Shown here: piece after piece, positions 1 through 64,000 of the stretch
Layout of the letters: the number at the start of each line of letters is the position of its first letter
Numbering within the stretch: position 1 is the stretch's first letter
Assembly: GCA_963756705.1 (NCBI GenBank)
Contig: CAVWOS010000009.1
Span: 18,120 to 82,119, forward strand
Length of the DNA stretch: 64,000 nucleotides
Source: an uncultured Actinomycetota bacterium
GTDB taxonomy: Bacteria; Actinomycetota; Actinomycetes; Streptomycetales; Streptomycetaceae
Direction of reading: 5' to 3'
Made by a program: the position numbers and the translations under genes
The notes under the pieces: generated by a model
Database searches by the model: none
What the model saw: the letters and a program-made list of their open reading frames with translations, nothing else
Told to the model about the DNA's origin: nothing

Positions 1-350
1 ACCGGGCACCGGGCCGAGCTCCGCGGCCACCGGTCCGGCCTCGGGCCCGCGGGGGGTGTCGACACCCGGTACGGCGCTCGCCTTCTCCGTCCCATGCGTC
101 GACCGCTCCGGGGTCGCCGGGGGCTGCGTCCGGCGCCACACTGACCACCGCAGGGACCTCGGGCATGGTCGCCCGGACCTGCTTGACTCCTCGGGTGAGC
201 CAGTCCGCGGCTCGCCGCACGGCGTCCGCGTATCCGGCCAGTCCCGACCACCAGCGGTGGGTGTTCGCCCGGTTCCGGGCGACACGCTCACACTCCTCAG
301 CGTTCCTCGCGGCAGCGTGCGCAGTCTCGTAGATCGCTTCCTCTGCTTCG

Positions 351-1426
351 TCACGTCTGGTAGTGCAGGTGAGGGAGGAGCGCTTCGAACGCGGCGCGTG
401 CGCGGTTGGCGTCGGTACGGACCGCATCCAAGGTGCGCAGTCCTGCGGCCTCTTCACTGGCGTACTCCGCGGCACGCTCAGCGTGGATCTTCTCCGCCTT
501 CTCAAAGCACTCGCCGACCGCAACGACGTACTCCGGCCGGTGCGCGAGCACGTACGCGCGGACCGTGCGCGCGATGTGGCCCCAGTTGCCACGCTCGGTG
601 GTCCCGTTGGGGAGCGTGATGGTGATCCCACCATCCTCGTCCTCATCGAACACCCAGCGTGCGGGGAATTCGACCCGGGACACGTGCACGGTCGTCAGCA
701 TCGGGGAGCGGCGGAACTCTCCCTCGTAGCGCTCGAACCGGGAGTAGACCTCCACACACTGCGGGAAGCGCTCCGCGTAGTCCTCGGCGTCAGCAGTGGT
801 CACCCAGCCTTTGAGCACAACCGCACGCTCCGCGGTCCGGCCGTTCTCCCAGCCATCCTCTACGGCCGGCCCCATGACTTGGCGTGCTCGTGTCAATTCG
901 GAGAATTCCTCCCCACCTTCCGGGCCGGTCCCAGCCAGGCCGACCGACGCGGGCCCCACCACAGACAGCACCCCGGCCACGATGACGGCCGCAGCGTCGA
1001 CCACCGGCAGCACCCCGGCCCCCGGCGGTTCCTCCGGCGACTCCTCGGCATCGACCGTGCCGAACAGGCCCTGCGCTACCGCGGGCACGGCCGAGGCGAC
1101 CGCGCGGACACCGGGCGCCGCCGCGGGTCTCGGCGTCGCCCAGGTCGAACAGGCCCGGCTCCACCACGGGGCGCGCGGCCGGCCGCACCTCGTCCGCCGT
1201 GATCATGAAGTCGTCCGCCGTGACGTGCGCCGCGGCCCGACGGTCTTCCAGGACCGTACCGGCACGCCGTGCACACCGCGACCGTGCGATCCGCGATCCG
1301 CTCGGACGCGCGGTCCGGGTCGACCAGCACCAGGGCCCCGCGCAGCTTGGTGCAGTAGGAACGGGTGTACGGGGCGTCTGCCAGGTGCAGTACCCGGTCG
1401 GCGATGTTCTTGACGACGTGGCGCAT
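351..1426 (-). CDS. hypothetical protein (reconstructed across about 2 frameshifts near 1130 and 1230-1260)
   Basis: ATG at 1426 with an AAGGG SD; MRHVVKNIADRVLHL..CTAC, then FMITADEVRP..GLFDLGDAE, then PAVAQGLFG..HYQT join into one plausible frame after single-base corrections. Confidence 0.5.
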
Positions 1427-1482
1427 GGTGGCCCTTTCAGGGATGGGTGGGGTGCGGGTCGGGGCGGGGCAGGGGTGGCCGG

Positions 1483-2068
1483 TCAGGCTGCGCGCCATGC
1501 GTCGTACGCGGCGTAGCGCGCGGTTTCCGCGGCGTCCGTCCAGTGGCCGGAGATGTGCGCGGCGAATTCGACCTTGGTCATGCGCGGCTCGACGTCCGCC
1601 CAGTACCGGCGCAACTCCTCGGATGCGCGGGCGTAGGCCACGTGCGACGGGCCGGAGAACAGCGTCCGGGGGTGGATGCCGGCGGCGGCGGCCTTGCGGC
1701 TGAGCAGTACGCCTCGGCAGTAGTCCTCAGCGTCGCGGTACTGACGCTCGACGAACGCCTCGTACTCCGCCGCCAGCTCCGCGCGGGTGATGGTGCAGGC
1801 GTTCGCGGCGAGATCCGCCTCGCGGTCGGCGAGCCACCGCGCGTCGCTCTCCGCCTCGGCAAGCAGTCGCTCGCCCTGCTTCGCGCATGGCCCGCTCTTC
1901 GTCGGTCTCCGGCACGTAGACGATGACCGGCGGAACCGTCGGCATGAACGCGACCGCCGCGGCGTAGTGGTCCAGCTGCGCATGGGCACGCAGTGCGCGG
2001 ATGTCCATCACAAGATCGCTGATCTCGTCACAGAGTCGCTGCATCGCGTCCGTGGGCAGCAGGTCCAC
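1483..2068 (-). CDS. phage-like hypothetical protein with GIHPRTLFSGP..AYARASEELRRYW motif (frameshift near 1880)
   Basis: GTG at 2068 after a GAGGAGA SD; ORF-track pieces 1727..2263 and 1483..1989 join; motif recalled from actinophage proteins. Confidence 0.55.
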
Positions 2069-2137
2069 AATTCTCCTCAGTGGTTTGTAAACCGGTGAAG
2101 TGGTGTCAGCTAAATGCATGCTCCGCTGGTTTGTCAA
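2063..2137 (-). promoter_or_regulatory. leftward promoter/leader module (TTGACAAACC ... AACCACTGAGGAGAATTGTGGAC)
   Basis: TTGACA -35 at 2137-2132 on the minus strand; SD plus GTG; mirrored at 2689-2756. Confidence 0.55.
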
Positions 2138-2233
2138 CTGGTGAAGTGAAGGGAATTGGCGCCACTCCGGCGCCAGCGGCCCCCGGGTAGTGCGAAAGTC
2201 GGGCCACCGACCCCTCAGAGGGGGGGTCAAAAA

Positions 2234-2377
2234 TGATGTGTCTGGTGTGTCATCGCAGGTCAAAGCCTCGGCTGATGTGTCAGCGACCTACCTCGATCAA
2301 CACATCGCGGCGGCCCGCCGACACATCACTCGAAGGGTCATACTCGGACAAACGACCCCTGCTGACACATCAGCCGA
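2234..2377. repeat. TGATGTGTC/GACACATCA motif array with a perfect 17-bp inverted repeat
   Basis: TCGGCTGATGTGTCAGC 2268-2284 and GCTGACACATCAGCCGA 2361-2377; further copies near 2234, 2299 (variant) and 2320. Confidence 0.85.
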
Positions 2378-2688
2378 CGGTCATGAAAGGCTCTGAATTC
2401 CCTTCGAGCGCACGGCACTCAAGCAATTCCCGGGAGGGATATAAAGCTCAATTGTCAAGTACACGACAGGAAATTGAATCGCAAGCCCCTGGAAATTCCG
2501 ACGACAGTCCGTTCCCATTCCGCCCGCCGGCCGCGCACACCCTCGGCGTGGAGTTAACTTGACATGCTCACAGCAATTACCGGTTCTGGTGGCTCTCTGG
2601 GCGGACCCGCCCGGCAAGCCGCTGTCCCCACCGGACCAAAGGCAGCACCAGACCCATCTTCGCCTCGCACCGGGCGGGACTTCTCTGA

Positions 2689-2756
2689 TTGACAAACCGG
2701 AGAGGTCCCCGAAGGCTGGGCGCAGCGTCAATGAACCACTGAGGAGAGTCGTGGAC
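2689..2756 (+). promoter_or_regulatory. rightward promoter/leader module (TTGACAAACC ... AACCACTGAGGAGAGTCGTGGAC)
   Basis: TTGACA at 2689; SD GAGGAGA at 2741; GTG at 2751. Confidence 0.55.
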
Positions 2757-3464
2757 ACCCTGCTCCCCCTGCTGCCCCCGTCGGACCAGCGCGTGGCCCT
2801 GGGCGGCTTGCGGGCCTGCGGAGACAAGCGCCGCGCCGCCTACCAGGCGGCCCAGGAAGTTCGCCGCGACGTCTCCAGGGCTATCGCCGTCGCCCTCGGC
2901 GCGGGCGCGGCGCCGGCTGACATCGTGCGCATCGCCACCGAGAGCTATTCCCCCGCCCGCGGCGTGCCGTGCTCGGTGCACACGCGGCAGAGCGTGTACA
3001 AGGTCATCAACTCCGCCGAGGACGCCGGGGGCACGCACGCGGCGGCCGGCAGGCCGGGTCCGGACGAAGCGCTCGACGCGCTGGGCCTGGCCGTGCGAAC
3101 GGCCCTCCCGGCGGTCCACGAACACGAGCTGCACCGCGATGTCCTGGCGCGGGTCATGTGGGAGTGCATCGACGCCGGACGCGGGCCGGCCGAGGTAGCC
3201 GGCGCCTGCGGCTTCGCGTCCGCGGCCGCCTACCGGTACCTCGGCCTGCGGGGACGCTGGAACCGCGTGTCCGCCACTCTGGACAAGCACGGGCTGCTCG
3301 CCGCTGATGAGGTGCTGGTCCGCAACTTCGGCACGGGCATCGTGCTCTGCAATGTCGCCCAGGAGCCGCGTGTCCAGCAGCGGCTGCGGGAGTGCCTGGC
3401 CGAGGCAGGCGAGCGGCTGGGCGCCGGCCGGTACGGCGACTGGGCGGCCGTGCACCCCCTTTGA
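2751..3464 (+). CDS. putative DNA-binding protein with two HTH-like segments
   Basis: GAAPADIVRIA..TRQSVYKVI and GRGPAEVAGACGFASAAAYRYL resemble HTH motifs; strong SD. Confidence 0.55.
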   Translation: MDTLLPLLPPSDQRVALGGLRACGDKRRAAYQAAQEVRRDVSRAIAVALGAGAAPADIVRIATESYSPARGVPCSVHTRQSVYKVINSAEDAGGTHAAAGRPGPDEALDALGLAVRTALPAVHEHELHRDVLARVMWECIDAGRGPAEVAGACGFASAAAYRYLGLRGRWNRVSATLDKHGLLAADEVLVRNFGTGIVLCNVAQEPRVQQRLRECLAEAGERLGAGRYGDWAAVHPL

Positions 3465-3765
3465 TGATGGGAAAGCCGCGTGACCGGACAGCACGCGCCG
3501 GGCAGCGCGGACGCCTACCTCGATCGCCGGCGGAACCTCCCCGCGCAGCCCCGCACGATCCCGGCCCCGCGGCGGCGAACCGCGTTCGGTGGAAGGCCCA
3601 GCGCGAGGCCGCCGTTTCCGCCCGGGCGAATCGCCGGCCTGACCGAGCGCAGCCCGCTGGGCGGCGCGGACGAGTACGCCAGCCCGCGGCAACCCGCGGC
3701 CGGGGGCGAGCGAGAGGCCACGCTTCGGCGCGGGCGCCGTGGCGGCGCGCGGTTGTGGCAGTCGT

Positions 3766-3910
3766 CGGTCATGACCGACGACGCCGCCATCGGTCATGAC
3801 CGATGACCGATGCCCTCCCTATCGGTCATGACCGATAGGGCCTGGGCCGTGACCGATCCGGCTTTCCGTGACCGGTCACGATGACCGGTCGGATGTCCGT
3901 CGGGTGACCG
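3766..3910. repeat. CGGTCATGACCG palindrome cluster and TGACCG(A/G) direct repeats
   Basis: 12-bp palindrome at 3766, 3791 and 3823; the third extends to the perfect 24-bp CCCTATCGGTCATGACCGATAGGG (3817-3840). Confidence 0.85.
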
Positions 3911-3959
3911 GCGCCGCCCCGGCACCGGCGCACGCGTGCATCGGTGGTCGGTGTTTCGG

Positions 3960-5839
3960 TCACGGCCGGGAGCGGCCGACCGAGCGGAGATGGGCGCGGC
4001 CTTGTTCGCGTTGCCGCTGCGCGAGGAGGTCTTTCGCCCGCCGCATGTCGCGCTGGCCGGTCGATGGGGACACCTCGTTGCGTCGGGCGGCCTCGGCGCC
4101 GGACAGCCTCTTCCCTGTTGCTTCGGCCTCGGCCAGCCACTGGACGATGCGCTCGATGCGCTGGTCCTCGGTCAGCTCGCTGACCGGTGTCTGGTCGATC
4201 CACTGCTCAGGGGCGCGGGCGGTGGCCTCCGCGGGGTCGGTCGCCGGCGCTTCCCGTCGCGTCCCGGCCGCCGCGTCGCCGGTACGGGCGGCAGGGATGC
4301 CCGGTGTGAGATCGGGGGCGGCGGGGCGCGGCGGCTGTGCGTCTGCGCCGGGCCGCTCAGCAGTGACCCGAGCAGGCGCCCCCGCGGGGTCGGGGTCCGG
4401 GGTGTGATGCATGGCCGGTGCCGTGACCGATGAGGTGATGACCGATTCCGTGACCGGTGCGGACGGTCGGTGGCCGGTGCGCGGTGGCCGGCCGGATCGG
4501 TCATGCCGCGGTCACTGGCATCCGTGACCGATTCCGTGACCGATTCCGTTGTCCACTCCCCCGGGTCCTGCGCGCGACGGCCGGGGTCGCGCACCGTCCC
4601 TGGCGCGACGGCCGCCGTGTCGGGCGCGGGGTGTGCTCCGCGTGCGGGGTGGGCGCGCTCGGTCTCCTCTGGGGGGCCTTCTCCCGCCGGGGTGGGCTGT
4701 GGCCGGAGTGCCTGGAACTGCTGGAGCTGGTGGCTGTTCGGGAAGGCGCTGTACTGCCCCGCGTAGTCGCGGTAGTCCTGGAACCGGGCCTCGCCATCGT
4801 CCCGGCCCGTGGAATCGGTGGCCGGCCGCGCGGAGCGGGCGGCGGCGTCGGGGTGGGTGTCGGGGTCGTGTTCCCGGGCCGGGTGTTCCAACGCCATGCC
4901 GGCGTCAGGGGCTGCGGCGCCGGCGTGTTCCAACCCGATCGGCTCCGTCGGCCTCTGTTCCAACGGCCCTCGTTCCAACGGCGCCGGTTCCAACGGTTCC
5001 GGTTCCAGCGTGGCGGGCGCCGGGCGGTGCGGAAGGGCCGGCCCTTGGATGCCCGCGGCCTCCAGGCCGGCTTCCGCGGTCTCGGTGAGCGGCACCCCGT
5101 AGCGGGCGAGCCGCAGCGGCATGATCGCCTCGATGGGGGCCTTGCGGCGCCACGCGACGCCGTACCGCGCGCGCAGCCTGGCCCGGTACACCAGCCGGTC
5201 CTGCTCGCGCCGGATGACCTCCTCGTACGACCGCAGCTCCCACAGCTTCATCCGGCGCCACAGCCTGAAGGTCGGCAGCGGGGCGAGCAGCCAGCGGGTG
5301 ATGCGGACGCCCTCCATGTGCTTGTCGGCCGTGATGTCGGCGATCCGGCCGATCGCGTGCCGGGCGGCCTCGACCGAGACCACGAAGAGCACGGGGATGA
5401 TCGCGTGCATGCCGACGCCGAGCTTGTCGGGCCAGGCCGCGGCGCCGTTGAAGGCGATCGTCGCGATGGTCAGCAGCCACGCCGTCTGCCGCAGCAGCGG
5501 GAACGGGATGCGCAGCCAGGTCAGCAGCAGGTCGAGCGCCAGCAGCACGACGATCCCCGCGTCGACGCCGATCGGGAAGACGTTGGCAAAAGCGCCGAAG
5601 CCCTTGTGCAGGGCGAGCGTGCGCACCGCCGCGTAGGAACCGGCGAAGCCGATCCCGGCGATCACCACCACGCCGGACACCACAACGCCCACCAAGATCC
5701 GGTGCGTGCGGGTCAAATGCATACCGCTGTGGGGAGGGTTCACTTGCCGGCCGGCTTCCCGCGATAGGCCGCCGGTGTGGAGAGCGGGGGCCGGCGGTTC
5801 CGGGTCCGCGGTGCGCGGCTCGGTGTCCGGCTCGACCAT
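3960..5839 (-). CDS. DUF2637-family (Spd-like) membrane protein with C-terminal HTH (frameshift near 4430)
   Basis: IAGIGFAGSYAAVRTLA..FPIGVDAGIVVLLALDL..RWLLAPLPTFRLWRRMKLWELRSY signature; C-terminal LSGAEAARRNEVSPSTGQRDMRRA HTH in ORF 3960..4412. Confidence 0.8.
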
Positions 5840-5935
5840 CGCGTCTCCTCCGTAGCGACTTGGTGTGTAGCGGATGACCTTAGCGAGGCTTCGCGTTCCG
5901 GGGCGCCCCGGCGGGCTGGTGTCTCATCTGCGGTG

Positions 5936-8048
5936 TCAGGCGCGGAGGTTGACCAGCATCGGCGGCGCTGTCTCACCGGTGACGGCGGTGGCCGAGATGA
6001 CGGCGTGGCCGGCCGGTATCGCGGCGAGGTCGGAGGCCGACCAGCGGTCCCGCTCGACCCGGCGAACGGTGACGGCCTGGGTGGTGACCGCCTCCCCGGT
6101 GACCAGCCGGCGCACCCCGCGGGCGAGTCGTTTGGTGATGCCGCCGGACTGGTCGGGGGTGCGGGTGACGTCGGCCGCCTCCGTCCACGCGGTCCCCCAC
6201 GCCTGCGCGAACGCCCGGCCGTCCCAGGTGGAGATCCCGGCGAGCGCGATCCGGCAGCCCGCCGCGCCGAGCAGCGGGCCGCGCAGGTGCTCCGGCACGT
6301 CGTCCAGGGCGCGCAGCGCGAGCACGGCGCCGGCGTGCACCGGCCGCAGCTGTTGCAGGGCCCGCACCGACTCCGCCGTGACCGTGTGGGTGGCGTCGTC
6401 CAGGACCAGGCCGGCGAACAGGCCCCGGTCCCGCCGTGCGGTGGCGGCCGCGGTGAACTGCGCCAGCACCAGCCGGGCCAGGATGCGGGACGCCTCGGTG
6501 TGCCCGTGCTCGGGCAGGTCGACCCGCACCCGCAACGGCTGCTCCAGCGCGGCGGTCGTGAGCGCGAAGGGCCTGGACTGGTCGGTGGTGTCGAAGAACC
6601 CGGCGAACGCGGGCCGGTCCAGCAGCGCGACCCGGTCCGCCAGCAGCGCCCCGACGTCCCCCGGCTGGCCCGACTGCCGGGCGCGGGCGTCCAGTTCGCG
6701 CATCCAGCCCGGCTCACCCGCCTGGTCCAGACGCTCCCGCAGCATCGCCATGGCTGCCGCGTCCCCTTCCAGCAGCGCGCGCAGCTCGCTGGTGGAGGGG
6801 AATCGGCCGTGGGCCGCCCGGAACGGCCCGAGCACCCGGGACAACGCCGTCGCCGCCCGGCGGGGGTCGGCCCGCTCCCCTTCGGAGCCGTCCAGAAGCG
6901 CGGCAGACAGCAGCCCGGCCGCGGCGTCGGGATCGGCCGTGCCGGCGTACAGGTCCAGGCCGTACACCGAGCCCGGGTCGCCGCACCTGATCACCACGTC
7001 GAACGCCTGGTCCGGTCCGAGTCCGGCGCCCCGCGCGCCGACCGCCACCACCGCGGCGCCACCGGCGAGTGCTTGCAGACACAGCGACTCCACGACCGGC
7101 CGCACGATGTACCGGGTCTTGCCCGACCCGGACGGCCCGACCATCACCGCGGACGTCCCCAGCACCCCAGGGTCCAACGCCGCGCCCACGCCCCGGAACT
7201 GCTGCGGGTTGCGCGCGTCATCCGCCACCGTGCCGATGAGTACCTGAGCGGCCATCAGGTCATGCCGGGCGATGCGTGCCGGCAGGACGCGGGAGCCGGA
7301 CGGGTGCGGGTACGCTCCCGCTCCCCGGAGCTCCACCTCCCGGACGTACGCCACCACCCCCGCAGGGCCGGCCGCCGCCGCGGTCGACCAGGCCCGGGTC
7401 AGCCGGGCGAGATCCACGTCCGTCATTCGCCCGGCCGCCAGGTCGGCCGCGAGCCGGTCGGCCGCCCCGTGCAGGCCGGCGGCCCGCAACTGCGGCCACC
7501 CCGCCGGGTCCACAGCCGACCCGGCACCCTCCTGCGGCGCGGGGCGCGGCAGGAGGCGCCGCACGGCGGGGCGCAGGTAGCGGCGCCAGACCTCCGGCCA
7601 GTGGCCGGCCCGCCCGAACACGACGGCGAGCAGCGCCCACCACACCAGGTCGTAGACGTCCTGCGCGAGGATGAACCGGTGCACCTCGGCGAGCGTCCAC
7701 CGGTGGCCGGTCGGCGCGAGCCCGAGCCAGACCAGCGGCCGGACCCACAGCCAGTACAGGTAGTCATGAACGAGCGAGTGCGTCAGCCACCCCCCGAGCA
7801 GCGCGCCCACGGCCGTGCCGACCAGCCGGCGGTCGCGGGATGCGGTCGGGGTCGGCCGGCGGGCGCGGGGTGTGCCCGAAGGTGTAGATCCCGGGTGCAT
7901 CGCCGCGCCGCGGGGTACGCAGCCACGCCTCCATCGCCGCGCCAGGCCCGACCGGCACAGCCGGCGGAACCGCCGGCATGGGCGGAACCGCGCGGAGGGA
8001 CGGCGGGCCGGCGGGCGCCGGAACCCCGTCGGCCTGATCCTTGTTCAC
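5936..8048 (-). CDS. VirD4/TraD-like ATP/GTP-binding coupling-type protein (frameshift near 7840)
   Basis: Walker A GPSGSGKT, degenerate Walker B LVLDDA, N-terminal TM segments; N-terminus MNKDQAD (7764..8048) overlaps the upstream stop. Confidence 0.75.
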
Positions 8049-8920
8049 GTCTTTGCTCCCCCGCCGGGTATCAGCGGACGGTTCGACCAGGCGACCTCGA
8101 CGCGGGACTTGTCCCCCACCGCATTCGCGGTCGTGGTCCGGCGCTCGTACGTATGCCAGCCCGCGTACAACGCTTTGTAGAGCGGCGAGTGGTAGCCGGA
8201 CAGCACAATCGTCGCCCGGCAGTCCGCGAGGGCGGCTGCCAGTTCGCGATGCTCAGGTTCACCGCGCATATCTCGCTGGTACCGGCTGCCTGATGTGCGG
8301 GTATCGCCGAGATAGGGCGGATCGACGTAGAGCAGGACACGTGGGTTCTGGCCGTATTTCGCGATCAGATCGAGGGCCGGCAGGCACTCCAGCGACACGG
8401 TGTGGAGCCGCTCGGCTGCCGCGGCCATCCGCTCGACGTACCGTTCCAGGTAGCGGGGGACGGATGCCGTATCGCTGGGGTCGATGCGGCGTCTCCAGCC
8501 GGCCTTACGCAGCGAGCCGCCGCGCGATTGCGTGAGTTTCACCCAGACCCTGCGCGCGGTTTCCAACTCGTCCACAGACGCTTCCCGCGCCGCGAGAAGT
8601 TCCGCCCGGGAATGCGGCGTGAGGGCGCACACCCGGGCCAGGTCGATTGGTCGATCACGCAAAACCCGCCAGAACGTCATCAACTCACTGTCGATATCGT
8701 TGACTGTCTCCATCCGGGCCGGGCCTTTCGCCAGAAGAACGGCCAGGGAACCGCAGTACGGCTCGACGTAGTGACCGTGCTCGGGAAGCAGGGACACAAT
8801 CCACGGGGCGAGGGCTTGCTTGCCGCCGAAGTACGGGACGGGCGGCAGCACTCTGAGGATGGTGCTTTCACGGCTGGGAGGCGCCGGCCTGGCCGATTCG
8901 CCGGGGCAGGGGCGGGTCAC
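8045..8920 (-). CDS. orphan Dam/D12-class N6-adenine DNA methyltransferase
   Basis: PYFGGKQ motif X, YVEPYCGSLAV motif I, VNDID, LLYVDPPY motif IV; GTG start overlaps the upstream TGA. Confidence 0.92.
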   Translation of the reverse strand: MTRPCPGESARPAPPSRESTILRVLPPVPYFGGKQALAPWIVSLLPEHGHYVEPYCGSLAVLLAKGPARMETVNDIDSELMTFWRVLRDRPIDLARVCALTPHSRAELLAAREASVDELETARRVWVKLTQSRGGSLRKAGWRRRIDPSDTASVPRYLERYVERMAAAAERLHTVSLECLPALDLIAKYGQNPRVLLYVDPPYLGDTRTSGSRYQRDMRGEPEHRELAAALADCRATIVLSGYHSPLYKALYAGWHTYERRTTTANAVGDKSRVEVAWSNRPLIPGGGAKT

Positions 8921-9441
8921 GACAGGGCCCTCCGGATGTCGGCCAGCCGGTAGGCGGCCGGCCGGCCGGGAACGGCGTCCAGGCGGGTTGTGGGAACGTC
9001 GAGACCGGCCTTCCTCATGTGGCCCCTGAGGGTGCGGCCGACCATCGCCAGCCGGTCTGTGCGGCCGACCCACCGGCCCCACGTCGCCCCGTCGACGGCC
9101 TCCAGCCGGTCAGCGACCCGCGCGACGGTCAGCGCCTGCGGGTTGCCCTCCGCGGCGAAAGCGTCGAGGAGCAGCTTGGCAATCTCGGGCACGTCGGCCC
9201 GCGCGCCGGCGGCGGGGGCGGGCAGGCCCGCGACGGCCCCGCCGATGGGCGCAGGGCCCTTGTTCACGACGCGAACGGACAAGACGTGGCGCGGCTCATC
9301 GTCCTTGGCCGCATCGGCTTCGACAGTGACGACGGCGTCGACGGATGCGTCGGGCAGGGTGAGGGACACCCCGAGGTTGTCGCCGAGGTGCAGGGTCACC
9401 GCGGCGTTGCGGTAACGGGGGTGCGTGATCGGATCGTTCAT
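8917..9441 (-). CDS. chimeric protein: N4/N6-MTase N-terminal fragment fused to a copy of the TraB C-terminal domain
   Basis: VTLHLGDNLGVSLTLPDASVDAVVT (stops just before the expected DPPY) plus a 90-aa domain about 71% identical to the TraB C-terminus. Confidence 0.7.
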   Translation of the reverse strand: MNDPITHPRYRNAAVTLHLGDNLGVSLTLPDASVDAVVTVEADAAKDDEPRHVLSVRVVNKGPAPIGGAVAGLPAPAAGARADVPEIAKLLLDAFAAEGNPQALTVARVADRLEAVDGATWGRWVGRTDRLAMVGRTLRGHMRKAGLDVPTTRLDAVPGRPAAYRLADIRRALS

Positions 9442-9556
9442 GGGAATGCACGCTTTCTGCGTGGGGCGCGTCGCGCGCCACGTGGTGTCGTGGGGGTGGC
9501 GGGGTGGAGCCGGCCATCGACGGTCGACGGCGGGACCTTGACGCACTGGCGGCGAG

Positions 9557-11650
9557 TCACGGCAGGGCGCTGCGGATGTCGGCCAGCCGGTAGGCGGTCG
9601 GCCGCCCGGGAACGCCATCGAGGCGGATCGTCGGGACGTCGAGACCGGCTTTCCTGAGGCGGTCTTTGAGGGTGCGGCCGATCATCAGGGGTCGGTTCGC
9701 CCGCCCTTCCCACGCGCCGAAGACGGCCTCGTCGGCGGCAACCAGGTGGTCGGCGAGCTGCGCGATGGTCAGCGCCTGCGGGCTGCCCTCCGCCGCGAAG
9801 GCGTCGAGGAGCAGTTTGGCGATCTCCGGGATGCCGGACCGTACTGTGGCGGTGTCGTCGAGGGTCGGCAGGCCCGCGTCGACCCGTTCCTTGGCGCGGG
9901 CGGCCGCGGTGGTTGCGCTGATGGGTGGGACGTAGCGGAGCACCGGGTCGCGGTGTCGGGGGGTGATGCAGTAGAAGCGGCCGGCGTCTGCGGGCTCCCA
10001 CTCGCCAGGGCTGGGGACGAGCAGGTGCGGCAGCCACCCCCGGGAGATGGCGTCGGCCTGGCCGACCACCAGGGGGACGTCGGCCTGCCGGCACGGGAGC
10101 ATGATCCGCACGCCGAACACGTCGGCGACCGCGTCACCGAGGACGTCGGCGGTGGCGTCCTGGGTGCAGACCACCAGGGTCACCCTGGCTTTGCGGCCGA
10201 TGCGCAGCAGGTCCAGGGCGAGCTGCTTGCCGCGTTTGGACAGGCGGGGCCACTCGTCGACGAACGCGATGATCGCCGGGGCGTCGGGGGTGACGGTCCA
10301 GTTGTCCTCGACCGTGCCGAGCGCGGCGATCCGTGCCTCGGCCGTGGCGAGCAGGTGCTCCAGGAGTGCTTCGGCGTCTCTGGGGTTGAGGGCGCGGTGT
10401 GCGGCGCAGGGTCCCAGCGGGCCGAGTCCGCGGCCGGTGGGGTCGATGTCGATGGCGACGGCGTCGGTGCAGGCGGTGACGTAGTCGGCCATCGTGCGGA
10501 CCATCGTGGATTTGCCGCCGCCGGTGTCGGAGACGATCAGAGCGTGCTGTCCGGCCAGCACGACCGGTGTGGCGTCGCCGTCGATGCTGATGCCGATGCT
10601 GACCGGGTCGGTGATCGAGCAGGACAGCGGCGCGCGCAGCGGGGCGGGGGGCGGCGCCGCGAACGGGTCGGACAGCAGGATGCGCAGGGTGATGGCCGCG
10701 CCGTCCTCGGCGCTGGTGCGCTGCGCGAGCAGCCGGTTGTCGCCGACCCGCAGCGTGGTCGCCATCCTGGGCAGCACTCTGATCAGGTCCCCGAGGGTGC
10801 CGCCGGCCAGCACCACCGGCACCGTCCACCCCCAGGCGGTCTCGGCCGGCACGGCGACATCGGCGACCTGCGCGCGCTCCTTGCGCAGGGCCAGGATGAC
10901 GGCCTCGCGGGCCCGGCGGGGGTCCCGGCCGGCTTCGCGGATCGGGAACGGCTCCGGCTCCGGGGGCGCCTCCAGCTCGGTGTGCGCGGGCGGGGACGGG
11001 GGCACGAACAGCAGCTTGGGAACCCGCGGCCGGCGGCGCATCGGCCGACGCCCCTGCACCCACACCAACGCCACCGCGAACACGGCGAACAGCGCGGCAC
11101 AGAGCAGCGCGGCGGGTATCGAGATCCACCACACCCCCACCCACGCGGCCGGCAGTGCCAGCAGCCAGCCGACGGCAGCCAGATGCCGGCGGAAGCGGAC
11201 CTGGCCCCGGCCGATCGCCAGCATGCCGTCGGTCACTTCCAGGTGCCGGAACTCCTCCTGGCCCAGGCGCATCTGGAGCTGCGCCCACTGCATCATCTTG
11301 TAGGAGATCACCGGCGACGCGCCGCCGCCGTACATGCCGTAGCCCCCGCCATAGCCGCCGTAGCCGCCGCGGCTTCGTTGCTGGCGCTGTATCTGCATGC
11401 GCTGCATCTGCATGGCGGTGGCCTGCTTCTGCTGGTTCTTCAGCATGCTGATGTTCTGCGCGACTTCGGCCTGGGTCTTCTGGCGGTCCGCCTTCCACAG
11501 GCGGTACTGGTCGTTGAGGACACGGTGCGCGATGTGCGTGTCGGTCAGGTCCTCGGTACGCCACCAGCGGCCCCATTCGGCCCGCAAGTGGCGTGCTCCG
11601 GCGGACAAGGTGCCGGCCAGGGTGCTGGTGCTGGTGTTGTTGGTGGTCAT
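9557..11650 (-). CDS. traB: FtsK/SpoIIIE-family conjugative DNA translocase (TraB/TraSA-like)
   Basis: two TM helices, GQHALIVSDTGGGKST Walker A variant, FVDEW Walker B, RKARVTLVVCTQ sensor, C-terminal winged-helix-like domain. Confidence 0.8.
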   Translation of the reverse strand: MTTNNTSTSTLAGTLSAGARHLRAEWGRWWRTEDLTDTHIAHRVLNDQYRLWKADRQKTQAEVAQNISMLKNQQKQATAMQMQRMQIQRQQRSRGGYGGYGGGYGMYGGGASPVISYKMMQWAQLQMRLGQEEFRHLEVTDGMLAIGRGQVRFRRHLAAVGWLLALPAAWVGVWWISIPAALLCAALFAVFAVALVWVQGRRPMRRRPRVPKLLFVPPSPPAHTELEAPPEPEPFPIREAGRDPRRAREAVILALRKERAQVADVAVPAETAWGWTVPVVLAGGTLGDLIRVLPRMATTLRVGDNRLLAQRTSAEDGAAITLRILLSDPFAAPPPAPLRAPLSCSITDPVSIGISIDGDATPVVLAGQHALIVSDTGGGKSTMVRTMADYVTACTDAVAIDIDPTGRGLGPLGPCAAHRALNPRDAEALLEHLLATAEARIAALGTVEDNWTVTPDAPAIIAFVDEWPRLSKRGKQLALDLLRIGRKARVTLVVCTQDATADVLGDAVADVFGVRIMLPCRQADVPLVVGQADAISRGWLPHLLVPSPGEWEPADAGRFYCITPRHRDPVLRYVPPISATTAAARAKERVDAGLPTLDDTATVRSGIPEIAKLLLDAFAAEGSPQALTIAQLADHLVAADEAVFGAWEGRANRPLMIGRTLKDRLRKAGLDVPTIRLDGVPGRPTAYRLADIRSALP

Positions 11651-11665
11651 GTGTGCCGCCCCCGC

Positions 11666-12166
11666 TCAGATCCGGGTGAGCAGGATGCTGCCCACGGTGT
11701 TGCCGCTGGTGCGTATCAGGCCGAGGGACAGCCCGATCAGGCCGGCGGAGGCACCCAGCCACACCCCGCACAACGCCCCCAGGAGCACGGGGTTTTTCAG
11801 GTCCGGGCGCCCGGACTTGAACAGCCCGAGGTAGAGCGCGAGCAGGCACAACCCGGCGACCACGCCGGAGAACCCGACCTTCTCGCCGCCGGTCAGCGGC
11901 CGGTGCCCGCCGCCAGGGACCGCGGTGTTGGTGCCGGCCTCCAGGGCATAGCGGCCGACCCCGTCGCCGAGCGCCGCCGTCGCGCCGCCCATCGCGCCCA
12001 GGATGCCGCCGCCCAGGAACAGCAGAGTGGCCATCGCCACCCCGGCGATGAAATGCACCTTCGGAGTGGGGTCCCCGCCCCGCCACCGGCCCACCTGGTA
12101 GAAGAGGACGACCAGACCGGCGACGGACGCGCCGATTCCGCCGACGGCGGCTCCCGTGGTGTTCAT
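11666..12166 (-). CDS. small polytopic membrane protein (Spd/transfer accessory)
   Basis: Gly-rich hydrophobic helices; sits directly upstream of traB in the operon. Confidence 0.65.
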   Translation of the reverse strand: MNTTGAAVGGIGASVAGLVVLFYQVGRWRGGDPTPKVHFIAGVAMATLLFLGGGILGAMGGATAALGDGVGRYALEAGTNTAVPGGGHRPLTGGEKVGFSGVVAGLCLLALYLGLFKSGRPDLKNPVLLGALCGVWLGASAGLIGLSLGLIRTSGNTVGSILLTRI

Positions 12167-12171
12167 GAAAA

Positions 12172-13044
12172 TCAGACTCCTGTCAGGACGTTGATCGCCA
12201 CGCGCCCGATCGAGTGCGCGGCAGCGAGAAGGAAGGACCAGCCGGCGACGGCTGTGGCCAGGCGCAGCAGATAGCCGGCGTAGGGCACGGCCCAGGCCCG
12301 GCGGAAAAGGGCGACCAGCCCCCGGGCCGTGGCCGAGACGAGAGCGCCGGCCGCCGCGCCCAGCACGCCCCCCAGGGGCAGCGCGAGCAGCACGGCCAGG
12401 ACCAGTACGGGCAGCAGCACCCACCCCAGCGGCGCGAACAGCCCCCCGGTGCGGATGCCGGCGGCCATGCGGTCCTCCGGGCTCTGCCCGCCCCACGTCA
12501 CCAACAGCGAGACCAGCAGCGCGGGGACGTTGACGCCCAGGCGCAGCCACCGCAGGTCCAGGCCGCGGCGCTGCGCGGCCGCGTACGGATCGGGCAGGTG
12601 CGCGGCGACGGCCTGGCCGACCGCGGCGCCGATCTCCTGCGCGGCCTGCCAGCCCTCCCGGCCCTGCTCGGCCCAGACGTCGCGCAACTCGCCGCGTATG
12701 TCCGCTGTCCGCCACCACTCCCCCGGCGCCCCGTCGTCTCCCGGACCCTCCGGCCCGGACGGCCCCGCCTCAGGCGGGAGCGGCTGTTTGATGCGCGGCG
12801 CCTCGGATGGCATCGGGGGCGCATCCGGCGGCAACGGACGCCCCCCGGGCACCACCGCGGGCGGCAATGGCTGCTTGACGGGCGGCGCCTGGGGGGGCAA
12901 CGGCTGCTTGGGCGGCGGCTGTTCCGTGCGCGGCGCCTCAGGTGGCAGGGGCTGCTTGACGGGCGGCGCCTCGGGCGGCAGGGGCTGCTTGCGCGCAGGG
13001 TTCGGCCCGTCGTTGCCGCCGCCGTCGTATGCGTCGCCCGTCAT
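12172..13044 (-). CDS. membrane protein with N-terminal KQPLPPEAP proline-rich repeats
   Basis: about 5-6 KQPLPP(E/Q)AP-type repeats, then 3-4 TM segments. Confidence 0.7.
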   Translation of the reverse strand: MTGDAYDGGGNDGPNPARKQPLPPEAPPVKQPLPPEAPRTEQPPPKQPLPPQAPPVKQPLPPAVVPGGRPLPPDAPPMPSEAPRIKQPLPPEAGPSGPEGPGDDGAPGEWWRTADIRGELRDVWAEQGREGWQAAQEIGAAVGQAVAAHLPDPYAAAQRRGLDLRWLRLGVNVPALLVSLLVTWGGQSPEDRMAAGIRTGGLFAPLGWVLLPVLVLAVLLALPLGGVLGAAAGALVSATARGLVALFRRAWAVPYAGYLLRLATAVAGWSFLLAAAHSIGRVAINVLTGV

Positions 13045-13059
13045 GTCCCGCTCCCGGCC

Positions 13060-13476
13060 TTACGCGGGGCGGAGGTAGGCCGCGTACACCCACCCGGTGA
13101 AGCCGGACCGCAGTCCGGACGCGCTGCGCCGGGTCAGCCGCACCTGGAACCACGCTTGGTTCCAGCTCTCTCTGATCGGCGTCATGTGGTCGCCCCGGTA
13201 CAGCAGCCCGTAGGTCGTGTGGTGCGTGCTCGGTCCCGACCTGATCCGCAGGCCGTTCACCTTCGGCGTGGCCGTCCCGAATATCCACTCCGTCGTCGGG
13301 GCGAGCCGCGGGGCGGGGGCGGCCGATGCGGCGCCCACCCCGACCACTCCGATCAGCACCAGGCTTGCCGCCGCGGCCAGCGGCACCAGGCGCGTCGTGA
13401 TGCCCCTTCTGCGGGTGCTCCTTCTTCGGCTCCGGCCGGGCTGGGCGGGGGGCGGGGGAATGCGTGTGGTTTCCAC
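13060..13476 (-). CDS. secreted SH3b-domain protein
   Basis: Arg-rich signal peptide with AASA cleavage; GLRIRSGPST..GLLYRG..WFQV..GWVYAAYL is an SH3b signature. Confidence 0.8.
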   Translation of the reverse strand: METTRIPPPPAQPGRSRRRSTRRRGITTRLVPLAAAASLVLIGVVGVGAASAAPAPRLAPTTEWIFGTATPKVNGLRIRSGPSTHHTTYGLLYRGDHMTPIRESWNQAWFQVRLTRRSASGLRSGFTGWVYAAYLRPA

Positions 13477-13816
13477 GGCTTCTTCTTTCTGGTGCGGGGT
13501 ATACCGGGGTGACCACCCCTGGATGTGGGGGCGGTCCCGGTGTCTGCGGCCAGATTGGGCAGACCGGCCCCGCCCTGCCCAGAGCCCACATACTGAGCCG
13601 TATGGCTCATATGGGGCCTCTACCTTGCATTGGCGCATCGGGGACCCGTATCGGCTGCACCGCTCCATGTACGGGACCCTGCGGCGGGATCGGGCGGGCC
13701 CGGGCGGGCCGGGAGTGGCCCCCGTCACTTTGTCTGGACGACCCCCCGGCGCAAGGCATTACCTTCCTGGCATAAGGACCGAAAGCGGATCATCACGATG
13801 CACAGGGAGCCACGCC

Positions 13817-15733
13817 ATGCCCACACTCGACGAGGTGATCAACACCATCCCGGGCCTGCACTACGCGGTGCCCCCGGACGGCCCGGCGCGGGCGGCCGTG
13901 ATGGGAGTGCGGTCGACCGGCCACGGTTCCCCCCGACGCTGGGAGAACGGCCGGGAGGTGTCCGGCTGGCGGGGCCTGCTGGCGCTGCTGACCGGCAGCC
14001 CTGTGCAGTACGGCCCCCTGGTCCGCGCGCTGGCCGGCGGCGGCGCGGCGGGGATCGTCTGCGCCGCGCCGGTGCCCGCCGGGCTGGTGTCCGCCGGCCG
14101 TGCCCACCATCTGCCGGTCGTGGAGGTCACCGCTGAGGCGGCATCCGCGGAGTACCTCGCCGAAGCCGTCTTCAGCCTGCGGGACGCCGAGGAGACCGCG
14201 CACGCCAACTCCTTGCAGAAGCAGCTGGACAGCGCTCGGGGGCTACTGACCAGCGCGGGGAAGCAGGACGCCGTTCAGGCGATCCGGCAATGGCTGGAGG
14301 GAGCCGTGGGCGGCGAGGTGATGCTGGTAGCGCCCCATCAGGTGGGGCCCCCGATGCTGCCGTCCGGGCAGATCGTGCCGCGCGAAGAGATCGCCGCCCT
14401 CGCCGAGAGCGGGCAGATCGCGGCGAAGGAGGTGACGGTCGAGGACGGCCTGTCGGTGCGGCTGTCCTCTCTGAGCACCGGCATGCCCCATCATGTGCTG
14501 GCGGTGGCCCGCGAGGGCGGATGGCCGAAGACCGCAGCTGATGCGATAGCCCTGGCCAGCCCGGTGCTTGCCAGCTGGCTTCGGCAGGCCGCCGTCGGCG
14601 ACGCCGAGCGGGTGCCGGCCCGGACTGCGGTGCTCCAGATGCTCCTGGACGAGCAGGTACAACCGGCCCGGGAGGCCGCCAAGGCGATACGCGTCGCCCA
14701 CGCCGTCCTGCACACCGCCGCCCGGGTCAGGGTGTGCGTCATCAGCAGCCCATCGCAGGACATGGTGGTGTCCGCGCTCCATCACCACCTGGGCGACAAG
14801 GCCCTGGTCGTGCCGTACGGGGAGACCATCGTCGCGGTCATCGTGGACGACGAGAAAGTCCTGGCCGCCCTGCGCAGGTACCTCCACCCCCGGCGTGCCT
14901 ACATCGGCGTCAGCGGGCGGCATGCGCTGGACGAGGTCCGGGTGGGACATCTCCACGCGCGCCAGGCCATGGGCGCGGCCACCGACCGGCCGGAGCGGTG
15001 GGCACGATACGTGCCTGTCCTGTCCGATCTGGCCTCCGCGCTTCCCATCGGCCCGGCCTACCGCTGGCAGCAGGACCTCCTCCAGCCGCTGGAGGGTCTG
15101 CGCCCGGCCACGCGTGACCTGTGGCTGGAGACCACCCGCCTGGTCATGACCCACGGCACGTCGGTGGCCGCCGCGACCATGGGGGTGCACTACAACTCGG
15201 TCCGACGCCGCACCGCACAGATCTCCGGGGCACTCGGCCTGGACCCCGGCGACCCCGGCGACAGCATCGTGCTCGACCTGGCGCTGCGCATCCGCCGCCT
15301 GCGGCTGCGGGCACCGGCGCGCTCCACGCCCATCACCCTCGGCGAACTGCTGGAGACCCCGGCGGCGAGCGCCTGGGCCCGCACCATGATCGGCACGCTG
15401 CCCCCGCACCTCCTGGAAATAGTGATCGTCTGGCTCGATGCCTGGGCCGACGGCGCCGACGGCGCCAACGCCCGTGCGGCCGAACGCCTCGGCACCATGC
15501 CCAAAACGCTCCGGCGCCGCCTGCACGAGGCCGAGGCCCTCCTGGGGCGCACCCTGGTCACCAGCGCCCCCCTCGCAGGACCCGACCCGACCCCGGGCCG
15601 GGTCGGCTCGCGGCCGCCCCAACCGCCCAGCACACTCCCCGCCGAGCGCGGAATCAACGACCTCTTCCTGGCCGCGACCATCACCGGCACCCTGCAACGC
15701 CCCGTCCTGACCCCCCGCCACACCCAACGCTGA
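13817..15733 (+). CDS. PucR/CdaR-family transcriptional regulator with two C-terminal HTH domains
   Basis: AAATMGVHYNSVRRRTAQISGALGLD and AAERLGTMPKTLRRRLHEAEALLG; AGGGAG SD before the ATG. Confidence 0.8.
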   Translation: MPTLDEVINTIPGLHYAVPPDGPARAAVMGVRSTGHGSPRRWENGREVSGWRGLLALLTGSPVQYGPLVRALAGGGAAGIVCAAPVPAGLVSAGRAHHLPVVEVTAEAASAEYLAEAVFSLRDAEETAHANSLQKQLDSARGLLTSAGKQDAVQAIRQWLEGAVGGEVMLVAPHQVGPPMLPSGQIVPREEIAALAESGQIAAKEVTVEDGLSVRLSSLSTGMPHHVLAVAREGGWPKTAADAIALASPVLASWLRQAAVGDAERVPARTAVLQMLLDEQVQPAREAAKAIRVAHAVLHTAARVRVCVISSPSQDMVVSALHHHLGDKALVVPYGETIVAVIVDDEKVLAALRRYLHPRRAYIGVSGRHALDEVRVGHLHARQAMGAATDRPERWARYVPVLSDLASALPIGPAYRWQQDLLQPLEGLRPATRDLWLETTRLVMTHGTSVAAATMGVHYNSVRRRTAQISGALGLDPGDPGDSIVLDLALRIRRLRLRAPARSTPITLGELLETPAASAWARTMIGTLPPHLLEIVIVWLDAWADGADGANARAAERLGTMPKTLRRRLHEAEALLGRTLVTSAPLAGPDPTPGRVGSRPPQPPSTLPAERGINDLFLAATITGTLQRPVLTPRHTQR

Positions 15734-15946
15734 CAGCCACGGCCGCCACCTGGCCGCCAAGCCTGCAGGCCGCCGTCGCGGACGGCGGCGACAGCACACA
15801 GCGCCCCGGGCCGTACAGCAGAGCCCGCCCTCGATCACCCTGGCAGGCGGCAAGCCAACCGGAGGTGGGGAACGCTCTGTGGGTGTGGGTGGCCGCCCGG
15901 GCACGGTTCGCCGTTCGCGGCCGTCGTCATACGCACGGTCGCCCTG

Positions 15947-16198
15947 TTACGACGGGGGGCGCCCGGTTCGCCGTCCTGTCGTCGCCCACCACAACGACGT
16001 GGTCAGCCCCCGGAATCCGGTGTGCGACGGGGCGCGGCCGGAGTGCTGCAATGCCCACTGCTGGGCGTCGCCGGCGTCCTCCCCGGAAGCCGAGCGCTCC
16101 AGGCACGTCGTGCACTCCAACTCGAACAGCGGCGGCGCGCCTTCGGCGGTGTCCCGCTGGATCTTCCAGGTGACGAAGCGCGCCACGGAACGAGTCAC
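15947..16198 (-). CDS. small Cys/His Streptomyces protein (DUF7848-like)
   Basis: ECTTC..AQQWALQHSG..HTGFR pattern. Confidence 0.6.
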   Translation of the reverse strand: MTRSVARFVTWKIQRDTAEGAPPLFELECTTCLERSASGEDAGDAQQWALQHSGRAPSHTGFRGLTTSLWWATTGRRTGRPPS

Positions 16199-16259
16199 AG
16201 CGATACTCCGGCGGTAGTGCGCCCGGTGCGCAGACGGTGGGTTGAGCGGCGTTCGCGGC

Positions 16260-16440
16260 GGCAGGTGCCCCGCGGCGTGCGAGTTCACGTCGGTGTTCGA
16301 GGTTTTCCCCGCGTGCTTGCTCAAGGGCCTCTCTCAACGACCTTGTCTCCTCGCGGAGTTGTTCCTTGAGACGGGCGATCTCTGTGCTGGGCGCGAGGGC
16401 GAGGTTGTTCTCGCTGTCCTGCTCGGCCTGCCTGCGGGCG
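16260..16440 (-). pseudogene. coiled-coil C-terminal fragment resembling DUF6262/TnpC-like transposition helper
   Basis: EIARLKEQLREETRSLREALEQARGENLEHRRELARRG; no intact 5' end. Confidence 0.35.
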
Positions 16441-16886
16441 CAGGCCGGCGGAACCGGCGGAACCAGGAGGGGGGGCGATCCGGGTCCCGCCGGAGTCCCA
16501 GGCAAGGAGGAGCCTGCACCCCCCAGCCTGCACCCCACCAGCCCCCATCCCCCACCACGACCCGGCCCCGTTCACCCGAACGAACCACCCGGCACCACCA
16601 ACTCCACCCGGAGCACGGGAAGGCCCGTCACCGGTGTGGTGACGGGCCCTGTTGGTGCGGTCAGCGGCGGAGCGCTCGTGCGCGTCCGCTCCGCTGGGGT
16701 CGAACCGGACCCCGGGACGCCGGGTGTCTCCCCCATCCATCCGGCCGGCCGGGCAACGGCGGCGACCACCACCAGCCCCGGGTACACAAGCCGGTAGTGC
16801 CAGGGGCGCCGGCCGCCAGCCCGGCAGGGACGGCCGACACCCAGCGCGACGGCTTCAGCGGAGAACGACACCAAACCCTCCCTTAT

Positions 16887-17706
16887 TCACTGGCAGGGGT
16901 GCTGGAGTCCCGTCCTGCTGCCGGTCACCGCTCCCCCGGCTCGGGTGGGCCCCGTCAGCTCGGGGAGGGCGGCGCGCTGGGCGTGCAGGGCTTTGGCCAG
17001 GGTGGTGACGTAGGCGGTGGCGTGGGCGCGTCCGTCGGGGCCGGGGGTGGCCTGCACGCGCTGGATGAGGGCGGAGCCCACCAGGACGGCGTCGGCCAGG
17101 CGGCTGAGCTGCACGGCCCGGCTCACCTCGCACCGGCCGGCTCCGATCACGACGGGCAGCCGGGTGACGGCCCGGATGCGGGGGACGAAGTCGCGTAGGC
17201 CCGTCAGGTCCGGCCCGCCGGGATACCCGGTGGGCGTGTCGGTGGCGGGGGCGACGATCCAGCCGGTTGCGGCGCGGCACACGGTGGCCAGGCGGGTATC
17301 GGTGGCCCGGCGGAACGCGACGCGCGGGGCGAGCAGCCCGGCCCGGTGTGTGGTGGCGGCCCACAGATCGGCGTGGATCTGGGGCAGGTCAGGGACGGTT
17401 ATCGCGCCCGCGCCGGCTCTGGCCAGCGCGGTCGCGGCGCTGACCGGGCCGACCCGGGCGAGCGCGTCCCAGTGGGCGCGCACGACCACCGGCACCCCGT
17501 GGTGGCTGGTGATCTCGCTGACCGTGGTGATCGCGTCGGCCAGCGCGCTCTCGCCGGTGTGCCGGGCCGGCCCCGCGCCGATCTCCACGTATTCCGCGCC
17601 GGCCTCGATCAGTGGCGTGCAGGGTGCTGATCGCGTCGGTGGTGGTGGGCCAGCCGGCGGGCCAGAACACCCCCAGCACGGGGCCGGCGCGGAGCAGGGT
17701 GGTCAT
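16887..17706 (-). CDS. degenerate tryptophan synthase alpha-subunit-like TIM barrel (frameshift near 17615)
   Basis: LIEAGAEYVEIG, GAITVPDLP, TG, LPVVIGAG, ADAVLVGSALI match the TrpA scaffold; the PFSDPxADG loop is absent. Confidence 0.7.
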
Positions 17707-17871
17707 GGCTGTGGCGGCGGGTGTCGGTGTCGGGGTCGGGGTCACGGGGGTTCACCTTCTGTCTGCGGCCGGCCGGGCTGGGGGTGGTGGCCGGCTGGGG
17801 ATGGCCGGTTTCCGGGCGGGTGCCGCTGCACTGCGGCGCCCGGCGGGCGTGGGTGGGTGGGGGCGGTGGGG

Positions 17872-18538
17872 TTAGCGGCCGATGCCTATGGCCTGCTGGA
17901 TCGTGGTGGCGTCGGTGATCGCGCGGAGCATCGCGTCGGCGACGTCGGCCCGGCCGATCGACCGGTAGCGGTAGGGGTTGTGCTCGACGGTGACGCGGTA
18001 GGCGCCGGTGAGGGGCTGGTCGGTCAGCCGCGGCGGGCGCACGACCGTCCAGTCCAGGCCGCTTCCCCGCAGGTCGGCCTCCATCACGGCAAGGTCGGCG
18101 AAGTGGGCGCCGAGGAAGCGGCGGGCGAGCGGGGCGGCCAAGGTAGCGCATGACGGGCCCCTCGGCCGGATCGTGCACGGGCCGGGAGGGTCTGCCGGGC
18201 GAGGGCATGGTCAGCACGAGTACGGAGCTGACCGCCACCACCCGGCGCACGCCCGTGATCTGCATCGCCTCGATCAGCGATCGGGTGCCCGCGGCGGTGA
18301 TCCCGTGGTCGGCCCGGGTGCGCGGCCCGAAGGCCGACAACACCGCGTCGGCGCCCTCCACGGCCTCGGCCAGGGCTGCCGGGTCGGGCGCGGTCAGGTC
18401 CATGCGGACCGATGGGACGGGGTGGGGGAGCAGGGCGGGGGAGCGGACGACGGCGGTCACCTCGTGGCCGCGCTCCAGGGCCTGCTCCAGTAGCTGCCGG
18501 CCGATGCCTCCGGTGGCGGCGATGAGCGTGATCCTCAT
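17872..18538 (-). CDS. NAD(P)H-binding oxidoreductase (flavin/biliverdin reductase B-like; frameshift near 18140)
   Basis: MRITLIAATGGIG Rossmann motif, GADAVLSAFG, LDWTVVRPPRLTD, IGRADVADAML. Confidence 0.85.
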
Positions 18539-18608
18539 GACGTGGCTCCTTGGGTGTGATGCGGGGGGTGGTGACGGACGGCCCGGGGCGGGGCGGGCGG
18601 TGGCGGGG

Positions 18609-19400
18609 TCAGTGCTGTGTGCGGGGAGTGGGCGCGTCCCACATGTCCGTCATGGGCAGCAGGTGCTCCGGCAGGCGCCGCAGCGTGAGGCTCAGCAGAT
18701 CGGTGCGGTCCGGGAGGTAGGTGATGAGGGTGTGGGCGAGCGCGAGGCCGACCGGGGCAGCCGTGGGACGGTCGCTCGCGCGCACCCAGGCCAGGGTCGC
18801 CAGGCGCAGACACTGCAGGGCCGGGGCCGCGGGCGAGCTCAAGCTGTAGCGGGCGATGGCGATCCGGCAGTACAGATTGACCGCCCGGTCCCAGTGGCCG
18901 GCCAGCAGTGTCAGGTCGGCGTACAGCTCGCCGGCCAGCCACGGCCCCGGGTGGTCCTGGCCAAGGTCCAGAGTCAGCCGGCTGACCAGACGGCCGGCTG
19001 CCTTCACGGCCTCCTCGATGTCGCCGGCGCGCTCAGCGGCGAAGACCTGTTCCAGCAGGCCGTCCCGGTCCGGCGGCTGCTCGCTCCACCGCGGGTCCGG
19101 GGTGCCGCCGGGTGTGGATATGTGCGGGGCCAGCCGGTGCGGATTGCGGGCGCCGGCTCCGGTGACCGCGTAGACGTCGACCCGGCCGTGGGTCCGGCCG
19201 ACCCTGACCAGTACCGGACGCCCCTGCGCGGTGGCAGCCTCGGCTGCGTGCTGCCACAGCGGGTGCTCCGGCTCGTCCACGCCCGGTGACATCGCCCAGG
19301 ACAGGGCGTGGACGTCGCCTCCGGGCATCACCACGGCTGTGATCAGCGGAGCACCCAATACCGTGATCACCGCGTTTCCCGGGCGGGCGTAGCGGCTCAT
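18609..19400 (-). CDS. hypothetical protein with TPR-like helical C-terminus
   Basis: GGAGG SD before ATG 19400; LGQDHP..LYADL..GHWDRAVNLY resembles actinobacterial TPR repeats. Confidence 0.6.
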   Translation of the reverse strand: MSRYARPGNAVITVLGAPLITAVVMPGGDVHALSWAMSPGVDEPEHPLWQHAAEAATAQGRPVLVRVGRTHGRVDVYAVTGAGARNPHRLAPHISTPGGTPDPRWSEQPPDRDGLLEQVFAAERAGDIEEAVKAAGRLVSRLTLDLGQDHPGPWLAGELYADLTLLAGHWDRAVNLYCRIAIARYSLSSPAAPALQCLRLATLAWVRASDRPTAAPVGLALAHTLITYLPDRTDLLSLTLRRLPEHLLPMTDMWDAPTPRTQH

Positions 19401-19596
19401 CGTGTCCTCCACGGGAGACGGCGTCGCTGCCGGGCGGTGACACCGGTATGCAGGGCGTAGCGGCGCGCCGCCGCGTGGTAGAGCCAGGCCCTGTAAGGGC
19501 GGGTGCCGGGCCCGGCCGTGCGGTGCTCGAAGCGCCGCCCGCCCATGCCGGCCGTGCCGAGCGGGTGCGGACCGGGCCGCGTCGGGGTGCCGGCGG

Positions 19597-20817
19597 TCAC
19601 GACGCGCCACCTGTCCCGGGCCCGTCGCCCGTCCCGGACGCGCCGCCCGAGGTGATGTCGCACCGGATGCTCCAGTACAGGCCGTCACATGCGGTGCGGG
19701 TCACGTGCGGCATGGCCACCAGATGCGCCCTGCCGTCCTCCACGGCCAGGTCCCACCAGGCGCACACAGCCGGAGCCGGCGCGTCGAAGCTGACGATGAT
19801 CGACCCGGGTACCCGGTGCGGCCTGACTCCGAGACCCAGGAGGCGGTGATGCGCGTAGGAGGCGACGGACAGGCACTCCTGGACCTGGCGGCGCAACCCG
19901 TCACGGCCCAGATCCCGGAGCGCCACCCACATCAGTGCCGCGGCCAACCCGGAGCGCGAGCAGCCCAGCGTGCGGTCCCGGCCGCCGAGGTACTGCTCCA
20001 CACGGGCGGCCGGCACCAGGTGCTCGCGGGCCAGGACCACACCGCACGGCGTGGGCACGCCCAGGAATTTGTGGCCGCTGATCGTGATGCTGTCGGCCAT
20101 CCCGTCGGCGAACGTCCACCGCGGCGGCGAGGTGAGGAACGGGGCGACCAGCCCGCCCAAAGCGGCGTCGACGTGCACGTAGACCGGGCCGCCCGCGGCG
20201 CGTGCCGCCTCCCGCAGCGCGGGAACGTCGTCGTAGGCGCCGGTGGCGGTGATGCCGATCGTGGCCACCACGATCGCCCCGCCGTCCCGGCGAGCCGTCT
20301 CCCGCCGCAGCGCGGCCGGGTCCATCGTCCCGTCGCCGCGGCCATCGACGACCACCACGTCCATCCCCAACCGGCCGCACGCTTTGCGCACCGAGGAGTG
20401 CGTCGCGGCGGTCGTGTAGACCGGCGCCCGCGGCAGGGCCCGCCGAGCGACGTGGAGCCCGAACTCATTGCCTTCGCTACCGCCGGAGACGATGTAGCCG
20501 TACACATCGGCCCGGGGGATGTCGGTCAGACCGGCGAAGAAGTTGATCACTTCGCGTTCCAGAGCCTTGGTGCCGCCATCGTCCGCATCGGGATCACCGG
20601 CGTTGTTGAAGTGCACCCCGAGCAGGCCAGCGAGGTCGCGAAAATCGGTGGCCCGGTTGCCTGGATAGCCCAGCGATGACCGGTCGCGCTCATGGGCCTG
20701 CTCGGTCAGCCGGCCGATACGGGCCCGGGTGACCACAGGGTCGCCCGGGGCGTCGCCGATCGCGTCATCCAGACCCGCCAGATCCGGGGCCTGTCGGGGA
20801 CGAGGTATGAGAGCCAT
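19597..20817 (-). CDS. PLP-dependent group II decarboxylase (histidine decarboxylase family)
   Basis: SLGYPGN, NNAGDP, GYIVSGGSEGN, HVDAALGG, SGHK (PLP lysine), GCSRSG. Confidence 0.9.
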   Translation of the reverse strand: MALIPRPRQAPDLAGLDDAIGDAPGDPVVTRARIGRLTEQAHERDRSSLGYPGNRATDFRDLAGLLGVHFNNAGDPDADDGGTKALEREVINFFAGLTDIPRADVYGYIVSGGSEGNEFGLHVARRALPRAPVYTTAATHSSVRKACGRLGMDVVVVDGRGDGTMDPAALRRETARRDGGAIVVATIGITATGAYDDVPALREAARAAGGPVYVHVDAALGGLVAPFLTSPPRWTFADGMADSITISGHKFLGVPTPCGVVLAREHLVPAARVEQYLGGRDRTLGCSRSGLAAALMWVALRDLGRDGLRRQVQECLSVASYAHHRLLGLGVRPHRVPGSIIVSFDAPAPAVCAWWDLAVEDGRAHLVAMPHVTRTACDGLYWSIRCDITSGGASGTGDGPGTGGAS

Positions 20818-21033
20818 AGGGCCGCCTTCGGCCAGTGCGGAACGGCCCCGACCGGGGTGTGCTCCGCAGGGATTTATGAGCGGGTGGGGCCCATGCCCGT
20901 GGGCCCCACCCCGGCGAACGGCCGCGCCTGCCAGAACGCACAGCCGAGATGGCCCCCCACTGGGCCACCGCCGTGCCGTCAGACCACCACGACCGCCACA
21001 CCCACACACCGGCCCCGACGCTGAGCGGTGCAC

Positions 21034-21082
21034 CGGATTTGGGGTGCGAACCCTCAATTTGCGGGTTCGCACCCCAAATCCG
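21034..21082. repeat. perfect 20-bp inverted repeat with 9-nt loop
   Basis: CGGATTTGGGGTGCGAACCC / GGGTTCGCACCCCAAATCCG. Confidence 0.9.
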
Positions 21083-21130
21083 ACATGGCGCTCAGCATCC
21101 CGGCACTCCCGGCGCCGCCGGGCCCGCTCC

Positions 21131-21136
21131 TAACGT
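21131..21136 (+). promoter_or_regulatory. putative -10 element (TAACGT) of the tRNA gene
   Basis: 7 nt upstream of tRNA G1. Confidence 0.35.
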
Positions 21137-21143
21137 CGGCCCC

Positions 21144-21227
21144 GCCTGGGTGGCGCAACGGCAGACGCAGCCGATTTAAAACCGGCCGCCCCCCGGGGGC
21201 ATGCGGGTTCGAGTCCCGTCCCAGGCG
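21144..21227 (+). tRNA. bldA-like: tRNA-Leu (anticodon UAA), class II, bldA-like; G73 discriminator, A31-C39 mismatch, CCA not encoded
   Basis: acceptor GCCTGGG/CCCAGGC; D-arm GCG-CAACGGCAGA-CGC; anticodon arm GCCGA-TTTAAAA-CCGGC (TAA at 21177-21179); variable arm GCCCC/GGGGC; T-arm GCGGG-TTCGAGT-CCCGT. Confidence 0.85.
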
Positions 21228-21292
21228 CCCGCCCGGCCCGACTCGGGCCGACCCTCCCGGGCCACCTCACAACCGACTGACGGAGGAGACCG

Positions 21293-22336
21293 ATGACCCA
21301 CCACTCCCACGTGCGGCTCCGCCCCGCCCTGGCCGGCATCGCCGCGGCGGCCGCACTCCTGACAGCAGGCTGCACCGCCGGCCACCACGCCGGCCCACCA
21401 CCTACCAGCTCCCCGACCACCACCGGCCCGACCACAGCGCCAGCCACCGTCGCGCCACCCTCCCCCATGGACGCAGCGGCCATCCTGACCCGCTACATAA
21501 AGATCAACAACCAGGCCAACAAGGAGGTCTCCCCCAAGCTCAACGACACGATCGAGACCGGCGCCCTGCGGGCGCAGTCCCAGGCCGAGTACAAGCAGTA
21601 CCCGATCCTCACCGCCCAGGACCGCAAAGAACTCGGGGCCTTCACCTACGTGAAGCCGCACTTCTACATCCCGCGTCTCCCCGCAGGCCAGGCCCCCTGG
21701 TTCGCCGTCATCGCCCAGGAATCCGACCACAGCTCCAAGAGCACCCACACCACCTACATGATCTTCGTGGAGGAGCACCTCGGCACGTGGCGGATGGCCG
21801 CCGCGACCGAACCCTGGAAAACCCCCACACCGAAAATCGCCCTCGACTCCCACGGCTACGCCACCGCCGTCGACCCCGACAGCACCGGCCTGGCCCTGCG
21901 CCCCTCCCAGCTGTCCGCCGCGGTCACCGACAACTACACGACCGGCGGGAAAGTAGACGGTCAGGTCTTCACCCCTACCGCGCAGACGACCGAGGCGCGC
22001 ACCGAGTACAAGAAGCGCAACAACGGGCTGCTGCCCTACGCGACCGGCACCTACGTCAGCCTCAACGACCCGTATCACGCCACGTCCGTGTGGGCCCTGC
22101 GCACCAGCGACGGGGGCGTCCTGGCCATCTCCTCCAGCGTCCACGGGCTGGCAGAGGTCGCGGAGCCCGGCGGCATCATCACCATCAACCCGGGCGCCCG
22201 CGAGCGCGCGTGGATCACGAGCAAGACGGTGTACTCCCTGACCACCCAGTGGACATGCCTGGACGCCGCAGCCATCCCCACCAGAGGCAAGGCCCGCCTC
22301 CTGGGTTCCGACTGCGAGATCACCGACGCCACCTGA
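21293..22336 (+). CDS. secreted lipoprotein of unknown function
   Basis: lipobox LTAGC, Pro/Thr linker, GGAG SD. Confidence 0.75.
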   Translation: MTHHSHVRLRPALAGIAAAAALLTAGCTAGHHAGPPPTSSPTTTGPTTAPATVAPPSPMDAAAILTRYIKINNQANKEVSPKLNDTIETGALRAQSQAEYKQYPILTAQDRKELGAFTYVKPHFYIPRLPAGQAPWFAVIAQESDHSSKSTHTTYMIFVEEHLGTWRMAAATEPWKTPTPKIALDSHGYATAVDPDSTGLALRPSQLSAAVTDNYTTGGKVDGQVFTPTAQTTEARTEYKKRNNGLLPYATGTYVSLNDPYHATSVWALRTSDGGVLAISSSVHGLAEVAEPGGIITINPGARERAWITSKTVYSLTTQWTCLDAAAIPTRGKARLLGSDCEITDAT

Positions 22337-22571
22337 GAACCCGCGTCGCCACCCCGGCCGGGCCGCGCGCCTCGGCGGTCAAACCCCGAGCGGGCTACTG
22401 CTTGCGCGCGCTGCCGGCCGCCGAGGGGCCTGTGTAAATGAGGTGATCGGCGGCCGGCGACGGTAGCCGAGGAGGCGGGGATGCGGGCGATCCGGTGCTC
22501 GGTGGCCGACCACCGACCGGTGTTTTTCTCCGTCTCGCACGCCCGTCCGCGCCCCCACGTATTCTGCGGCC

Positions 22572-22802
22572 ATGGCCGACGACCCGATCCCTGCAGACCT
22601 CATCGCCCTCCAGAGCGAGTTCACCGCGGCAAGGGCCGCGGTACGACGCGCCGCCCAGACCGGCAAGGACATGGAGCCGCTGATGGCTGAAGAGCGACGG
22701 CTCGCACTGGCCCTGCACGACCTACGAGAGGGGACGCCATGGAAACCCTGGGAGCAGCAGAAGCGGGTCAGGGCAGCGGCGGCAGGCGGGGGCGGCGAGT
22801 AG
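22572..22802 (+). CDS. small hypothetical protein
   Basis: typical codon use; TATTCT 6 nt upstream of the ATG suggests a leaderless mRNA. Confidence 0.55.
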   Translation: MADDPIPADLIALQSEFTAARAAVRRAAQTGKDMEPLMAEERRLALALHDLREGTPWKPWEQQKRVRAAAAGGGGE

Positions 22803-22925
22803 GCGCGGGAACGGCGGTTGCCCTCGCCGGGGCGGAGCCTGTGCCCCGGCATACGCGGGGAGCACGGCCGAGCCGGCCTGGCTGCCCCGTCAAGGACGGG
22901 AAGAGTGGGAGCAGCGAAAAGGATC

Positions 22926-22964
22926 GGGGTCCGACCGCCTGCGGTCGGACCCCGCGGGGTTTTC
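22926..22964. terminator. 13-bp perfect hairpin followed by a T-run
   Basis: GGGGTCCGACCGC-CT-GCGGTCGGACCCC then GCGGGGTTTTCT. Confidence 0.55.
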
Positions 22965-23151
22965 TGACTGGCCGGGCTTCGCTTCGCGGAAGCAGCGCGC
23001 AGTCCGGGGCCGCTCTAACCCAACACGCCCGTCTGCCGGCCATGTTCGAGCTGCGGGGCGGGAAAACGCGGCAGCACCGACGGAAGCGCCCCGTCCAGTC
23101 GGGTGACCAGGCGGGGCGTGTCCTGTGTTTCACCCGCTACGGTGACGGGCT

Positions 23152-24090
23152 ATGCGAGAAACACAAGCACAGACCGTACAGGTATCGCCGCTTGGCGACG
23201 ACCTGGCGTTCCTCGACATCACCACCGAATGGGACCTTGAGACTCCGTACCACGACTGGCGGGTCTCGATCGTTGTCCCGGACACGTTCCGGCCCAACCC
23301 GCGCACGCCTCGTGTCATTGCCGTCGCGAATCAGAAGGGCGGGACGGGTAAGACGCTGACGGCGTTCGAGCTGGCCATGGCCCTGATCGCCCGGGGTCTG
23401 CGCGTGCGGCTGATCGACGCCGACCCGCAGTCGGCTGCCCTGACCGCATGGCTGATCGCGTGCTTCCCCGAGGGCAAGCGGCGGACGCTGACGGACGTGC
23501 TGATGGAGCGCTGCACGCTCGCCGACGCCACCTATCCGACTCCGTACGCCGGCCTTCACGTGGTCGTCTCCGCCCCCGACCTGGGCGAGGTAGAGAATTC
23601 CCACGAGAAGCCTCCGGGCGTTGAGTCCCTGCTCCAGTACCACCTGAGCGTCGACAAGGACTTCGACGTCACGGTCATCGACTCCGGCCCCAGCCTGGCG
23701 CTGCCCACGGTCGCCGCGTTGGTCGCCGCTCACGACGTGGTGGTCCCCGTCCAGGCCGCGAGCGGGCTGGACGTGAAGGGAGCAGCCTCCCTCCAACAGA
23801 CGATCAAGAGGGTGAGGGGACGCCTCAACCCCGAGCTGCGCGTCGCCGCCACATTCCTGACGGACTTCGACAGGTCGACCCTCGCCCGCACGATAGGAGC
23901 GAGGATGACCAAGGCATTCCCCGGGGCCCTGGTAGTTCCGGTCCGCCGCTCGGTGCGCGTCGGTGAAGCACAACTCGCCATGCAGCCGCTGCGGCTCTTC
24001 GCGCCCGGCACGTCGACCACCCTCGACTACGACCTGGCTGCGGCGCTGCTGACCGGCGGCACGGTCCCGGCACAGAGGACGGCGAGCTGA
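23152..24090 (+). CDS. parA: ParA-family partition ATPase
   Basis: NQKGGTGKT deviant Walker A, LIDADPQ, VIDSGP. Confidence 0.92.
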   Translation: MRETQAQTVQVSPLGDDLAFLDITTEWDLETPYHDWRVSIVVPDTFRPNPRTPRVIAVANQKGGTGKTLTAFELAMALIARGLRVRLIDADPQSAALTAWLIACFPEGKRRTLTDVLMERCTLADATYPTPYAGLHVVVSAPDLGEVENSHEKPPGVESLLQYHLSVDKDFDVTVIDSGPSLALPTVAALVAAHDVVVPVQAASGLDVKGAASLQQTIKRVRGRLNPELRVAATFLTDFDRSTLARTIGARMTKAFPGALVVPVRRSVRVGEAQLAMQPLRLFAPGTSTTLDYDLAAALLTGGTVPAQRTAS

Positions 24091-25301
24091 TGGCGGGATA
24101 CGACGCGAGTAGCGCCCTGGACGACATCTTCGAGAGCTTGGACGAACCCGAGCCGGCAGAAGGCTCGCCCGAGCCGGGAGGTCAGCAGGGGAGCGAGATG
24201 GACGCGGTCGCTGCGCGAACGGAATCCATCCTCGATGCCCGGCCGGCCGAGCCATTCGAGCTGGTCATGAACCTCGCCCGTGGTCTGCCCGATCTGGGCG
24301 ACGTCATGGCTGTGGCCGACGGCGACATGTCGGAGCTGACCGATATCGAGCGGAAGCAGAAGGGGCAGACTGAGAACATCATCCGGGCCGCTGTGGCAGC
24401 GGGGGAGGCGTCGATCTGGGTCGTCGCGGTGGGGCTTCAGGGTGTAGCCAAGGGCCGGTGGTGGCGCAGCACTCACTCCACGTACGAGCAGTATGTGAAG
24501 GATTTCACCGGACGCTCCGCCTCCTACGTCCGTCGGCTGCGGGCTGGTGCTCCCCTGGCCCTGGAGACGGCCGCCCGGACAGGCATCGTGCAGAATCCCG
24601 GCCAGAACCGGGAAGCGCGCAAGGCGGAGCAGCGGTACGGCCAGGACGCCGCCATCCTGCTCTTCCAGGTCGTCGCTGAGGTCACTCAGGAGCTGGGAGA
24701 CAGCGTCACCGCTGAGACGGTGGCCGCGGCGCGGGACGAACTCCCCACCGTGCTCTCCGAGGTTCCGGAGCAGAAGCGGGCCGAGATCGAGCAGGCGACC
24801 CGGCGGGCTCTCGGGCAAGACGTGCCAATTGGCACGCCGACGTTCGACCAAGAATCGAACAGGGGCGTGCCAATTGGCACGCCGACCGGAGAAGCGGGCC
24901 AGGCGCAGCGGCCAGCCACAGACACTGCTCGACCCGAGGACGACTCCGAGGACGACATCCTCGACGCCGAGATCGTGCCCGAGTCGATCGTCACTCTGAA
25001 GGACGCCGCCGCCGCACTCAATGCGCTGAACCGGGCCGTCAGCAAGGACACCTTCGTCCAGGCCGCGAAGGACGCAAACCCGACGGAGTACGCCGACCTC
25101 CGCGCCAAGATCCTGAGCCGGACCACCAGCCTCCAGAAGAAGGCGCTGCACGCTCCGGCCGTCTACGGGTCTGCTCCCGTATGTGAGACCTGCGAGAACG
25201 ACGCCGTGCCCAGCCCGGCGGAAGCCAAGCTCGGCAGGGTCGGCGCCTACTGGTGGTGCGCGACGTGCAAGACCACCCAGGGCGTCCGCGAGGCGCTGTA
25301 G
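24090..25301 (+). CDS. ParA partner, non-canonical centromere-binding candidate with HTH and C-terminal CxxC..CxxC
   Basis: coupled to parA (TGATG); WWRSTHSTYEQYVKDFTGRSASYVRRL HTH-like; CETC..WWCATC. Confidence 0.65.
   Translation: MAGYDASSALDDIFESLDEPEPAEGSPEPGGQQGSEMDAVAARTESILDARPAEPFELVMNLARGLPDLGDVMAVADGDMSELTDIERKQKGQTENIIRAAVAAGEASIWVVAVGLQGVAKGRWWRSTHSTYEQYVKDFTGRSASYVRRLRAGAPLALETAARTGIVQNPGQNREARKAEQRYGQDAAILLFQVVAEVTQELGDSVTAETVAAARDELPTVLSEVPEQKRAEIEQATRRALGQDVPIGTPTFDQESNRGVPIGTPTGEAGQAQRPATDTARPEDDSEDDILDAEIVPESIVTLKDAAAALNALNRAVSKDTFVQAAKDANPTEYADLRAKILSRTTSLQKKALHAPAVYGSAPVCETCENDAVPSPAEAKLGRVGAYWWCATCKTTQGVREAL
24821..24883. repeat. twin AATT-centred palindromes (parS candidate)
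   Basis: CGTGCCAATTGGCACG 24821-24836; GGCGTGCCAATTGGCACGCC 24864-24883. Confidence 0.85.
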
Positions 25302-25502
25302 CTCCACGCTCCTGGACAGGACAGGCCCCCCGCTCCACTTGAGCAGGGGGCCTGCCTGCGGTTTCCCGGAGTGGGTTTTGCGACCTCGGATGAGGGAACG
25401 GACCGGGACTGACCCGGTCGGGAAGATGTGGGCCGCCGCGGGGACCACGAACCACCACCGCGAGATGACGGAGTCGTCCCGCCCAGCGCTTCCCTCCGGC
25501 AC

Positions 25503-26351
25503 TTACCACGCGGACGCCGCGGCGGTGTCGGGCAGGGTCAGTTCCTGTATGGCCTGGGCGTCGGTGGGCGAGGCGGGCAGGAAGACCACCAGGTGCTGGT
25601 TGTGGTCCTCCGCGACCGTCAACTTCGTGGTGTTGAAGGTGACCCGGCCGGCCATCGGGTGCTGGAACCGCTTCATCGCCGGGGCGTACGCCTGCACCGG
25701 ATGCTCGGACCACATCGCCACGAAGTCCGGGCTGGCCGCGGCGAGCGCCTCCAGCAGCTCCCGCACCCGCGGGTCGTTCGGACAACGCCCCACCGAGGCG
25801 CGGAACTGCCCCAGGATGTCCTTGGCCTCCCGCTGCCAGTCGACCAGCAGCGTCCGCATCGAGGGCCGGGTGAACAGCAGCCAGATGCTGTTGCGCTGCT
25901 CGTCCGGCAGCCCGTCCAGACCGCCGACCAACTGCTCGTAGGCCCGGTTGTACGCCAGCAGGTCCCAGCAGATGTTCGTGACGTGCGCCGGATTGGGGTC
26001 GAGGGTCTCCACCAGGGCCCGCAGCGTCGGGTTGACGACCGCCGGCTGCGGGGTGTCCGGGGAGAACGCCACCCCGGCCAGCGTGTACAAGTGGCGGCGC
26101 TCGGCCGCCGACAACCGCAGGGCACGCGCCAGCCCCTCCAGCACCTGGCCGCTGACAGTGATCTTCCGGCCCTGCTCCAGCCAGGTGTACCAGGTCACGC
26201 TCACCCCGGACATCTGCGCAACCTCCTCGCGCCGCAACCCCGGAGTCCTGCGCCGCGGCCCCGGCTCGATCCCGGCCTCCTCCGGCCGCAGCATCTCCCG
26301 GCGCGAGCGCAGGAACCCGGCCAGCAACTCACGCTGGGTCATATTGTCCAT
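25503..26351 (-). CDS. MmyB/MLTR-family XRE transcriptional regulator
   Basis: LAGFLRSRRE..RRRTPGLRREEVAQMSGVSVTWYTWLEQGR plus a PAS-like ligand domain (PAHVTNICWDLLAYN). Confidence 0.92.
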   Translation of the reverse strand: MDNMTQRELLAGFLRSRREMLRPEEAGIEPGPRRRTPGLRREEVAQMSGVSVTWYTWLEQGRKITVSGQVLEGLARALRLSAAERRHLYTLAGVAFSPDTPQPAVVNPTLRALVETLDPNPAHVTNICWDLLAYNRAYEQLVGGLDGLPDEQRNSIWLLFTRPSMRTLLVDWQREAKDILGQFRASVGRCPNDPRVRELLEALAAASPDFVAMWSEHPVQAYAPAMKRFQHPMAGRVTFNTTKLTVAEDHNQHLVVFLPASPTDAQAIQELTLPDTAAASAW

Positions 26352-26416
26352 GGAGGTACCTCCCGGCGAACCGGTCCCGGCTTTGTCGTGGTGGAGCAGG
26401 TGACCGGCCGGGCTGG

Positions 26417-26809
26417 TCACGGCTTCGGCCGGCACACCTCGCACGCCGTGGTGTCGTCGAACGTGAGCATCCCGCGCGCCTGGCCGGGGTCGGGCACTGG
26501 TGTGATGCGCGTCCCTGTGGCCGGCTTGGCCAGGGTCCAGCAGGTAGCGAGGTGCAGCTCCAGCGTCGGCGGCTTGAGCCGGGTGTCCGTGGAAAGTACG
26601 TACCGGGGTTCGGTCGGCTCTCGCTCGACCGTGCTGTAGTCCTCGCCGTCGATCTGCTGTACGGCCGCCGCAGGCACGGACAGGGCGACATCCGCCAGCC
26701 AGGCTCCGGTCTGGTCCTGCCGCCACCGCCGAAGCCGGCCGGTGGTCACGCGCCCGCCGGGGAGGGTCACCCGGACCTGGGGATCGGGGGAGTCGGATGA
26801 ATCGCTCAT
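26417..26809 (-). CDS. DUF6233-like Zn-binding protein
   Basis: LHLATCW..ACEVCRP motif. Confidence 0.65.
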   Translation of the reverse strand: MSDSSDSPDPQVRVTLPGGRVTTGRLRRWRQDQTGAWLADVALSVPAAAVQQIDGEDYSTVEREPTEPRYVLSTDTRLKPPTLELHLATCWTLAKPATGTRITPVPDPGQARGMLTFDDTTACEVCRPKP

Positions 26810-26907
26810 GTGTTTGATTCTAGAACTTGGCGTTGTGGGCGGGTGGTCCTCGCGCCGCCGCGCGAGGGACCACCCGCTCGCAAACGCGGGGGTGATGCGG
26901 TGGGTGG

Positions 26908-27963
26908 TTAGGGGCGGTAGAGCGGCATTCCGGGCTCGCCGACGTTCACGTCCATCACGGCGGAGTCAGCCGCTACACCGGACAGGAATGCCTGGTTGGT
27001 AACCAGGGCGTGGGTGCCCCTGAACGCGACCGAGGCGGGGTTGTCCCAGGGGATCGAGCTGCCGGAGGACGTGACGCGGGTGAGCTCGCGCCCGCCGGGG
27101 GACAGGACCAGCAAAGCGTTGCCCAGGGCGAGCGGGACGTAGATGCGGCCGGACGCGCCGAGCGCGAATCCGTCCGGTGCCTCGCCGGGCTGGCCTTGCC
27201 AGATCGTGTGCAGTGCTCCGGGCCTGCCGCCCGCGCCGATGCCCATGGTGTAGATGCGGCCGTATCCGGTCGCCATCTGGCTGGGGTCGGTCACGCCGTA
27301 CAGGCACTGCCCGACCACCAACGTGGTCGGCCCGGCGAATTTGATGCCGCACGTGCCGAAAATGGATTCCAGTTGCGGATCGGTCTTCCACACGACCGGC
27401 GTCCCTCCACCGCGCGGAATACGCCAGATCAGGGCCTGGGAGATATCCGTGACCAGCAGGGACCCGTCCGGCGCGAAAGCCAAATCGTCGGCGTACGCCG
27501 GCAGGTCGGACTGGGTCGCGGAGCAGTTGCCGTCCGGACCCGCAGGGCCGCAGGGCGGCACATCCGCGAACGTCGCGTAGGTGCGCTGGGCTCCGGTGCG
27601 CGGGTCCACGGCGATCACCCGGGCCGGGTGCCGGTCCAGTGCGTACAGCACCCCGCGGGAGTCCTGAGCCATGTTGGTCAGGCCCTGCGGGGCATCCTGA
27701 CCTGTGATGGTGATGTCTTTGACGATCTTTCCGCTGCCGTTGTAGCCGAAGATGTGGCTCGGCCCGCCGGGGCCGCCGCCGGCGTCCTGGTGGGTGGCCA
27801 CGTAGGTCGTGCCGTCATCGGCCTCGACGATGCCGACCGGGTGGCCGGGGGTGGGCACGGTGGCGAACAGGCGACTGGACATGGTGGTGGCCTGGGCTGT
27901 TGTGGTGGTCAGGAAGAGCACTGCCGCGAGCGGGATGATCGCCAGCGCCCACAGGCGCCGCAT
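26908..27963 (-). CDS. secreted SMP-30/gluconolactonase-like beta-propeller protein
   Basis: signal peptide MRRLWALAIIPLAAVLF; DDLAFAPDGSLLVTD and PDGFALGASGRIYV blades. Confidence 0.75.
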   Translation of the reverse strand: MRRLWALAIIPLAAVLFLTTTTAQATTMSSRLFATVPTPGHPVGIVEADDGTTYVATHQDAGGGPGGPSHIFGYNGSGKIVKDITITGQDAPQGLTNMAQDSRGVLYALDRHPARVIAVDPRTGAQRTYATFADVPPCGPAGPDGNCSATQSDLPAYADDLAFAPDGSLLVTDISQALIWRIPRGGGTPVVWKTDPQLESIFGTCGIKFAGPTTLVVGQCLYGVTDPSQMATGYGRIYTMGIGAGGRPGALHTIWQGQPGEAPDGFALGASGRIYVPLALGNALLVLSPGGRELTRVTSSGSSIPWDNPASVAFRGTHALVTNQAFLSGVAADSAVMDVNVGEPGMPLYRP

Positions 27964-28107
27964 TCTGTGGCCGCGTCGGGATGGTGTTGGTGTAGGCATG
28001 AACTTCTCCGTCCGGGTCCGCTGTCAGCGCCATCTGGTGATCTGCGCTGCGGCGTGAGGCTAGGGACTACGGCCCGAAAATCGGCAGAGCCTGTGTATTA
28101 ACCACGT

Positions 28108-28162
28108 ACAGCAAATAGGGGCGCGGATACGGCGATTGCGTATCCGTGCCCCTATTTGCTGT
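28108..28162. repeat. 24-bp inverted repeat (1 mismatch) in a divergent intergenic region
   Basis: ACAGCAAATAGGGGCGCGGATACG-GCGATTG-CGTATCCGTGCCCCTATTTGCTGT. Confidence 0.9.
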
Positions 28163-28296
28163 GTCGGGTCAGTGTGCGGGCCGCTGGAATTTCCGGCCGG
28201 ACGTGCTCTGGTCGTATCCGTGCCGGCACACAAGGCTCGCCGGCGCCGTCGTGCACCCCCACGGCGACGACCCAACCTGGACACGAGGCCACCCAC

Positions 28297-29126
28297 ATGC
28301 CAGAGACCACCCTGCCTGCCGCCGAGGCTGCCGCGCTTGCTGAGCACGAGGCTGTCATCGACCGCGGCATCAAGACGTACTTCGAGGTCGGCGCCGCGCT
28401 GGCGGACATCCGTGACCGGCGCCTGTACCGGGCCAGCTACGCGACGTTCGAGCAGTACGCCGAACGGCGCTGGCAGATGAGCCGGGGCCGCGCCTACCAG
28501 ATGATCGAAGCGGCTGACGCGGTGTCTACAATTGTAGACACCGGAGCGCCTACACCGGCGAACGAGGGCCAGGCCCGGGAACTCTCGCGCGTCCCGGAGC
28601 CGGAACGCGCCGAGGTGTGGGCCGAGACGGTCGAGCGCACCGAGGGTCGGCCCACCGCGGCCGCCGTCCGTGACACCTACCAGCTGCGGCAGCAGCCGGA
28701 CGCCGACCCGCTCATGGATGCCGACCCGCCCTTGCGGATGTCGGCCCACTGGCGGATGTCGACCTGCCCGCGGACTCTGGCTGGGCGCCCCGGCCGGAGC
28801 CCGTGTCTGTGCCTGTGTCAGTGCCTGAGTCGAAGGTCAGGCGGCGCCCGCTGCCCGAGGTGTTCACCGACGCCGTCCGCGACCTCACGCGTGCCGCCGA
28901 GCGCCTGGAGCGCCTCACCGGCGATGACCGGTTCGCCAAGAACCGGGACGTCACGCAGGTTCCCGAGCTCATCGGCGCCCTGGAGCGCACCACGCACTTC
29001 GTCGAGGCCCTCGATCTCCCCGACGCCGAGGCGAGCGAGGAGGCCCGCCGCTGGTGGGCGACGGGCCTGCTCTCGATCAGCGACGCCCTCGCCGATGTCG
29101 CCCGCACCATCGAAGAGGAGCGGTAA
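28297..29126 (+). CDS. phage/plasmid HTH DNA-binding protein (frameshift near 28740-28800)
   Basis: EVGAALADIRDRRLYRASYATFEQYAERRWQMSRGRAYQMIEAA; related to the HTH segment of 24090..25301. Confidence 0.7.
28521..28542. repeat. perfect 22-bp intragenic palindrome
   Basis: GGTGTCTACAATTGTAGACACC, encodes VSTIVDT. Confidence 0.9.
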
Positions 29127-29932
29127 TGCCGACTCGTAAGGCGCTCGACATCGAGATCGTCACGGTCACCCCTGACCTCGCCACGGAGTGGCTCGCCCGC
29201 AACGGGCACAACCGGCCGCTGCGCCAGCGCGCTGTCACCGACTACGCCCGCGACATGGATTCCGGGCACTGGCTCCAGAACGGCGAGGCGATCAAATTTG
29301 CCTCCGACGGCACCCTCCTGGACGGACAGCACCGCCTCCACGCCGTCGTCATGTCCGGTGCCGATGTCGTGATGCTCGTGGTCCGCGGGCTGCCCATGTC
29401 CACGCAGGAAACGATGGACGCAGGTCGCAGGCGCACCACGGCCGACGCCTTCGGGCTGCGCGGTGAGGTCAACGCCACGGTCCTTGCGGCCGTCGCCAGA
29501 CGGGTCTGGATGTGGGAGCAGGGCGACTACAAGTTCGTCGCCAACTACACGCCCACCATGGCGGAATGCTCCGACCTCCTCAGGAGGCGACCGGAGATCT
29601 ACCGGTCGGTGGAGGTCGCTGTCCGCACTCACCAGGCGTTCCGGTACGTCCCGCGGTCCATCACCGGCACCTGCCATCACCTGTTCTCCCGCATCTCCGC
29701 TACGGACGCGCAGTGGTTTTTCGCCCGGCTTGCCGACGGCGCCGATCTCCCTGCCGGCCACCCCGTCCTGACCCTGCGGAACCGGGCCACGACCGAGCGG
29801 ACCGAACACCGCCACGTACCGGACCACCGGTTCACCGCCTACCTCATCCGGGCCTGGAACGCCGTCCGCGAGGACCGCACCCTCCACAAGATCATCCAGG
29901 CCCCCGACGCACCCATGCCCATGCCCAGGTGA
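29126..29932 (+). CDS. DGQHR/ParB-N-like domain protein
   Basis: NRPLRQRAV..YARDM..W..NGEAIKF..LLDGQHRLHAVV; TAATG coupling to the upstream gene. Confidence 0.8.
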   Translation: MPTRKALDIEIVTVTPDLATEWLARNGHNRPLRQRAVTDYARDMDSGHWLQNGEAIKFASDGTLLDGQHRLHAVVMSGADVVMLVVRGLPMSTQETMDAGRRRTTADAFGLRGEVNATVLAAVARRVWMWEQGDYKFVANYTPTMAECSDLLRRRPEIYRSVEVAVRTHQAFRYVPRSITGTCHHLFSRISATDAQWFFARLADGADLPAGHPVLTLRNRATTERTEHRHVPDHRFTAYLIRAWNAVREDRTLHKIIQAPDAPMPMPR

Positions 29933-30285
29933 GCCGGCACGGCGAACCGGGGGTGCGGACACGACGGTTGCGCCCGCGCTTCCGCGCCTCATCGGCGCCG
30001 CCGTCGGCGCCGGGGTCTGCATGGGATTCCGGTCCGCTAGGCGCGGACGGAGCCGGCCACCACCGGTCTGCGCGGCGACCGCCGCCCACCCGGCCGGTCC
30101 GCTGATCCTCCCCGGGGACGACCCCACCCGCGAACGCCCCTGATCCTGTCCCGCCTCGGCGGGCCGACCACCGGCAGCGCCAACCGCCCGCCCGTCCGAT
30201 CAACCCGGCCGGCGCCGCGTGCCCAACCCCCAATCCCCCGAGGGGAGCCACCCCTCGGGAAACCGGAAGACAAGCGGAGAAGAAA

Positions 30286-30684
30286 TTGAGAACCAAACGA
30301 AGAATAGCCCGTGCTATTCCCGTCGCTGCGGCGGGTTGTGTGGCGCTTCTGGCCGCCACCGCTGTACCCGCGCACGCTGAGGACACCCCGTGGGTGTACG
30401 CGTCCAATCACGGCGCGAAAGGCCGGTTCATCGACAACGGAGATCTGATCACGGTCTGCGACATCAAGTCGGACGGCTACAAGGCAATCCTCTGGATCTG
30501 GGACACCCAGACTCCCAAGATCCAGTGGTATCGCGATGACGGCTACAACAACGGAAAGTGCACCACCAAAGTCTCGCCGCTCGTCATGGTACGGAACGAC
30601 GACTACGAGATTCAGGTCTGCATCGCCCACTACACCTACAGCATCCACTGCGGGAAACCGCACGGGTTCCACAACTACAGCTGA
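30286..30684 (+). CDS. small secreted protein with 4 Cys in the mature part
   Basis: signal peptide ending AHA; GGAG SD; TTG start. Confidence 0.65.
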   Translation: MRTKRRIARAIPVAAAGCVALLAATAVPAHAEDTPWVYASNHGAKGRFIDNGDLITVCDIKSDGYKAILWIWDTQTPKIQWYRDDGYNNGKCTTKVSPLVMVRNDDYEIQVCIAHYTYSIHCGKPHGFHNYS

Positions 30685-30765
30685 GGGTGCCGGCCACCCC
30701 GAATCCAGATAACCGATGCCTCGGTTGACGCGTGAGGCAGGAAATCCTCAATCAAGGAGTACAGG

Positions 30766-31131
30766 ATGAACGTCGCGCTGTGGATCGCCGCCGGACTGCT
30801 GGCCACAGTGGCCCTGGCCGGTGGTATCAGCAAGACTTTCGTGCCCAAGGAGAGCCTGGCCAGGGCCCGTGGCGGGGAGTGGACCGCAGGTGTCGGTGCC
30901 GGTTTCGTGAAATCCCTCGGCATTCTTGAACTCCTCGCTGCGGCGGGCCTGATCCTGCCCGCCACACTCGATATCGCGCCGGTGCTCGTGCCGGTGACTG
31001 CCGTCTGCTGGGTCGCCCTGATGATCGGCGCGATGATCACCCATGGCCGCCGCGGTCAGCTCACATTCATGGCGGTCAACCTGATCTATCTCGCGCTCGC
31101 CGTATTCATCGCGGCAGGCAGATTCGGATGA
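30766..31131 (+). CDS. DoxX-family membrane protein
   Basis: MNVALWIAAGLLA..IGILELLAAAGLILP..GAMITHGRR; AAGGAG SD. Confidence 0.85.
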   Translation: MNVALWIAAGLLATVALAGGISKTFVPKESLARARGGEWTAGVGAGFVKSLGILELLAAAGLILPATLDIAPVLVPVTAVCWVALMIGAMITHGRRGQLTFMAVNLIYLALAVFIAAGRFG

Positions 31132-31421
31132 CCCCAACACCCTCCGCCCACGACGAGTCCCGCGCCTGGGTGGGCGCTGCCTAGACGCCGCGGTGATCCC
31201 CGCAGCAGGCAAAGCCGTCCCGATCGGCCCCGACCGTCAGATCGAGCACGCCGCCCCCGCCTGAGTGCCGGCCCGCGCGCCACCCCGACCGCCAGAGGGC
31301 GAGGTGGCGCGCCGGCCGCAAGGCCCCGGGCGCCGATCTGTTGGCGAGTGCCTATCCCGCTGGCCGACGGATATCGATCCGGCCTCCCGGAATTTCACAT
31401 CAGCGCGAACGGAAAGAAATC

Positions 31422-32354
31422 ATGAGGGTTCTTATTGCTGGAGCCACCGGTGCTATCGGCTCCCGGATCTCCGCCCAGCTTCTCAGCGCGGGCCATGACG
31501 TCATCGGTCTTACCCGCACCAATCGTGGCGCGTTCGCACTCGCCCGCGCGGGCGTTAAGCCGATCGTCGTGGATGCGCTGCACCGGCCGAGTCTGCTGCG
31601 CGCGCTGGAGTCGGTGTCGGCGGATGTGGTCGTCCACCAGATGACCTCGCTCACCAGGGCGCCGGCCCGCCACAGCGACATGGCTCAGACAAACCGGCTT
31701 CGGACTCGTGGCACCGAGAATCTCCTTGCGGCAGCCCGGCTGATCGGCGCGGGCCGATTCGTCACCCAATCAATCGTCATGGGATACGGATACACCGATC
31801 ACGGGGCCACGGAGCTCACAGAGACCGACCCGTACGGCGCAGAGCCACACGGCAGGTGCGCCCCGCACGTGGCCGCGATGCTCACCAACGAGCAACTGGT
31901 CAAGTCGGCCACGGACATGGACGGAATCGCTCTGCGCTACGGCATGTTCTACGGCGCGGACATGCCGAAGATAATCGACTTGCTCAAGAAACGGCGCCTG
32001 CCGATCCCGGCACAAGAAAGGGGCAATCTGCTGCCCTGGATTCATATCGATGATGCTGCAGCAGCCACTGTACTGACAATTTCCCGGGGGAGAGCCGGTG
32101 AAGCCTACAACATCACTGACGAACTCCCGTGTTCCTGGGGGCAGTTCTTCAGCGAAATGGCCGAGAAATTCGGAACTCCGGCCCCCAGGACTCTTCCTGC
32201 TTGGGTGATCCGTATGGCTGCGCCCTATATCGGGGCCCTCGTCCTCGACACCAGCATGCGAGTCTCGACCGCCAAAGCCAGACACGACTTGGGTTGGCGG
32301 CCCGTCTATCCCGAGTACCGGGATGGATTCGCGGCATACGCCGCGGCCGCGTAG
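31422..32354 (+). CDS. NAD-dependent epimerase/dehydratase family protein
   Basis: MRVLIAGATGAIG, LRYGMFYG, PWIHIDDAAAA. Confidence 0.9.
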   Translation: MRVLIAGATGAIGSRISAQLLSAGHDVIGLTRTNRGAFALARAGVKPIVVDALHRPSLLRALESVSADVVVHQMTSLTRAPARHSDMAQTNRLRTRGTENLLAAARLIGAGRFVTQSIVMGYGYTDHGATELTETDPYGAEPHGRCAPHVAAMLTNEQLVKSATDMDGIALRYGMFYGADMPKIIDLLKKRRLPIPAQERGNLLPWIHIDDAAAATVLTISRGRAGEAYNITDELPCSWGQFFSEMAEKFGTPAPRTLPAWVIRMAAPYIGALVLDTSMRVSTAKARHDLGWRPVYPEYRDGFAAYAAAA

Positions 32355-32377
32355 TGCATCGCGAGCGAACAAGGAGC

Positions 32378-32441
32378 GTGATAGCCGGCGCATCCCCCGA
32401 CGCCGCGTACCGCGGACTGACCCGCTGGCAGGCGGTCCCGC
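32378..32441 (+). pseudogene. orphaned original 5' end of the APC permease gene
   Basis: AAGGAG SD plus GTG at 32378 gives MIAGASPDAAYRGLTRWQAVP, matching the permease TM1 lead-in at 34738. Confidence 0.7.
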
Positions 32442-32522
32442 CGGCCGGCGGGCGGGCCTCGCCGCACGCTCGGCCTGGCCGTCTAAGCCCAGAACAACAA
32501 CGTCAGCCCGGAGAAGAACCTG

Positions 32523-33524
32523 ATGACCGCCTATCGACTCGCCATCACCGTCCCTGGCATCCCACCGGCGACCCGCACCATCACCGCGGGTCCCGGCGAC
32601 CTCGCGCAAGCCGTGCACGGCCACGTCCGCGGGCTTCTCGGCAGTGCCCGCGTCGACATCCGTCTCGACCCCGACGCGCTCGCCGGGGAGATCACCAACC
32701 ACGGCGTGGCCGCGGGGACGTTCGCGCTGGCCCCCGAGGTGTCTGCCCCGGCGCGGCGCGGCCGAGTGCCGATGCACGGTTACAGTGCCGCGGCCATCGA
32801 CGATGTCGCCCGGCATGCGATCGCTCTCGACCGCTGGCGCAGTGGCGATGTCGAGGAGCGTACGGCGGTGGCGAGGTTCGCCATCGTCGAGCATCTGTGC
32901 ACGGCGGAGGAGCCGGTGACGCGCCGCGAGTTGATCGGGGTCGGGCTGCGCGCCGCGGACCGGTATGTCGTGCGCGAGATGCACCACCACGGCTGGGACA
33001 TCGACAACGTCGCCGCGGGGGGCGGTGCCATGGCCGGCTATCAGCGCTACTGGCAGGCCGGCCCCGGTGCTTCTCCGGAGCGCGGCGTCGTCGAACGCGC
33101 GGCGCTCGCGCAGATCTGGCCGCAGCTCACCCCGCGGCAGCGGCAGGCGCTGGAAGCGCTGCGGGACGCCGGTGACTACGCGCAGGCCGCTGCGTCCTTG
33201 GGGGTCACCGACGGCACGTTCCGGGTGCTGATCAGCAGCGCCCGGCGCCGGTTCCTGCTGTGGTGGCATGAGGGGGAGACGCCGTCGAAGACGTGGCGGA
33301 CGGACCGGCACCTGTACTCCCGTGACGGGATGTGCCGCGGGAAGCGGCAGTTGACCGTGTCCGAGGTGGAGCGGCTGCGGGACCGCTACCAGGACGAGGA
33401 AGGGCCGACGCTCACCGTGCTCGCCGCCGAGGTGGGGGTTCACAAGTCGACACTGTCGGCGCTGCTTCGGGGTCGTACGCGGCCGGCCCCTGATCCGGTC
33501 GATGAGGCGGCTGATGCGGCATGA
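32523..33524 (+). CDS. sigma-70 region-4-like protein with a second C-terminal HTH
   Basis: SPERGVVERAALAQIWPQLTPRQRQAL..YAQAAASLGVTDGTFRVLISSARRRF; TLTVLAAEVGVHKSTLSALLRG. Confidence 0.7.
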   Translation: MTAYRLAITVPGIPPATRTITAGPGDLAQAVHGHVRGLLGSARVDIRLDPDALAGEITNHGVAAGTFALAPEVSAPARRGRVPMHGYSAAAIDDVARHAIALDRWRSGDVEERTAVARFAIVEHLCTAEEPVTRRELIGVGLRAADRYVVREMHHHGWDIDNVAAGGGAMAGYQRYWQAGPGASPERGVVERAALAQIWPQLTPRQRQALEALRDAGDYAQAAASLGVTDGTFRVLISSARRRFLLWWHEGETPSKTWRTDRHLYSRDGMCRGKRQLTVSEVERLRDRYQDEEGPTLTVLAAEVGVHKSTLSALLRGRTRPAPDPVDEAADAA

Positions 33525-34718
33525 CAACCGCGGAGCCCGCCAACCCCGTAGACGACACCACGTTCACCCGGCCCCTGATCAAGGCCCTTCAGGGGCAGAT
33601 CGACGTGCTGGCCGCGACGATTCCCGGGCCGGACGCGCACCGCGTGGCGAGCGCCTGGGTGTACACCAGCATGCTGGCCGCGTGGTGCGAGGACCACGGC
33701 CTGACCCCGACGCGGCTGCGCGCCGACGCCGAGCCGGCGCGCAACGAGCACCAAGCCGCAGGCGGCAGCATGCTGAGCTGGCTGGGTCTCGCGTTCGCCG
33801 ACCTGACCGCGCACCCGGCAACCGCGTGCCTGCTCGACCCCCGCTACAACCCGGCCACCGCGGGCGCTCCGTCGGAGGACGCCGCCCGCGGCCTGATCGA
33901 GCTGGTGGTCCACCGACGCGCCCGACCTGGTCTACCCGACGGGGAGGGGCCCGGCGTCGATCACCGGGTGGCTGGCCGGCGACATGCTCCAGCTTGTCAC
34001 CAGCGAGCGGCGCCTGGCCAACGCCCTGTGCCAGACGCCGTGGTGGGTCGCGGACTTCCTGTGCGAGCGGACCCTGCTCCCCGCGATGTCCGAATGGCCC
34101 GGCGAGCGGCTGCGCGTCATCGACCCCGCCTGCGGGACCGGCCACATCCTCATCTGGATGCTCATCGGCCTGTACCGGTGGTACCGGTCCGACGGCCCCG
34201 GACACCCTGCCTGCACCCCGCAGCACGCGATCCGCCGCGCCCTGTCCGGCCTGCACGGCGTGGAACTCGACCCGCTCACCGCCGCAGTCGCCCGCCTCCG
34301 CGTCCTGGTGACCGCAGGCGCGCTGCTCGCCGGCGACGAAGGGCTGCCCGGCCCGCTGCGCCTCGCCTCGATCCCGCACGAGTGGCGGCCCCGGATCGCG
34401 GTCGGCAACAGCCTCCTGGCCGGCCTCGACGATCCGTGCCCGCCCGGCACGATCCTGGACGACACCGCCGACTACCCGCACATCCTCAAACGCGGCACCT
34501 ACCACGCCGTCATCGCCAACCCCCCGTACATCACCGTCAAAGACCCGGTGGTCAACGCGGCAATCCGGACCGCCTACAGCAACGTGTGCTCCGGCAAGTA
34601 CAGCCTCAGCGTGCCGTTCACCGTGCTGCTCTTCGACCTCGCGATCCGCGGCCGCCACACCGCCGCCGTACCGGAAGCCCCCGAGCAGCTCGGCCTCTTC
34701 CCGGAAACGGCCGCCTGA
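33521..34718 (+). CDS. short (~400 aa) PglX/BREX-2-like N6-adenine DNA methyltransferase (frameshift near 33900)
   Basis: ALCQTPWWVADFLCERTLLPA, IDPACGTGH motif I, GVELDP, ANPPYITVKD..CSGKYSLSVPF. Confidence 0.75.
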
Positions 34719-35992
34719 TGCCCCCGGCCCCGCGCACCGCGGACTGACCCGCTGGCAGGCGGTCCCGCTGGCCATCGGGTCGATCGCCGGCTCCGGCATC
34801 CTCTTCCTGCCGTCGGCGGTGTACTCGCGGGCGGGCCACAACAGCCTGCTGGTGTGGGCGGCCTCGACGCTGCTGTGCCTGCCGATGCTGCTGATGTTCG
34901 ACGACATGGTCCGCAGCAACCCCGGCGGCCGCGGCATCGAGGCGTTCATCCGGCTGGGGCTGGGCGAGATGTTCGGCCGCTGCGTGCCGGTGATGTTCAT
35001 CGCGCTGGTCATCGTCGGCCTGCCGTCCGGCGCGTTCGTCGCCGGACGCTACGTCGCCCAGGCGTTCGACGTGGGCCGCACCGTGACGATCGTCATCGCG
35101 GCGGCCGTGCTGGCCGCCGCGGTGCTGGTCAACCTGATCGGCGCGCGGGCCAGCACCCGGGTGCAGACCGCGGCCACCTGGGGCCTGGTGCTGGTGGCCA
35201 CCGCGCTGCTGGTCTCCGCCATCCCCTCGGTGCACCACGGCCTGCACACCGTCTCACCCACCAGCAGCCACCTGGACGTGGTGCTGCCCGGGGTACTGCT
35301 GGCCTTCTGGGCGTTCGCCGGATTCGAGAACCTGACCTTCCTCGCCCGGGAGTTCCGCGACCCCGAACGCGACTTCCTGCCGGTCAGCGCCCTCGCGCTG
35401 GCCGTCTACGGCGTGTTCACCATCCTGCTCACCGTGGCCATCGCCGTCACCGTGCCCCGCGCCGACGTCGACCAGGTGGTCGGGCTGCTCCAGCTCGCCA
35501 AGGCCGTCGGCTACGGAAAGATCGTCATCTGGGCCGTCACGTTCATCGCCTGCTGCGCCATGCTGCTCAACGCGGTCGCGTGGGTCTGGGGCGTCTCCCA
35601 ACTGGTGCGCGACGCGGCGGACAACGGCATGCTGCCGGCCGCGTTCGCCTCCTCACAGGGGGAGTCCGGCGCACGCCGGAGCCTGGCCCTGCTGGTCGGC
35701 CTGTTCTGCGTGACCTCGGTGGTCCTGGGCTTCCGGCCCTCCACCGTCGTCGACACCACCGCCACCGCCAGCGCGATCTTCATGCTGCTCTACATCCTGA
35801 GCATCATCTCCTACCTGCGGGTGCGCGGCCTGACCGTGCGCTCCGGACTCAACCTGATCCTGCTGGTCGTCATCGTGATCAGCCTCGTCCAGTCCCGCTG
35901 GCAGGCGCTCTACGGGGTGATCGTGCTCCTGGCCGCGCTGGCCGTCCAACTCCTCCAGCGGCGCCGGGCCCGCGGCGCGCCCGCACCGGTGA
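34718..35992 (+). CDS. APC-family amino acid permease (start region reconstructed)
   Basis: GSIAGSGILFLP TM1 motif, FWAFAGFENLTFLAREFRDPER TM6 motif, about 12 TM segments. Confidence 0.85.
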
Positions 35993-36497
35993 CCGGGGCC
36001 TTGGACGAGTTGGACGCGCTGTTCGGCGGCGACGGCTGGACGCACGCGCGGCGGATCGAGGTCCGCGGCGGCTACGCCTCGGACCGTCAGGACCCGCGCT
36101 GGGCCTACTGGCAGGCGACCCGACAGGTCGAGGCGGACCCGGACCGTCCCTGGTACACGCTGGTGCGGCGGTTGCGGGGCGAGGGCAGGGTCATCGAGCG
36201 CGTACGGGTCGTGGACACCCCGCCGACCCTCGGCCAGCTCTACCTGCGGGCAGTGGCCAGGGCCGGGAACACCCCGGCGGGCGAGACGATCCGCGAACTC
36301 GGCCGGGCCCGAGCCCGTTGCTCGGGCTGGACCAGGACGTTTGGCTGTTCGACGGGCCCCGGCCGACCGTCGCGACGCTGCGCTTCAGCGCCCGCGACGA
36401 CCTGCTCGGCATCACGGTCTCCCGCACCCCGGCCGACATCGCGGCCGCCCGCCACCGCTGGCGGACCGCCTGGGACGCCACCGCGGAGCAGACATGA
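35989..36497 (+). CDS. DUF6879-like protein (frameshift near 36310)
   Basis: ARRIEVRGGY..W..G..IERVRVVDTPPT..YL..GETIR..DVWLFD pattern. Confidence 0.55.
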
Positions 36498-37830
36498 CCT
36501 CAACGGACAGTCCGAACGCCGGCAGACCCGCTGACGGATCGTCCCCTGAGCGCCGACCCCGCTGGGCCGCCGACCCCGACCCGACCCCTCAACCGGCCGG
36601 CCGGGCCCGCGGGCGGCACAAGCGCCCCCAAGAGGCCCGGCCTGTGCCGCTGCCCCAGCGGGTCGGCCAGTCGCTGGCGCTGCCCGTCGCCGCCCTGCCC
36701 GCAGCCGGGTTCCTGCTGCGCATGGGGCAGCCCGACCTGCTGGGACGCTGGCACCCGGTGCACACCCTGGCCGCCGTGTGCACGGCCGCGGGCAGCAGCG
36801 TGCTCGACAACCTCCCGCTGCTTTTTGCCCTCGGGCTGGGGCTCGGCCTGCCCCGGGGCAAGGACCGTACCGGCCCGGTCCTGGCCAGCGTCGTCTCCTA
36901 CCTCGTACTGACCCGAACCCTGCTGACCTTGTGTCCGCTCCCCGCGGGCCAGCCCGACAACATCCCTGCCCGATGGCCCTACGGCGCCCTGGGCGGTCTC
37001 CTCGCCGGACTCCTCGCGGTGTCCGTCTGGGGGCTGGTCGAGCGCCGGCGCATCCCGGCGTTCGCCGGCTACGGATTGGTCGCGGCCACAGCGGCGGGCA
37101 GCGGCTGGGCCCTCGCCCTGCCCTACCCGGCCGTCAACCGGGCCCTGACCGCGTTCGCTTCCACCAGCGCCCACCACCCGGTCATCGGTGGCGCGATGTT
37201 CGGCTTCCTGAATCGTGCCTTGCTACCGATTGGCCTTCATCAATTGCCGAATTCCGTCGTGTGGTGGCTTACCGGCCGTTGCCGGGCGGGCACGACAGGC
37301 GACATCCCGTGCTTTCTCGCTCACGACCCCCACGCGGGCACCTATCTTTCGGGATTTTTCCCGATCGCGATTTTCGCGCTGCCCGCCGCCGCACTGGCGA
37401 TGTGGCACTGCGCGCCGCCTGACCAGCGCCGCGCCGCGGCCCAGATTCTACTGCCCGCCGCTGCGATGTCGTTCGCGTTCGGGGTCACCGAGCCCTTGGA
37501 ATTGGCCTTCGCCTTCGTCGCGATTCGCCTCTACCTCGTCCACGCCGTGCTGACCGGCTCCTGCCTGGCATTTGTCAATTGGTTGGGCATCCACGACGGG
37601 TTCGTTTTCTCTGCCGGCGCCGCGGACTTCCTCTTCAACTGGCACTTGGCCACCCGTCCCTTGTGGCTGCTGCCCATCGGCGCGGCGTACGGCGTCATCT
37701 ATTACGTCCTGTTCCGGCTTCGCGATCGTCCACTTCGACCTGCCCACCCCGGGCCGGCTCGGACGAGGCGCCCCGACCATCCCGGACCCAGACCCCAGTC
37801 CATCGACGAGGGGACCCCGCCAGATGATCC
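36494..37830 (+). CDS. PTS EIIC component, GlcNAc/glucose family (NagE-like; frameshift near 37727; 3' end uncertain)
   Basis: QRVGQSLALPVAALPAAGFLLRMGQPD, NRALLPIGLHQ, GVTEPLE, FSAGAADF, F-D-LPTPGR tail. Confidence 0.85.
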
Positions 37831-38177
37831 GCCGCCCCGCGATCGAGACCGGCCACTACGGGCTCGGCGCGCTCTTCCCCCTGGTCGTCCTCGACCCGGC
37901 CGGCTGGTGGCAGCGCACGGTCACCGCCGTGCCCGAGCCCCATCCCGCCGGCGGCGGCCACGCACTGGTCCTGCGGTGGTGCGGGCCCGATCCCGAAGAG
38001 AACGCCGCCGAGGACCTGTTGATCCGGGCCGCCTGCGCAGCACCCGCTACTCCGGTATCCGCATCCGACGCCGTCACGTATCAGGCCGCCCTCCCCGCCC
38101 ATCTCCGGCTGATCGCGCTCCCCCTGGCCTGCGTCATCAGCCGCCGCCCCGGGGCACACCAGCCCGCCCGCCCCTAG
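37824..38177 (+). CDS. hypothetical protein
   Basis: GAGGGGA SD plus ATG at 37824. Confidence 0.45.
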   Translation: MIRRPAIETGHYGLGALFPLVVLDPAGWWQRTVTAVPEPHPAGGGHALVLRWCGPDPEENAAEDLLIRAACAAPATPVSASDAVTYQAALPAHLRLIALPLACVISRRPGAHQPARP

Positions 38178-38214
38178 CCCGTCGCACCCCGAATACGACC
38201 AACAGGAGCCACCC

Positions 38215-38967
38215 GTGTCATCCCGCCCCGCCGTTACCGTGATTACGCCGACCCGGCTCGTAGCCGGCCGCCTCGGCTACCTGGCGGAGCTGTATCGCAG
38301 CCTCGCCACCCAGCGCCTTCAGGATTGGGAATGGATTCTCACGCCCGATGGGGCCGACCCCGCGCTGATCCCGGCATCCATCACCGCGGACCGCCGCGTC
38401 CGTATCAACCCCATGCCCCGCCAGGTCGGCGCTGCCTGCGCGCGGAATTTATCTCTCGTCCTGGCTGCCGGCGATTACGTCACCTATGTGGATGACGACG
38501 ATTTGCTCATCGGCCCCGACTCCCTCGGCGTCCGATACCGACGCGCGGAGGAAACCGGACTCGGGTGGGTGGCCGGCCAGCGCGCCGACCTCACACCCGA
38601 TGGCATTCTCACCGTCACCCACCCTCTGGCTCCCGGGCATTACCGGCCCGGAGCCATTTGGCAGGCATGGGCCTCACCCGCCGACAGCGCGCCGCCCCTG
38701 GGACACACCCAGCTCCTCATCCGGACCAACCTGGCCCTGCGCTCCGGTCAGGGCGGTCTTATCCAGGGGGAGGATTACGTGACCGTAATTCTCGCGCAAG
38801 GGCAAGCCCCTGGTGAGGTGCTCCCTGACATTGTCTACGGTTACAGGGTCCACGATCTTCAGATGACGCGGCATCCGACGTACGGGGCGCTGGAGCTGGC
38901 CGTACGCCGCTATAGCTGGCTGCTGGGCAAGGCGCAGCTCGACAACGCCGAGGAGAGCGAACGGTGA
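38215..38967 (+). CDS. GT2-family glycosyltransferase containing one in-frame TTA codon
   Basis: VTVITPT, ARN, YVDDDD, EDY motifs; CGG AAT TTA TCT at 38443-38454. Confidence 0.85.
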   Translation: MSSRPAVTVITPTRLVAGRLGYLAELYRSLATQRLQDWEWILTPDGADPALIPASITADRRVRINPMPRQVGAACARNLSLVLAAGDYVTYVDDDDLLIGPDSLGVRYRRAEETGLGWVAGQRADLTPDGILTVTHPLAPGHYRPGAIWQAWASPADSAPPLGHTQLLIRTNLALRSGQGGLIQGEDYVTVILAQGQAPGEVLPDIVYGYRVHDLQMTRHPTYGALELAVRRYSWLLGKAQLDNAEESER

Positions 38968-39494
38968 GGAACAACTCAGCAGCGACGCTGCCTTCCGACG
39001 GACCCAAGCCTCCGTACCTGATGGCCGCTGACCGTCTCCGGCTGGAGATCCGCGCCGGCCGCTACAAGCCCGGCGACCGGCTCCCGTCATCGCGCGAGCT
39101 GCGGGGGAGCCTGGGCATCGCGAACGCCACGGTGCGCGCGGCGCTCCGGGTCCTGCGGCAGGAGGGACTGGTCTACTCGGTCCAGGGGCGCGGCACCTAC
39201 GTGGCAGATCCTGCCATGCCCCCTGACGGTGCCCACAGCCCAGCAGCCACCTTGGCCCTGGTTATGGAAGTGCGGGACGAAGTGCGGCGCATCGGGGACG
39301 TGGTGACCGATCTCCGGGCGCGCGCTGAGGTTCCCGGAGTGCTGGGGCCGCGGCAAGGGAAATATTGGGACCTTGTGAGCGCTCTCCGGGTGGGCGGCGT
39401 TTCCGGCACGCATGTCCCTGCCCCTCCGGGACGATGCCCGGTTGATGTCGGTTTCCCGGCGATTGGGGGCCGCAAATGCCGTATATTGGTGTAG
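38964..39494 (+). CDS. GntR-family winged-HTH regulator
   Basis: YKPGDRLPSSREL..GIANATVRAALRVLRQEGLVYSVQGRGTYV. Confidence 0.85.
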   Translation: MRNNSAATLPSDGPKPPYLMAADRLRLEIRAGRYKPGDRLPSSRELRGSLGIANATVRAALRVLRQEGLVYSVQGRGTYVADPAMPPDGAHSPAATLALVMEVRDEVRRIGDVVTDLRARAEVPGVLGPRQGKYWDLVSALRVGGVSGTHVPAPPGRCPVDVGFPAIGGRKCRILV

Positions 39495-39534
39495 GAGTCA
39501 TCTGATCTCGGCGTGGTCGAGCAGCAGGCGAGAA

Positions 39535-42492
39535 ATGAGTCAGCGCAAGCGCGGCACACGGCAGCCCCTGTTGGGTTCATCGGAGGCTGCACGGCTGCGC
39601 CTTCTTGAGGCCGAGAGCGACGGATTGGCCGATTTCGAGCTGGCGCGTCTCACGCTCCTCCAGGCGGTGGCGGGCATCGGGGGGCTCGGCGGCATGATCC
39701 ATCGGTACAGTCCGGCGGATCGCACCCTGCATCTGGTGGCGGCCAACGGGCTCACCCGGGCCCTCGCTGCGGCGTGGGAGGATCTCGCCGGGGACGATGA
39801 GGGGGCGCCGGCGCAGGCGATCCGCGACGGCCGCCTCGCCTGGCTGCCGGCCGAGGCGGCGAGCCCCGCCCCATCCGGTCAGGCCCCCGCCCCGCACGAT
39901 CCGACGGCCGGCCGGTGGGGCTTCCCCGAGGGCACGGGGCTCGCTGTTGTCCCGGTCCCCGGTGCGGACGGCCCGCTGGCGGTCGTGTCGGTGCTGACGG
40001 CTCAGCCGGGCGGGCCCGACGAGGAGGGGCGGGCGTTCCTGCGGGCCTTGGCCGCGCAGACCGGCGGGCATCTGCAGGAGCTGCGCCGGGCAGCGCCGTC
40101 CTTGGACCCGTCCTGGTGGCAGGAGCCGTCGGGCTCGCGCCTGCAGCAGGCCATGCACGGCGTCCGTACCGGGGTCGGCGAGTGGGATGTCGTCACGGGC
40201 GAGCTGGTCTGCGACGAGGTGATGCTCGAAGTCGGCGGCCTGGACCCGCGCACTTTCGACGGCAGGATCGACACCTGGATGGGCGTCGTGCATCCCGACG
40301 ACCTGCCCGGCGTACAGGCCGCCCTCCAGGGCGCGCTCACCTCGGGGAATGTGGTCAGTGTCGAATACCGGGTGTGTCATTCGGACGGCAGCGTCCACTG
40401 GGTCGAGTCGCGTGCCCACGTCACGCTCGGCGAAAACGGCGAGCCGGTTCTGATGTCCGGGACGGTGTGGGACATCACGGAGACCCGCCTGGCCCGGGAT
40501 TCCATCGGGCGCGTCCTGGAGCACATGAGCGACGGATTCGTCGTGCTCGACGGGGAATCACGCATCATGTACGCCAACGCGGAAGCGGAGCGCCTCTTCG
40601 GGTCACCCGGGGGTCTGTCGGGGCGCGTGCTGGGGGAGGCCGTTCCCGAGACTGATGCCCTGGGCCTGGCGGGGCGCCTCCGGGAGACCGCCGCCGCGGG
40701 GGTGCCCGCGGGGTTCGATGTCCGGTGGCCCGGCACTCGCCGCTCCTATCACTTGCGGCTGGTGCCGGTACCCGCCGGTGTCACGGTCTACATTGCGGAT
40801 GTCACCGAGCAGCGCATGCGGGAGGAGGCTCGTGCCGCGGCGGTACGTGCCGCGGCGGTACGTGCCGCGCGTATCGCGGAGTTGACCGCTACGCTGGCGC
40901 AGGCACTCACCGTGCGCGATGTCGTGGACGCCGTCGCTGCACGGGTCCTGGCGTCGTTCGGCGCCACCGCATTGATCGTGCAGGCCCGGGACGGCGACCG
41001 GCTGCGGACGGTGGGGACCGTGGGGTATTCCCGCGAGGCCCTCGGCTCCCTCGGCACGCCGCGCCTCCCGGAGGGCCCGACGCCGGGCGAGCCGTTTGCC
41101 GCGCACACGTTCGTCGCCTCGGGCGACGAACTTGCTGCGCTGGGTCGCTCGGCCGGCTTCCGGGACTGCGGGCGGTTGAACGCGTGGGCGTTCCTGCCGC
41201 TCATCGCCTCCGGGCACGCTGTCGGCAGCTGCGTGATCGCGTGGGATCGGCCGCGGCGGTTCTCCGGCGAGGAGCGTGCGCTGCTGACCGCGCTGAGCGG
41301 CCTGGTGGCCCAGGCTCTGGAGCGGGCCCGGCTCTACGACCTCGCTCACACGCGCGCGCACGAGTTGCAGCGCGGCCTGCTGCCCCGCGTCCTGCCCTCG
41401 CTGTCCGCGGTCGCGGCCGCGGCCCGTTACCTGCCGGCCGGCGACGACGCGGAGGTCGGCGGCGACTGGTACGACGTCATCCGTCTGTCGTCGGATCGCG
41501 TGGCGATCGTCATCGGCGACGTCATGGGTCACGGCCTGTCCGAGGCCGCCACCATGGGCCGCCTGCGCACCGCCATCCGCACTCTGGCCGATCTTGACAT
41601 TCCTCCCTCCGAGTTGCTGGCCCATCTCAACGATCTGGTCAGTGGGCTCGGCGACGATTTCTACGCGACCTGCCTGTACGCCGTGTACGACCCCACCACC
41701 CGTATCTGCACTTTTGCCCGTGCCGGTCACCCGCCGCCCGCCATCGTCGCTCCTGATGGCACCGTCACCTTCCCTGACCTCGCCTCGGCGCCGCCGCTGG
41801 GCGCCGCGACCCCGCCCTTCGACACCGTGGACATGGGGCTGCCGGACGGCAGCATCCTCGTCCTGTACACCGACGGCCTGGTCGCGGCGACGGGCCTGGA
41901 CATCGACGACGGGAGAGCACGGCTTGCCGGGGTCCTGACCGCTGCTGTGGCCCCGCCGATGCCGGCCGCAGCCGGCGACGACGGGGGCGCGGCATGCGCG
42001 GGTCTGGAAGACCTGTGTGACGCGCTCACCGCCGCACTCGTGCCCGCCCGGCGGCGCGGCAGCGACGACGCGGCGCTGCTCGTCGCCCGCACCCACGGCC
42101 TTGCCTCCCAGGACATTGCCTCCTGGCCACTGCCCGATTCCGCTATCGCTGCGGGGCAGGCGCGCGACTACGTCCGGGGCCAGCTCGGGAAGTGGGGTCT
42201 GGACGAGCTCGTCATGACGACCGAACTGCTGGTCTCCGAACTGGTCGGCAATGTCGTCCGTCATGCCCGGGGCCCGGTCCGGCTGCGTCTGCTGCGCGGA
42301 ACGGCCCTGACCTGCGAGGTCTCCGACGGTAGTCAGAGCACTCCCCGTATCCGCCGGGCAGCCGAGACCGACGAGGGCGGACGCGGACTCCAGCTGGTCG
42401 CCGCCATGTCTCATCGGTGGGGCGCCCGCCCCACGGCCACCGGGAAATGCATCTGGACCGAACAGCTCCTCCCTGGAGACGAACGCGGGTGA
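39535..42492 (+). CDS. GAF-PAS-GAF-SpoIIE(PP2C)-HATPase multi-sensor protein
   Basis: PAS VHPDDL, EVGGDWYDV, IGDVMGHG, LYTDGLV, SELVGN..DEGGRGLQLV. Confidence 0.92.
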   Translation: MSQRKRGTRQPLLGSSEAARLRLLEAESDGLADFELARLTLLQAVAGIGGLGGMIHRYSPADRTLHLVAANGLTRALAAAWEDLAGDDEGAPAQAIRDGRLAWLPAEAASPAPSGQAPAPHDPTAGRWGFPEGTGLAVVPVPGADGPLAVVSVLTAQPGGPDEEGRAFLRALAAQTGGHLQELRRAAPSLDPSWWQEPSGSRLQQAMHGVRTGVGEWDVVTGELVCDEVMLEVGGLDPRTFDGRIDTWMGVVHPDDLPGVQAALQGALTSGNVVSVEYRVCHSDGSVHWVESRAHVTLGENGEPVLMSGTVWDITETRLARDSIGRVLEHMSDGFVVLDGESRIMYANAEAERLFGSPGGLSGRVLGEAVPETDALGLAGRLRETAAAGVPAGFDVRWPGTRRSYHLRLVPVPAGVTVYIADVTEQRMREEARAAAVRAAAVRAARIAELTATLAQALTVRDVVDAVAARVLASFGATALIVQARDGDRLRTVGTVGYSREALGSLGTPRLPEGPTPGEPFAAHTFVASGDELAALGRSAGFRDCGRLNAWAFLPLIASGHAVGSCVIAWDRPRRFSGEERALLTALSGLVAQALERARLYDLAHTRAHELQRGLLPRVLPSLSAVAAAARYLPAGDDAEVGGDWYDVIRLSSDRVAIVIGDVMGHGLSEAATMGRLRTAIRTLADLDIPPSELLAHLNDLVSGLGDDFYATCLYAVYDPTTRICTFARAGHPPPAIVAPDGTVTFPDLASAPPLGAATPPFDTVDMGLPDGSILVLYTDGLVAATGLDIDDGRARLAGVLTAAVAPPMPAAAGDDGGAACAGLEDLCDALTAALVPARRRGSDDAALLVARTHGLASQDIASWPLPDSAIAAGQARDYVRGQLGKWGLDELVMTTELLVSELVGNVVRHARGPVRLRLLRGTALTCEVSDGSQSTPRIRRAAETDEGGRGLQLVAAMSHRWGARPTATGKCIWTEQLLPGDERG

Positions 42493-42571
42493 CAGGGTCG
42501 TGCGGGGTGGAGTCCCAGCGGCAGCCGTCGCCGTCCTTGGGGAACTCGGGTCACAGTGGTGGCGCCTGCCT

Positions 42572-45500
42572 TCACAAGGAGGAGGGGACGGCCCACACGC
42601 ATTTGCCGTGCTCGGTGTATCGGGTGCCCCAGCGTTTGGCGGCCGCTGCGGCGACGAGTTGCAGGCCGCGCCCGAACTCGTCGCTGAGGTGGGGGTGGCG
42701 TACGCGCGGGGTGGCTTCGCTGCCGTCGTAGCACTCCACGATCGCGGTGCCGTCCAGGTTCAGCAGCCGCAGCCGGATGATCTCACCATGCTCGCCGGGG
42801 ACATCGCCGACGTCGATACCGCGGGCGTAGCGGACTGTGTTGCCGACCAGTTCGGAGACGATCAGTTCCGCGGATTCGGCTACGTCGGTCAGGCCCCAGC
42901 CGGTCAGGGTTCGTGCCACAGCGCTGCGGGCGGTGGCGGCGGATTCGGCGGTGCGGGGCAGGTCCCAGGATGCGATGTGCCCGTCGGGTACGCGGCGGGT
43001 GCTGGCCGCCAGCACGGCCGCGTCCGCGGGGCGTCCGTGCAGCAGGTCGCCGGTGATCGCCTCGCACAATCCGGTCAGCCACGCTTCGGTGCTGGCGGCA
43101 GGGACGGGCGTGGCCGTGGTGTGGCGGTGGATCGCCTCGATCACGGGGTCGGCGTCTTCGTCGGGGTGGTCGTGCAGGCCGGTGTGGAGCACGAGCACCG
43201 CCCCGTCGGGCAGGGTGGTTTCGGCGACTTCAGCGGGGAGGGTGGCGATGCCGATGGGGTCGCCGACGGGCACGGCCAGGACGGTGGGGTCCGCGCCCGG
43301 CGCCAGCAGGATCGGCGGGGGGTGGCCGGCCGATGCCATCGCGCAGTGGCCGGTGGTGGCGTCGTACTCCACCAGCAGGCAGGTGGCGGTCACTGCCGGG
43401 CCGCGCCGGCTCAGGCGCAGGGCGGAGTCGGTCAGGTGGGCGAGGATCTCGTCGGGGGGCAGGTCTTGTTCGGCGTAGGTCAGTACGGCGTGGCGCAGGA
43501 TGCCCATGGTGATGGCGGCTTCCAGGCTGTCGGCGATGCTGCGGACGTCGCCGGCGACGAGCAGGGTTCGCCCGCCGGGCCTGCGGATGGTGTCGGACCA
43601 GTGGCCGGCCAGCTGCCCGGCGGTCCGGTAGAGGGCGGCTGCGGTCATGCCGATCAGCGGGCCCGGTCGGCCGGGCAGGAGTTCGGCTTCCAGCCGGTCC
43701 GCGCGGTGCCGGGTCTCCTCGTAGGCTGCGGCGCGTTCCAGGGCCTGGGCCAGGACCAGGGCGATGGTGCTCAGCACTGCGGTGTCGTCCCCGGCGACCT
43801 TGCGCGGCTTCGTCCAGCTGATCACGCACGACCCCACGCGGCGGCGGCCTGCCGTCACCAGTGGCACCATGGCCCATGCCCGCTTGCCGCCGCGTTCCGC
43901 CAGCGGCAGCAGCCACGGCCAGCGGTTCCCGAACTCCTGGAGTCCTTCGACAACCTGCGGTGGTCCGTTGACGGCGATGCCGGCCTCGGCCCGCTCGGGC
44001 CAGGCAAGCGTCTTCAGGCCGGTCACGAAGTCGTCGCTGTAGCCGTGGATACCGGCCAGCCGCGGCGCGGGGCCGGTCAGGTCGTGCAGGATCAGTCCGT
44101 CCGCGCCCATCAGGGGCAGCAGGTGGTCGGCGACTGCCTGCACCACGTCGGGGACCTCCCACGCCCCCGCCAGGGCCCGGTGGAAGTCGGCCAGCCGGCG
44201 GTTTCGCTCGGCTTTGGCCTGCTCGGCGTGGGTCTGCTCGGTGATATCGGCGCCGGTCACGGCGACATAGCCGCCGATGTCGACCGCCCGGAGCCGGTAG
44301 TAGGCGGTCCGGCCGCCGCGGGACTTCTCAGGCGCGGACGCGATGCTGGTGACCGGGACGCCGGGGGTGGCACGGGCCCGCTCTATCAGCTCGGGCATGC
44401 CCTGCTTCTTCAGGGCCGGCACTGCTTTCCACGGCACCCGGCCCGCGAGGGCGACGCCCTCACGCTCTGCCAGGGCGGCCGCCGCGCGGTTGAGCCAGAG
44501 AACCTCGTTGTCCCGGCCCAGTATGTATTGCGGATCGGGGTGGGACTCCATCAGCCCGACCAGCCACGTCCCTTGACCGTGCCGCGCGGTGACGTCGCAG
44601 GCCGTGCCCTCCATACGCACCGGCTCGCCGCCCCCGTCGACCACGAACCGGGCCTGCAGCTCCAGCCACGAGACCCGCCCCTCCCGGTCGGTCACCCGGT
44701 ACTCCACGAGATACGGGCGGAGATCGTTCATGCTGCGCTCGATGGCCCGATCGACCCCGGGACGATCATCAGCGTGGATACGCGCCATCCAGCCCTCGAT
44801 ACGCCGGTCCCAGGTGGCCGGGTCCAGGCCCGCCAGACGGACCAGTCCCTCGATCGTCCGGTCTTTGAGGTCGAGCAGGCCGGTACCCAGATCCCACGAC
44901 CACTCACCCACCCCGGCCCTGTCCACGGTGGTGGATACGGCCGGGGTCTGCCGCCACGGCGGCCGGCCGGTCAGCCGGCGGTGCGCGGTCGGCAGCCGGG
45001 CGGACACCACCGCGGCGATCCGGGCCACGTCCTGTTTCCGTCGGCTGTCCGGCTCGCCGTCCGACAGCATCACCAGCACCGACAACGCCCCCACCGGGGC
45101 CCCGCCGCTGGTCAGCGGCACCGACCACACGCCCACCGGCGGCGCGGCGAGTGGGTCCGGCCAGGCGGTCGACCAGGAGGCTTGGCCCAGAACAGCGGCG
45201 CGGACCGGTGCGAGAGCGGTCCCTGTCGACGCCAGCACGTCCCACTGGCCGGCCTCGTCGGTCGATAGGCCACAGACCGCCGTCAGCTGCCAGGTGTCCC
45301 CGTCCCGTCCCGCCAGGTGCGCCATGGCACCCACACCGTCGGCCGCCAGGGCCGCGCTCTGCACGGCGCGCCGCAGCAGCTCGGCCTCGTCCGCGTCGGC
45401 GTCGGCGGTCAGCCACCGCAGCCGCCGCCGCATCTTGTCCGTGATGCCCGGGGGCGCAGGTATCTCCGGCTCGCGGAGCGCCACTGTGATCACCTCCACC

Positions 45501-45628
45501 GCCCCTGATGGGCGGATCATTGCTGGAGGGCCAGGAACGGGGCAGCCACGATGTTGTCGGTGGCGCCCGAGCGAGCGACCGGGAGGCGTGGAAGAGGAGG
45601 GCTCTACCGGTTCGCTCGCGACGTGCAC
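42572..45628 (-). CDS. second GAF-PAS-SpoIIE-HATPase protein with degenerate phosphatase motifs (start uncertain)
   Basis: IHADDR PAS, SELVGN..DEFGRGL; GHWSDT, AGDVRS and LHTGL replace GGDWYD, GDVMGH and YTDGL. Confidence 0.85.
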   Translation of the reverse strand: MHVASEPVEPSSSTPPGRSLGRHRQHRGCPVPGPPAMIRPSGAVEVITVALREPEIPAPPGITDKMRRRLRWLTADADADEAELLRRAVQSAALAADGVGAMAHLAGRDGDTWQLTAVCGLSTDEAGQWDVLASTGTALAPVRAAVLGQASWSTAWPDPLAAPPVGVWSVPLTSGGAPVGALSVLVMLSDGEPDSRRKQDVARIAAVVSARLPTAHRRLTGRPPWRQTPAVSTTVDRAGVGEWSWDLGTGLLDLKDRTIEGLVRLAGLDPATWDRRIEGWMARIHADDRPGVDRAIERSMNDLRPYLVEYRVTDREGRVSWLELQARFVVDGGGEPVRMEGTACDVTARHGQGTWLVGLMESHPDPQYILGRDNEVLWLNRAAAALAEREGVALAGRVPWKAVPALKKQGMPELIERARATPGVPVTSIASAPEKSRGGRTAYYRLRAVDIGGYVAVTGADITEQTHAEQAKAERNRRLADFHRALAGAWEVPDVVQAVADHLLPLMGADGLILHDLTGPAPRLAGIHGYSDDFVTGLKTLAWPERAEAGIAVNGPPQVVEGLQEFGNRWPWLLPLAERGGKRAWAMVPLVTAGRRRVGSCVISWTKPRKVAGDDTAVLSTIALVLAQALERAAAYEETRHRADRLEAELLPGRPGPLIGMTAAALYRTAGQLAGHWSDTIRRPGGRTLLVAGDVRSIADSLEAAITMGILRHAVLTYAEQDLPPDEILAHLTDSALRLSRRGPAVTATCLLVEYDATTGHCAMASAGHPPPILLAPGADPTVLAVPVGDPIGIATLPAEVAETTLPDGAVLVLHTGLHDHPDEDADPVIEAIHRHTTATPVPAASTEAWLTGLCEAITGDLLHGRPADAAVLAASTRRVPDGHIASWDLPRTAESAATARSAVARTLTGWGLTDVAESAELIVSELVGNTVRYARGIDVGDVPGEHGEIIRLRLLNLDGTAIVECYDGSEATPRVRHPHLSDEFGRGLQLVAAAAAKRWGTRYTEHGKCVWAVPSSL

Positions 45629-45952
45629 GGGTCAGCAGGTCACCGGGGTAACGACGGGGGTGATCCCGGCCGCAAGGGCTGGTGCGCGCGGGCCGGACCC
45701 GCGGCCGCGGGCGGCAGCTCAGCGCCCCGCGCCGTCCGGCGGGTGGCCCTTGGTACGGGGGCCGACGGCGGCAGGTCGATCGGATGCGCGGCTACCGGGT
45801 TCATGATGCGTCCGACACGGGATCTTGCTCCCTCGGCGCGACGCCCCTGGCATCGACAAGGGTGCGCCTTCCACCATCTTCCCATGCCCTCCCGACGTGG
45901 ATTTTGCTCTCGCCGGGCGACGGGTGGCTCCTCACGGGGGGTGGTCATCGGT

Positions 45953-46306
45953 TCACAGCTCCGCGGGCCTGCATGCGTCTGTAGAGGGGCAGGGGCCGGA
46001 AAGGACGAGGTTGAGCAGGCCGGGGAAGCGCTGCCCGAACTCGTCCTGGCGCAGCCGGTTGACGCGGTAGGGGCCCTTGTCGCGCTGCTCAAGCAGGCCG
46101 GCGCTGCGCAGTACGGCGAAGTGGTGGCTTCCGCTGCTCTTGTCGACGGGGAGGTTGAGGGAGCCGTTGGTGTGGTGCCAGTCGGGGGCCGCGGCCAGGG
46201 TACGGATGATGGCCAGCCGTACCGGGCTGGAGAGGGCGGCCAGGGCCTGGTGCAGTGGGACGTGCCGGGGGTGGGTGTGGTGGGCCGGCCGGCGCGGCCC
46301 GGTCAT
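45953..46306 (-). CDS. ArsR/SmtB-family regulator
   Basis: LAALSSPVRLAII..KSSGSHHFAVLRSAGLL..RFPGLL. Confidence 0.85.
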   Translation of the reverse strand: MTGPRRPAHHTHPRHVPLHQALAALSSPVRLAIIRTLAAAPDWHHTNGSLNLPVDKSSGSHHFAVLRSAGLLEQRDKGPYRVNRLRQDEFGQRFPGLLNLVLSGPCPSTDACRPAEL

Positions 46307-46626
46307 GAGGTGGTGCCGGGCGGCAGGCCGTCGGCGATGATCAGTTGGCGGTCGAGGGGGGTGTGGAGGGCTTGGAGGGCCTTGGCGTAGGCCGGTGAGG
46401 TGTACCAGCGGTGTGCGGTGGCGGTGTCGGGGAATTCGATGATGACGATGCGCAGGTGGGGCGCGGGGGCGGCGCCTTCCAGGGTCTCGGGGCGGGCGTC
46501 GCGGCCCAGGTATCGGCCGCCGTGCTCGGCGACGGCGGCTGCGGCGAGCGGCTTGTAGGCGGCGAGGGCTTCGCGGGCGGTCGGGTCGGTGGGTATGTGG
46601 ACGTGTGAGATCACGTATGCGGGCAT
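46303..46626 (-). CDS. DUF1330-family protein
   Basis: MPAYVI..HGGRYL..LEG..IVIIEFPD..AHRWYTSPAY. Confidence 0.85.
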   Translation of the reverse strand: MPAYVISHVHIPTDPTAREALAAYKPLAAAAVAEHGGRYLGRDARPETLEGAAPAPHLRIVIIEFPDTATAHRWYTSPAYAKALQALHTPLDRQLIIADGLPPGTTS

Positions 46627-46627
46627 G

Positions 46628-47535
46628 TCAGGCTTCCTCATGCGGGGGTTGATGGGTCGTGACCGGTCCGGGGATGACGTCGCCTCGGATGCGGCCGATG
46701 AGGGCCCCGGTGCCGGAGTCGAGCACGCCGGGAGCGTCAGTGCGCGGGCAGGACGAAGCGGTAGCCGGAGCCGGTCAGTCGCTGCAGGGCGGCGACCTCT
46801 TGGGCGAGGCACGGGGTGAAGTTGGCGGTGGTGGCGGGTGCGGCGGGGTCGAGGTAGCCCGGCTGCATGCGGGCGGTGGGGGTCTGGTCCGGGTGGTGCA
46901 GCAGGGCCGCGTCCAGGTCGTAGACGAGGTCGCCGCACAGGCAGGCGGTGCCCTCGGCGGTGGTGACGGTGATGCTCATCGACCCGGCGGTGTGGCCGCC
47001 GGTGGCGTAGCAGGTGATGCCGGGCAGGATCTGGAGCGGCCCGCTCTCGTCGAGGTCGAGCAGCCGAAGCCCCCCTGCGTGAGAGGCGGTCCACCAGGTG
47101 GTGCAGGTCGTCCTTGGCGTAGGCCAGGCTCTGCAGGCCGCCGAAAGCCGCGCCCATCTCGGCGCGGTGGACGATGACCGGGACGTCCATGGGGATCTCG
47201 TCGAGGTGTCCGGCGTGGTCGCGGTGCAGGTGCGTCATGAGGACGCAGTGCAGGTCGGCGGGCGTGATGCCGTGGGCGGCGAGTTGGGCGTGGAATTCCT
47301 GCTCGGGCAGGATCTCGCCCCCGCTGCCCAGGACGGACGGGTCGCGGTAGCCGGCATCAACCAGAATCGGGCCGCTGGGTCCGCCGGTGATGAGGTAGCC
47401 CTGGGCCGGCACTGTCGTGACGGTGCCGGGCTTACGGCCCCGGACCAGCCCAGCTTTGTCGATGACGACCGACCCGAAATTCAGGCGGTGGATGGTGTAC
47501 GCGGGCGCGCCGGTGGTGCCGGTATCGGCCTTCAT
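46628..47535 (-). CDS. metallo-beta-lactamase-fold N-acyl-homoserine lactonase-like hydrolase (2 frameshifts)
   Basis: ILVDAG, THLHRDHAGH (HxHxDH), GGHTAGS, GDLVY, PAH. Confidence 0.8.
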
Positions 47536-47564
47536 AGTGCGATTCCTATCGGTCTGAGTCGATA

Positions 47565-48269
47565 TCAGAAGTATGTCGGATTCCGCACCGGCGATGTCCG
47601 TGACGGGCTCGGCCACGCCGTCACGGATGACGTAGCCGCGGTCGCAGACCCCGGCGAGCAGTTGCGTGTTCTGGTCGACCAGCAGCAGTGCTACGGCGCT
47701 TGCTCCGGTGACGGCGGCGAGCGCGGTGGTGATGTCCAGGGCCGCCCTGGGGGACAGCCCGAGGCTGAGCTCATCGACCATGAGCAGCGTCGGCTGGGCC
47801 ATCAGTCCGCGGGCGATGGCGAGCATCTGCTGCTCGCCGCCGCTGAGCTGTCCGGCCCGGCGGCCGGACAACTCCCGCAGCCGGGGGAAGATGCTCCAGC
47901 ACGCTGTCCAGCACGCCGGTCTCCGGCCGGGCGACGGCTGCCGCCCCGTAGCGGAGGTTGTCCAGGACGCTCAACTCCCGGAACACCTGCCGGCCCTCCG
48001 GGACGTGGACGATGCCGGCGCGGGCGACGTCCTCGGGGCGGGCGGGCAGGGAACGCCCGGCGGACAGCGCCCGCTCGCAGGTGCGGGGGATCACCCCGGA
48101 CAGGGCGCGCAGCAGGGTGGTCTTGCCGGCCCCGTTGAGCCCGCCCACCCCGACGATTTCGCCCGGCGCGATGCGGATGTCGACGCCGCGCAGGACTTGG
48201 ACCGGGCCGTATCCGGCGTGCAGACCGGCCACGTCCAGGACCGGGTCGGGCAGCGGGTTGGCGGATCAT
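47565..48269 (-). CDS. livF: LivF-like ABC ATPase (frameshifted)
   Basis: GLNGAGKTT, HVPEGRQVF, LSGGEQQM, DELSLGL. Confidence 0.85.
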
Positions 48270-50153
48270 TGGACGGCCTCCGGTCGGGCGTCGGGCAGGG
48301 ATGCGGGGCCGCGTTCGGGGCGGTCCCCGGTGAACACCTCGCGGACCGCGGGGAGATCAAACACCTCGCGGGGCGGGCCGGAGGCGAGGACGGTGCCAGC
48401 GGCCAGGAGCGGTGACGGTGCCGGCGACGTCCCGGACCCAGCCGACGTGGTGGGAGACCACGACGATGGTGCGGTGGGCACGCAGGGCCGCTATCAGCGC
48501 GGACACCGCGGCCATCTCGGGCGCACTCAGGCCCGCGGTCGGCTCGTCCATCACCAGCAGGGGCGCGCCGGTGGCCACGGCGCGGGCGATGTCGGTCATC
48601 TTGGCCTCGGCCAGGGACAGGTCGCGTGCCGGGATGTGGTGCCGGCCGGGCGGGATGCCGACCAGGCCCAGCGCGTCGGCGGCGGCACGGCGGGCGGCAC
48701 GCTCGCCGGCGCGGCGGGGGCGGACGAGGTCGGGGAGCAGCCGGGCCGTCCGGCCGGATGCCCCACCCCGTGGGACGCCCAGCGAGACGTTGTCCAGCAC
48801 GCTCAAGTCCCCGGCCAGCGCCACGTTTTGGAAGGTTCGGGCCACTCCCGCGCGGGCGGCCGGTGTGCCGGGTGTGACCGGCCGGCCCAGGACCTCCACG
48901 CACCCCGCCTGAGCGGCCGCCAGGCCGCTGATGACGTTCAGCAGGGTGGTCTTGCCGGCCCCGTTGGGTCCGACCAGGGCGTGCACGGTGCCGGAGGTGA
49001 CGGTCAGGGCGACCCTGTCCAGGGCGTGCACACCGCCGTAGCTGACGGTCAGCCCGTCGACCGCCAGGACGGTATGGCCGGCAGTAGCGCCGGGGGCGGT
49101 GCCGGCCGGTGCGGGGATCACAACCGGGTCCTGGCCCGGCCCCTGGCGCGGGTCCTGGGTTCGCCCGGCCCTGGCGGCACGGCGCGGGCGGTGGGTGTGC
49201 AGCGTCCGTAGCAGGGGGTCCAGCAGCAGCCCGAACAACCCGCGGGGAAACAGGACCAGCATCGTGAGCAGCAGCGCGGCGACAATGATGTCCTGGTAAG
49301 ACTGCGCGCCCTGCAGATAGTTGGGAGTAACGGTGATCAGCAGCGCGCCCAGAATCGGTCCGGCGATGCTGCCCAGTCCGCCGACGGCCGCCATCGCGAA
49401 AAGGACGATGGACTGCTGGACAGCGAAAGATTCTGGGGCGATGTAGCCGGCGCCGATGGCGATGAGGACACCGGAGGCGCCGGACAGCGCGGCGGAGAAG
49501 GTGAACGCGGCCAGTTTGGTGCGCTGCGGCCTGGCCCCGAGGGCCTGCGCGGCGGTCTCGCTGCGCCGGACCAGGCGCAGGGCGTGCCCGGACCGGGAGG
49601 CGCTGTAGTTGCAGGAGATGATGACCGCCACGAGCAGGACTGCCGTGCACAGGTAGTAGTAGCCGCGGCCCTGGCCCAGGTCGGTGGAGCCCAGGCGGGG
49701 CGCGATGACCTGCAGCCCGGAGGCGGCGTGGGTCCAGGAGGCGAGCGTGGTGCCGGACAGCGCCGCGGTGACCGCGACGGCCAGGAAGAACGTGCCGAGG
49801 ATGGCGCCGAATTCGCGCAGACGCAGCAGTGCCAGGCCGGTGACCGCGCCGAGGACGGCGGCCGCGGCGACGGCGCCGAGAGCGGCCACGGCGGGGGCCA
49901 GGCCGGCCCGCCCCGACAGGATGGCGTAGGTGTAGGCGCCCACGCCGACGAATCCGGCGTGGCCGAAGGACGGCTGACCGAGGACGCCACTGAAAATGTC
50001 CAGACCGACGGCGGCAACGGCCCAGGCCATCGCGGTCGCGACCAGGTACTGGGCGGTCGGGGTCAGGGGCAGCAGCCCGATGACGGCCAGGACGGCGACC
50101 AACGTCAGCGCGGCCGGCCGGGTACCGGTGCGGGCCAGGGGTGTCAGCATCAT
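48266..50153 (-). CDS. LivM-LivG fused ABC permease/ATPase
   Basis: GQPSFGHAGFVGVGAY permease motif plus GPNGAGKTT and DEPTAGL. Confidence 0.88.
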
Positions 50154-50166
50154 GATGGGCCTCCGG

Positions 50167-51036
50167 TCACAGCCGCTCGGATACGGCCTCGCCCCACAGG
50201 CCGTGGGGGCGGACCAGCAGGGTGGAAAGGAAAAGGCCGAAGACGGCCAGGAGGGCGAGGTCGGCGCTGCCGCTGGCGTAGTAGACAAGGCCCTGGACCA
50301 GGCCGACCGCGACCCCGCCGGCGAACGCCCCGCTGAGGCTGGTCAGTCCGCCGATGACGACGGCGGCGAACACGAACAGCAGCTGGTCGTCCATCATCTG
50401 GGCCGACAGCAGGTGGGACGGTGCGGTCAGGATGCCCACGCCCGCGGCCAACGCCGTGGTCACCGCCCACGACATGACCTCCAGGCGGCGCACCCGCGCG
50501 CCCAGAAGCCGGGCCGTGGCCCGGTCCGAGGCCACCGCGCGCAGCAGCAGCCCGGTGCGCGAGAACCGGAACCACGCTGCGAATACGGCGGCGAGGAGCG
50601 CGGCGACGGCCAGGATGCCCAGCCCCGCCACCGGCACGTGCAGCGGCCCGAGGGCTGCCTGCCGCGCCGGGAACACCTGGGGGGCGGTGAACGGCTGGCC
50701 CTGGCCCAAGCCTTTGTCGATCGCGGCGCCGGCCAGCAGGTACAGCCCCAGGGTCCGGACCGTCAGATTCAGCGGCCCCGCGGTGTCGTGAGGGCGCATC
50801 ACCACCAGGTAGACCACCGCGCCCACCGCGCTGAGCAGGACCAGCGCCGCCACGATGGCCACCGCAAGGCCCACGCCGTGGCGGGTCAGCTCATAGACGG
50901 CGACGGCCCCCAGCGTGGCCAGGCTCCCCGCCGCGAAATTCGCGATACCGGTCATTTTGTACAGCAGCACGATCGCGAATCCGAGCAGCCCGTACAGCAG
51001 GCCGCTGATGGCCCCGGTGATGATCGCGTCACTCAT
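50167..51036 (-). CDS. livH: LivH-like branched-chain amino acid ABC permease
   Basis: GLLYGLLGFAIVLLYKMTGIANFA, TGLLLRAVA..ARLLG, IGGLTSL. Confidence 0.88.
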   Translation of the reverse strand: MSDAIITGAISGLLYGLLGFAIVLLYKMTGIANFAAGSLATLGAVAVYELTRHGVGLAVAIVAALVLLSAVGAVVYLVVMRPHDTAGPLNLTVRTLGLYLLAGAAIDKGLGQGQPFTAPQVFPARQAALGPLHVPVAGLGILAVAALLAAVFAAWFRFSRTGLLLRAVASDRATARLLGARVRRLEVMSWAVTTALAAGVGILTAPSHLLSAQMMDDQLLFVFAAVVIGGLTSLSGAFAGGVAVGLVQGLVYYASGSADLALLAVFGLFLSTLLVRPHGLWGEAVSERL

Positions 51037-52266
51037 CGCACGCCTCCCTTCGGGTCAGGGTCCGGAGGGGACCGGCAGGGTCCCGGCCGTGGTGAAGCGG
51101 CCGTCGGCCAGGCGCAGCAGGTACATGTGGTCCAGGCCCATGTGATTGCCGGCGCTGAAGCTGAGCGGGGGAGTGACGTCCGATACCGGTCCGTGCAGGG
51201 ATTCCAGGGCGTGCTGGAGCGCGGCGGGCGTGGGGTGGTCACCGGCCCGGGTCAGCGCCGCGACGAAGACTTGCGCGGCGGCGCATCCGTACAACGCGGT
51301 CGCGTCCGGAGTCGTATGCGGCTGGTACTTGTGCAGGGCCGCCAGGCAGCGCTTGGCGCGGGGGTCGCTGACCGCGACGGTGGGTGAGGCGACCTGCAGA
51401 AGTCGGGCGGCCTGCGGGGTGAGCGCGCCCGCGAAAGCCTGGCTGCCCAGCACCGACACGCCGAGGATGCCCTTGGTGGGCAGGTGCCCGGCGCCTGCCA
51501 TCGTGTTGAGCATGCGGGCCGCGTCGGGCGCCAGCACGGTCAGCATCAGGTAGGGCGCGTGCGCCGAACTCGCCTTGACCGCGGCCTCCTGGACGGGTGC
51601 GCTGGCGGCCGGCAGCAGCTCCGTCCCGGCCAGGGACCCGTGCGCCGCGATTGGCCGCGGCCAGAGCCGCCGCCTGGTCGTCCTGATAGCCGGGTATCTC
51701 CGTGGTCACCGCGTACACCGGGCCCGGGCCGCCCCGGGCCAGCGCGCTGGGGATCAGCGCCCGCGCCTGGTCACTGTAGAGGGGCAGCAGGGAGAAGATG
51801 TTCGACTGGCGGGTCAGCCCAGGGAGTGCCGCGTACGGGAAGAGATACGGCAGGCTGGTCCCCTGCACCATGCTGGCGATGGTGGCCGCGGTCACCGTGC
51901 CGCACCCTCCGACCAGCGCGGCCACGCCCCGCGACGCAGGGTCCGTACATTGGCCGCGGCCCGCGGCGCTTGATAGCCGTCGTCCAGCACCACGTCGTGG
52001 ATCGTGCGGCCGTGTACCCCGCCGGTAGCGTTGACCTGGGAAAACCATGCTTGGGCGCCGGCCGAGGTCGGCGCGCACACCGATGCGACCGGTCCGGTCA
52101 GCGCCGTGGAGGTGCCCACGGTGATCGTCGTGGAGGTGACTCCCGCACCCCCCGACCCCGCTCTGCCCGCACCCGTGCTGTTCCCCGCCGAGCACGCGGC
52201 GGCCAGCGCCACCGCCGACACCACGGCCAGGGCGGCCGGTATCCGCCGCCGTACGATCCGGATCAC
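51033..52266 (-). CDS. LIV-type ABC substrate-binding lipoprotein (frameshifted)
   Basis: lipobox LAAAC, ALTGP, VNATGGVHGR..DDGY. Confidence 0.8.
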
Positions 52267-52770
52267 TGTTCTGCCCCCTGTCGGGCCTCGACGGCCGCCA
52301 TCGCCGCCGCCTCCTGGCCCCAGTACGGGCCCTTGTCGACCCAGTGGCTCGGCACCAGGTCGGCAGCCTGCTCGTCGTCGTCGAGCAGGCGCGGGGCCGT
52401 CACGCCGTCCAGGAGCAGGCCGGGCGCGTGGGCCTCGATCAGCTCGCACGGCATCTTGCTCGCCGTGATTCCACGCCCAGTGCACCGCCCACGGCGGGAT
52501 GCGCAGGAAATCGCCCGGCTCAAGATGGAACGCCTCCACCGCCGGCTGCCCGCCGCTGACCGGCGACCTCGACGAACACCCACAAGGGCCGGCGGTCAGG
52601 TAGTTGAGCTGCTCGCAGCGGTGCGTGTGCGGCTCACTGTGGTAGCCCGCCGAGCGGGTCGCGACGGTCAGGCTCGACTCCTGCCCCACCACCTGCGCGG
52701 TCCGCAGCTCCCCGCCTCCCCGCATCGTGACGACCTGCCCTGGATTGTCTTCTGCTCCGACGTACAACAC
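52263..52770 (-). CDS. cupin-domain protein (frameshifted)
   Basis: PHTHRCEQLNY..LEPGDFLRIPPWAVHW. Confidence 0.75.
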
Positions 52771-52884
52771 GGCGGCTCCCTCAGATGTGATGTGTAGTGA
52801 TGAGGCGGTATGTGACGATGTGTTGGGTGTGGGTGTCCCGAACTGCGGCCGGGAAAGGGGGGTGACCGCCGCGGTGCGGCGGCC

Positions 52885-53892
52885 TTACACCGCCCGCGGT
52901 GCGATGCGGACGACGTACTTGCCTGAGCCGCGGCCGTCGGCCAGGCGGTCGTGGACCTCCGGCACGTCCTCCAGATCGGCGAGCCGCGTAAGGGGGATGT
53001 CCAGCCGGCCGGCCGCTATCAGATCCAGCACCCGGCGCAGGGCCGAGGCGACTACGCCCGGGGCCTGGACGGACAGGCCCCGATGGCTGAATCCGCTGAT
53101 GGTCAGGGTCCGGCCGATCAGCTCGCCCACCCCGGGCAGAGGTGTCTGCGGGCCGGCCGGCCCGGGAGCGTTTCCGAACAGGACCAGGCGCCCCGGGGCA
53201 GACAGCATCGCGGTGTCGGCCTCGACCATGCTGGTGCCCAGCGGGTCGAGCACCGCATCCACGCCCCGCCCCCCGGTGGCCGTCAGCACCGCATCCACCA
53301 GGCCGGAGCCGCGGGGGATGATCACGTCGTAGCCGGCCTTCATGGTCGCGGCGGCCCTGGTCTCGTCGGGCCGGCCGGTGGTCCCGATCAGCAGCCCGCC
53401 CCCCAGGACACCCACCAGCCGGGCCACCGCCGTGCCCACCCCGCCCGCGGCGGAGTGGACGAGGAGCCGGTCGCCCGGCCTGAAATCGGCGAGGTCCAGC
53501 AGCAGCAGCGCCGTGGTCATCCCCAGCGGCGCCGCCGCAGCCATCCCGGCCGGTACTCCCCGGGGCACCGGCACCACGAGCCCGGCGTTGGCGACCGCGA
53601 CCTCCGCAAGCCCGCCGCCGGGCGTCACAGCCGCCACCCGCTGACCGCAGGTCAGCTCCCCGACGCCCGCCCCGATCTCACGGACCGTGCCCTCCACCTC
53701 GGCACCGGCCACCCACGGCCAGCCGGTGGCGTAGCCCTGGTCACCGCGGCGCCCCATGACATCAATAAAGTTCACCCCGGCGTACGCGACGTCGATGGTG
53801 ACCTCGCCCGGTCCCGGGGACGGGCTGTCCATCCCACGGACAGCCGACCGTTCAGACCCGCCCGGGGCCTCCATCACCAGAGCCCGCATCAC
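52885..53892 (-). CDS. zinc-type alcohol dehydrogenase family NADPH:quinone oxidoreductase
   Basis: AGVNFID, HSAAGGVG, GRGVDAVLD, GKYVV. Confidence 0.9.
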   Translation of the reverse strand: MMRALVMEAPGGSERSAVRGMDSPSPGPGEVTIDVAYAGVNFIDVMGRRGDQGYATGWPWVAGAEVEGTVREIGAGVGELTCGQRVAAVTPGGGLAEVAVANAGLVVPVPRGVPAGMAAAAPLGMTTALLLLDLADFRPGDRLLVHSAAGGVGTAVARLVGVLGGGLLIGTTGRPDETRAAATMKAGYDVIIPRGSGLVDAVLTATGGRGVDAVLDPLGTSMVEADTAMLSAPGRLVLFGNAPGPAGPQTPLPGVGELIGRTLTISGFSHRGLSVQAPGVVASALRRVLDLIAAGRLDIPLTRLADLEDVPEVHDRLADGRGSGKYVVRIAPRAV

Positions 53893-54259
53893 CGGTCACC
53901 CCGGAAGTCCCGATCGGAGAATGGGCGGCCTTGTCCCAGGCGTCGCGGATCGCCTGCTCGATCGCTTTCGCGCCCTTGCCGCCGATGTACTGCTTGTCGA
54001 TGAGGCTGATGAGCGGTGTCAGGTCCCCGCAGATATTGGCACCCGTGAGCAGCTCGGAGATCCACTTCCTGACCAGATCCGTCTGTGCATTGGAGCCCAC
54101 GCTGAGAATCTCGCCTGTGTCCGGATCGACCTTCAGGGTGATATTGAGCATCACACCGGCAGCGCCCGTCGCGGAGTACCCGCTGGCCTGCGCGTAGCCA
54201 ATGACCAGCCACCCGGGATTCCGACCGAGATTGAAATTCGCCGGATTGCGATTCGTCAT
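53852..54259 (-). CDS. DUF3870-like protein
   Basis: GYAQ..LKVDPDTGEIL..KAIEQAIRDAWDK pattern. Confidence 0.65.
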   Translation of the reverse strand: MTNRNPANFNLGRNPGWLVIGYAQASGYSATGAAGVMLNITLKVDPDTGEILSVGSNAQTDLVRKWISELLTGANICGDLTPLISLIDKQYIGGKGAKAIEQAIRDAWDKAAHSPIGTSGVTGDAGSGDGGPGRV

Positions 54260-54395
54260 GCTGGCAGGATGCCACGCGGATGACGCATACGGGAGCACAT
54301 AGACGCGCCCCGCGGCGCCACCGGTAATCAGGGAAAGAGAGAAGAGTAGCCACGATGCCACCTGGGCGCACAAGGCGCGGTCACGGCGGCGCACC

Positions 54396-54902
54396 TGCGT
54401 CACCGGACAGGAGCACGTGATCTGGTGTGAGCAAGGTGCGGGAATCTGCCCCGGCCCTGCTGCACGACCACCGTGGCCTGCCGATGCCGGTGACCGTACC
54501 GCCGCCGGGACGCCCGCGCAATACACCCCGCCCGGAAAACACACCGCGCCCCGCCGGGAACCCGGAGGACAGCCTCCGGCACCACACCACACCACACCGC
54601 ACACGGCGCGGGCTCCGCCCAACTCGGCAGCCCGGGGGGAGGAAATCCATATTGGACGCTTCCGGAAGCGGCCTTCCGCAAAAGTCTTTGACAGCAAGCA
54701 GCCTCGTCGGTAGCCCGTGTCACAGTGCGGAAGTGCGATGGCGGTGAATCCATCTTTCCGGCTGCGATGTATTGCAGGGGCGTCCCGGCGGGGGGTACGG
54801 TCACCGGCATCGGCAGGCCACGGTGGTCGTGCAGCAGGGCCGGGCGTCATTGCCCGCCACCTTGCTCACACCAGACCACGTGATCACCTGTCCGGTTGCG
54901 CA
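54396..54902. repeat. about 130-bp inverted repeat arms (54396-54524 / 54769-54902) with a 50-bp identical core; third partial copy at 55108-55173
   Basis: core 54451-54500 is the exact reverse complement of 54794-54843. Confidence 0.9.
54688..54716 (+). promoter_or_regulatory. sigma70-type promoter candidate inside the IR spacer
   Basis: TTGACA-17 nt-TAGCCC; palindrome CGCTTCCGGAAGCG just upstream. Confidence 0.4.
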
Positions 54903-55220
54903 TTACGCGCCGCCGTAACCCGCGCCCCGGTGCCGTAGGAGATGTGGCCTGCTGCCATTCTCTGAGAGGTACCGGGGCGTGGTCCGTCGGTATGCCCCCG
55001 TGCACCCTCGCGCAGCACATCAGGCGGGTTGAAACCTCGTATTTCAGGGTCATTGCGCCAGCAGTGCGGGCGGAGTAGCGTAATACCTGAATCAGGACAT
55101 AGTGACCGTGCAGCAGGGCCGGGCGGTTCCCGCACCTTGTGCACACCAGATCACGTGCTGCCTGCCGGTGACGTAGTGCGCGCCACCGGGACCCGCGCCG
55201 ATGCGCGCCCAGGTGACATC

Positions 55221-55796
55221 GTGACTGTCTTCATTCCCATTCGTACCCGCGTCGGCGGGTTCGGGCTGCGCCGCTCCAGCCGGATAGTCCTGCCCGAGAC
55301 CGACCACCGCCCCGTTGCCACCGCCCGCCGCCACACCCGCACCACCCTGGGCGCCTGGGGGCTGCCCGGCGACGTGGTCGACAGCGCGGAACTCGTGGTC
55401 AGCGAGCTGGTGACCAACGCCCAGCGTTACGCCCCCGGGCCGGTGGCGCTGCGGCTGACCCTGCGCCGCACCGGCCGTGAGGGCCGTGAGCTGACCGTTG
55501 CCTGCCGCGACACCGATCCCCACCCCCCGCCCGCCACCGGCGCCGACGCCGTGGATGGTCCTTCCTGCGCCCAGGCCGAATCCGGGCGCGGCCTGGCCAT
55601 CGTCGAGGCTCTGTGTCACCATCGCGGCTGCGCTGTCGCCCGTGCCCACAAGACGGTCTGGGCCGCCCTCACCGTCCCCGCTGCGCCGGCGAGCCCGCGG
55701 CCCGTCCCGGTGGCCCGCCGTGGACGGGGCAGGGCCCTGCACCTGCCGGCCCGCACCCGCCGACCCGCCCCGGAGCAGCCGGGCTGCGCCGCGTGA
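55221..55796 (+). CDS. HATPase_c ATP-binding protein (RsbW-like anti-sigma/kinase)
   Basis: AELVVSELVTNA, ESGRGLAIV, KTVWA. Confidence 0.88.
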   Translation: MTVFIPIRTRVGGFGLRRSSRIVLPETDHRPVATARRHTRTTLGAWGLPGDVVDSAELVVSELVTNAQRYAPGPVALRLTLRRTGREGRELTVACRDTDPHPPPATGADAVDGPSCAQAESGRGLAIVEALCHHRGCAVARAHKTVWAALTVPAAPASPRPVPVARRGRGRALHLPARTRRPAPEQPGCAA

Positions 55797-55864
55797 CGGC
55801 CGACCCGCCGGCAACAACTCGCCCTGTTCACACGCAACGACGCGTACCGTCCGGGAGCCGCCCC

Positions 55865-57901
55865 ATGACCACCCCGCCCGCGCCCACCGACACGCCCGAG
55901 CCGCTGTGGAGCCCCGGACCCGAGCGGATCGCCGGCGCGCGGCTGACCCGGTTCCACGACTGGGCGGCCGGCGCCCACGGCGCCCCCGCCGCCCGGCCGG
56001 GCGACCCGCAGGGCAGCTACGCCGACCTGCACGCCTGGTCGGTGGACGAGCCGGCGGCGTTCTGGCGGGCGATCACCGAGTGGTTCGACGTCCGCTTCTC
56101 CAGCCCGTACGACACGGTGCTCGCCGACCCGGCGATGCCCGGCGCCCGCTGGTTCCCCGGTGCGACCCTCAACTACGCCGAACACGCGCTGCGCCCCGCC
56201 GAAGACCCCGACCGGGCCGGGCAGCCCGCGCTGCTCCACCTGGACGAGCGGCACGAGACCGGCACCGTGAGCTGGGCGGAGCTCAGCGGCCAGGTCGCCG
56301 CCCTCGCCGCGGAACTGCGCCGCCTCGGCGTCACCCCCGGCGACCGGGTCAGCGGCTACCTGCCCAACGTCGCGCAGGCGGTCGTCGCCCTGCTGGCCAC
56401 CGCGGCGGTCGGCGGCGTGTGGACCTCCTGCGCCCCGGACTTCGGCGCCCGCAGCGTCCTGGACCGCTTCCAGCAGGTCGAGCCGGTCGTGCTGTTCGCC
56501 GTCGACGGCTACCGCTACGGCGGCAAGACCCACGACCGCACCGCCGCCGTCGCCGAACTGCGCGCCGGGCTGCCCACGCTCCGGGCCACCGTGCACATCC
56601 CGCTGCTCGGCACCCCGGCCCCCGAAGGCGCCCTGGAATGGGACCGGTTGACCTCGGGCGAGGCGGAACCGGCCTACGAGCAGGTGCCGTTCGACCACCC
56701 GCTGTGGGTGCTGTACTCCTCGGGCACCACCGGACTGCCCAAGGCCATCGTCCAGTCGCAGGGCGGCATCCTGCTCGAACACCTCAAGCAGACCGGCCTC
56801 CACCTCGACCTCGGCCCCGGCGACCGCTTCTTCTGGTACACCTCCACCGGCTGGATGATGTGGAACTTCCTCGTCTCCGGCCTGCTCTCCGGCGCCACAG
56901 TGGTCCTCTACGACGGCAGCCCCGGCTTTCCTGACGTCTCCGCGCAGTGGCGGGTGGCCGAACAGACCGGCACCACCGTCTTCGGCACCTCGGCCGCGTA
57001 CGTCATCGCCTGCCGCAAGGCCGGCATCCACCCCGGCCGCGACCTGGACCTGTCCGCGGTGGGCTGCGTGGCCACCACCGGCTCACCGCTGCCGCCGGAC
57101 GGCTTCCGCTGGCTGCACGACGAGGTCGCCCGCGACCTGTGGATCGCCTCGGTCAGCGGCGGCACCGACGTGTGCAGTTGCTTCGCGGGCGGCGTGCCGA
57201 CACTGCCGGTCCACGTCGGCGAACTCCAGGCCGCCTGCCTGGGCACGGATCTGCAGGCGTGGGACGCCCAGGGCCGGCCGGTGACCGACGAGGTGGGGGA
57301 GCTGGTGGTCACCAACCCGATGCCCTCCATGCCGATCCGCTTCTGGAACGACCCGGACGGGGCCCGCTACCGGGAGAGCTACTTCGAGATGTTCCCCGGC
57401 GTGTGGCGGCACGGCGACTGGATCACGCTGACCTCGCGCGGCACCGTCGTCATCCACGGCCGCTCCGACTCCACCCTCAACCGCCAGGGCGTGCGCATGG
57501 GTTCGTCCGACATCTACGAGGTCGTCGAACGCCTGCCGGAGATCCGCGAATCCCTCGTCATCGGCATCGAGCAGGCCGACGGCGGCTACTGGATGCCGCT
57601 GTTCGTGCAGCTCGCCGACGGCGCCGTGCTCGACGACCCGCTGGTCGACCGTATCCGCACCGCGATCCGCGCCCAACTCTCCCCGCGCCACGTGCCGGAC
57701 GAGGTCATCCCCGTGCCCGGCGTGCCGCACACGCTCACCGGCAAACGGATCGAGGTGCCGGTCAAGCGGCTGCTCCAGGGCACCCCGCTGGACAAGGCCG
57801 TCAACCCCGGCTCGGTGGACGACCTCGGGGTGCTGCGCTTCTACGAGCGGCTCGCCGCCGAACGCGCCGACGCCGACACGGGCAGGTCAGGCACGGCGTG
57901 A
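55865..57901 (+). CDS. aacS: acetoacetate-CoA ligase
   Basis: YSSGTTGLPKAIV AMP-binding motif, SVSGGTDV, WRHGDW, GRSDSTLNRQGVRMG. Confidence 0.92.
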   Translation: MTTPPAPTDTPEPLWSPGPERIAGARLTRFHDWAAGAHGAPAARPGDPQGSYADLHAWSVDEPAAFWRAITEWFDVRFSSPYDTVLADPAMPGARWFPGATLNYAEHALRPAEDPDRAGQPALLHLDERHETGTVSWAELSGQVAALAAELRRLGVTPGDRVSGYLPNVAQAVVALLATAAVGGVWTSCAPDFGARSVLDRFQQVEPVVLFAVDGYRYGGKTHDRTAAVAELRAGLPTLRATVHIPLLGTPAPEGALEWDRLTSGEAEPAYEQVPFDHPLWVLYSSGTTGLPKAIVQSQGGILLEHLKQTGLHLDLGPGDRFFWYTSTGWMMWNFLVSGLLSGATVVLYDGSPGFPDVSAQWRVAEQTGTTVFGTSAAYVIACRKAGIHPGRDLDLSAVGCVATTGSPLPPDGFRWLHDEVARDLWIASVSGGTDVCSCFAGGVPTLPVHVGELQAACLGTDLQAWDAQGRPVTDEVGELVVTNPMPSMPIRFWNDPDGARYRESYFEMFPGVWRHGDWITLTSRGTVVIHGRSDSTLNRQGVRMGSSDIYEVVERLPEIRESLVIGIEQADGGYWMPLFVQLADGAVLDDPLVDRIRTAIRAQLSPRHVPDEVIPVPGVPHTLTGKRIEVPVKRLLQGTPLDKAVNPGSVDDLGVLRFYERLAAERADADTGRSGTA

Positions 57902-57929
57902 CCGCAGGGCACCCAGCACCCCGGGCGCG

Positions 57930-58283
57930 CTACCCCTGGGGCGCGGTCTCCTCGCGCAGCACGAGGGCCAGCAGGCCGGGGAAGCGCTCCTCCAGTTCCT
58001 CGCGGCGCAGCCGGTTGAATCGCCACACCCCGTCGTCGCGCTGCTCCAGCACACCGGCCTCCCGCAGCACGGCGAAGTGGTAGCTGAGGTCGGCCTTGTA
58101 GACCGGCACGTCGAACGAGCCGCAGGTACGGGACCAGTCGGGGCTGCCGCCGAGCTCGCGCACGATCGCCAGACGCACCGGATCGGCCAGCGCAGCCAGG
58201 ACCCTTTGCAGCGGCACGTCCCGGGGATGGACGTGCGTGGGCAGGGTGCGCCCCCGGTTGGGTCGGGGCGCCTTCGCCATCAT
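57930..58283 (-). CDS. ArsR/SmtB-family regulator (paralog of 45953..46306)
   Basis: HPRDVPLQRVLAALADPVRL..SYHFAVLREAGVL..RFPGLL. Confidence 0.85.
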   Translation of the reverse strand: MMAKAPRPNRGRTLPTHVHPRDVPLQRVLAALADPVRLAIVRELGGSPDWSRTCGSFDVPVYKADLSYHFAVLREAGVLEQRDDGVWRFNRLRREELEERFPGLLALVLREETAPQG

Positions 58284-58353
58284 CCGTCCTCCCGGCTCCC
58301 GTCACGTCACCACGCGAGGTGAGGGACCCATCCCGGCAGGCGGGTGGGCACAT

Positions 58354-58550
58354 GAGTCACATTTCGCCTACATCGAACATAACAGGAAGAGAGTGTGCCT
58401 TCCGATAGCGCGCTGTTCGAGGAGGTGAACGCGCAGCCGCTGCCCTCGCGGAGGCAGCCCGGACATCAGCCCATCGCGTCCCGGCCCTGTCGTCGCGACG
58501 CCAACCCGGCGTAACGAGAAGCCCCCGGATTTATCCGGGGGAGGAGTCAC
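58354..58550 (+). mobile_element. internally deleted IS200/IS605 (tnpB-type) remnant with right-end hairpin
   Basis: GAGAAG-CCCCCGGAT-TT-ATCCGGGGG-AGGAGTCAC is a typical IS605 right end; GAGTCAC also at 58354. Confidence 0.55.
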
Positions 58551-58562
58551 GGGGCAAGCCTT

Positions 58563-58878
58563 TCAGTATGCCGGGTTGCAGGCGGGGGTCTCAGCCGGCG
58601 CGAGTCGTCGCCGTCGCTGTTCGGGTTGATGTATACGCGCGTTCGCCGGCCGGGCCGATACCGGGCGAGGGCCGGCAGGAGTCCTCGTTCGGGGTGCAAT
58701 GGTCGGGATGGCACCCGCCGTGCGCGGCGGCGGCTGGCCGGGGATTGCCGCGACGAGGTCGTCCCATGCGCGACTGGTGACGATCTCCGACAGCGGGGCG
58801 GTGCGGACGTTCCCAGCGGCCATCATGCCGCCGGACATCACGCACCCGGCCACGTCGCCGGACGGCAGGACGGCGGCG
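58563..58878 (-). pseudogene. C-terminal fragment of a radical SAM/SPASM protein with Cys-Pro-rich tail
   Basis: AAVLPSGDVAGCVM..GNVRTAPLSEIV..; tail ..PAETPACNPAY; the N-terminal rSAM core is missing. Confidence 0.65.
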
Positions 58879-59030
58879 CACCGCTCACCGTCGTCCGCCA
58901 GTACATCGAGAACCAGCAGCGACCCACCTGACCGCCACCACGGAGACGCAGAAAACTCCGGCGCTTCGCGCCTCCGTACCAAGGATGCGCCTCACCTCCG
59001 CCCTGAGGACGGAGCACTGCGCAAGATCAG
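58872..59030 (+). mobile_element. tnpA: IS200 tnpA 3' fragment plus right-end hairpin
   Basis: GGAPLTVVRQYIENQQRPT* (Y1 transposase C-terminus, ends 58931); CTCCGCCCTGAGGACGGAG hairpin. Confidence 0.75.
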
Positions 59031-59067
59031 AGGTAGACAACGGCGAGGTGCACGAGGGAACTGCGCG

Positions 59068-59118
59068 TTGAATGCCGTCGCCCCGCCTGTGAGTTGCGGG
59101 CGGGGCGACGGCGTTCAA
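59068..59118 (-). terminator. 20-bp stem hairpin downstream of the graspetide operon
   Basis: TTGAATGCCGTCGCCCCGCC / GGCGGGGCGACGGCGTTCAA. Confidence 0.65.
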
Positions 59119-59158
59119 CTGTGGCAGGCGTCAGCCGGCCGCGCTGGCAGGTTAGCGG

Positions 59159-60313
59159 TCAGAACGATGTGACGACGTTGTCCGGGCTCTTGTGCCAAAG
59201 CTGGTGGACGGCGTCGGTCACGGTGAGGCCGAAGGTGTCCCACCGCGGGCGGCCGAGCTCCTCGAACTTCTGCCAGCAGCGTTCGACGGTGGCCCAGACG
59301 TGGTCGGTGGATTCCAGGGCGCGGCCCGCTTCTCCGTCGGTGTAGAGGGCCTCGGCGGAGGCTCCGCCGGGCAGAACCACCTTCCGGGTGTGTGTGCCGT
59401 CGTCGTGGGTGCCGAACTGGATGGTGGCCCCGGGTAGGAAGGCGGCGAGGAGAAACGTGAACTGGTAGTCGTCGAACGCGTCCTTCGGCACGCGGGTGGG
59501 TTTCTCGCCGGCGGTGTGCTCCTTGCGGGGGGCGGAGAGAGTGTGTCCGTTGACTGCGGGGCGTGCGGGCATGAACTGGCCGCCGTCGGGCAGAAACGGG
59601 CCTTCCAGGTTCCCGGAGGGCAGCCGGGTGAGCAGGGCGAGGCCCCCGCTGAGCGGCGGCATGAGGTTGGCGATCAGCTTCCCTCCCGGTGCCAGGGCTG
59701 CGTGCAGGGTGGGGGTGATCTCGGGCAGTGCGCAGGTGGCAATGATCCGGTCGAAGCCGGCAGCCGGCCATGGGTGGGTGGTGGCGTCCGTGGTGACGAC
59801 GTCGGGCCGGTGGCCACACGCGTCCAGGCGGGCGGCGGCGGACTTGGTGAGGCCGCTGTCGATGTCGGCGGTGGTCAGTTGCCGGGCACTGTCGAGCCGG
59901 CGGCAGATGAGCGCCGCGTTGTAGCCCGTGGCCGTGCCGATCTCCAGCACGCGGTGTGACGGGTCGATGTCCAGGGCTTCGAGCATCCGCACCATGAGGG
60001 ACGGCTGAGTGCTGGATGAGGTCGGGGTGCCCGTCCAGCCGCCGGGCACCGGCCTCGGGTCGTGGAGTTGGGTGACCAGCGTGCTGTTGGTGTAGATGGG
60101 GCCGAGCCAGCCGGCGCCGTCGGCCTCTTCTGTCAGGCGCTCCCACACGGTGGGGGCGCCGCCGGTGTTGCGGTAGTAGGTCGGGACGAACCGGTGTCGG
60201 GGGGTGCCCTCGACGGCGGCGGCCCACCACTTGGAGGTGAGGTCGCCGCTGGCCTCCAGGGCGGCGACGAGGGCCGCGGCGGCGTCCTGCCAGCGGGGCG
60301 GCGACGTGGTCAC
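59159..60313 (-). CDS. PIMT-like (protein L-isoaspartyl) methyltransferase of ATP-grasp RiPP systems
   Basis: TPRHRFVP, TSSSTQPSLMVRML, VLEIGTATGYNAAL, FDRIIATC. Confidence 0.88.
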   Translation of the reverse strand: MTTSPPRWQDAAAALVAALEASGDLTSKWWAAAVEGTPRHRFVPTYYRNTGGAPTVWERLTEEADGAGWLGPIYTNSTLVTQLHDPRPVPGGWTGTPTSSSTQPSLMVRMLEALDIDPSHRVLEIGTATGYNAALICRRLDSARQLTTADIDSGLTKSAAARLDACGHRPDVVTTDATTHPWPAAGFDRIIATCALPEITPTLHAALAPGGKLIANLMPPLSGGLALLTRLPSGNLEGPFLPDGGQFMPARPAVNGHTLSAPRKEHTAGEKPTRVPKDAFDDYQFTFLLAAFLPGATIQFGTHDDGTHTRKVVLPGGASAEALYTDGEAGRALESTDHVWATVERCWQKFEELGRPRWDTFGLTVTDAVHQLWHKSPDNVVTSF

Positions 60314-61260
60314 GTGCACCAGCCTTTCACGGTCTCGGCGATGGCTTCGGCGACCGGCACGACTTCGTGGAGCCATGCGAATTGGCCGGCGGGGTTCGCC
60401 TCGAAGTAGACCCACCTGCCGCCGCGTTCAACCGCGAAGTCGAGCGCCGCGTAGGTCAGTCCCCTGGCGGACATGTAGGCGTTGACGGCGGCCGCGATGG
60501 GTGCGGGGACGTCGATCCGGTCGTACGTCAGTGCGTCGTAGTCGGTCCGCCAGTCCAGGCGGGCCGCTTCGCTGCCGGCGGTGATGCGCACCGCGAGGTG
60601 AGTGCTGCCCACGGCGTACAGCCGAACCTCGTACGCCTTGGTGATCTGCTCCTGCACGAGGTGGGCGGTCGTCTCGATACCGCCCAGGTCGTTCAGGTCG
60701 ACCGGCCGGGTGCGCATGGTCTCCGTGCCGGCGTCGTGGGTGACGTACGGGATGCCCATGGGCTTGGTGACCAGCGGTGTCCCGCAGGTTTTCGCAAAGC
60801 GGCGGACGGCCTCCGGGTCGTTGGTGATCAGGGTTCGGGGGGTGTGCAGGCCGGCGGAGCGGGCCGTGCGGAGCTGGTCGGGCTTGAACTCCGCCGCGCT
60901 GGCGCGGTTGGGGTGGTTCATCCAGGCGACCGGTAAGCCGGCCAGGACGCCGCCGAGGCCGTGCCGCGCGGCGCCGCGGGAATAGTGCTCGTCGGCGGGC
61001 GACATGGCGGGCAGCACGAAGTGGTCCGGACGATTCCAGTACACCGCCCCGATGTCCGCCAACTCAACGGCGCGGTGGTCGGTCTCCAGCACACCCGTCC
61101 AGCCGTCCGTCTCTTCGTGGCGGGCGTCCAGGTGGAGGGACAGGGGGAAGTCGGCCATGTCGAATCGGAAGACGGGCACGCCGACGGCGGCGAGGGCGTT
61201 GACGATCAGGTCGGTGGCCCCGTCATGGGGGCGGTCGACCACCAGGGCGGTGGCGGTCAC
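60310..61260 (-). CDS. tgmB: ATP-grasp RiPP (graspetide) ligase, SAV_5884/TgmB type; one in-frame TTA codon
   Basis: VFRFDMADFP, AVYWNRP, WMNHP..AEFKPDQL, TPRTLITNDP, VTKPM, QEQI, FEANPAGQF; GGC TTA CCG at 60936-60934. Confidence 0.92.
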   Translation of the reverse strand: MTATALVVDRPHDGATDLIVNALAAVGVPVFRFDMADFPLSLHLDARHEETDGWTGVLETDHRAVELADIGAVYWNRPDHFVLPAMSPADEHYSRGAARHGLGGVLAGLPVAWMNHPNRASAAEFKPDQLRTARSAGLHTPRTLITNDPEAVRRFAKTCGTPLVTKPMGIPYVTHDAGTETMRTRPVDLNDLGGIETTAHLVQEQITKAYEVRLYAVGSTHLAVRITAGSEAARLDWRTDYDALTYDRIDVPAPIAAAVNAYMSARGLTYAALDFAVERGGRWVYFEANPAGQFAWLHEVVPVAEAIAETVKGWCT

Positions 61261-61547
61261 TCGAACACCCCGGGGTCGGCGCCCTCGTCGTGCGGCGGCG
61301 GGCTTTTCGGGTCGCCGTCGGGGTTGGTCTTCTGCGAGGTCGACATCGTGGTGAGCGGGGTGCCGTCGGCGAACGCGGCGGTCTGGGTGACCGGGTCGTA
61401 CACCGGCAGCGGCGCGACGGCCCCGGGTGCCCGGGGCGGGCCTGCGGGGGTCAGGTGGGCGCCGGTCACGGCGTACGGGCGGAGGGCGGCCGGTCGGCCG
61501 GCGGTCGGCGCGGGCGCCTGGAGGGGAAACGGCTGGGCGAGCTTCAC
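61257..61547 (-). CDS. tgmA: graspetide precursor peptide
   Basis: leader LRPY..YDPVTQTA; core TTMSTSQKTNPDGDPKSPPPHDEGADPG; coupled to the ligase. Confidence 0.8.
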   Translation of the reverse strand: MKLAQPFPLQAPAPTAGRPAALRPYAVTGAHLTPAGPPRAPGAVAPLPVYDPVTQTAAFADGTPLTTMSTSQKTNPDGDPKSPPPHDEGADPGVFE

Positions 61548-62176
61548 CGGGTTACCTCTTCCTTCACATCTTCGGTGGTGGCGGGGGGATTGAGCGTCAC
61601 GGACATGCCGTTGCGGTCCTTCCGGTCGGTGGGCTGCCCGGTCGGCGGCCGGGCGGGCCCCTGGCGGTGTGGCTGTGGTTCGGCGCAGGGGGTGAGGAGC
61701 GTGCGGGCTGCGGCCATGGTGTTGGCCAGCAGGTCGGACAGGTCGTTGGTCTCGGTGGCGTAGCCGTCGATGATGGTCGCGCGCAGCAGTCCGGCGATCA
61801 GCCGGGAGGTCAACTTCACCTGGTCTTCTGGGTTCTCGGGCAGGGTGCCGCCGCAGAAGCTGAGCAGCAGCGCGCCGGCCGCACGGCTGTCGTCGTCGTG
61901 GCCGATTCGGCCGGCGCCGGGGTCGGGTTCTTCGCTGGTGGCGTACATCAGCCAGCCGTCTGCGGCGAGGAGTTCCGGCCGTTCGCTGCCTATGTGGCTG
62001 TCCTGTTCGGCGAGGTGCAGCAGCTTGCGGATGGCATCGGCTACGTCGGTGGCCGGGTCGAGCTGGTTGAGCAGTTCGAACGGGGGCCGCACGAGGTCGG
62101 CGTGCGCGCGGCTTGCGTGCTCGCGGGCTGACGCCTGGGCAAGGACGGTGAGGGGGTCAGGGGTGTTGTTCCATGA
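61544..62176 (-). CDS. hypothetical protein (frameshift near 62100)
   Basis: AAGGA SD before ATG 62176; stop overlaps the precursor GTG. Confidence 0.55.
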   Translation of the reverse strand, partial: SWNNTPDPLTVLAQASAREHASRAHADLVRPPFELLNQLDPATDVADAIRKLLHLAEQDSHIGSERPELLAADGWLMYATSEEPDPGAGRIGHDDDSRAAGALLLSFCGGTLPENPEDQVKLTSRLIAGLLRATIIDGYATETNDLSDLLANTMAAARTLLTPCAEPQPHRQGPARPPTGQPTDRKDRNGMSVTLNPPATTEDVKEEVTR

Positions 62177-62294
62177 CGGTTCCTTCCGGGCCGGGCCCGC
62201 TGGTGACGGGCCCGGCGCGGTTGATGGGGCGGGTTACGGCTCTGGGCCGAGCAGTTCGCGGAGCGAGGCGACGGTGGCTCCACCCCGCCGTTGC

Positions 62295-62826
62295 TCAGGT
62301 GGCGGTCGCCGGGCCATGGCCGGAGGGGAAGCCGTAGTTCAGTTCGGCCACGTAGTCGCCGGCGAGTGCGGCGAGGGCCTCCCGGATGCGGCGGACCTGG
62401 TACGGGGCGCAGAACTGGTCAAGGTCGGCGTCGGCGACCCACTGGTAGTCGTCAAGCTCGGGCTTCTTGCCGTCCTCGCTCTCGGGGAAGGGTGATCGGC
62501 GTGTCGTGAGGGAGCTCCCCGAAGTAGCGGACGAAGTTGTAGCCGGCAGCGGAGCCTCCCGCCGGTTTGGCCGGCATGAAGTCCTTGACCAGCAATTGCA
62601 GCGGGACCAAGTCGAGGCCGGTCTCCTCCAGCACCTCGCGGGCGGCCGCGTCCCAGTCGGACTCGCCCAGTCCCGCGCCGCCGCCGGGGAGCTGGTAGAA
62701 ATTCTGTCCTTCCTCCTTGTACGTCGGGCGAACCACGAGGACCCGTCCGGTCTCGTCCAGGAACAGGCCCAGGGCGCCGATGCGCACGGGGGGCGGGGAT
62801 GTGGGGTCGGTGTCGAAGTGCGACAT
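62295..62826 (-). CDS. NUDIX hydrolase (frameshift near 62485)
   Basis: LPGGGAGLGESDWDAAAREVLEETGL Nudix box. Confidence 0.88.
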
Positions 62827-62942
62827 GAGGCTCCTTGAGTGGGTGGTGGTGCCGAGTGGTGATTGGCAGGCGGTCGGGTCGGGTTGGGTACGGATGGGCG
62901 GGGCGGGGATGCCGTGCCGCCAGAAGGCGGGAGCGCCGGCCA

Positions 62943-63848
62943 CTACAGGCCGACCCGCTGCCGCCACATCGGTGGGTCCTCGAACTCCGCTCGGGTGGGC
63001 ACCAGGTCGCGGTTGGTCCAGACGAAATTCCACAGGTCGCCGCAGCTCGGCGGCATGGTCTCCTGCACGAACATGAATTCCGGGCCCACGGGGTGCGCCG
63101 GCTGGCTCCGCCGGAGCAGGTACGCCCGCAGCTCGTCGCGCGACGCGGGCGGAGGAGGCGTTGTACCGTGGCGCGCCTGCTCCCAGCGGACCGCGGTGCG
63201 GTTGCGGGCGTAGAGGAGTCCCTGGCGTATCGGGGTGTGCAGAGAGGTCCGCGCTGTCTCCTCCTGCGGGAACTGCTGTCCGCTCAGGTGGTAGGTGACC
63301 AGGATCTCGGCCCAGTCCGCGTGACCCTCGGCGAGGGCGTCCACCATCCGGTCCTCGGTCGGGTCCGGCCGGGGGCTGAGCCGCGGTGGGACGACACGGC
63401 CGGCGCTGTAGTGGATCTGGGCCTGGTGCACACCCTCGTGGATCACGAATCGCGGGAGGCCCGAAAAGGTCTTGGTCAGGCCCGTGTGGTGCAGCGCCCT
63501 GGGACAGATGAGCGTTTCAGGTACACCGTCCAGGGTGGTGATCGTCATGCCGTTCATCAGCGGCCATCGCCACCGCACCTTGGACCGCCACCGCTTCTGT
63601 GTGCGTCCCGCTTGCCGCGCGTCCTCAAGGGTGGGCGGGGAGATGTCCATGGCGCCTTGCAGGCTCCGCCGCACGTAGGCCCGCACCTCGCTCCGCCACA
63701 CGCGGGGGGTGACCAGGCGGAACGTGCAGCGCGGCAGTGGCAATTCCGTCACCTTCTCGATCACGGGTATCGCCGCGGTCAGCGTGTCGGTGACAGTGGT
63801 GGCGAGGGCCCCGTTCGTGCCGGTCTCGTCCCGCACTTCGACGGTCAC
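62943..63848 (-). CDS. zincin-like metallopeptidase
   Basis: HEGVHQAQ (HExxH) plus downstream LAEGHAD third-ligand motif. Confidence 0.65.
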   Translation of the reverse strand: MTVEVRDETGTNGALATTVTDTLTAAIPVIEKVTELPLPRCTFRLVTPRVWRSEVRAYVRRSLQGAMDISPPTLEDARQAGRTQKRWRSKVRWRWPLMNGMTITTLDGVPETLICPRALHHTGLTKTFSGLPRFVIHEGVHQAQIHYSAGRVVPPRLSPRPDPTEDRMVDALAEGHADWAEILVTYHLSGQQFPQEETARTSLHTPIRQGLLYARNRTAVRWEQARHGTTPPPPASRDELRAYLLRRSQPAHPVGPEFMFVQETMPPSCGDLWNFVWTNRDLVPTRAEFEDPPMWRQRVGL

Positions 63849-64000
63849 CGCGAGCTCCCCCGGCCGGCCCCCGGACGGGTTCTCATGACTACGGTGACCG
63901 GCACGACGAGGTCGGCTCCGGTCGGCTGTGGGACACGGACACTTCCCGCTCGACCGGGTCGGTAGCGCCGCCCTGGACCTATTGGCCGCTCACCGCGGCT

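What the first reader, a model, noticed from the sequence alone, without database searches (positions are those of the whole stretch)
32378..34768. Recombinase-less 2.3-kb cassette inserted in a permease gene between 33-bp direct repeats, apparently supplying a replacement start
Seen: identical 33-bp repeats (about 42 bp with two mismatches) encode RGLTRWQAVP. The left copy follows the original AAGGAG-GTG start of the permease, and the right copy continues into the permease body. The MTase stop overlaps an ATG (TGATG, 34716-34720) that would be in frame with the permease if the following C5 run were C6. Inference: an integrative satellite, mobilised in trans or by recombination between the repeats, that restores its target gene and puts it under cassette control. 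Excision would regenerate the DoxX-epimerase-permease operon.
Basis: partly seen in the sequence, partly recalled or inferred. Interest (0 to 1): 0.75.

Follow-up and report, generated by a model that had tools for sequence, protein, structure and literature searches.

The report
Phage gene pair between permease-start repeats
The 2.3-kb "cassette" is a leftover piece of a phage (a sigma-factor-like gene plus a DNA methylase gene) lying between two partial copies of the start of a permease gene in a heavily reshuffled, strain-variable locus; nothing shows that it is a self-contained mobile element that could excise and restore an operon.

Summary
The repeat is real. An identical 33-mer lies at 32409-32441 and 34736-34768, within 59 nt at 90% identity; none is expected by chance. 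Independent assemblies reproduce both junctions.

The content is a conserved actinophage gene pair: an ECF-sigma-like DNA-binding protein (32523-33524) and a 398-aa N6-adenine methylase (33521-34718). In phage-like contigs a tRNA-Leu(UAA) follows the methylase; here the phage DNA stops at the methylase stop codon. No recombinase was found.

Three relatives have C6 where the window has C5, so ATG 34718 then opens the permease. The methylase frameshift near 33900 is also private to the window.

The satellite and excision reading is not supported:
- The right repeat starts a displaced, 3'-truncated extra copy of a permease. Its home, 97-99% identical, is a different operon (FAD oxidase, permease, aminotransferase).
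- The left repeat is a stranded relic of about 62 nt. Its unique 30 nt are only 73% like that gene.
- No empty site, circle or epimerase-permease operon turned up anywhere.
- A 98%-identical sister contig carries three copies of the repeat and 2.7 kb more phage-like modules.

Best reading: a prophage-derived fragment in a recombination patchwork. Interest is low to moderate.

The parts
31422..32354 (+). NAD-dependent epimerase/dehydratase gene. It lies in a lower-GC block (61-65% GC) and forms the left flank of the patchwork.
   Evidence: Pfam Epimerase, E 1.3e-25. GC profile. Homology with sister contig L064 starts at 31141-31176, so DoxX (30766-31131) is not part of the shared block. Apart from L064's copy, the closest relatives are 66% identical or less.
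32378..32452 (+). Left repeat (c1): a stranded relic of the 5' end of an APC permease gene, running from 2 nt before the native start codon to about codon 25.
   Evidence: 54/63 identical to the native start in L073 and 56/62 to L117. The first 30 nt are only 22/30 identical; the next 33 are 32/33. A contig in run X12 departs from the window at 32372.
32409..32441 (+). Exact 33-mer, left copy (codons for RGLTRWQAVP).
   Evidence: The same stretch is 31/33 identical even in another genus (L007), and a native allele (L117) carries it exactly.
32523..33524 (+). ORF333: a phage-type ECF-sigma-like DNA-binding protein. It has an N-terminal beta-rich domain, sigma2/sigma4-like helices and a C-terminal HTH.
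   Evidence: Pfam Sigma70_r4_2 and HTH_31, weak. AlphaFold model pLDDT 82.8. The best PDB fold matches are ECF sigma factors at weak E-values. Homologues lie in phage-like contigs and in 39 IMG/VR contigs.
33521..34718 (+). N6-adenine DNA methylase of the Eco57I/MmeI methylase-domain type, 398 aa in relatives. It is frameshifted by one extra base near 33900 in the window only. Its start overlaps the ORF333 stop (ATGA).
   Evidence: Pfam Eco57I, 31 bits against a cut-off of 25.3. Motifs DPACGTGH and NPPY are read from the sequence. 83% aa identity over the full length to the 400-aa protein of phage-like contig L067. L064, L065 and contigs in runs X1 and X4 lack the extra base.
34716..34725 (+). 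TGATG stop/start overlap followed by the C5 run. Relatives have C6, which puts ATG 34718 in frame with the permease.
   Evidence: In phage-like contigs the methylase stop is followed by a tRNA-Leu(UAA), so phage homology ends here.
34736..34768 (+). Exact 33-mer, right copy.
34721..35999 (+). Displaced extra copy of an APC-family permease gene. It lacks the native first few codons and the last 19 codons.
   Evidence: Pfam AA_permease_2, E 6.6e-30. 98.7% nt identity to L071 and 97.4% to L117 (native operon), and 98.5% to L073 (second displaced context), over this stretch only.
36000..36497 (+). Fragment of a DUF6879 gene fused in frame to the truncated permease. It has a frameshift near 36316 in the window, and its end overlaps the start of the PTS EIIC gene.
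   Evidence: Pfam DUF6879, E 2e-18. The contig in run X1 has an extra A at 36316. The corrected reading gives a 593-aa fusion ending ...WDATAEQT. L064 keeps only the last ~15 nt of this gene.

Best explanation
The segment 32442-34735 is a non-autonomous fragment of a temperate actinophage early operon. It carries an ECF-sigma-like DNA-binding protein and an orphan N6-adenine methylase, and it is cut exactly at the methylase stop codon. It lies in a strain-variable patchwork locus built by recombination.

The two 'direct repeats' are two partial copies of the conserved start of an APC permease gene, and they have different ancestry:
- The left copy is a short stranded relic joined to the end of an epimerase gene.
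- The right copy is the beginning of a displaced, 3'-truncated second copy of a permease whose original sits in another operon.

The exact 33-bp identity reflects strong conservation of the RGLTRWQAVP codons in this gene family, not a target duplication.

In relatives that lack the window's private one-base indels, the three ORFs are translationally coupled (ATGA, then TGATG). The phage-derived pair therefore supplies the start, and probably the transcription, of the displaced permease-DUF6879 fusion.

Shown: the anatomy, the phage origin of the gene pair, the permease's other homes, the C6 state in relatives, and strain variation at this locus.

Inferred: the patchwork arose by illegitimate or microhomology-mediated joins and segmental duplication. 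The short repeats now serve only as substrates for RecA-type gain or loss of the modules between them.
For: Phage origin of the gene pair:
- The ORF333-plus-methylase pair recurs with overlapping stop and start in phage-like contigs L067, L068, L069/L070 and L075-L077, among DnaB, IstB-like, WhiB, HNH, DUF5131 and RNase_T genes.
- ORF333 relatives occur in 39 IMG/VR contigs, followed by a methylase in L078, L080 and L101.
- In L067 and L075/L076 the methylase stop is followed at once by a tRNA-Leu(UAA). In the window, homology ends at that stop.
- No recombinase was found by Pfam or PHROGs, and the fold is sigma-like.

The permease's other homes:
- Native operon in L071, L072 and L117.
- A second displaced copy in L073 and L074, carrying 45 nt of the aminotransferase gene with it.

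Ancestry of the two repeats:
- The left copy is 73% identical in its unique 30 nt, against 97.4-98.7% for the body.
- The core is 31/33 identical even in Actinacidiphila, and native allele L117 has the exact 33-mer.

Strain variation:
- Sister contig L064 (98% identical) has three copies of the fragment and 2.68 kb of further phage-like modules. These hold two diverged paralogues of ORF333 (41% and 38% aa identity), two tRNA-Leu(UAA) genes and a 174-nt repeat.
- The 3' junction of the permease differs between the window and L064.
- The window's three frameshifts are all absent from relatives.
Against: - The history cannot be reconstructed step by step.
- In L064, both ORF333 and its paralogue ORF316 are preceded by the same 23-nt permease fragment (22/23 identical) and a shared 31-nt stretch. 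This also resembles tandem integration of related elements at one attachment site.
- Two permease-derived pieces 2.3 kb apart are unlikely to be neighbours by accident, so homology played some part in the joining, and the exact event is not identified.
- Expression of the coupled operon has not been shown.
- All comparison sequences are metagenome contigs. It is not known whether the native operon copy is in the same genome as the window.
Confidence: 0.6

Rival explanations
1. Decayed site-specific integrations. One or more related temperate phages or integrative elements, with an attP just upstream of their sigma-like gene, integrated (in tandem in L064) into the conserved 5' core of a permease copy. 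Internal deletions then removed the integrase and most genes, leaving attL- and attR-like repeats.
For: - Direct repeats flank phage-derived DNA.
- In L064 three copies delimit successive modules, each led by an ORF333-family gene.
- The left ends of modules A and B share the 23-mer, a 31-mer and a 72%-identical N-terminal domain, while the rest of the proteins is about 30% identical. Conserved att arms would look like this.
Against: - No integrase lies in the cassette, and none turned up among the window ORFs scanned.
- In the phage-like contigs examined (L067-L070), the region upstream of the ORF333 homologue holds nothing like the core.
- The core was not found in IMG/VR, and no permease relative lies next to any viral contig.
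- The sequence left of the core in L064 copy 2 (…CCCCCCGCCTA) differs from the window's right copy (…CCCCCGGCCCCGCGCA), although module A is 98% identical. Exchange inside a core would not produce this.
- The left flank and the body have very different divergence from the native gene.
Confidence: 0.2
2. One reading: a currently mobile, recombinase-less integrative satellite, mobilised in trans, which restores its target gene. Its excision would regenerate a DoxX-epimerase-permease operon.
For: The repeats, the lack of a recombinase, and an in-frame replacement start in relatives. The locus also varies between strains.
Against: - No empty site or circle joint was seen in contigs of eight runs.
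- No uninterrupted allele was found in 5.8 billion proteins, nor the left-copy sequence in JGI metagenome contigs.
- Near-identical copies of the cassette occur only at this locus.
- Excision would join a 73%-like N-terminal stub to a 97-99%-like body.
- DoxX and the epimerase are not linked to the permease in any relative.
- The content is two ordinary phage early genes cut at a gene end.
Confidence: 0.05
3. Assembly artefact: the repeat and the cassette placement result from misjoining of metagenomic reads at a shared sequence.
For: The window seems to come from an error-prone metagenome assembly. It has three private one-base indels, and sister contigs from the same project show many split genes (L072 against L071).
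Against: Both junctions are reproduced independently: the left one in L064, from another sample, and the right one in a short-read contig of run X1. L065 matches the cassette at 99.7%. The alternative contexts of the permease each recur in two samples.
Confidence: 0.02

Closest known systems
Cryptic prophage remnants and phage-derived gene fragments in Streptomycetaceae chromosomes
   Same: The genes have phage homologues in phage gene order. The segment is truncated at a gene boundary, has no integrase or structural genes, varies between strains, and has another phage-family gene (phrog_5931, 29054-29932) nearby.
   Different: The fragment is bracketed by two pieces of one host gene and is translationally coupled to a displaced host permease. 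Ordinary remnants do not show this.
Prophages that integrate into a gene and restore or regulate it (for example the phi10403S/comK, SPbeta/spsM and skin/sigK switches; from general knowledge)
   Same: Foreign DNA lies inside the 5' part of a coding sequence between direct repeats, and a start codon at the element's edge reads into the downstream gene.
   Different: Those elements carry their own recombinase, excise precisely and rejoin two halves of one gene. Here there is no recombinase, no empty site, and the two flanks have different ancestry.
Tandem accretion of integrative elements at one attachment site
   Same: The sister contig L064 has three copies of the repeat delimiting successive modules with related left ends.
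   Different: The modules are 0.8-2.3 kb, lack integration genes, and their junction sequences do not fit exchange within a common core.
Complex rearrangements from break repair with template switching or NHEJ capture of DNA fragments in Streptomyces chromosome arms (from general knowledge)
   Same: Short fragments of one gene are interleaved with unrelated DNA. There are local partial duplications (the 174-nt repeat in L064), junctions in short patches of similarity, and different breakpoints in sister strains.
   Different: This is a process, not a family. No direct signature specific to it could be tested here.
Phage orphan N6-adenine methylases of the Eco57I/MmeI/PglX methylase-domain type
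   Same: Motif I (DPACGTGH), motif IV (NPPY) and a Pfam Eco57I hit.
   Different: The protein is only 398 aa. It has no nuclease domain, no BREX partners and no recognisable target-recognition domain, and it is always paired with a sigma-like DNA-binding protein.

Membership tests
Site-specific integrative element (prophage, ICE/AICE, phage satellite) | Encodes, or demonstrably borrows, an integrase or recombinase | tested here: not met
   No recombinase domain in ORF333 or the methylase by Pfam or PHROGs. The ORF333 fold matches sigma factors. None was found among the other window ORFs scanned. Borrowing in trans cannot be tested.
Site-specific integrative element (prophage, ICE/AICE, phage satellite) | Flanking direct repeats (attL/attR) sharing an identical core | tested here: met
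   Exact 33-mer at both ends. The same identity is expected from conservation of the coding motif alone.
Site-specific integrative element (prophage, ICE/AICE, phage satellite) | An unoccupied target (attB) exists in relatives, and the two flanks are halves of one gene | tested here: not met
   No protein with the left-copy N-terminus, and no empty-site joint. The left flank is 73% and the right flank 97-99% identical to the native gene.
Site-specific integrative element (prophage, ICE/AICE, phage satellite) | An excised circular form, or the same element at the same site in unrelated hosts or at a second site | tested here: inconclusive
   No back-joint in contigs of eight runs, but contigs show presence, not absence. 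Near-identical copies occur only at this locus. No raw reads of the source were available.
Prophage remnant / phage-derived fragment | Genes homologous to phage genes and in the phage gene order | tested here: met
   The ORF333-methylase pair occurs in L067, L068, L069/L070 and L075-L077, and in IMG/VR contigs L078, L080 and L101.
Prophage remnant / phage-derived fragment | Truncated relative to the phage arrangement; lacks structural, lysis and integration genes | tested here: met
   The tRNA-Leu(UAA) that follows the methylase in L067 and L075/L076 is missing, and homology stops at the stop codon. The scanned window ORFs include no phage structural genes.
Integron gene cassette | An attC recombination site at the cassette end and an IntI integrase with attI nearby | tested here: not met
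   No integrase domain in the scanned ORFs. No inverted-repeat structure at the cassette ends among the repeats found. The repeats are coding sequence of a permease.
ECF-type sigma factor (for ORF333) | Sigma2 and sigma4 domains able to bind RNA polymerase and the promoter | tested here: inconclusive
   Sigma70_r4_2 scores 24.7 bits, below its 25.7 cut-off. The profile hits RpoE 5uxx at E 0.0036. Foldseek's top hits are ECF sigmas at E 2e-3 to 1e-1 with low TM-scores, because the model has several domains. The extra N-terminal domain and C-terminal HTH are atypical.
Type IIG / BREX PglX methyltransferases (for the methylase) | A large protein (over 900 aa) with a target-recognition domain and, for PglX, BREX partner genes | tested here: not met
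   It is 398 aa, and its closest homologue is also 400 aa. No partner genes were found. Only the methylase domain matches. There is no PDB sequence match.

The most novel reading that the evidence does not exclude
The ORF333-led modules are a new kind of small, recombinase-less cassette that is targeted to the conserved 5' core of this permease gene and accumulates there in tandem. Each new arrival would copy the 23-33-nt core and hand a fresh start codon to whatever lies downstream. The sigma-like protein or a helper phage would provide the recombination. The repeated appearance of the same permease ORF at gene-exact junctions in three contexts would then belong to the same unknown shuffling process.
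Probability: 0.06. Interest if true: 0.75.

Novelty: new member of a known kind. Interest (0 to 1): 0.3.

Why it matters
As it stands, this is a worked example of how a convincing-looking 'insertion between direct repeats' can come from ordinary genome decay and reshuffling. The repeat is the most conserved stretch of a gene present in several partial copies, and the insert is a phage fragment.

Three smaller points have some value:
- A widespread but unannotated actinophage module: a sigma-like protein, a small methylase and often a tRNA-Leu(UAA), the tRNA that reads the rare TTA codon. It is absent from 50,697 GenBank phage records.
- A case where phage-derived genes supply the translational start of a relocated host transporter.
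- A permease gene that was copied out of its operon at least twice, with junctions at or near gene boundaries.

If the minority reading (targeted tandem cassettes) were true, it would be a new mode of gene insertion in actinomycetes.

Tried and rejected
- DNA search of the cassette against GenBank phages gave no match. Against plasmids it gave only weak hits (about 70% over 150-600 nt) to methylase genes of Streptomyces linear plasmids.
- Protein searches of ORF333 and the methylase against GenBank phages gave no match.
- Exact-pattern scans for the repeat core found nothing in IMG/VR or in JGI metagenome contigs. A scan for the left-copy-specific sequence in JGI metagenome contigs also found nothing.
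- A permease search in IMG/VR found nothing.
- I first took the conserved sequence upstream of the permease in other genera for an RNA leader. It is the 3' end of the FAD-oxidase gene.
- I first thought the methylase was a truncated PglX-like protein. Its closest phage-like homologue has the same length.
- Deriving the window from L064 by a simple crossover between copies 2 and 3 does not reproduce the window's junction sequence.
- The window's DUF6879 fragment is not the same gene as the DUF6879 downstream of the permease in L073 (44-61% aa identity). The window is therefore not a deletion derivative of that context.
- Loose-end sequences of the run X1, X2 and X4 contigs matched none of the loci fetched.
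- Runs that hold the epimerase have a depth of only about 2 and gave a single informative contig.
Full report

- The 33-mer ACCGCGGACTGACCCGCTGGCAGGCGGTCCCGC occurs exactly twice, at 32409-32441 and 34736-34768. No match with up to three mismatches appeared in 100 shuffles.
- The similarity extends to 59 nt at 90% identity. Both copies encode RGLTRWQAVP.
- The left copy follows AAGGAG and GTG 32378. The spacer is only 1 nt, and the ATA at 32381 aligns with the ATG of the native gene.
- The right copy runs into an APC-family permease (AA_permease_2, E 6.6e-30). Its frame has no ATG, GTG or TTG before 34819.
- TGATG lies at 34716-34720 and is followed by C5.

**What lies between the repeats**

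There are two genes.

- ORF333 (32523-33524) has weak sigma-70 region 4 and HTH hits. Its AlphaFold model (pLDDT 82.8) has ECF sigma factors as its best PDB fold matches, at weak E-values. No recombinase is among them.
- The second gene overlaps the ORF333 stop (ATGA) and is an Eco57I/MmeI-type N6-adenine methylase with DPACGTGH and NPPY motifs. In the window it is split by one extra base near 33900.

The pair is a phage module.

- ORF333 has only 46 homologues in 5.8 billion proteins.
- The contexts I fetched (L067, L068, L069/L070, L075-L077) are runs of small co-directional genes with DnaB, IstB-like, WhiB, HNH, DUF5131, RNase_T and phage zinc-binding domains. In every one the ORF333 homologue is followed, with overlapping stop and start, by a methylase.
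- L067 carries 65%- and 83%-identical versions. Its methylase has 400 aa, so the 398-aa protein is full length.
- 39 IMG/VR contigs encode relatives of ORF333, several with the methylase next to it.
- None of 50,697 GenBank phage records has either gene.
- In L067 and L075/L076 the methylase stop is followed at once by a tRNA-Leu(UAA). In the window, homology to the phage arrangement ends at that stop codon.

The 'cassette' is therefore a piece of a phage early operon cut at a gene end.

- L065, a short-read contig 99.7% identical to 32412-34725, ends ...TGATGCCCCCCG.
- A 93%-identical contig in run X1 has an extra C after 34720.
- L064 has C6 at the equivalent place.
- With C6, ATG 34718 reads MPPGPAHRGLTRWQAVPLAIG....

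The same relatives lack the extra base near 33900, and the X1 contig has an extra A at 36316, where the downstream DUF6879 reading frame breaks. All three frameshifts are thus private to the window. Sister contigs from the same project show many split genes (L072 against L071: 17 gaps in 21 kb). These frameshifts are probably consensus errors, though recent decay cannot be excluded.

In the corrected form, ORF333, the methylase and a 593-aa permease-DUF6879 fusion are translationally coupled. The fusion's end overlaps the start of a PTS EIIC gene.

**The permease is not at home here**

- Its closest relatives are 449-aa proteins that begin MTDAPQDAAHRGLTRWQ.
- In L071, L072 and L117 this gene sits between an FAD-linked oxidase and an aminotransferase, with overlapping stops and starts. 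The cluster also holds a sulfotransferase and PAPS-synthesis genes.
- More distant relatives (L001-L004, L010, L013) keep a conserved coding stretch directly upstream of the permease; in L071 the matching stretch is the 3' end of the FAD-oxidase gene.
- None of 63 related loci has DoxX, the epimerase, ORF333 or the methylase within 10 kb.
- The window matches the native gene only over 34721/34730-35999 (98.7% to L071, 97.4% to L117). It lacks the last 19 codons and is fused in frame to a fragment of a DUF6879 gene.
- A second displaced copy exists in L073 and L074. There the whole ORF, from 2 nt before the ATG to 45 nt past the stop, lies between an MFS gene and a truncated MmyB-like regulator.

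**The left repeat is a relic of different ancestry**

- It aligns with the native gene from 2 nt before the start codon. It is 54/63 identical to L073 and 56/62 to L117.
- Its first 30 nt are only 22/30 identical, although native alleles differ among themselves by at most 2 in that stretch. The next 33 nt are 32/33 identical.
- A variable tail followed by a near-identical core is what a moderately distant functional homologue looks like. The Actinacidiphila gene (72% aa overall) is 31/33 identical in the core, and the native allele L117 has the 33-mer exactly.
- The exact repeat is therefore explained by conservation of these codons. The left stub and the 97-99%-like body cannot be two halves of one recently split gene.

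Searches for an intact version all failed, although each of these negatives is weak on its own:
- No protein with the stub's N-terminus exists in the database.
- The epimerase has no close relative other than L064's.
- The stub-specific sequence and the core are absent from JGI metagenome contigs, and the core is absent from IMG/VR.
- Contigs of eight runs show no empty-site or circle joint.
- One low-depth contig in run X12 follows the epimerase end to 32372 and then departs.

**The locus varies between strains**

- L064, from another sample, is 98% identical to 31176-34752 and 97% to 34730-35963. Its PTS side is only 86% identical, and it is unrelated further out on both sides. DoxX is not shared.
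- L064 has 2.68 kb more between the methylase and the permease, and three copies of the permease fragment.
- The extra DNA holds:
  - ORF316, a 41%-identical paralogue of ORF333 whose upstream region and N-terminal domain are much more similar;
  - two small ORFs, one of which follows ORF333 homologues in other viral contigs;
  - a 212-aa third paralogue;
  - two tRNA-Leu(UAA) genes inside a 174-nt direct repeat.
- The middle copy is 22/23 identical to the left stub, not to the native gene. The sequence to its left differs from the window's right copy, so neither form derives from the other by one crossover.
- The 3' junction of the permease also differs between the two contigs.

**Interpretation**

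The best reading is a phage-derived fragment in a patchwork made by illegitimate joins, local duplications and deletions. Short permease-derived repeats now offer substrates for homologous gain and loss of modules.

Decayed tandem integrations at a permease-borne attachment site remain possible at about one in five. The shared left ends of modules A and B would fit that. Three things count against it: no integrase was found, the core is missing from the phage-like contigs examined and from IMG/VR, and the junction sequences do not match.

An active satellite whose excision restores a DoxX-epimerase-permease operon is not supported. An assembly artefact is excluded by the independent recovery of both junctions.

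**Source organism**

The best genome match for the permease is Kitasatospora sp. NBC_01539 at 83% aa identity. I infer that the window comes from a Streptomycetaceae genome assembled from a soil metagenome.

Noticed in passing
L071 10001-11350; L073/L074 10001-11350; window 34721-35999; L064 14873-16141: The same permease ORF (97-99% nt identity) sits in three gene contexts in the same soil metagenomes: its native operon, an MFS/MmyB-like context, and the phage-fragment context. The left junctions fall between -13 and about +22 of the start codon (-2 in L073/L074). The right junctions are at +45 nt past the stop (L073/L074) or 58 and 94 nt before the end of the ORF. Overlapping stop/start coupling is kept in the MFS context. 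How the gene was copied out twice is unexplained.
   Followed up: partly
window 21143-21230: A tRNA-Leu(UAA) gene, the bldA type that reads the rare TTA codon. It is 87.5% identical over 72 nt to a tRNA lying just after an ORF333-like gene in viral contig L096. I could not tell whether it is the host's own bldA or phage-derived.
   Followed up: partly
L067 ~4934-5020; L075 ~5417-5490; L064 13874-13957 and 14654-14738: Phage-like contigs carry a tRNA-Leu(UAA) directly after the sigma-like/methylase pair. None of the cassette genes contains a TTA codon, so its clients must lie elsewhere in the phage.
   Followed up: partly
window 29054-29932 (and overlapping ORF 28156-29139): A 292-aa protein with a ParB-like DGQHR motif matches phage family phrog_5931 at E 6e-69. 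It is a second phage-derived gene 2.5 kb upstream of the cassette, separated from it by a low-GC block (30200-32400) that holds a small secreted protein, DoxX and the epimerase.
   Followed up: partly
window 25503-26819 (- strand): An MmyB-like regulator (HTH_31 + MLTR_LBD). A 97.7%-identical copy, missing its 5' end and fused to the first 15 codons of the aminotransferase gene, follows the displaced permease in L073 and L074.
   Followed up: partly
window 35999/36000 and ~36316: In-frame fusion of the truncated permease to a DUF6879 fragment, with a one-base frameshift that a related contig in run X1 lacks. L064 has replaced all but the last ~15 nt of this DUF6879 gene with a low-GC stretch encoding a 93-aa membrane-like ORF.
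   Followed up: partly
L066 (Streptomyces sp. BB1-1-1 linear plasmid NZ_CP134205.1) 6603-7913: A 436-aa 'DNA methylase', 35% identical to the cassette methylase, recurs near position 54 kb of several Streptomyces linear plasmids. It is preceded by a 453-aa hypothetical protein that I did not compare with ORF333.
   Followed up: no
L064 12285-13235 (ORF316), residues 268-315: The C-terminus of the ORF333 paralogue carries an HNH-endonuclease-like zinc-finger stretch (phrog_826 and phrog_1492, E about 5e-7) in place of the C-terminal HTH of ORF333.
   Followed up: no

What the first reader, a model, noticed from the sequence alone, without database searches (positions are those of the whole stretch)
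33521..34718. Mini-PglX: BREX-2-like methyltransferase core without other pgl genes
Seen: an ~400-aa protein with PglX-like segments (AWV..CEDHGL; ALxQTPxxVxxFLxxRTLxPA; NPPYITVKD..CSGKYSLSVPF) that ends soon after motif IV. Established: PglX of the Streptomyces Pgl/BREX-2 system is roughly three times longer, carries its target-recognition region C-terminally, and works with PglW/Y/Z, none of which is seen here. Inference: an anti-BREX mimic or dominant-negative subunit, or a low-specificity MTase that shields the element, expressed behind a dedicated sigma-like gene.
Basis: partly seen in the sequence, partly recalled or inferred. Interest (0 to 1): 0.7.

Follow-up and report, generated by a model that had tools for sequence, protein, structure and literature searches.

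The report
Truncated phage copy of BREX PglX
This is a short gene descended from the front third of a bacterial anti-phage methylase (BREX-2 PglX) that phages and plasmids of Streptomyces-like bacteria keep at a fixed short length, probably as a non-enzymatic mimic. The copy in this window has a one-base frameshift and sits in a small phage-derived island.

Summary
The PglX-like segments are real and specific: the best HMM is NCBIfam BREX-2 PglX at 1e-63, against 30 bits for Pfam Eco57I. In the window they lie in two reading frames. One extra base near 33900 splits the gene, and four close relatives lack that base and encode an intact 398-aa protein.

The gene belongs to a conserved, monophyletic family of 340-400 aa (more than 200 homologues, dN/dS 0.2-0.4). 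It occurs in actinomycete prophages and viral contigs, next to orphan methylases, RecT, DnaB and sometimes a phage DnaN. A sigma-like gene usually overlaps its start by 4 nt.

The family keeps PglX's N-terminal helical bundle and the SAM-binding half of the methylase fold. It lacks motifs VI-VIII and the target-recognition domain, and 67 of 120 members lack NPPY as well.

It has gained a disordered C-terminal tail ending QL(D/S/G)LF, which matches the beta-clamp-binding consensus. None of 75 full-length PglX proteins has this motif.

My best reading is a non-catalytic PglX mimic tethered to the replication clamp that interferes with BREX-2/Pgl. That mechanism is inferred, not shown. The window copy lies in a 2.3-kb, two-gene remnant between repeats of a permease 5' end, and no other pgl gene is present.

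The parts
32378..32452 (+). Left repeat R1. A decayed duplicate of the 5' end of the amino-acid permease gene (GTG, then ..SPDAAYRGLTRWQAVP). The 59-nt repeat 32394-32452 has a 33-nt exact core at 32409-32441.
   Evidence: the repeat finder pairs 32394-32452 with 34721-34779 at 90% identity, spacing 2327 nt. The core occurs only at these two places in the window. Aligned with L096 repeats R1, R2 and R3.
32453..32522 (+). 70-nt leader between R1 and the sigma-like gene. It carries GGAGAAG shortly before the ATG.
   Evidence: Sequence read directly. It is 78% identical to the leader of a second unit in L096, 12233-12490.
32523..33524 (+). Sigma-like/HTH partner gene (333 aa). Its stop overlaps the mini-PglX start by 4 nt (ATGA).
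   Evidence: Pfam Sigma70_r4_2 1.8e-5 and HTH_3 3.4e-5. AF2 mean pLDDT 82.5. Foldseek top PDB hits are sigma factors. A homologue lies directly upstream of mini-PglX in L001, L002, L085, L086, L088, L096 and L098.
33521..33899 (+). Mini-PglX, codons 1-126 (frame 2): first part of the PglX-like N-terminal helical bundle.
33899..33902 (+). Site of the single extra base (frameshift). The window reads ATCGAGCTGG, L096 reads ATCGAGTGG and L097 reads ATCGGCTGG.
   Evidence: The base is absent in L096, L097, X1 and X4.
33901..34718 (+). Mini-PglX, remaining codons (frame 0): end of the helical bundle, then motif I (IDPACGTGH, 34119-34145), motif II (GVELDP), VGNSLL, motif IV (NPPY, 34518-34529), the motif V helix, and the stop at 34716-34718.
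34686..34700 (+). QLGLF, the C-terminal clamp-binding-like motif, five residues before the stop.
   Evidence: The consensus QL(S/D)LF is taken from PMC9690074.
34721..34779 (+). Right repeat, a hybrid of R2 and R3, which runs into the body of the permease gene. The permease reading frame continues from 34738 but has no start codon before 34819.

Best explanation
What it is (shown). The gene belongs to a mobile-element family that descends from the N-terminal third of the BREX-2 (Pgl) methyltransferase PglX.

The family keeps PglX's N-terminal helical bundle and the SAM-binding half of the methylase fold (motifs I-III, plus IV-V in about half the members). It has lost strands 5-7, the target-recognition domain and the C-terminal domain. 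It has gained a disordered tail that ends in a beta-clamp-binding-type motif, QL(D/S/G)LF. It is usually translationally coupled to a sigma-like DNA-binding protein and lies in the early/replication region of actinomycete prophages.

How it most likely works (inferred). The protein cannot methylate DNA. It acts as a mimic of PglX: its conserved N-terminal and SAM-binding module occupies the partners that real PglX needs (PglZ and PglY/BrxC), or competes for them. The tail parks it on the sliding clamp of replicating phage DNA, the place where BREX-type systems act. In this way it would blunt BREX-2/Pgl.

This window's copy. The window holds a stranded two-gene fragment of such an element, set between duplicated permease 5' ends. 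One extra base breaks the gene, so it is either a very young pseudogene or a local consensus error.
For: Shown:
- Homology is specific to BREX-2 PglX positions 58-412. The alignment is colinear up to the motif V helix; full-length PglX then continues with motif VI, while the mini family ends in a Pro/Ala linker plus QLDLF.
- An exhaustive profile search gives the mini clade 532-300 bits. After a gap, hits at 217 bits or less are mostly 1150-1320-aa PglX matched at their residues about 50-415.
- In an NJ tree all 13 mini sequences form one clade. Its sister is the 436-477-aa plasmid-type short forms.
- Length is fixed, and dN/dS is 0.20-0.39 between L096/L097 and L001/L002.
- In the AF2 model (pLDDT 81.9, pTM 0.85) I read the predicted strands as beta 1-4 only, and residues 379-400 are disordered.
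- Motif I and the motif II glutamate are invariant. NPPY is absent in 67 of 120 members.
- The tail motif is present in 51 of 120 members (strict pattern) or 72 of 120 (loose pattern), against 0 of 75 full-length PglX and 0 of 46 partner proteins.
- A phage dnaN lies 0.4-4.5 kb upstream in L087, L089 and L094.
- Neighbours include orphan C5 and N6 methylases, RecT/YqaJ, DnaB, and a gene carrying a precomputed Acb5 (anti-CBASS) hit.
- The family occurs in 11 IMG/VR viral contigs.

From the literature:
- The BrxX/PglX N-terminal domain is proposed to be the interface for BrxZ/BrxC (PMC11842806; PMC12839542).
- PglX and PglZ interact genetically in S. coelicolor (PMC4365076).
Against: - No experiment or complex prediction links the protein to any BREX-2 component.
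- The decoy model by itself does not explain the tight coupling to a sigma-like protein.
- A homologue of that partner is also paired with an unrelated TRD-less N6-methylase in L099. This points to a partner-plus-methylase-module logic rather than to BREX.
- NPPY is strictly kept in the 395-aa subgroup, which is odd for a pure decoy.
- The island copy persists at one chromosomal site in at least four samples, where an anti-defence gene has no obvious use. Between L096 and L097 the gene shows 4 synonymous and 9 non-synonymous changes.
- Whether hosts of these prophages carry BREX-2 was not tested.
Confidence: 0.4

Rival explanations
1. It is an adaptor for the sigma-like partner. The mini-PglX binds that partner and, through its tail, the sliding clamp, so that phage transcription is coupled to DNA replication. 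From my own knowledge, T4 does this with gp33/gp55 and the gp45 clamp; phage Mu's MuC has recently been reported to use the clamp as well. On this view the PglX-derived module is simply an exapted protein-binding or SAM-sensing domain.
For: - The 4-nt overlap with a sigma-like gene is conserved in the window, L001, L002, L096 and L098.
- The partner resembles sigma factors.
- The clamp-binding-like tail is on the mini protein and never on the partner, 0 of 46.
- The gene sits among dnaN and dnaB.
- The Mu precedent is bioRxiv 10.1101/2025.01.04.631326 (listed).
Against: - No gene fusion of the two proteins was found.
- In L099 the mini gene has a different upstream gene, and in L089 and L094 the partner-like gene lies downstream.
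- The sigma assignment is weak: Pfam is just below its cut-off and Foldseek E-values are 2.5e-3 or worse.
- It does not explain why specifically a BREX-2 PglX fragment was kept.
Confidence: 0.2
2. It is a working or partner-completed DNA adenine methylase that rides the clamp and marks newly made element DNA with low specificity, shielding it from restriction or BREX. The HTH partner would supply DNA binding.
For: - The sister clade (436-477 aa, for example P0188) has a complete catalytic domain without a TRD, and some members carry the same QLDLF tail.
- The 395-aa subgroup keeps NPPY strictly.
- A partner homologue is paired with another TRD-less methylase in L099.
- Orphan methylases are neighbours.
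Against: - The fold ends after motif V, so strands 5-7 are missing.
- 67 of 120 members have no NPPY.
- No PglX residue 421-to-end homologue lies within 10 kb in 15 loci or in the window.
- The partner's predicted fold is a beta domain plus sigma-like helices, not a methylase half.
Confidence: 0.12
3. It is a prophage-encoded function that benefits the host, either exclusion of other phages or regulation. This would explain why the island is kept in the chromosome.
For: - The same island sits at the same site in L096, L097, a third Logan contig and X1, with intact ORFs.
- The sigma-like gene has no nucleotide differences among the window, L096 and L097.
Against: - There is no PADLOC hit for the partner, and the PADLOC hits for the mini protein are only the partial PglX matches.
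- There is no effector-like domain.
- Between L096 and L097 the mini gene shows near-neutral change.
- The window copy is broken.
Confidence: 0.1
4. It is a clamp-targeting takeover factor. The tail blocks the host DnaN pocket, or recruits DnaN to phage DNA, and the PglX ancestry is irrelevant.
For: - The C-terminal consensus-type clamp-binding motif is conserved in an otherwise variable tail.
- Toxins such as SocB act this way (PMC9690074).
Against: The roughly 330-aa PglX-derived body, including the invariant SAM-binding motifs, is conserved far beyond what a tail carrier would need.
Confidence: 0.08

Closest known systems
PglX (BrxX) of BREX type 2 / the Streptomyces Pgl system (NCBIfam NF033451)
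   Same: Colinear sequence homology over the N-terminal helical bundle and methylase motifs I-V at 30-36% identity. It shares signature stretches such as QTPxxVxxFxLDRTLxPA, IDPxCGxGH and NPPYITVKD...GKYSLSVPF.
   Different: - One third of the length.
- No motifs VI-VIII, no TRD and no C-terminal domain.
- No pglZ, pglY or pglW nearby.
- Carried by phages and plasmids.
- Has a C-terminal QLDLF tail that 0 of 75 full-length PglX proteins possess.
Short PglX-like 'DNA methylase' genes of Streptomyces linear plasmids (for example pSCL3 WP_009998771, 436 aa) and P0188-type proteins (477 aa)
   Same: They are the sister clade in the NJ tree. They are carried by mobile elements, lack a TRD, and some have the same QLDLF-type tail.
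   Different: They keep the whole catalytic domain through motif VIII, so they may be active enzymes. The window's family is cut back further.
Known anti-BREX proteins: T7 Ocr (a DNA mimic that binds PglX), T3 SAM lyase, ICP1 OrbA
   Same: The proposed role is the same, a phage protein that disables BREX. The genomic setting is also similar, among early and anti-restriction genes.
   Different: There is no sequence or fold relation: no PHROG hit, and the BFVD and PDB matches are methylases only. The proposed mode is mimicry of the defence subunit itself, which has not been described for BREX in the papers I searched.
Clamp-dependent phage transcription: T4 gp33/gp55 with gp45 (my own knowledge) and Mu MuC (bioRxiv 10.1101/2025.01.04.631326)
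   Same: A small phage protein with a C-terminal clamp-binding peptide is encoded next to a sigma-like factor within a replication module.
   Different: No homology to these proteins. Binding to the clamp or to RNA polymerase is untested.
Eco57I / MmeI-type (type IIG/IIL) gamma-class N6-adenine methylase domains
   Same: The fold class is the same. Foldseek finds MmeI at 4.5e-5, then DrdV, BrxX and LlaBIII. Pfam Eco57I scores 8e-7.
   Different: Only positions 3-125 of the 171-position Pfam model are covered. There is no nuclease and no TRD, and the score is far lower than for BREX-2 PglX.

Membership tests
BREX-2 PglX (NF033451 equivalog) | Whole-protein HMM score at or above the curated cut-off of 400 bits | tested here: not met
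   215.6 bits, and only model positions 58-412 of 1185 are matched.
BREX-2 PglX (NF033451 equivalog) | N-terminal helical bundle plus methylase motifs I-IV, colinear with PglX | tested here: met
   The AF2 model has helices across residues 14-193 followed by three strands of 3 or more residues plus short strand fragments, which I read as beta 1-4.
BREX-2 PglX (NF033451 equivalog) | Complete gamma-class catalytic domain (motifs VI-VIII), target-recognition domain and C-terminal domain | tested here: not met
   The alignment ends after the motif V helix. No homologue of PglX residues 421 to the end is found in the window or in 15 loci.
BREX-2 PglX (NF033451 equivalog) | Encoded in a cluster with pglZ, pglY/brxC and pglW | tested here: not met
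   tblastn with proteins of nine BREX-2 loci hits only the cassette in the window. Gene tables of L001, L002, L096, L098 and L099 show none of these genes.
Mobile-element 'mini-PglX' family (unnamed; defined here) | 340-404 aa; ends after motif III (no-NPPY subgroup) or motif V (NPPY subgroup); falls in the monophyletic clade | tested here: met
   The repaired window protein is 399 aa. It is 83% identical to P0001 and close to the 398-aa protein of L097, whose DNA is 99.7% identical to the window.
Mobile-element 'mini-PglX' family (unnamed; defined here) | Uninterrupted reading frame | tested here: not met
   One extra base at 33899-33902. Intact in L096, L097, X1 and X4.
Mobile-element 'mini-PglX' family (unnamed; defined here) | Sigma-like/HTH gene immediately upstream, overlapping by 4 nt | tested here: met
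   Partner 32523-33524 against mini-PglX starting at 33521. The same arrangement is seen in L001, L002, L096 and L098.
Bacterial beta-clamp-binding proteins | Pentapeptide QL(S/D)LF at or near the C-terminus, in a flexible segment | tested here: met
   The window has QLGLF at 34686-34700, so position 3 deviates from the consensus. The family consensus is QLDLF/QLSLF. The tail is disordered in the AF2 model. The consensus is from PMC9690074.
Bacterial beta-clamp-binding proteins | Physical binding to the hydrophobic pocket of DnaN | not testable with these tools
   No complex prediction or assay was available. The only support is a phage dnaN nearby in 3 viral loci.
Eco57I-type methylase domain (Pfam PF07669) | Match above the Pfam gathering score across the domain | tested here: inconclusive
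   29.7 bits against a cut-off of 25.3, but only model positions 3-125 of 171 are matched.
Sigma-70 family (partner gene) | Region 2 and region 4 recognised by curated models | tested here: inconclusive
   Sigma70_r4_2 scores 24.7 bits against a cut-off of 25.7. TIGR02937 scores 16 bits against 42.9. Foldseek's top hits are sigma factors but with E-values of 2.5e-3 or worse.

The most novel reading that the evidence does not exclude
Actinomycete phages and plasmids carry a clamp-tethered, catalytically dead copy of the BREX-2 methylase's N-terminal module. It rides the replication fork and blocks assembly or action of the PglX-PglZ-PglY complex on nascent phage DNA. That would be the first anti-BREX factor that works by mimicking a BREX subunit. 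It would also be a direct pointer that BREX-2 acts at the replisome and that the PglX N-terminal domain is the assembly interface.
Probability: 0.25. Interest if true: 0.85.

Novelty: new variant of a known kind. Interest (0 to 1): 0.6.

Why it matters
How BREX stops phages is still unresolved, and the role of the PglX/BrxX N-terminal domain is only guessed at in the literature (PMC11842806, PMC12839542).

A conserved mobile-element family that keeps exactly that domain, keeps the SAM pocket, discards catalysis and DNA recognition, and adds a clamp-binding tail works as a natural dissection of PglX. It shows which part is worth stealing and gives a ready reagent to probe BREX-2/Pgl assembly.

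If the family instead couples a sigma-like factor to the clamp, it would extend T4- and Mu-style replication-coupled transcription to actinophages.

The family has no PHROG, and the source names shown for members in the search output are only 'hypothetical protein', 'DNA methyltransferase' or 'Eco57I ... domain-containing protein'. I found no paper describing it.

For this window alone the significance is modest, because the copy is broken and stranded.

Tried and rejected
- **Truncated pseudogene of a 1200-aa PglX.** Rejected for the family: length is fixed, the clade is monophyletic and dN/dS is 0.2-0.4.
- **Generic Eco57I methylase.** Rejected: 30 bits against 215 bits for BREX-2 PglX.
- **Split methylase with the other half nearby.** No homologue of PglX residues 421 to the end in 15 loci or the window.
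- **Fusion proteins linking the partner and mini-PglX.** None found. The apparent 617-aa ORF in L085 is a wrong-frame upstream extension.
- **Autonomous 2.3-kb mobile element flanked by a target duplication.** Not supported. The repeats are diverged copies of the permease 5' end. L096 shows a longer island with a second unit and three repeat copies, and the window lacks L096 12225-14907, with the junction inside a 23-nt repeat. No integrase is present.
- **Isolated phage genomes (INPHARED).** No hit.
- **PHROGs.** No hit for mini-PglX.
- **Genome-contig scan.** It returned only full-length PglX loci, so it gave no context for the mini family.
- **Exact-protein look-ups of the 244-aa ORF and of the epimerase.** Not on record.
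- **Promoter and terminator scan of 32200-35000.** Nothing found.
- **Acb5 hit in L099.** This precomputed annotation could not be reproduced with the local Pfam copy.
- **ParB-like guess for the ORFs at 28.3-29.9 kb.** No Pfam support.
Full report
**The observation**

The window is about 71% G+C and Streptomyces-like.
- Frame 2 reads MTTAEP...AARGLIEL from 33521 to about 33899.
- Frame 0 carries WWSTDAPDL...QTPWWVADF...IDPACGTGH...NPPYITVKD...GKYSLSVPF...QLGLFPETAA, ending at the stop at 34716-34718.

The mechanically listed ORFs are a 408-aa read-through in the wrong frame and a 244-aa ORF at 33984-34718. tblastn with every homologue switches frame at 33897-33901.

**Is it PglX-like?**

Yes. 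Joined across the shift, the 399-aa protein scores as follows:

| Model | E-value | Bits | Region matched |
|---|---|---|---|
| NCBIfam NF033451, BREX-2 PglX | 9.9e-64 | 215.6 | model 58-412 of 1185 |
| PADLOC PglX PDLC02529 | 1.8e-63 | 212.8 | model 62-409 of 1189 |
| Next-best model (PADLOC type IIG) | 3.7e-36 | 122 | model 63-409 of 1183 |
| Pfam Eco57I | 8e-7 | 29.7 | model 3-125 of 171 |

- A direct alignment with nine full-length BREX-2 PglX proteins is colinear from the helical N-terminus to the motif V helix (...LFxLAIRG). Full PglX then continues with motif VI (GfvGkITsNsFMKReFG), while the short proteins end in a Pro/Ala linker and QLDLF.
The PglX assignment stands, but only for the N-terminal third.

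**A conserved short family, not ragged truncations**

- A word-indexed search found 207 homologues. The 120 listed are mostly 336-404 aa, at 83-44% identity. Named sources include Streptomyces, Wenjunlia, Glycomyces, Actinomadura and Sphaerisporangium.
- An exhaustive profile search of 1.84 billion representatives gave the short clade 532-300 bits. After a gap, hits at 217 bits or less are mostly 1150-1320-aa PglX matched at residues about 50-415.
- In an NJ tree all 13 short sequences form one clade. Its sister is a group of 436-477-aa plasmid-type proteins that keep the whole catalytic domain but no recognition domain.
- dN/dS between L096/L097 and L001/L002 copies is 0.20-0.39.
- There are two subgroups. 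About 395-aa proteins, including the window's, keep ANPPY and the motif V helix. About 340-370-aa proteins have no NPPY at all, and these are 67 of the 120.
- Motif I (DPxCGTGH) and the motif II glutamate are invariant in both subgroups.
- The AlphaFold model of P0001 (pLDDT 81.9, pTM 0.85) shows a helical bundle followed by strands I read as beta 1-4 of the methylase fold, and a disordered tail at residues 379-400.
- Its best PDB matches are MmeI, DrdV, BrxX, PglX and LlaBIII. Its best viral-structure matches are much longer methylases.

- In an otherwise variable Pro/Ala-rich tail, most members end with Q-[LFMV]-[DSGA]-L-F two to eight residues before the stop. This holds for 51 of 120 by a strict pattern and 72 of 120 as Qxx[LM]F.
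- By the same patterns it is found in none of 75 full-length PglX (anywhere in the protein) and in none of 46 partner proteins. It also occurs in the sister clade (P0188 ends ..AEQLDLFADSLDPAA).
- QL(S/D)LF at the C-terminus is the bacterial beta-clamp-binding consensus (PMC9690074). The window copy has QLGLF at 34686-34700.
- In three IMG/VR loci a phage-encoded DnaN lies 0.4-4.5 kb upstream of the short gene, with DnaB nearby in L089 and L094: L089 7943-9082, with all three clamp domains at 1e-40 to 1e-25, plus L094 and L087.

**Genomic setting of the family**

- The gene sits in long same-strand arrays typical of prophage early regions.
  - L002 has YqaJ, RecT, a C5 methylase, an IstB-like loader and DnaB.
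  - L001 has C5 and N6 methylases immediately upstream.
  - L098 has a C5 methylase and DnaB.
  - L099 has WhiB, HNH, methylases and a gene with a precomputed Acb5 (anti-CBASS) hit. I could not reproduce that Acb5 hit with the local Pfam copy.
- Eleven IMG/VR viral contigs carry the family. No isolated phage in INPHARED does, and no PHROG matches it.
- A 250-400-aa gene overlapping its start by 4 nt is homologous to the window's 32523-33524 gene in L001, L002, L096 and L098. It lies just upstream in L085, L086 and L088.
- That partner has Sigma70_r4_2 and HTH_3 matches just around the Pfam cut-offs. Its AlphaFold model's best PDB matches are almost all sigma factors, at weak E-values.
- In L099 a partner homologue is paired with a different recognition-domain-less N6 methylase.

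**What the window holds**

- L096 is a 192-kb metagenome contig that is 97% identical to the window. Its gene order is: epimerase, sigma-like gene, intact 398-aa mini-PglX, four further genes (two of them sigma-like paralogues), intact permease, PTS EIIC, GT2, GntR.
- L097 is 99.7% identical and also encodes the intact 398-aa protein.
- The window differs in two ways.
  - It has one extra base. The window reads ATCGAGCTGG, L096 reads ATCGAGTGG and L097 reads ATCGGCTGG. This looks like a merge of the two alleles, so a consensus artefact is as plausible as a fresh mutation. It is one of only three indels in 3.6 kb. Contigs of runs X1 and X4 also lack the base.
  - It lacks L096 12225-14907, with the junction inside a 23-nt repeat. 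This also removes the permease start codon.
- The 59-nt direct repeats that flank the two-gene cassette (32394-32452 and 34721-34779) are diverged copies of the permease 5' end. L096 has three such copies. No integrase is present.
- No pglW, pglY or pglZ homologue occurs in the 64 kb.

**Mechanism**

Shown: the protein is a PglX N-terminal bundle plus the SAM-binding half-domain and a clamp-binding-type tail. It is carried by mobile elements, is under selection, and lacks the parts needed for base flipping and sequence recognition.

Inferred: it acts as a non-catalytic PglX mimic at the replication fork that interferes with BREX-2/Pgl.
- Two recent papers propose that the BrxX/PglX N-terminal domain is the interface to BrxZ/BrxC.
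- Genetics in S. coelicolor indicate a PglX-PglZ interaction.
- I put this reading at about 0.4.

Rivals:
- An adaptor that couples the sigma-like partner to the clamp (0.2).
- A partner-completed, clamp-riding methylase (0.12).
- A host-beneficial prophage function (0.1).
- A clamp-targeting takeover factor (0.08).

**Verdict**

- The family is undescribed as far as the searched literature shows. I rate it a new variant of a known kind.
- Interest is 0.6 for the family. The window's own copy is a broken, stranded example.

Noticed in passing
window 34686-34700; family-wide in P0001-P0120: A conserved C-terminal QL(D/S/G)LF tail, matching the beta-clamp-binding consensus, on a PglX-derived protein. 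It is absent from all 75 full-length PglX proteins examined.
   Followed up: yes
L089 7943-9082; L094 5382-6527; L087 8413-9531: Phage-encoded DnaN (sliding clamp) genes lie just upstream of the mini-PglX gene in three IMG/VR contigs, with DnaB helicase nearby in L089 and L094.
   Followed up: partly
window 34738-36534: The permease gene has lost its start codon; the first in-frame start is at 34819. Its ORF runs on into a DUF6879 fragment. Window 35964-36476 has no counterpart in the close relative L096.
   Followed up: partly
L096 12225-14907: A second unit sits between permease-5'-like repeats R2 and R3. It has four genes, including two more sigma-like paralogues (316 aa and 212 aa). Its leader and first gene are 78% identical to the window's 32460-32728. 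The unit is missing from the window.
   Followed up: partly
L099 14067-16051: A homologue of the sigma-like partner (47% identical) overlaps the start of a different 414-aa N6-methylase that has no recognition domain. The partner family therefore pairs with more than one kind of methylase module.
   Followed up: partly
L003 7968-9278 (pSCL3); L004 8034-9341; P0188: Streptomyces linear plasmids carry 436-477-aa PglX-like genes with a complete catalytic domain but no recognition domain. They are the sister clade of the mini family. pSCL3 also has a 194-aa methylase fragment about 3.7 kb downstream.
   Followed up: partly
window 28297-29932: Two ORFs without Pfam hits. The second (29126-29932) is 37% identical over 255 aa to a 583-aa protein lying 2.4 kb upstream of mini-PglX in viral contig L086. 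This may be another mobile-element remnant.
   Followed up: partly
window 32141-33740 against L096: There are no nucleotide differences across 1.6 kb (3' end of the epimerase gene, R1, the sigma-like gene and the start of mini-PglX). The permease differs by about 3% and the PTS EIIC region by 15-20%. This mosaic pattern suggests recent recombination.
   Followed up: no
L099/L100 7582-9270: A 562-aa gene two genes upstream of mini-PglX carries a precomputed Pfam PF26761 (Acb5, anti-CBASS 5) hit. The local Pfam copy did not reproduce it.
   Followed up: partly

Follow-up and report, generated by a model that had tools for sequence, protein, structure and literature searches.

The window, i.e., the whole stretch of 64,000 nucleotides from an uncultured Actinomycetota bacterium that was analysed here, carries between positions 45953 and 58283 the genes and features collected in Table 1. 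Every gene family that a preliminary description had named in this region was found in its place by Pfam and NCBIfam searches. A single minus-strand operon runs in the order DUF3870, MDR reductase, cupin, binding protein, LivH, LivM-LivG, LivF, MBL hydrolase, DUF1330 and ArsR1, which confirms that the LIV importer genes and the MBL are operonic. The ATG of ArsR1, the last gene, overlaps the DUF1330 stop (ATGA), and the GTG start of the binding-protein gene overlaps the cupin stop (GTGA), showing translational coupling within the operon; DUF1330 starts 1 nt past the MBL stop, and the 3' end of the DUF3870 gene overlaps the reductase start. To the right lie a small HATPase gene, which also adjoins the cluster in another locus (L010), aacS on the plus strand and ArsR2 on the minus strand. 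The repeat block holds three related 130-190-bp copies, one inverted and two direct, and no coding signal was found in it. The two ArsR proteins are indeed paralogues (62% identity over 93 residues) whose genes flank the block, but ArsR2 is convergent with aacS, the two ends of the block are not mirror images, and at the DNA level the two genes have no repeat in common, so that the term "bracketed", used earlier, is only descriptive.

Table 1. Features of the locus, with positions counted from the first letter of the window.
Feature	Position	Strand	Evidence or remark
ArsR1, ArsR/SmtB-type HTH regulator	45953-46306	-	HTH_20 and NF033788 matches
DUF1330 protein, 107 aa, intact	46303-46626	-	PF07045
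Lactonase-like MBL hydrolase, ~290 aa, over three frames	46628-47505	-	tblastn with L009, L010 and L011 orthologues
LivF-type ABC ATPase, two frameshifts	47565-48241	-	Pfam, tblastn
LivM-LivG fusion, one frameshift	48266-50150	-	BPD_transp_2 and ABC_tran in one ORF
LivH-type permease, intact	50167-51036	-	PF02653
Peripla_BP_6 binding lipoprotein, LAAAC lipobox, three frames	51055-52266	-	Pfam, tblastn
Metallocupin, 155 aa, three frameshifts	52263-52770	-	Pfam, tblastn, family alignment
MDR-superfamily NAD(P)H quinone/ene-reductase-like protein, 335 aa, intact	52885-53892	-	ADH_N and ADH_zinc_N
DUF3870 protein, first gene of the operon	~53852-54280	-	PF12986
Three-copy repeat block	54348-55226		between operon and HATPase gene
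Small HATPase_c_2 gene (RsbW-like anti-sigma/kinase)	~55290-55796	+	PF13581, 44.8 bits
aacS, acetoacetate-CoA ligase, intact	55862-57901	+	TIGR01217
ArsR2	57930-58283	-	ArsR1 paralogue

The lactonase-like gene had been regarded as in need of correction. Two frameshifts do interrupt it, but four more genes are affected, giving ten frameshifts in all: three in the cupin gene (near 52590, 52540 and 52460), two in that of the binding protein (near 51930 and near 51660, the Pfam match falling into pieces 1-64, 67-160 and 161-342 in three ORFs), one in LivM-LivG (+1, near 48410, hitting the last ~40 codons and splitting the tblastn match into 1-566 and 567-595), two in LivF (both +1, near 47890 and near 47580) and two in the MBL gene. 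The first of the latter pair is located in a stretch of six Gs near 47080, and the second is an extra T at 46747, which brings in a TGA directly after the last metal-binding His. The C-terminus of the LivF family, TYF and stop, is present in the shifted frame, its native end and stop returning upon removal of one base, and therefore LivF is not fused to the MBL; in fact, the C-termini of all nine LivF orthologues end in YF and stop.

These frameshifts might be real, in which case the island would be a decaying, non-functional plasmid remnant of no present use to its host. It would fit such decay that ten frameshifts hit five genes while aacS, the reductase, LivH and a 1018-aa PP2C gene are intact, that the operon's contig (C9) has the top frame-switch junction rate and the lowest coding signal among the larger contigs, that part of the indels lie outside homopolymers, and that no second copy of the cluster was found in the genome. 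However, neither nonsense mutations nor deletions were found in the five genes, GC3 and amino-acid conservation are undiminished, and the fragments hold 50-74% identity to Nonomuraea orthologues. Moreover, eight of the ten events (two do not) behave as single-base (+1) insertions. The same kind of error was verified in a conserved part of the chromosome in this assembly, where a patch at C15:141.5-148.5 kb contains ~25 1-nt insertions that are specific to this genome and fall at the same positions in the comparison with each of three relatives, whose ORFs are intact; ~28 similar candidate clusters occur across the genome, one of which was checked. As the C15 insertions are absent from the three relatives, the operon's frameshifts are most likely insertion errors of the assembly as well, even though their density (10 in ~6 kb, with 2.6 kb clean mid-stretch) is lower than in the verified patch. 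We thus consider decay quite unlikely, and the operon is probably intact and functional in the organism. The assembly has unpolished patches with single-base insertions, and its apparent pseudogenes and frameshifted genes, those in the window included, should be given a biological meaning only when the reads bear them out.

The MBL hydrolase had been presented as a lactonase-like enzyme with an HxHxDH motif, which proved correct, the motif being present as HLHRDH and the best models and structures being AiiA-like. HLHRDH, GGHTAG, GDLVYD and PAH are all found in the window, split over three frames, and are invariant in a 25-sequence alignment of the family. The enzyme keeps HxHxDH, His171, Asp192, Tyr195 and His253, and alignment to AiiA yields equivalents for all the AiiA ligands (HxHxDH, His169, Asp191 and His235) and for its catalytic Tyr194. 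In NCBIfam and the PDB it is best matched by AiiA, 4-pyridoxolactonase, AttM and a dihydrocoumarin-hydrolase ancestor, and placement of the predicted protein in the lactonase branch of the superfamily is supported. The frame-split N-terminal part scores 21.1 bits for PF00753, against a Pfam gathering score of 22.7, and a precomputed PF00753 match exists in 90 of 92 full-length relatives. With the AiiA model (NF045699, equivalog cut-off 375 bits) the window fragments reach 47.1 and 16.6 bits, and the intact orthologue P0018 reaches 61.7; the latter also misses the cut-offs for AttM/AiiB (NF045700, 39.8 against 390 bits) and 4-pyridoxolactonase (NF047925, 46.4 against 325 bits).

Regarding the remaining enzymes, the cupin has a His-x-His...Glu...His metal site, with H49, H51, E54 and H89 (3-His-1-Glu) invariant in the family alignment; its AlphaFold model is a confident one, with a pLDDT of 95.5, and the nearest structure is the TM1459 Mn cupin. 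The reductase belongs to the MDR superfamily by Pfam and best matches PIG3 and zeta-crystallin-type reductases and 2-haloacrylate reductase in the PDB, and its 165.7 bits for TIGR02824 do not reach the cut-off for PIG3-type quinone oxidoreductases (296.8). The DUF3870 protein (PF12986, 43.5 bits against a gathering score of 22) is divergent, with 38-40% identity to orthologues, and its IscU-like fold match (Z 9.3) points to no function, while the DUF1330 protein (PF07045, 75.8 against 23 bits) is 50% identical to the orthologue in the same position in L009, a Nonomuraea locus. The HAAT/LIV-type importer has all five modules, namely Peripla_BP_6, two BPD_transp_2 permeases and two ABC ATPases, in the same order as in nine other loci; as assembled, three of the four importer genes contain frameshifts. 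The LivM-LivG fusion is kept in all ABC-type loci (fused orthologues of 582-609 aa), and LivH is 69% identical to its L009 counterpart over the full length.

Both ArsR proteins carry a winged-helix HTH_20 domain, but with 40.1 and 43.2 bits neither reaches the NF033788 subfamily cut-off of 55, and neither has a CxC, exemplified in metal-binding members by ELCVCDL. They are ArsR-fold regulators and probably not metal sensors. ArsR1 is 41-46% identical to the ArsR adjoining the same operon in L013, L014, L023-25 and L039, and ArsR2 has, within TCGSF, the Cys that marks the cluster-linked ArsR subfamily.

The same core, i.e., cupin, MFS or LIV importer, DUF3870 or DUF1330, MBL and one or two reductases, was found in ~26 other actinomycete loci, 7 from a search of homologue-encoding contigs and 19 from a related-locus search, all annotated by tblastn. 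Two architectures were recognised, [ArsR][QOR QOR] GntR-cupin-SBP-LivH-LivMG-LivF-MBL-DUF1330[-AacS] and cupin-MFS-DUF3870-MBL-QOR-QOR, and cupin and MBL occur together in 25 of 26 loci. Six of the ~26 also encode an ArsR that belongs to the same subfamily, and the regulators beside the core differ among loci (HxlR, TetR, MerR, GntR). At E<=1e-40, the MBL family was detected neither in 62 further genomes of the genus nor in 400 sampled genomes of the family, and only aacS matches relatives at the DNA level. A ParA is encoded on contig C9, which is probably a plasmid. Judged by these sequence comparisons, the operon is probably a horizontally acquired copy of a widely conserved actinobacterial operon, of which a literature search found no studied member.

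The aacS gene is a full member of the AacS family known from Streptomyces (TIGR01217, 1015.7 bits against a cut-off of 520.9, covering model positions 3-650 of 652, at equivalog level). Its product is 86-89% identical to the chromosomal copy on C15 and to those of seven relatives and shares only 52-60% with cluster-linked AacS proteins elsewhere; by sequence, the window has a second copy of what is a chromosomal gene in the genus. In L009, L010, L023 and L024 AacS lies inside the operon, whereas here it stands beside it on C9, on the opposite strand, with the repeats and the HATPase gene in between. The tie between aacS and the operon is therefore weaker here than in L009, L023 and L024, since the gene is separated, oppositely oriented and a copy of a housekeeping gene. 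Of the earlier proposal that carbon is funnelled to acetoacetyl-CoA, it stands that AacS neighbours the cluster in 4 of the ~26 loci; it is missing from most, and the copy in the window is a near-copy of the chromosomal gene.

Overall, we consider it fairly probable that the locus is a horizontally acquired, conserved actinobacterial operon for the import and catabolism of a small ring compound. We infer the following order of steps. The compound would be imported by the LIV-type ABC system, or by the MFS carrier in the other architecture; the metallocupin and the MDR reductase(s) may then carry out an oxidative or isomerising step and a C=C or quinone reduction, the AiiA-like dinuclear-metal MBL would open a lactone-type bond (a cyclic ester or carbamate), and AacS could activate a beta-keto acid product. 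The DUF3870 and DUF1330 proteins would be small accessory or isomerase-like proteins, and ArsR1 a putative non-metal ArsR-type repressor, encoded by the operon that it would control. That the MBL is locked into a conserved operon together with a metallocupin and either one or two reductases of the ene/quinone type points to stepwise catabolism of an imported compound and not to signal quenching.

The earlier proposal was that the operon imports and destroys AHL or gamma-butyrolactone/butenolide signals, for quenching or eavesdropping, with carbon passing to acetoacetyl-CoA. Among characterised proteins, the MBL is in fact most closely related to AHL lactonases (AiiA, E 3e-9), and the AiiA Asp191/Tyr194 pair is conserved. 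In addition, opening the ring of an A-factor-type lactone gives a beta-keto acid, a product that an AacS-type ligase could take. Nevertheless, nothing specific to AHL or gamma-butyrolactone quenching was found: a full-length orthologue of the MBL scores 6- to 10-fold under every curated AHL-lactonase cut-off (62 against 375 bits for AiiA, 40 against 390 for AttM) and also far under that for pyridoxolactonase (46 against 325), and 4-pyridoxolactonase and the dihydrocoumarin-hydrolase ancestor match nearly as well. Moreover, known quenching lactonases need no cupin, two reductases or dedicated importer, all of which are conserved with this MBL, and no amidase for an acyl-homoserine product is present. 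The label "AHL lactonase family" is also not predictive of substrate, as illustrated, according to Thoenen et al. 2024 (PMC11297187), by BxdA from the Microbacterium bxd cluster, an actinobacterial protein so labelled that acts on plant benzoxazolinones. Signal destruction is thus very unlikely, and the operon probably breaks down a ring compound instead.

As to the nature of that compound, the operon could detoxify or catabolise a plant or fungal heterocycle, quinone or hydroquinone and not a simple lactone, the reductases reducing a quinone or unsaturated ring, the cupin acting as ring-cleaving dioxygenase and the MBL hydrolysing the resulting lactone or cyclic carbamate. The cupin has a complete metal site and is similar to oxidative small cupins, the reductase is similar to quinone reductases of the PIG3/zeta-crystallin kind and to 2-haloacrylate reductase, the conserved single Cys in (P/T)CG(S/T)F of the cluster-linked ArsR could sense electrophiles, and varied neighbouring regulators are usual in xenobiotic operons. 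An analogue is provided by NaaB (a monocupin dioxygenase) and NaaC (a lactonase) in 5-nitroanthranilate breakdown. BxdA is a precedent in Actinomycetota (PMC11297187). On the other hand, the genes conserved alongside the core in the ~26 loci include none of the aromatic ring-hydroxylating or extradiol kind. This proposal is a sub-case of the import-and-catabolism explanation and not a true alternative to it; in this specific form, it appears unlikely.

We hold it similarly doubtful, and on balance improbable, that the core of cupin, DUF3870/DUF1330, MBL and MDR reductase constitutes an undescribed pathway turning an imported lactone-type natural product into acetoacetate, in which the DUF proteins would be new pathway enzymes and the ArsR an electrophile- or ligand-sensing switch, the whole being spread between actinomycetes on conjugative plasmids. 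Substrates exemplifying such a pathway would be a Streptomyces butenolide or gamma-butyrolactone hormone and a plant or fungal unsaturated lactone.

If the operon family is as it seems, it would offer genomic context, and a route to function, for DUF3870 and DUF1330, as well as for a large "AHL lactonase family" clade whose annotation is probably misleading. It also strengthens the BxdA-based case that soil actinomycete lactonases of this kind serve ring-compound catabolism and not quorum quenching.

Among known systems, AiiA of Bacillus (PDB 2a7m/3dha/5eht; NF045699) is the top sequence match of the MBL among solved structures and shares with it the MBL fold, the HxHxDH...H...D...H dinuclear-metal ligands and the Asp-x-x-Tyr pair; however, the two are only ~25-30% identical, the MBL is ~30 residues longer, and, unlike AiiA, which is encoded on its own, it always lies in an operon with importer, cupin and reductases. 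AttM (attKLM of Agrobacterium, gamma-butyrolactone catabolism) and 4-pyridoxolactonase (vitamin B6 degradation), which are among the top model matches, resemble it, in its proposed role, as lactonases that provide one step of a short catabolic operon and not dedicated signal quenchers. Their partners are semialdehyde and hydroxy-acid dehydrogenases, in contrast to the cupin, MDR reductases and DUF proteins found here, and the scores lie far under the respective cut-offs (40 against 390 and 46 against 325 bits). CbaA of Pigmentiphaga, related to BxdA and likewise an analogue for action on benzoxazolinones, is likened to the operon's MBL by description and not by sequence. Finally, BxdA, which is labelled "N-acyl homoserine lactonase family", is encoded in a catabolic cluster next to oxidoreductases and regulators and opens MBOA, a heterocycle other than an AHL; the 15 genes of the bxd cluster include an aldehyde dehydrogenase and a VOC protein, and the main text on it describes no cupin/DUF3870/DUF1330/LIV set and mentions neither a cupin nor a transporter, the likeness to the operon again being one of description and not of sequence (PMC11297187).

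As the G+C content of the window is 72%, raw ORF lists were useless, and genes were called from third-position GC frame plots combined with Pfam/NCBIfam searches and tblastn with intact orthologues. The gene list of the preliminary description proved correct, with all the families it named located in a single minus-strand operon, running from approximately 54280 down to 45953, and in its right flank (see table). The cupin and binding protein genes share a GTGA start/stop overlap, DUF1330 starts one base after the stop of the metallo-beta-lactamase (MBL) hydrolase, and DUF1330 and ArsR1 overlap at ATGA. The two ArsR genes, whose products are 62% identical, had been taken to bracket the island; both are present, but the overlap with DUF1330 makes ArsR1 the final cistron of the operon and not an outside boundary.

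Features of the island and of the chromosomal control region (window coordinates unless a contig is named; rows run from left to right, whereas gene order in the operon is from DUF3870 to ArsR1)
Feature	Coordinates	Strand	Remarks
PAS-PAS-GAF-PP2C(SpoIIE)-HATPase_c_2 protein	42572-45628	-	1018 aa; directly left of ArsR1
ArsR1	45953-46306	-	
DUF1330		-	
MBL hydrolase		-	HLHRDH motif
LivF		-	
LivM-LivG	48266-50150	-	fused into one protein
LivH		-	
Peripla_BP_6 lipoprotein		-	
Metallocupin		-	155 aa
MDR quinone-reductase-like protein		-	335 aa
DUF3870		-	
Repeat block, non-coding	54348-55226		three related copies of 130-190 bp each, one inverted, two direct
Small RsbW-like HATPase_c_2 gene	55290-55796	+	upstream of aacS
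aacS	55862-57901		TIGR01217, 1015.7 bits
ArsR2	57930-58283	-	convergent with aacS, right of operon
Insertion patch	C15:144300-147200 (= L016:2800-5700)		aldolase_II-SDR fusion gene and neighbour

The repeat block, likely the promoter/operator region of the operon, takes up the space from the operon start to the HATPase gene. One 54-nt arm pair therein is 98% complementary. The third copy extends into the HATPase ORF's 5' region, and the repeats resemble partial duplications of this region. A sigma-70 promoter scan returned no match, and terminator-like matches were close to shuffle expectation. The operon is flanked on both sides by partner-switching-type signalling parts, namely the 1018-aa protein and the small HATPase_c_2 gene; a HATPase_c_2 gene adjoins the cluster in a Streptomyces locus (L010) too.

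When the intact proteins of a Nonomuraea locus (L009) were aligned to the window, several genes were found in pieces that change frame: three times in the cupin, twice each in the binding protein and MBL, and once each in LivMG and LivF. A tenth frameshift lies at the end of LivF, where the lack of an in-frame stop gave the appearance of a translational fusion with MBL; this fusion was rejected, as each of the nine orthologues terminates in YF* and the window carries a matching TYF-stop once the frame is moved by one base. Eight of the ten events move the frame like a +1 insertion, with extra bases near 46747, 47080, 47580, 47890, 48410, 51660, 52460 and 52540, while the remaining two lie near 51930 and 52590. 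Comparison of the frameshifted genes with their orthologues revealed neither nonsense substitutions nor deletions, and the fragments are 50-74% identical to the Nonomuraea proteins, the same as the unbroken genes.

Natural pseudogenisation was our initial reading, and it was downgraded on the evidence of a chromosomal control. A genome-wide, GC3-based screen for frame-switch junctions, with a background of approximately 1.5-3 per 100 kb, gave about 28 local candidate clusters, one of which, in a conserved region of chromosomal contig C15 of the same genome (141.5-148.5 kb), was examined. Pfam domains are there divided between frames, and approximately 25 single-base insertions occur within 3 kb in this genome alone, at the same positions against each of three same-genus relatives. 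The patch corresponds to two intact high-GC3 ORFs in two of these relatives (L020 and L021), and to the first ORF alone in the third (L022). Insertions in this pattern are artefacts of assembly or polishing, and the assembly thus contains unpolished patches. As the island carries the same signature at lower density, its frameshifts are probably artefacts too, real decay being a much less probable possibility; the apparent gene decay is, then, most likely a product of assembly. The same caveat applies to other "frameshifted" genes of this genome. In the window, the screen also flagged same-strand frame switches without a stop at about 1246, 18157, 28813, 33911, 36296 and 37741, one of them in the "mini-PglX" gene; these may likewise be assembly error rather than biology.

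With the N-terminal MBL fragment as query, 92 full-length relatives (~283 aa) were retrieved at 59-72% identity, the named ones coming from actinomycetes throughout. Their genomic context was surveyed by tblastn in 26 loci (seven from relatives and 19 genome loci), and cupin and MBL occur together in 25 of them. Two layouts were distinguished: type A (nine loci), [ArsR][QOR QOR] GntR-cupin-SBP-LivH-LivMG-LivF-MBL-DUF1330, where QOR is quinone-reductase-like and SBP the binding protein, with AacS immediately downstream in three; and type B (12 loci), cupin-MFS-DUF3870-MBL-QOR-QOR. Two loci combine features of both layouts, an Actinomadura locus (L013) and the window, the latter carrying both DUF1330 and DUF3870. 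In every ABC-type operon (L009, L010, L013, L023-L030, L038, L041 and the window) the LivM permease and LivG ATPase form one protein of 580-640 aa. Moreover, an ArsR of the same subfamily adjoins the operon in six loci (41-54% identical, with a common RFPGLL motif and no CxC metal site); given this recurrence, the association of ArsR, and more loosely of AacS, with the operon is genuine and extends beyond this genome. In Amycolatopsis plumensis, type-B operons of the same identity and layout (L035 and L036) lie at ~16-37 kb and 9.61-9.63 Mb of one 9.67-Mb contig, which suggests terminal inverted repeats of a linear chromosome, or assembly overlap. Literature searches on DUF3870, on DUF1330 with lactonase, and on clusters of cupin, lactonase and quinone oxidoreductase found no study of this operon.

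At the DNA level, only aacS matched same-genus genomes. At E<=1e-40, the MBL family gave no match in any of 62 further genomes from the genus, nor in 400 genomes sampled from the family; the genome holds no second copy of the operon, and parA is present on the same contig. These findings make the operon a rare horizontal acquisition, carried by a plasmid-like contig. Near-identical intact copies were absent from those genus and family genomes, from PLSDB plasmids (megablast) and from a set of 5.8 billion proteins, where the best match reached 72% over the N-terminal part. The window aacS is 86-89% identical to chromosomal copies of the genus, whereas it is merely 52-60% identical to operon-linked AacS elsewhere. 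Since the genome has its own chromosomal copy (C15:959802-961844; 88% DNA and 88.8% protein identity) and seven relatives carry theirs (86-88%), the window aacS is an extra one, and has the look of a housekeeping gene that was recruited or duplicated.

Regarding the other proteins, the cupin has an invariant His-x-His...Glu...His site, and its confident model comes nearest to the Mn cupin TM1459 and to KdgF; its fold search returned only generic small Mn cupins, uninformative as to function. The reductase resembles PIG3/zeta-crystallin quinone reductases and 2-haloacrylate reductase. DUF3870 is modelled with confidence (pLDDT 87) as a domain of three strands and three helices, with only a generic likeness to the alpha+beta arrangement of IscU or flavoprotein C-terminal domains (Foldseek E at least 3e-3; VIA Z 9.3, rmsd 3.2, 97 aligned). 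The Cys ligands of IscU are missing from DUF3870, and this fold search was uninformative on function as well. For the binding protein, no closely related solved structure with a known ligand was found.

Altogether, the island is probably a system of a familiar type, an operon for the regulated import and catabolism of a compound. An importer (ABC or MFS, interchangeably) is conserved together with a metallocupin, a lactonase-like hydrolase and one or two reductases, and this coupling argues that a ring compound is imported and broken down in steps; the occasional presence of AacS suggests that a beta-keto acid may be the product. Through this operon family, two DUFs and a probably mislabelled clade of lactonases become more accessible to study.

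The layout first described was thus confirmed with corrections, and its interpretation as import and destruction of lactone signals held in part. MBL keeps all metal ligands of AiiA and the Asp-x-x-Tyr pair, and its best matches are AiiA, 4-pyridoxolactonase, AttM and a dihydrocoumarin-hydrolase ancestor. Judged by curated HMM scores, its nearest relatives are lactonases and not unrelated MBL hydrolases; yet an intact orthologue scores far under the cut-offs for AiiA (62 against 375 bits), 4-pyridoxolactonase (46 against 325) and AttM (40 against 390), so that the enzyme, though in the lactonase branch of the superfamily, lies outside every curated family there. Quorum quenching, or eavesdropping on gamma-butyrolactones, is unsupported, as no evidence singles out AHLs or gamma-butyrolactones. 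BxdA from Microbacterium, annotated as "AHL lactonase family", opens the plant benzoxazolinone MBOA (PMC11297187), showing that this label predicts little about substrate.

Follow-up and report, generated by a model that had tools for sequence, protein, structure and literature searches.

A probable graspimiditide operon with a fuscimiditide-like predicted core on a plasmid/ICE-like contig

The window analyzed here is a 64,000-nucleotide stretch of an actinobacterial contig. Positions 59159-61547 of its minus strand are filled exactly by three ORFs, which encode a precursor peptide (A), an ATP-grasp maturase (B), and a PIMT-like methyltransferase (M). The first-pass annotation had described these genes as coupled, and the three minus-strand ORFs, their family matches, and the overlaps between them bear this out. 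A GTGA stop/start overlap is found at all junctions, i.e., orf182/A, A/B, and B/M. The called frames have a GC3 of 0.87-0.94, a strong coding signal, and all three cluster ORFs are intact. The ribosome-binding site read from the sequence, AAGGAAGAGG (61555-61564, minus strand), lies 7 nt ahead of the GTG start of the precursor gene. A GC-rich hairpin (59067-59119, minus strand) lies ~40 nt 3' of the methyltransferase stop and is the likely operon terminator. cmscan also identified this inverted repeat, which lacks a T-tract, as a hairpin; an Rfam search of 57800-64000 returned nothing meaningful.

The precursor gene (61257-61547, minus strand) encodes a tgmA-type peptide of 96 amino acids. It scores 26.3 bits against TIGR04186 (cut-off 25), matches PF14408 weakly, and aligns with ThfA, the fuscimiditide precursor. 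Its 14 database homologues share 52-74% identity and a near-invariant core, and the nearest full-length precursor is 73-74% identical. The leader contains the motifs FPLQ (residues 7-10), RPYA (23-26), and YDPVTQTA (50-57), and the core extends from approximately T70 to E96. The core string quoted by the first-pass annotation, TTMSTSQKTNPDGDPKSPPPHDEGADPG, is present at residues 66-93. In the 15-sequence alignment, T74, D77, G78, D87, E88, and D91 are invariant and T70 is nearly so. An AlphaFold2 model of the unmodified precursor, built with 15 sequences, has a pLDDT of 60.8 and consists largely of coil; its one small hairpin lies in the leader (residues 49-58). The model has no hairpin in the core and is uninformative there. 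ThfA before modification is likewise a random coil (bioRxiv 10.1101/2021.05.19.444834).

The ATP-grasp peptide maturase (60310-61260, minus strand, 316 aa) is of the tgmB type, and its GTG start overlaps the precursor stop. Its match to TIGR04187 spans positions 1-310 of 312 (E 2.3e-101; the score of 339 bits falls slightly short of the curated 350), and the MvdD pre-ATP-grasp domain PF21068 is matched above its cut-off. These family matches place it among MvdD/SAV_5884-type ATP-grasp enzymes. Among solved chains, 9bou_A (131 bits) and MdnC 5ig9 are the closest, and the PDB relatives of the enzyme are graspetide ligases; a literature search on PDB entry 9BOU gave nothing relevant. This is the single TIGR04187-like match in the whole genome.

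The PIMT-like aspartyl O-methyltransferase is of the tgmC type. Its longest ORF encodes 418 aa from a start at 60415 and shares 106 nt with the ATP-grasp gene. Because the TIGR04188 match begins only at residue 49 of this ORF, translation most likely starts at the GTG at 60313, within the GTGA overlap with the ATP-grasp stop; a GTG at 60319 is the alternative. From 60313, the gene (59159-60313, minus strand) encodes 384 aa. PF01135 (PCMT) is matched at residues 134-249 of the 418-aa ORF (E 4.6e-16), and TIGR04188 at E 1.5e-84 (284 bits, below the curated 380). The ATP-grasp enzyme and the methyltransferase are regarded as divergent family members because both fall below the NCBIfam curated cut-offs (339/350 and 284/380). 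In the 384-aa protein, the PCMT fold occupies approximately residues 100-215 and is followed by a C-terminal extension of ~165 aa; PDB PIMTs match only residues 80-220. A PCMT core extended at the C-terminus by more than 100 aa is typical of RiPP PIMT homologues. A conserved W..FGLT block is also found at the C-terminus. RiPP PIMTs are marked by a WxxxGxP motif near the C-terminus (PMC13001092). The exact motif is absent here, where WQKFEELGRP is followed by WDTFGLT, and five sister enzymes have the motif (WADNGRP and the like) at the aligned place.

Upstream of the precursor lies orf182 (61544-62092, minus strand), a mobile-element-type hypothetical protein with a strong GC3 signal, whose stop overlaps the precursor start. 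It sits between a frameshifted NUDIX neighbor and the precursor, where the loci L002 and L003 have ~110-125 bp. orf182 is outside the conserved cluster as judged by gene content: it is absent from 15/15 sister loci, and 62 further genomes in the genus lack it as well. Its homologues are remote (38-42% identity) and occur in phage/plasmid-like gene arrays. A role as a ligase "partner protein" (cf. PMC13097080) was rejected on the same grounds. AlphaFold2 without an alignment was uninformative (pLDDT 45.7).

The contig itself is plasmid/ICE-like: besides ParA and DUF2637, it carries the remnant of an IS200/IS605 end and a second tRNA-Leu(UAA). No close plasmid emerged from PLSDB when 48 kb of the window were searched by megablast, and comparison of the contig ends revealed neither a terminal repeat nor a circular overlap. 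The suggestion that the cluster is mobile is thus plausible, given this contig and the patchy distribution of the cluster, but not proven.

The ATP-grasp gene has a single TTA codon (Leu109; 60934-60936, minus strand, "taa" on the plus strand). TTA occurs in 8/15 sister clusters, compared to ~10% expected from the background of this genome (P = 3e-5), though its position is not conserved among them. Against their own flanks, the clusters have 0.84 vs. 0.40 TTA per 1000 codons. This twofold excess is not significant (Fisher P = 0.10), and cluster-specific selection for TTA is not claimed. The codon proposed earlier to gate the cluster is present, but gating itself is inferred from one non-conserved codon. 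The cluster could be silent in this strain, either through bldA-limited translation or through displacement of its promoter by the inserted orf182. The TTA codon, the position of orf182 between the NUDIX neighbor and the precursor, and a sigma-70-like promoter scan that found none, though such a scan is ill-suited to Streptomyces, point in this direction. Silence is nevertheless improbable in view of three intact ORFs with a strong coding signal and preserved coupling, and of two tRNA-Leu(UAA) genes in the genome, one of which is on the same contig as the cluster.

The cluster almost certainly belongs to the graspimiditides (group 13 graspetides; NCBI tgmA/tgmB/tgmC). Graspimiditides require adjacent genes for a precursor, one ATP-grasp enzyme, and a PIMT-like O-methyltransferase, and these are present here. 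The proposal of a fuscimiditide/amycolimiditide-type cluster is upheld by the family matches of all three proteins and by the core alignment. A graspimiditide core has a Thr/Ser region at its N-terminal side, then a loop in which an Asp-Xaa is conserved, and an Asp/Glu region at its C-terminal side. The corresponding elements are T70/S71/T74, N-P-D77-G78, and D87/E88/D91. In fuscimiditide, whose core is AGTMRVTYPDGQKPGQSDVEKD, the esters are T3-D22 and T7-D18 and the aspartimide is Asu10 (Elashal et al.; bioRxiv 10.1101/2021.05.19.444834). MAFFT aligns ThfA T3/T7/P9-D10-G11/D18/D22 on T70/T74/P76-D77-G78/D87/D91. As judged by sequence pattern and MAFFT, the spacing of a fuscimiditide-type bicycle with two nested Thr-Asp pairs is found here: three residues separate the donors and three the acceptors, and P-D-G occupies loop positions 2-4.

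The predicted stem-loop core is T70-S-Q-K-T74-N-P-D77-G78-D-P-K-S-P-P-P-H-D87-E-G-A-D91 (61275-61340, minus strand). Two esters and a D77-G78 aspartimide are predicted because this core aligns with that of fuscimiditide (T70-x3-T74, N-P-D77-G78, and D87-x3-D91). In the proposed pathway, the ATP-grasp enzyme would bind the leader through its FPLQ, RPYA, and YDPxTQTA motifs and phosphorylate Asp side chains. Two nested Thr-Asp omega-esters would follow, T74-D87 inside and T70-D91 outside, forming a β-hairpin stem around a proline-rich 12-residue loop (NPDGDPKSPPPH). The methyltransferase would then methylate D77 in the cyclized peptide, and displacement of methanol by the Gly78 amide would generate an aspartimide, from which ring opening can yield isoAsp or Asp. 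By mass, a shift of -36 Da is expected from B alone and one of -54 Da from B together with M. D77 is the likely modified Asp. The Asp-Gly had been singled out beforehand as the probable aspartimide site, and the alignment of D77-G78 (codons at 61314-61319) with ThfA D10-G11, together with its invariance in the subfamily, supports this. The exact pairing T74-D87 plus T70-D91 is favored somewhat above even chances. Taken as a whole, the three genes probably form an intact A-B-M operon, coupled in translation, for a group 13 graspetide with two Thr-Asp esters and an aspartimide.

A different number or register of esters is unlikely. Such a product could have a third ester from S71, E88 in place of D87, or a side chain joined to E96 or to the C-terminal carboxylate, as proposed for SsfA. 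Conservation extends to S71, E88, and the C-terminal Glu (E96), SsfA(B) is reported to have five esters with one postulated to the C-terminus, and albusimiditide departed from the simplest prediction in some details and had to be mapped experimentally. The T-x3-T/D-x3-D spacing and the position of PDG, on the other hand, match fuscimiditide residue by residue. The cross-strand partner of S71, position 90, is variable (A/G/S/Q/D/P) and is not an acceptor save for an occasional Asp.

The first-pass annotation also raised Lys-derived amides. K81 is not conserved, and K73 is invariant within the subfamily. In the register set by T74-D87/T70-D91, as inferred from the alignment, K73 and E88 are direct cross-strand neighbors, and an omega-amide between them on the opposite hairpin face, made by the same single ATP-grasp enzyme, is geometrically possible. 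Graspetide ATP-grasp enzymes in general are able to form amides, and neither residue varies across the 15-sequence alignment or the inspected rows of a 2023 genome-mining table, save for a degenerate Kitasatospora albolonga copy. This invariance does not discriminate, however, as the non-crosslinkable M68, P83, P84, G89, P92, and G93 are equally invariant. In a sister subfamily, DEG is retained but Pro occupies the position of K73, and a salt bridge explains the K73/E88 pair equally well. Microviridin-type graspetides with a Lys omega-amide have a second ATP-grasp ligase of the MvdC/MdnB type, and no such amide-forming ligase is found in the operon. All four characterized graspimiditides contain Thr-Asp esters only, with a modified Asp-Gly in the loop, and ThfB, the nearest characterized enzyme, rejects a Glu acceptor and Asp-to-Glu substitutions. 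A third, amide staple is therefore very unlikely. If formed, it would yield the first graspimiditide with mixed ester and amide staples on both hairpin faces; B alone would then cause three dehydrations, one of which would be methanolysis-resistant.

The Lys/Pro-rich core had been called unusual, a view contradicted by its abundance: at least 31 table rows, the 14 database homologues, and 15 species-representative genomes. The core pattern MATS[QK]KTN[PQ]DGD.KNPPP[SH]DEG.DPG..E occupies at least 31 rows of the 2023 table (PMC10787088 supplementary dataset), including S. rapamycinicus NRRL 5491, S. violaceusniger, S. iranensis, S. acidiscabies, S. sparsogenes, S. albireticuli, S. fildesensis, and others. 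These catalogued precursors share the leader, core, and A-B-M trio with the window cluster, but the latter lies on a plasmid/ICE-like contig and has an extra upstream ORF. The window core departs from the consensus only by A69S and N82S, and the exact string MSTSQKT is not in the 2023 table. The putative core is one loop residue away from that of database homologue P0013 (TSQKTNPDGDPKNPPPHDEGADPGVFE). The same trio with -4 overlaps is found in 15 other species-representative genomes (14 Streptomyces and 1 Actinomadura), and A, B, and M are the only genes shared among these sister loci. None of the sister loci has the zincin-like orf301, so its candidacy as a dedicated leader peptidase is not supported.

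The cluster adds an ordinary new member to an actinobacterial class that is already well described, and it is no new kind of system. Its description as a new member stands: it is uncharacterized, and the core type was listed in 2023, yet no member of the Pro-rich "NPDGD.KNPPP.DEG" subfamily has been made so far. Interest is modest, and the current understanding of graspimiditides is unchanged. Making the product would test whether the T-x3-T/D-x3-D rule predicts linkages across subfamilies and whether the methyltransferase tolerates a rigid proline-rich 12-residue loop. It would also show whether the conserved Lys and Glu form a staple or a salt bridge. With a plasmid-like contig, its own tRNA-Leu(UAA), and a TTA in the ligase gene, bldA gating of a RiPP is simply testable here.

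The subfamily looks like the Streptomyces counterpart of fuscimiditide. As in the ThfB/ThfA/ThfM system of Thermobifida fusca, a precursor is encoded with one ATP-grasp enzyme and a PIMT homologue. The leader motifs FPLG and RPFG of ThfA correspond to FPLQ and RPYA, and YDPxxQ is found in both, although overall precursor identity is only 29%. The gene order is A-B-M here and B-A-M (thfB-thfA-thfM) in T. fusca. The loop is Pro-rich and 12 aa long, compared to 10 aa in fuscimiditide and within the 10-12 aa range of graspimiditide loops, and a five-residue tail (PGVFE) extends beyond the last Asp. Fuscimiditide is a singleton in the Link similarity network, whereas the core type described here has dozens of members. 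Characterized graspimiditide methyltransferases act on the cyclized peptide only. Albusimiditide (S. albidoflavus J1074), amycolimiditide (A. cihanbeyliensis), and SsfA(BM) (Streptomyces sp. F-3) differ in that their cores are unrelated in sequence, their stems are longer and rich in Thr/Ser and Asp, and their esters number four to five and follow an alternate-residue TxT/DxD spacing. They share the A-B-M order with the window cluster, as well as the stem-loop ester architecture and modified Asp-Gly in the loop that are predicted here.

The operon is composed of three minus-strand ORFs at 59159-61547, and every particular observed in the first-pass annotation holds. The 96-aa precursor (61257-61547) matches TIGR04186, "putative ATP-grasp-modified RiPP," at 26.3 bits (cut-off 25) and, weakly, PF14408; the peptide string quoted in that annotation is found at residues 66-93. 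The 316-aa ATP-grasp ribosomal peptide maturase (60310-61260) matches TIGR04187 (E 2.3e-101; 339 bits, slightly below the curated cut-off of 350) and PF21068. The methyltransferase (59159-60415, 418 aa at its longest) matches TIGR04188, "ATP-grasp peptide maturase system methyltransferase" (E 1.5e-84; 284 bits, below the curated cut-off of 380), and PF01135 PCMT (E 4.6e-16). AAGGAAGAGG is located 7 nt 5' of the precursor GTG start, and the precursor TGA and ATP-grasp GTG share a GTGA overlap. Because the TIGR04188 match leaves out the N-terminus of the long ORF and starts at residue 49, the methyltransferase most likely begins at the GTG at 60313, which would form a second GTGA overlap. GC3 is 0.87-0.94 in the called frames, and a GC-rich hairpin (59067-59119) lies 3' of the methyltransferase stop.

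This trio is a graspimiditide cluster (group 13 graspetides). The same three genes define the class, which bears out the earlier assignment to the fuscimiditide/amycolimiditide type. In graspimiditides, the ATP-grasp enzyme builds omega-esters between side chains, after which a PIMT homologue methylates a single Asp, leading to an aspartimide. Each of the four characterised members, fuscimiditide, amycolimiditide, albusimiditide, and SsfA(BM), is a stem-loop that has Thr-Asp esters and, in its loop, a modified Asp-Gly. The methyltransferase has a PCMT core, with PDB PIMTs covering only residues ~80-220 of 384, and, as is typical of PIMT homologues associated with RiPPs, a long C-terminal extension. 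Its match to the published WxxxGxP motif is approximate (WQKFEELGRP...WDTFGLT); in five sister enzymes the motif is exact. The cluster is intact, its class is well described, and its core type is already present in genome-mining tables.

The core had been called unusual, which it is not. A search of 5.8 billion proteins returned 14 precursor homologues (52-74% identity) whose C-termini hardly vary, and 15 sister loci are found in species-representative genomes (14 Streptomyces, one Actinomadura). The supplementary table of the 2023 PIMT survey by Kim and colleagues (PMC10787088) contains at least 31 rows with MATS[QK]KT...NPPP[SH]DEG cores, including S. rapamycinicus NRRL 5491, S. violaceusniger, S. 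iranensis, S. antimycoticus, S. acidiscabies, S. sparsogenes, S. albireticuli, and S. fildesensis. The exact MSTSQKT...KSPPPH of the window is absent from that table. Across T70-E96, a single loop substitution, N82S, separates the window's core from that of homologue P0013. In the homologue alignment and the table, position K81 varies (K/G/N/D) and K73 is invariant. Given these rows and a literature search that returned no characterised member, the subfamily is catalogued, with none characterised in the literature searched.

Only the three genes are common to the 15 sister loci, and the flanks diverge. Directly upstream of the precursor, and joined to its start by a GTGA overlap, is orf182, which is absent from all 15 sister loci and the rest of the genus; its remote homologues occur only in phage/plasmid-like arrays. 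These homologues are ~155 aa, with Helicase_C/HA, DUF4314, and GP88 as array neighbours. A 98%-identical, 209-aa version of orf182, P0016, has its ATG start 27 codons further upstream, where the window (region 61544-62233, minus) reads TGG. Beyond orf182 is a NUDIX hydrolase gene (62295-63033, minus) with a frameshift near 62475-62530: its homologues in three sister loci match it in two different frames. In three loci (L002, L003, and L011), the precursor has an intact NUDIX gene upstream, so NUDIX and the trio may be an older unit. In L002 and L003 the NUDIX gene directly precedes the precursor; thus orf182 looks like an insertion between the two. Next comes a protein of 301 aa (62943-63848, minus), which contains an HEGVH motif and has no Pfam match of its own. 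It is rare (seven proteins found) and absent from the sister loci; PF10103 (Zincin_2 metalloprotease) is present in its few homologues, which are 31-43% identical.

Downstream, ~120 bp past the terminator, 58872-59037 is a solo IS-end relic. This ~170-bp IS200/IS605 element end is 81-86% identical to multi-copy sequences in two related genomes, where copies are often at contig ends. In a third, complete genome it spans the last codons of tnpA and the adjoining element end. It is single-copy in this genome, which contains no tnpA. A 139-aa ORF (58563-58982, minus) has a SPASM iron-sulfur domain (PF13186, E 2.5e-4) without a radical-SAM core, and looks like what is left of the C-terminus of a radical-SAM peptide maturase, with the IS end on one side and an ArsR gene on the other.

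The cluster was also proposed to be mobile, and horizontal movement on a plasmid or ICE is plausible. Its 91.6-kb contig encodes ParA and a partner, a DUF2637 protein, and an AAA_10-type ATPase. Clusters of the tgmABC type occur on 38 PLSDB plasmids (60-80% nucleotide identity), including a 122-kb S. atratus plasmid where the cluster adjoins parA. However, a megablast of 48 kb of the window against PLSDB found no close plasmid, and no terminal repeats were found at the contig ends. Among 63 genomes of the genus, 31 have some graspetide ligase (35-44% identity); this subfamily occurs in only one (G005), with 62% identity and little flanking synteny. On the S. atratus plasmid (NZ_CP108278.1, circular), the sister-subfamily cluster (3238-5684, core MQTHTPTIPDGSVDNPPPLDEGPKD) is 2.6 kb from the ParA gene, and its methyltransferase is annotated merely as "methyltransferase domain-containing protein."

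The annotation further suggested TTA gating. A single TTA, codon 109, occurs in the ATP-grasp gene, and bldA-type gating, though possible, would depend on this one non-conserved codon. TTA occurs in 8 of the 15 sister clusters, at eight different positions. This is a sixfold excess over the genome background of 0.13 per 1000 codons (binomial P = 3e-5), but only a twofold excess over the clusters' own flanks at 0.40 per 1000 (Fisher P = 0.10). The pattern is most simply read as the TTA richness that accessory Streptomyces DNA shows in general. Of the two tRNA-Leu(UAA) genes in the genome, one is at 21143-21230 (+) and the other on a 1.59-Mb contig (C16:895318-895401). The former is 38 kb from the cluster, on the same 91.6-kb plasmid/ICE-like contig, which has about four real TTA-containing genes.

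In the 22-aa fuscimiditide core, AGTMRVTYPDGQKPGQSDVEKD, mutagenesis and NMR showed two esters, T3-D22 and T7-D18, and placed an aspartimide at D10 (bioRxiv 10.1101/2021.05.19.444834). Precursor sequences of characterised graspimiditides were taken from the 2023 table. In the MAFFT core alignment, T3, T7, P9-D10-G11, D18, and D22 of the fuscimiditide precursor ThfA correspond to T70, T74, P76-D77-G78, D87, and D91. The leaders share YDPxxQ, and FPLG and RPFG of fuscimiditide correspond to FPLQ and RPYA. Because core and leader align, an inner ester T74-D87 and an outer ester T70-D91 are predicted, with 12 residues (NPDGDPKSPPPH) looping between the stem strands, a length inside the 10-12 aa range given for graspimiditides. 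The aspartimide is predicted at D77-G78. At D79 the next residue is Pro, which would lack the amide hydrogen needed for attack on the methyl ester. By analogy with ThfM, AmdM, and SsfM, which act after ester formation and on cyclised peptide only, the esters would be made first and the methyltransferase would then act only on the cyclised peptide.

The annotation also raised Lys-derived amides. An omega-amide (isopeptide) between K73 and E88, in addition to the esters, is geometrically conceivable, since the two are direct cross-strand neighbours in the predicted register, on the hairpin face that does not carry the esters, and neither varies within the subfamily. It is nonetheless improbable. 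Several residues incapable of cross-linking are equally invariant, and the sister subfamily (THTPT[VI]PDGS..NPPPLDEGPKD, in S. sabulosicollis and the S. atratus plasmid) keeps DEG yet has Pro at the K73 position. Every characterised graspimiditide has Thr-Asp esters only, the fuscimiditide ligase ThfB accepts Thr-to-Ser but not Asp-to-Glu substitutions, and the cluster has one ATP-grasp gene, the only such match in the genome.

The two-ester stem-loop is the preferred prediction. AlphaFold2 models the core of the unmodified precursor as coil, as expected from the random-coil state of ThfA before it is modified (bioRxiv 10.1101/2021.05.19.444834). By pattern, fuscimiditide is the closest characterised analogue of the cluster.
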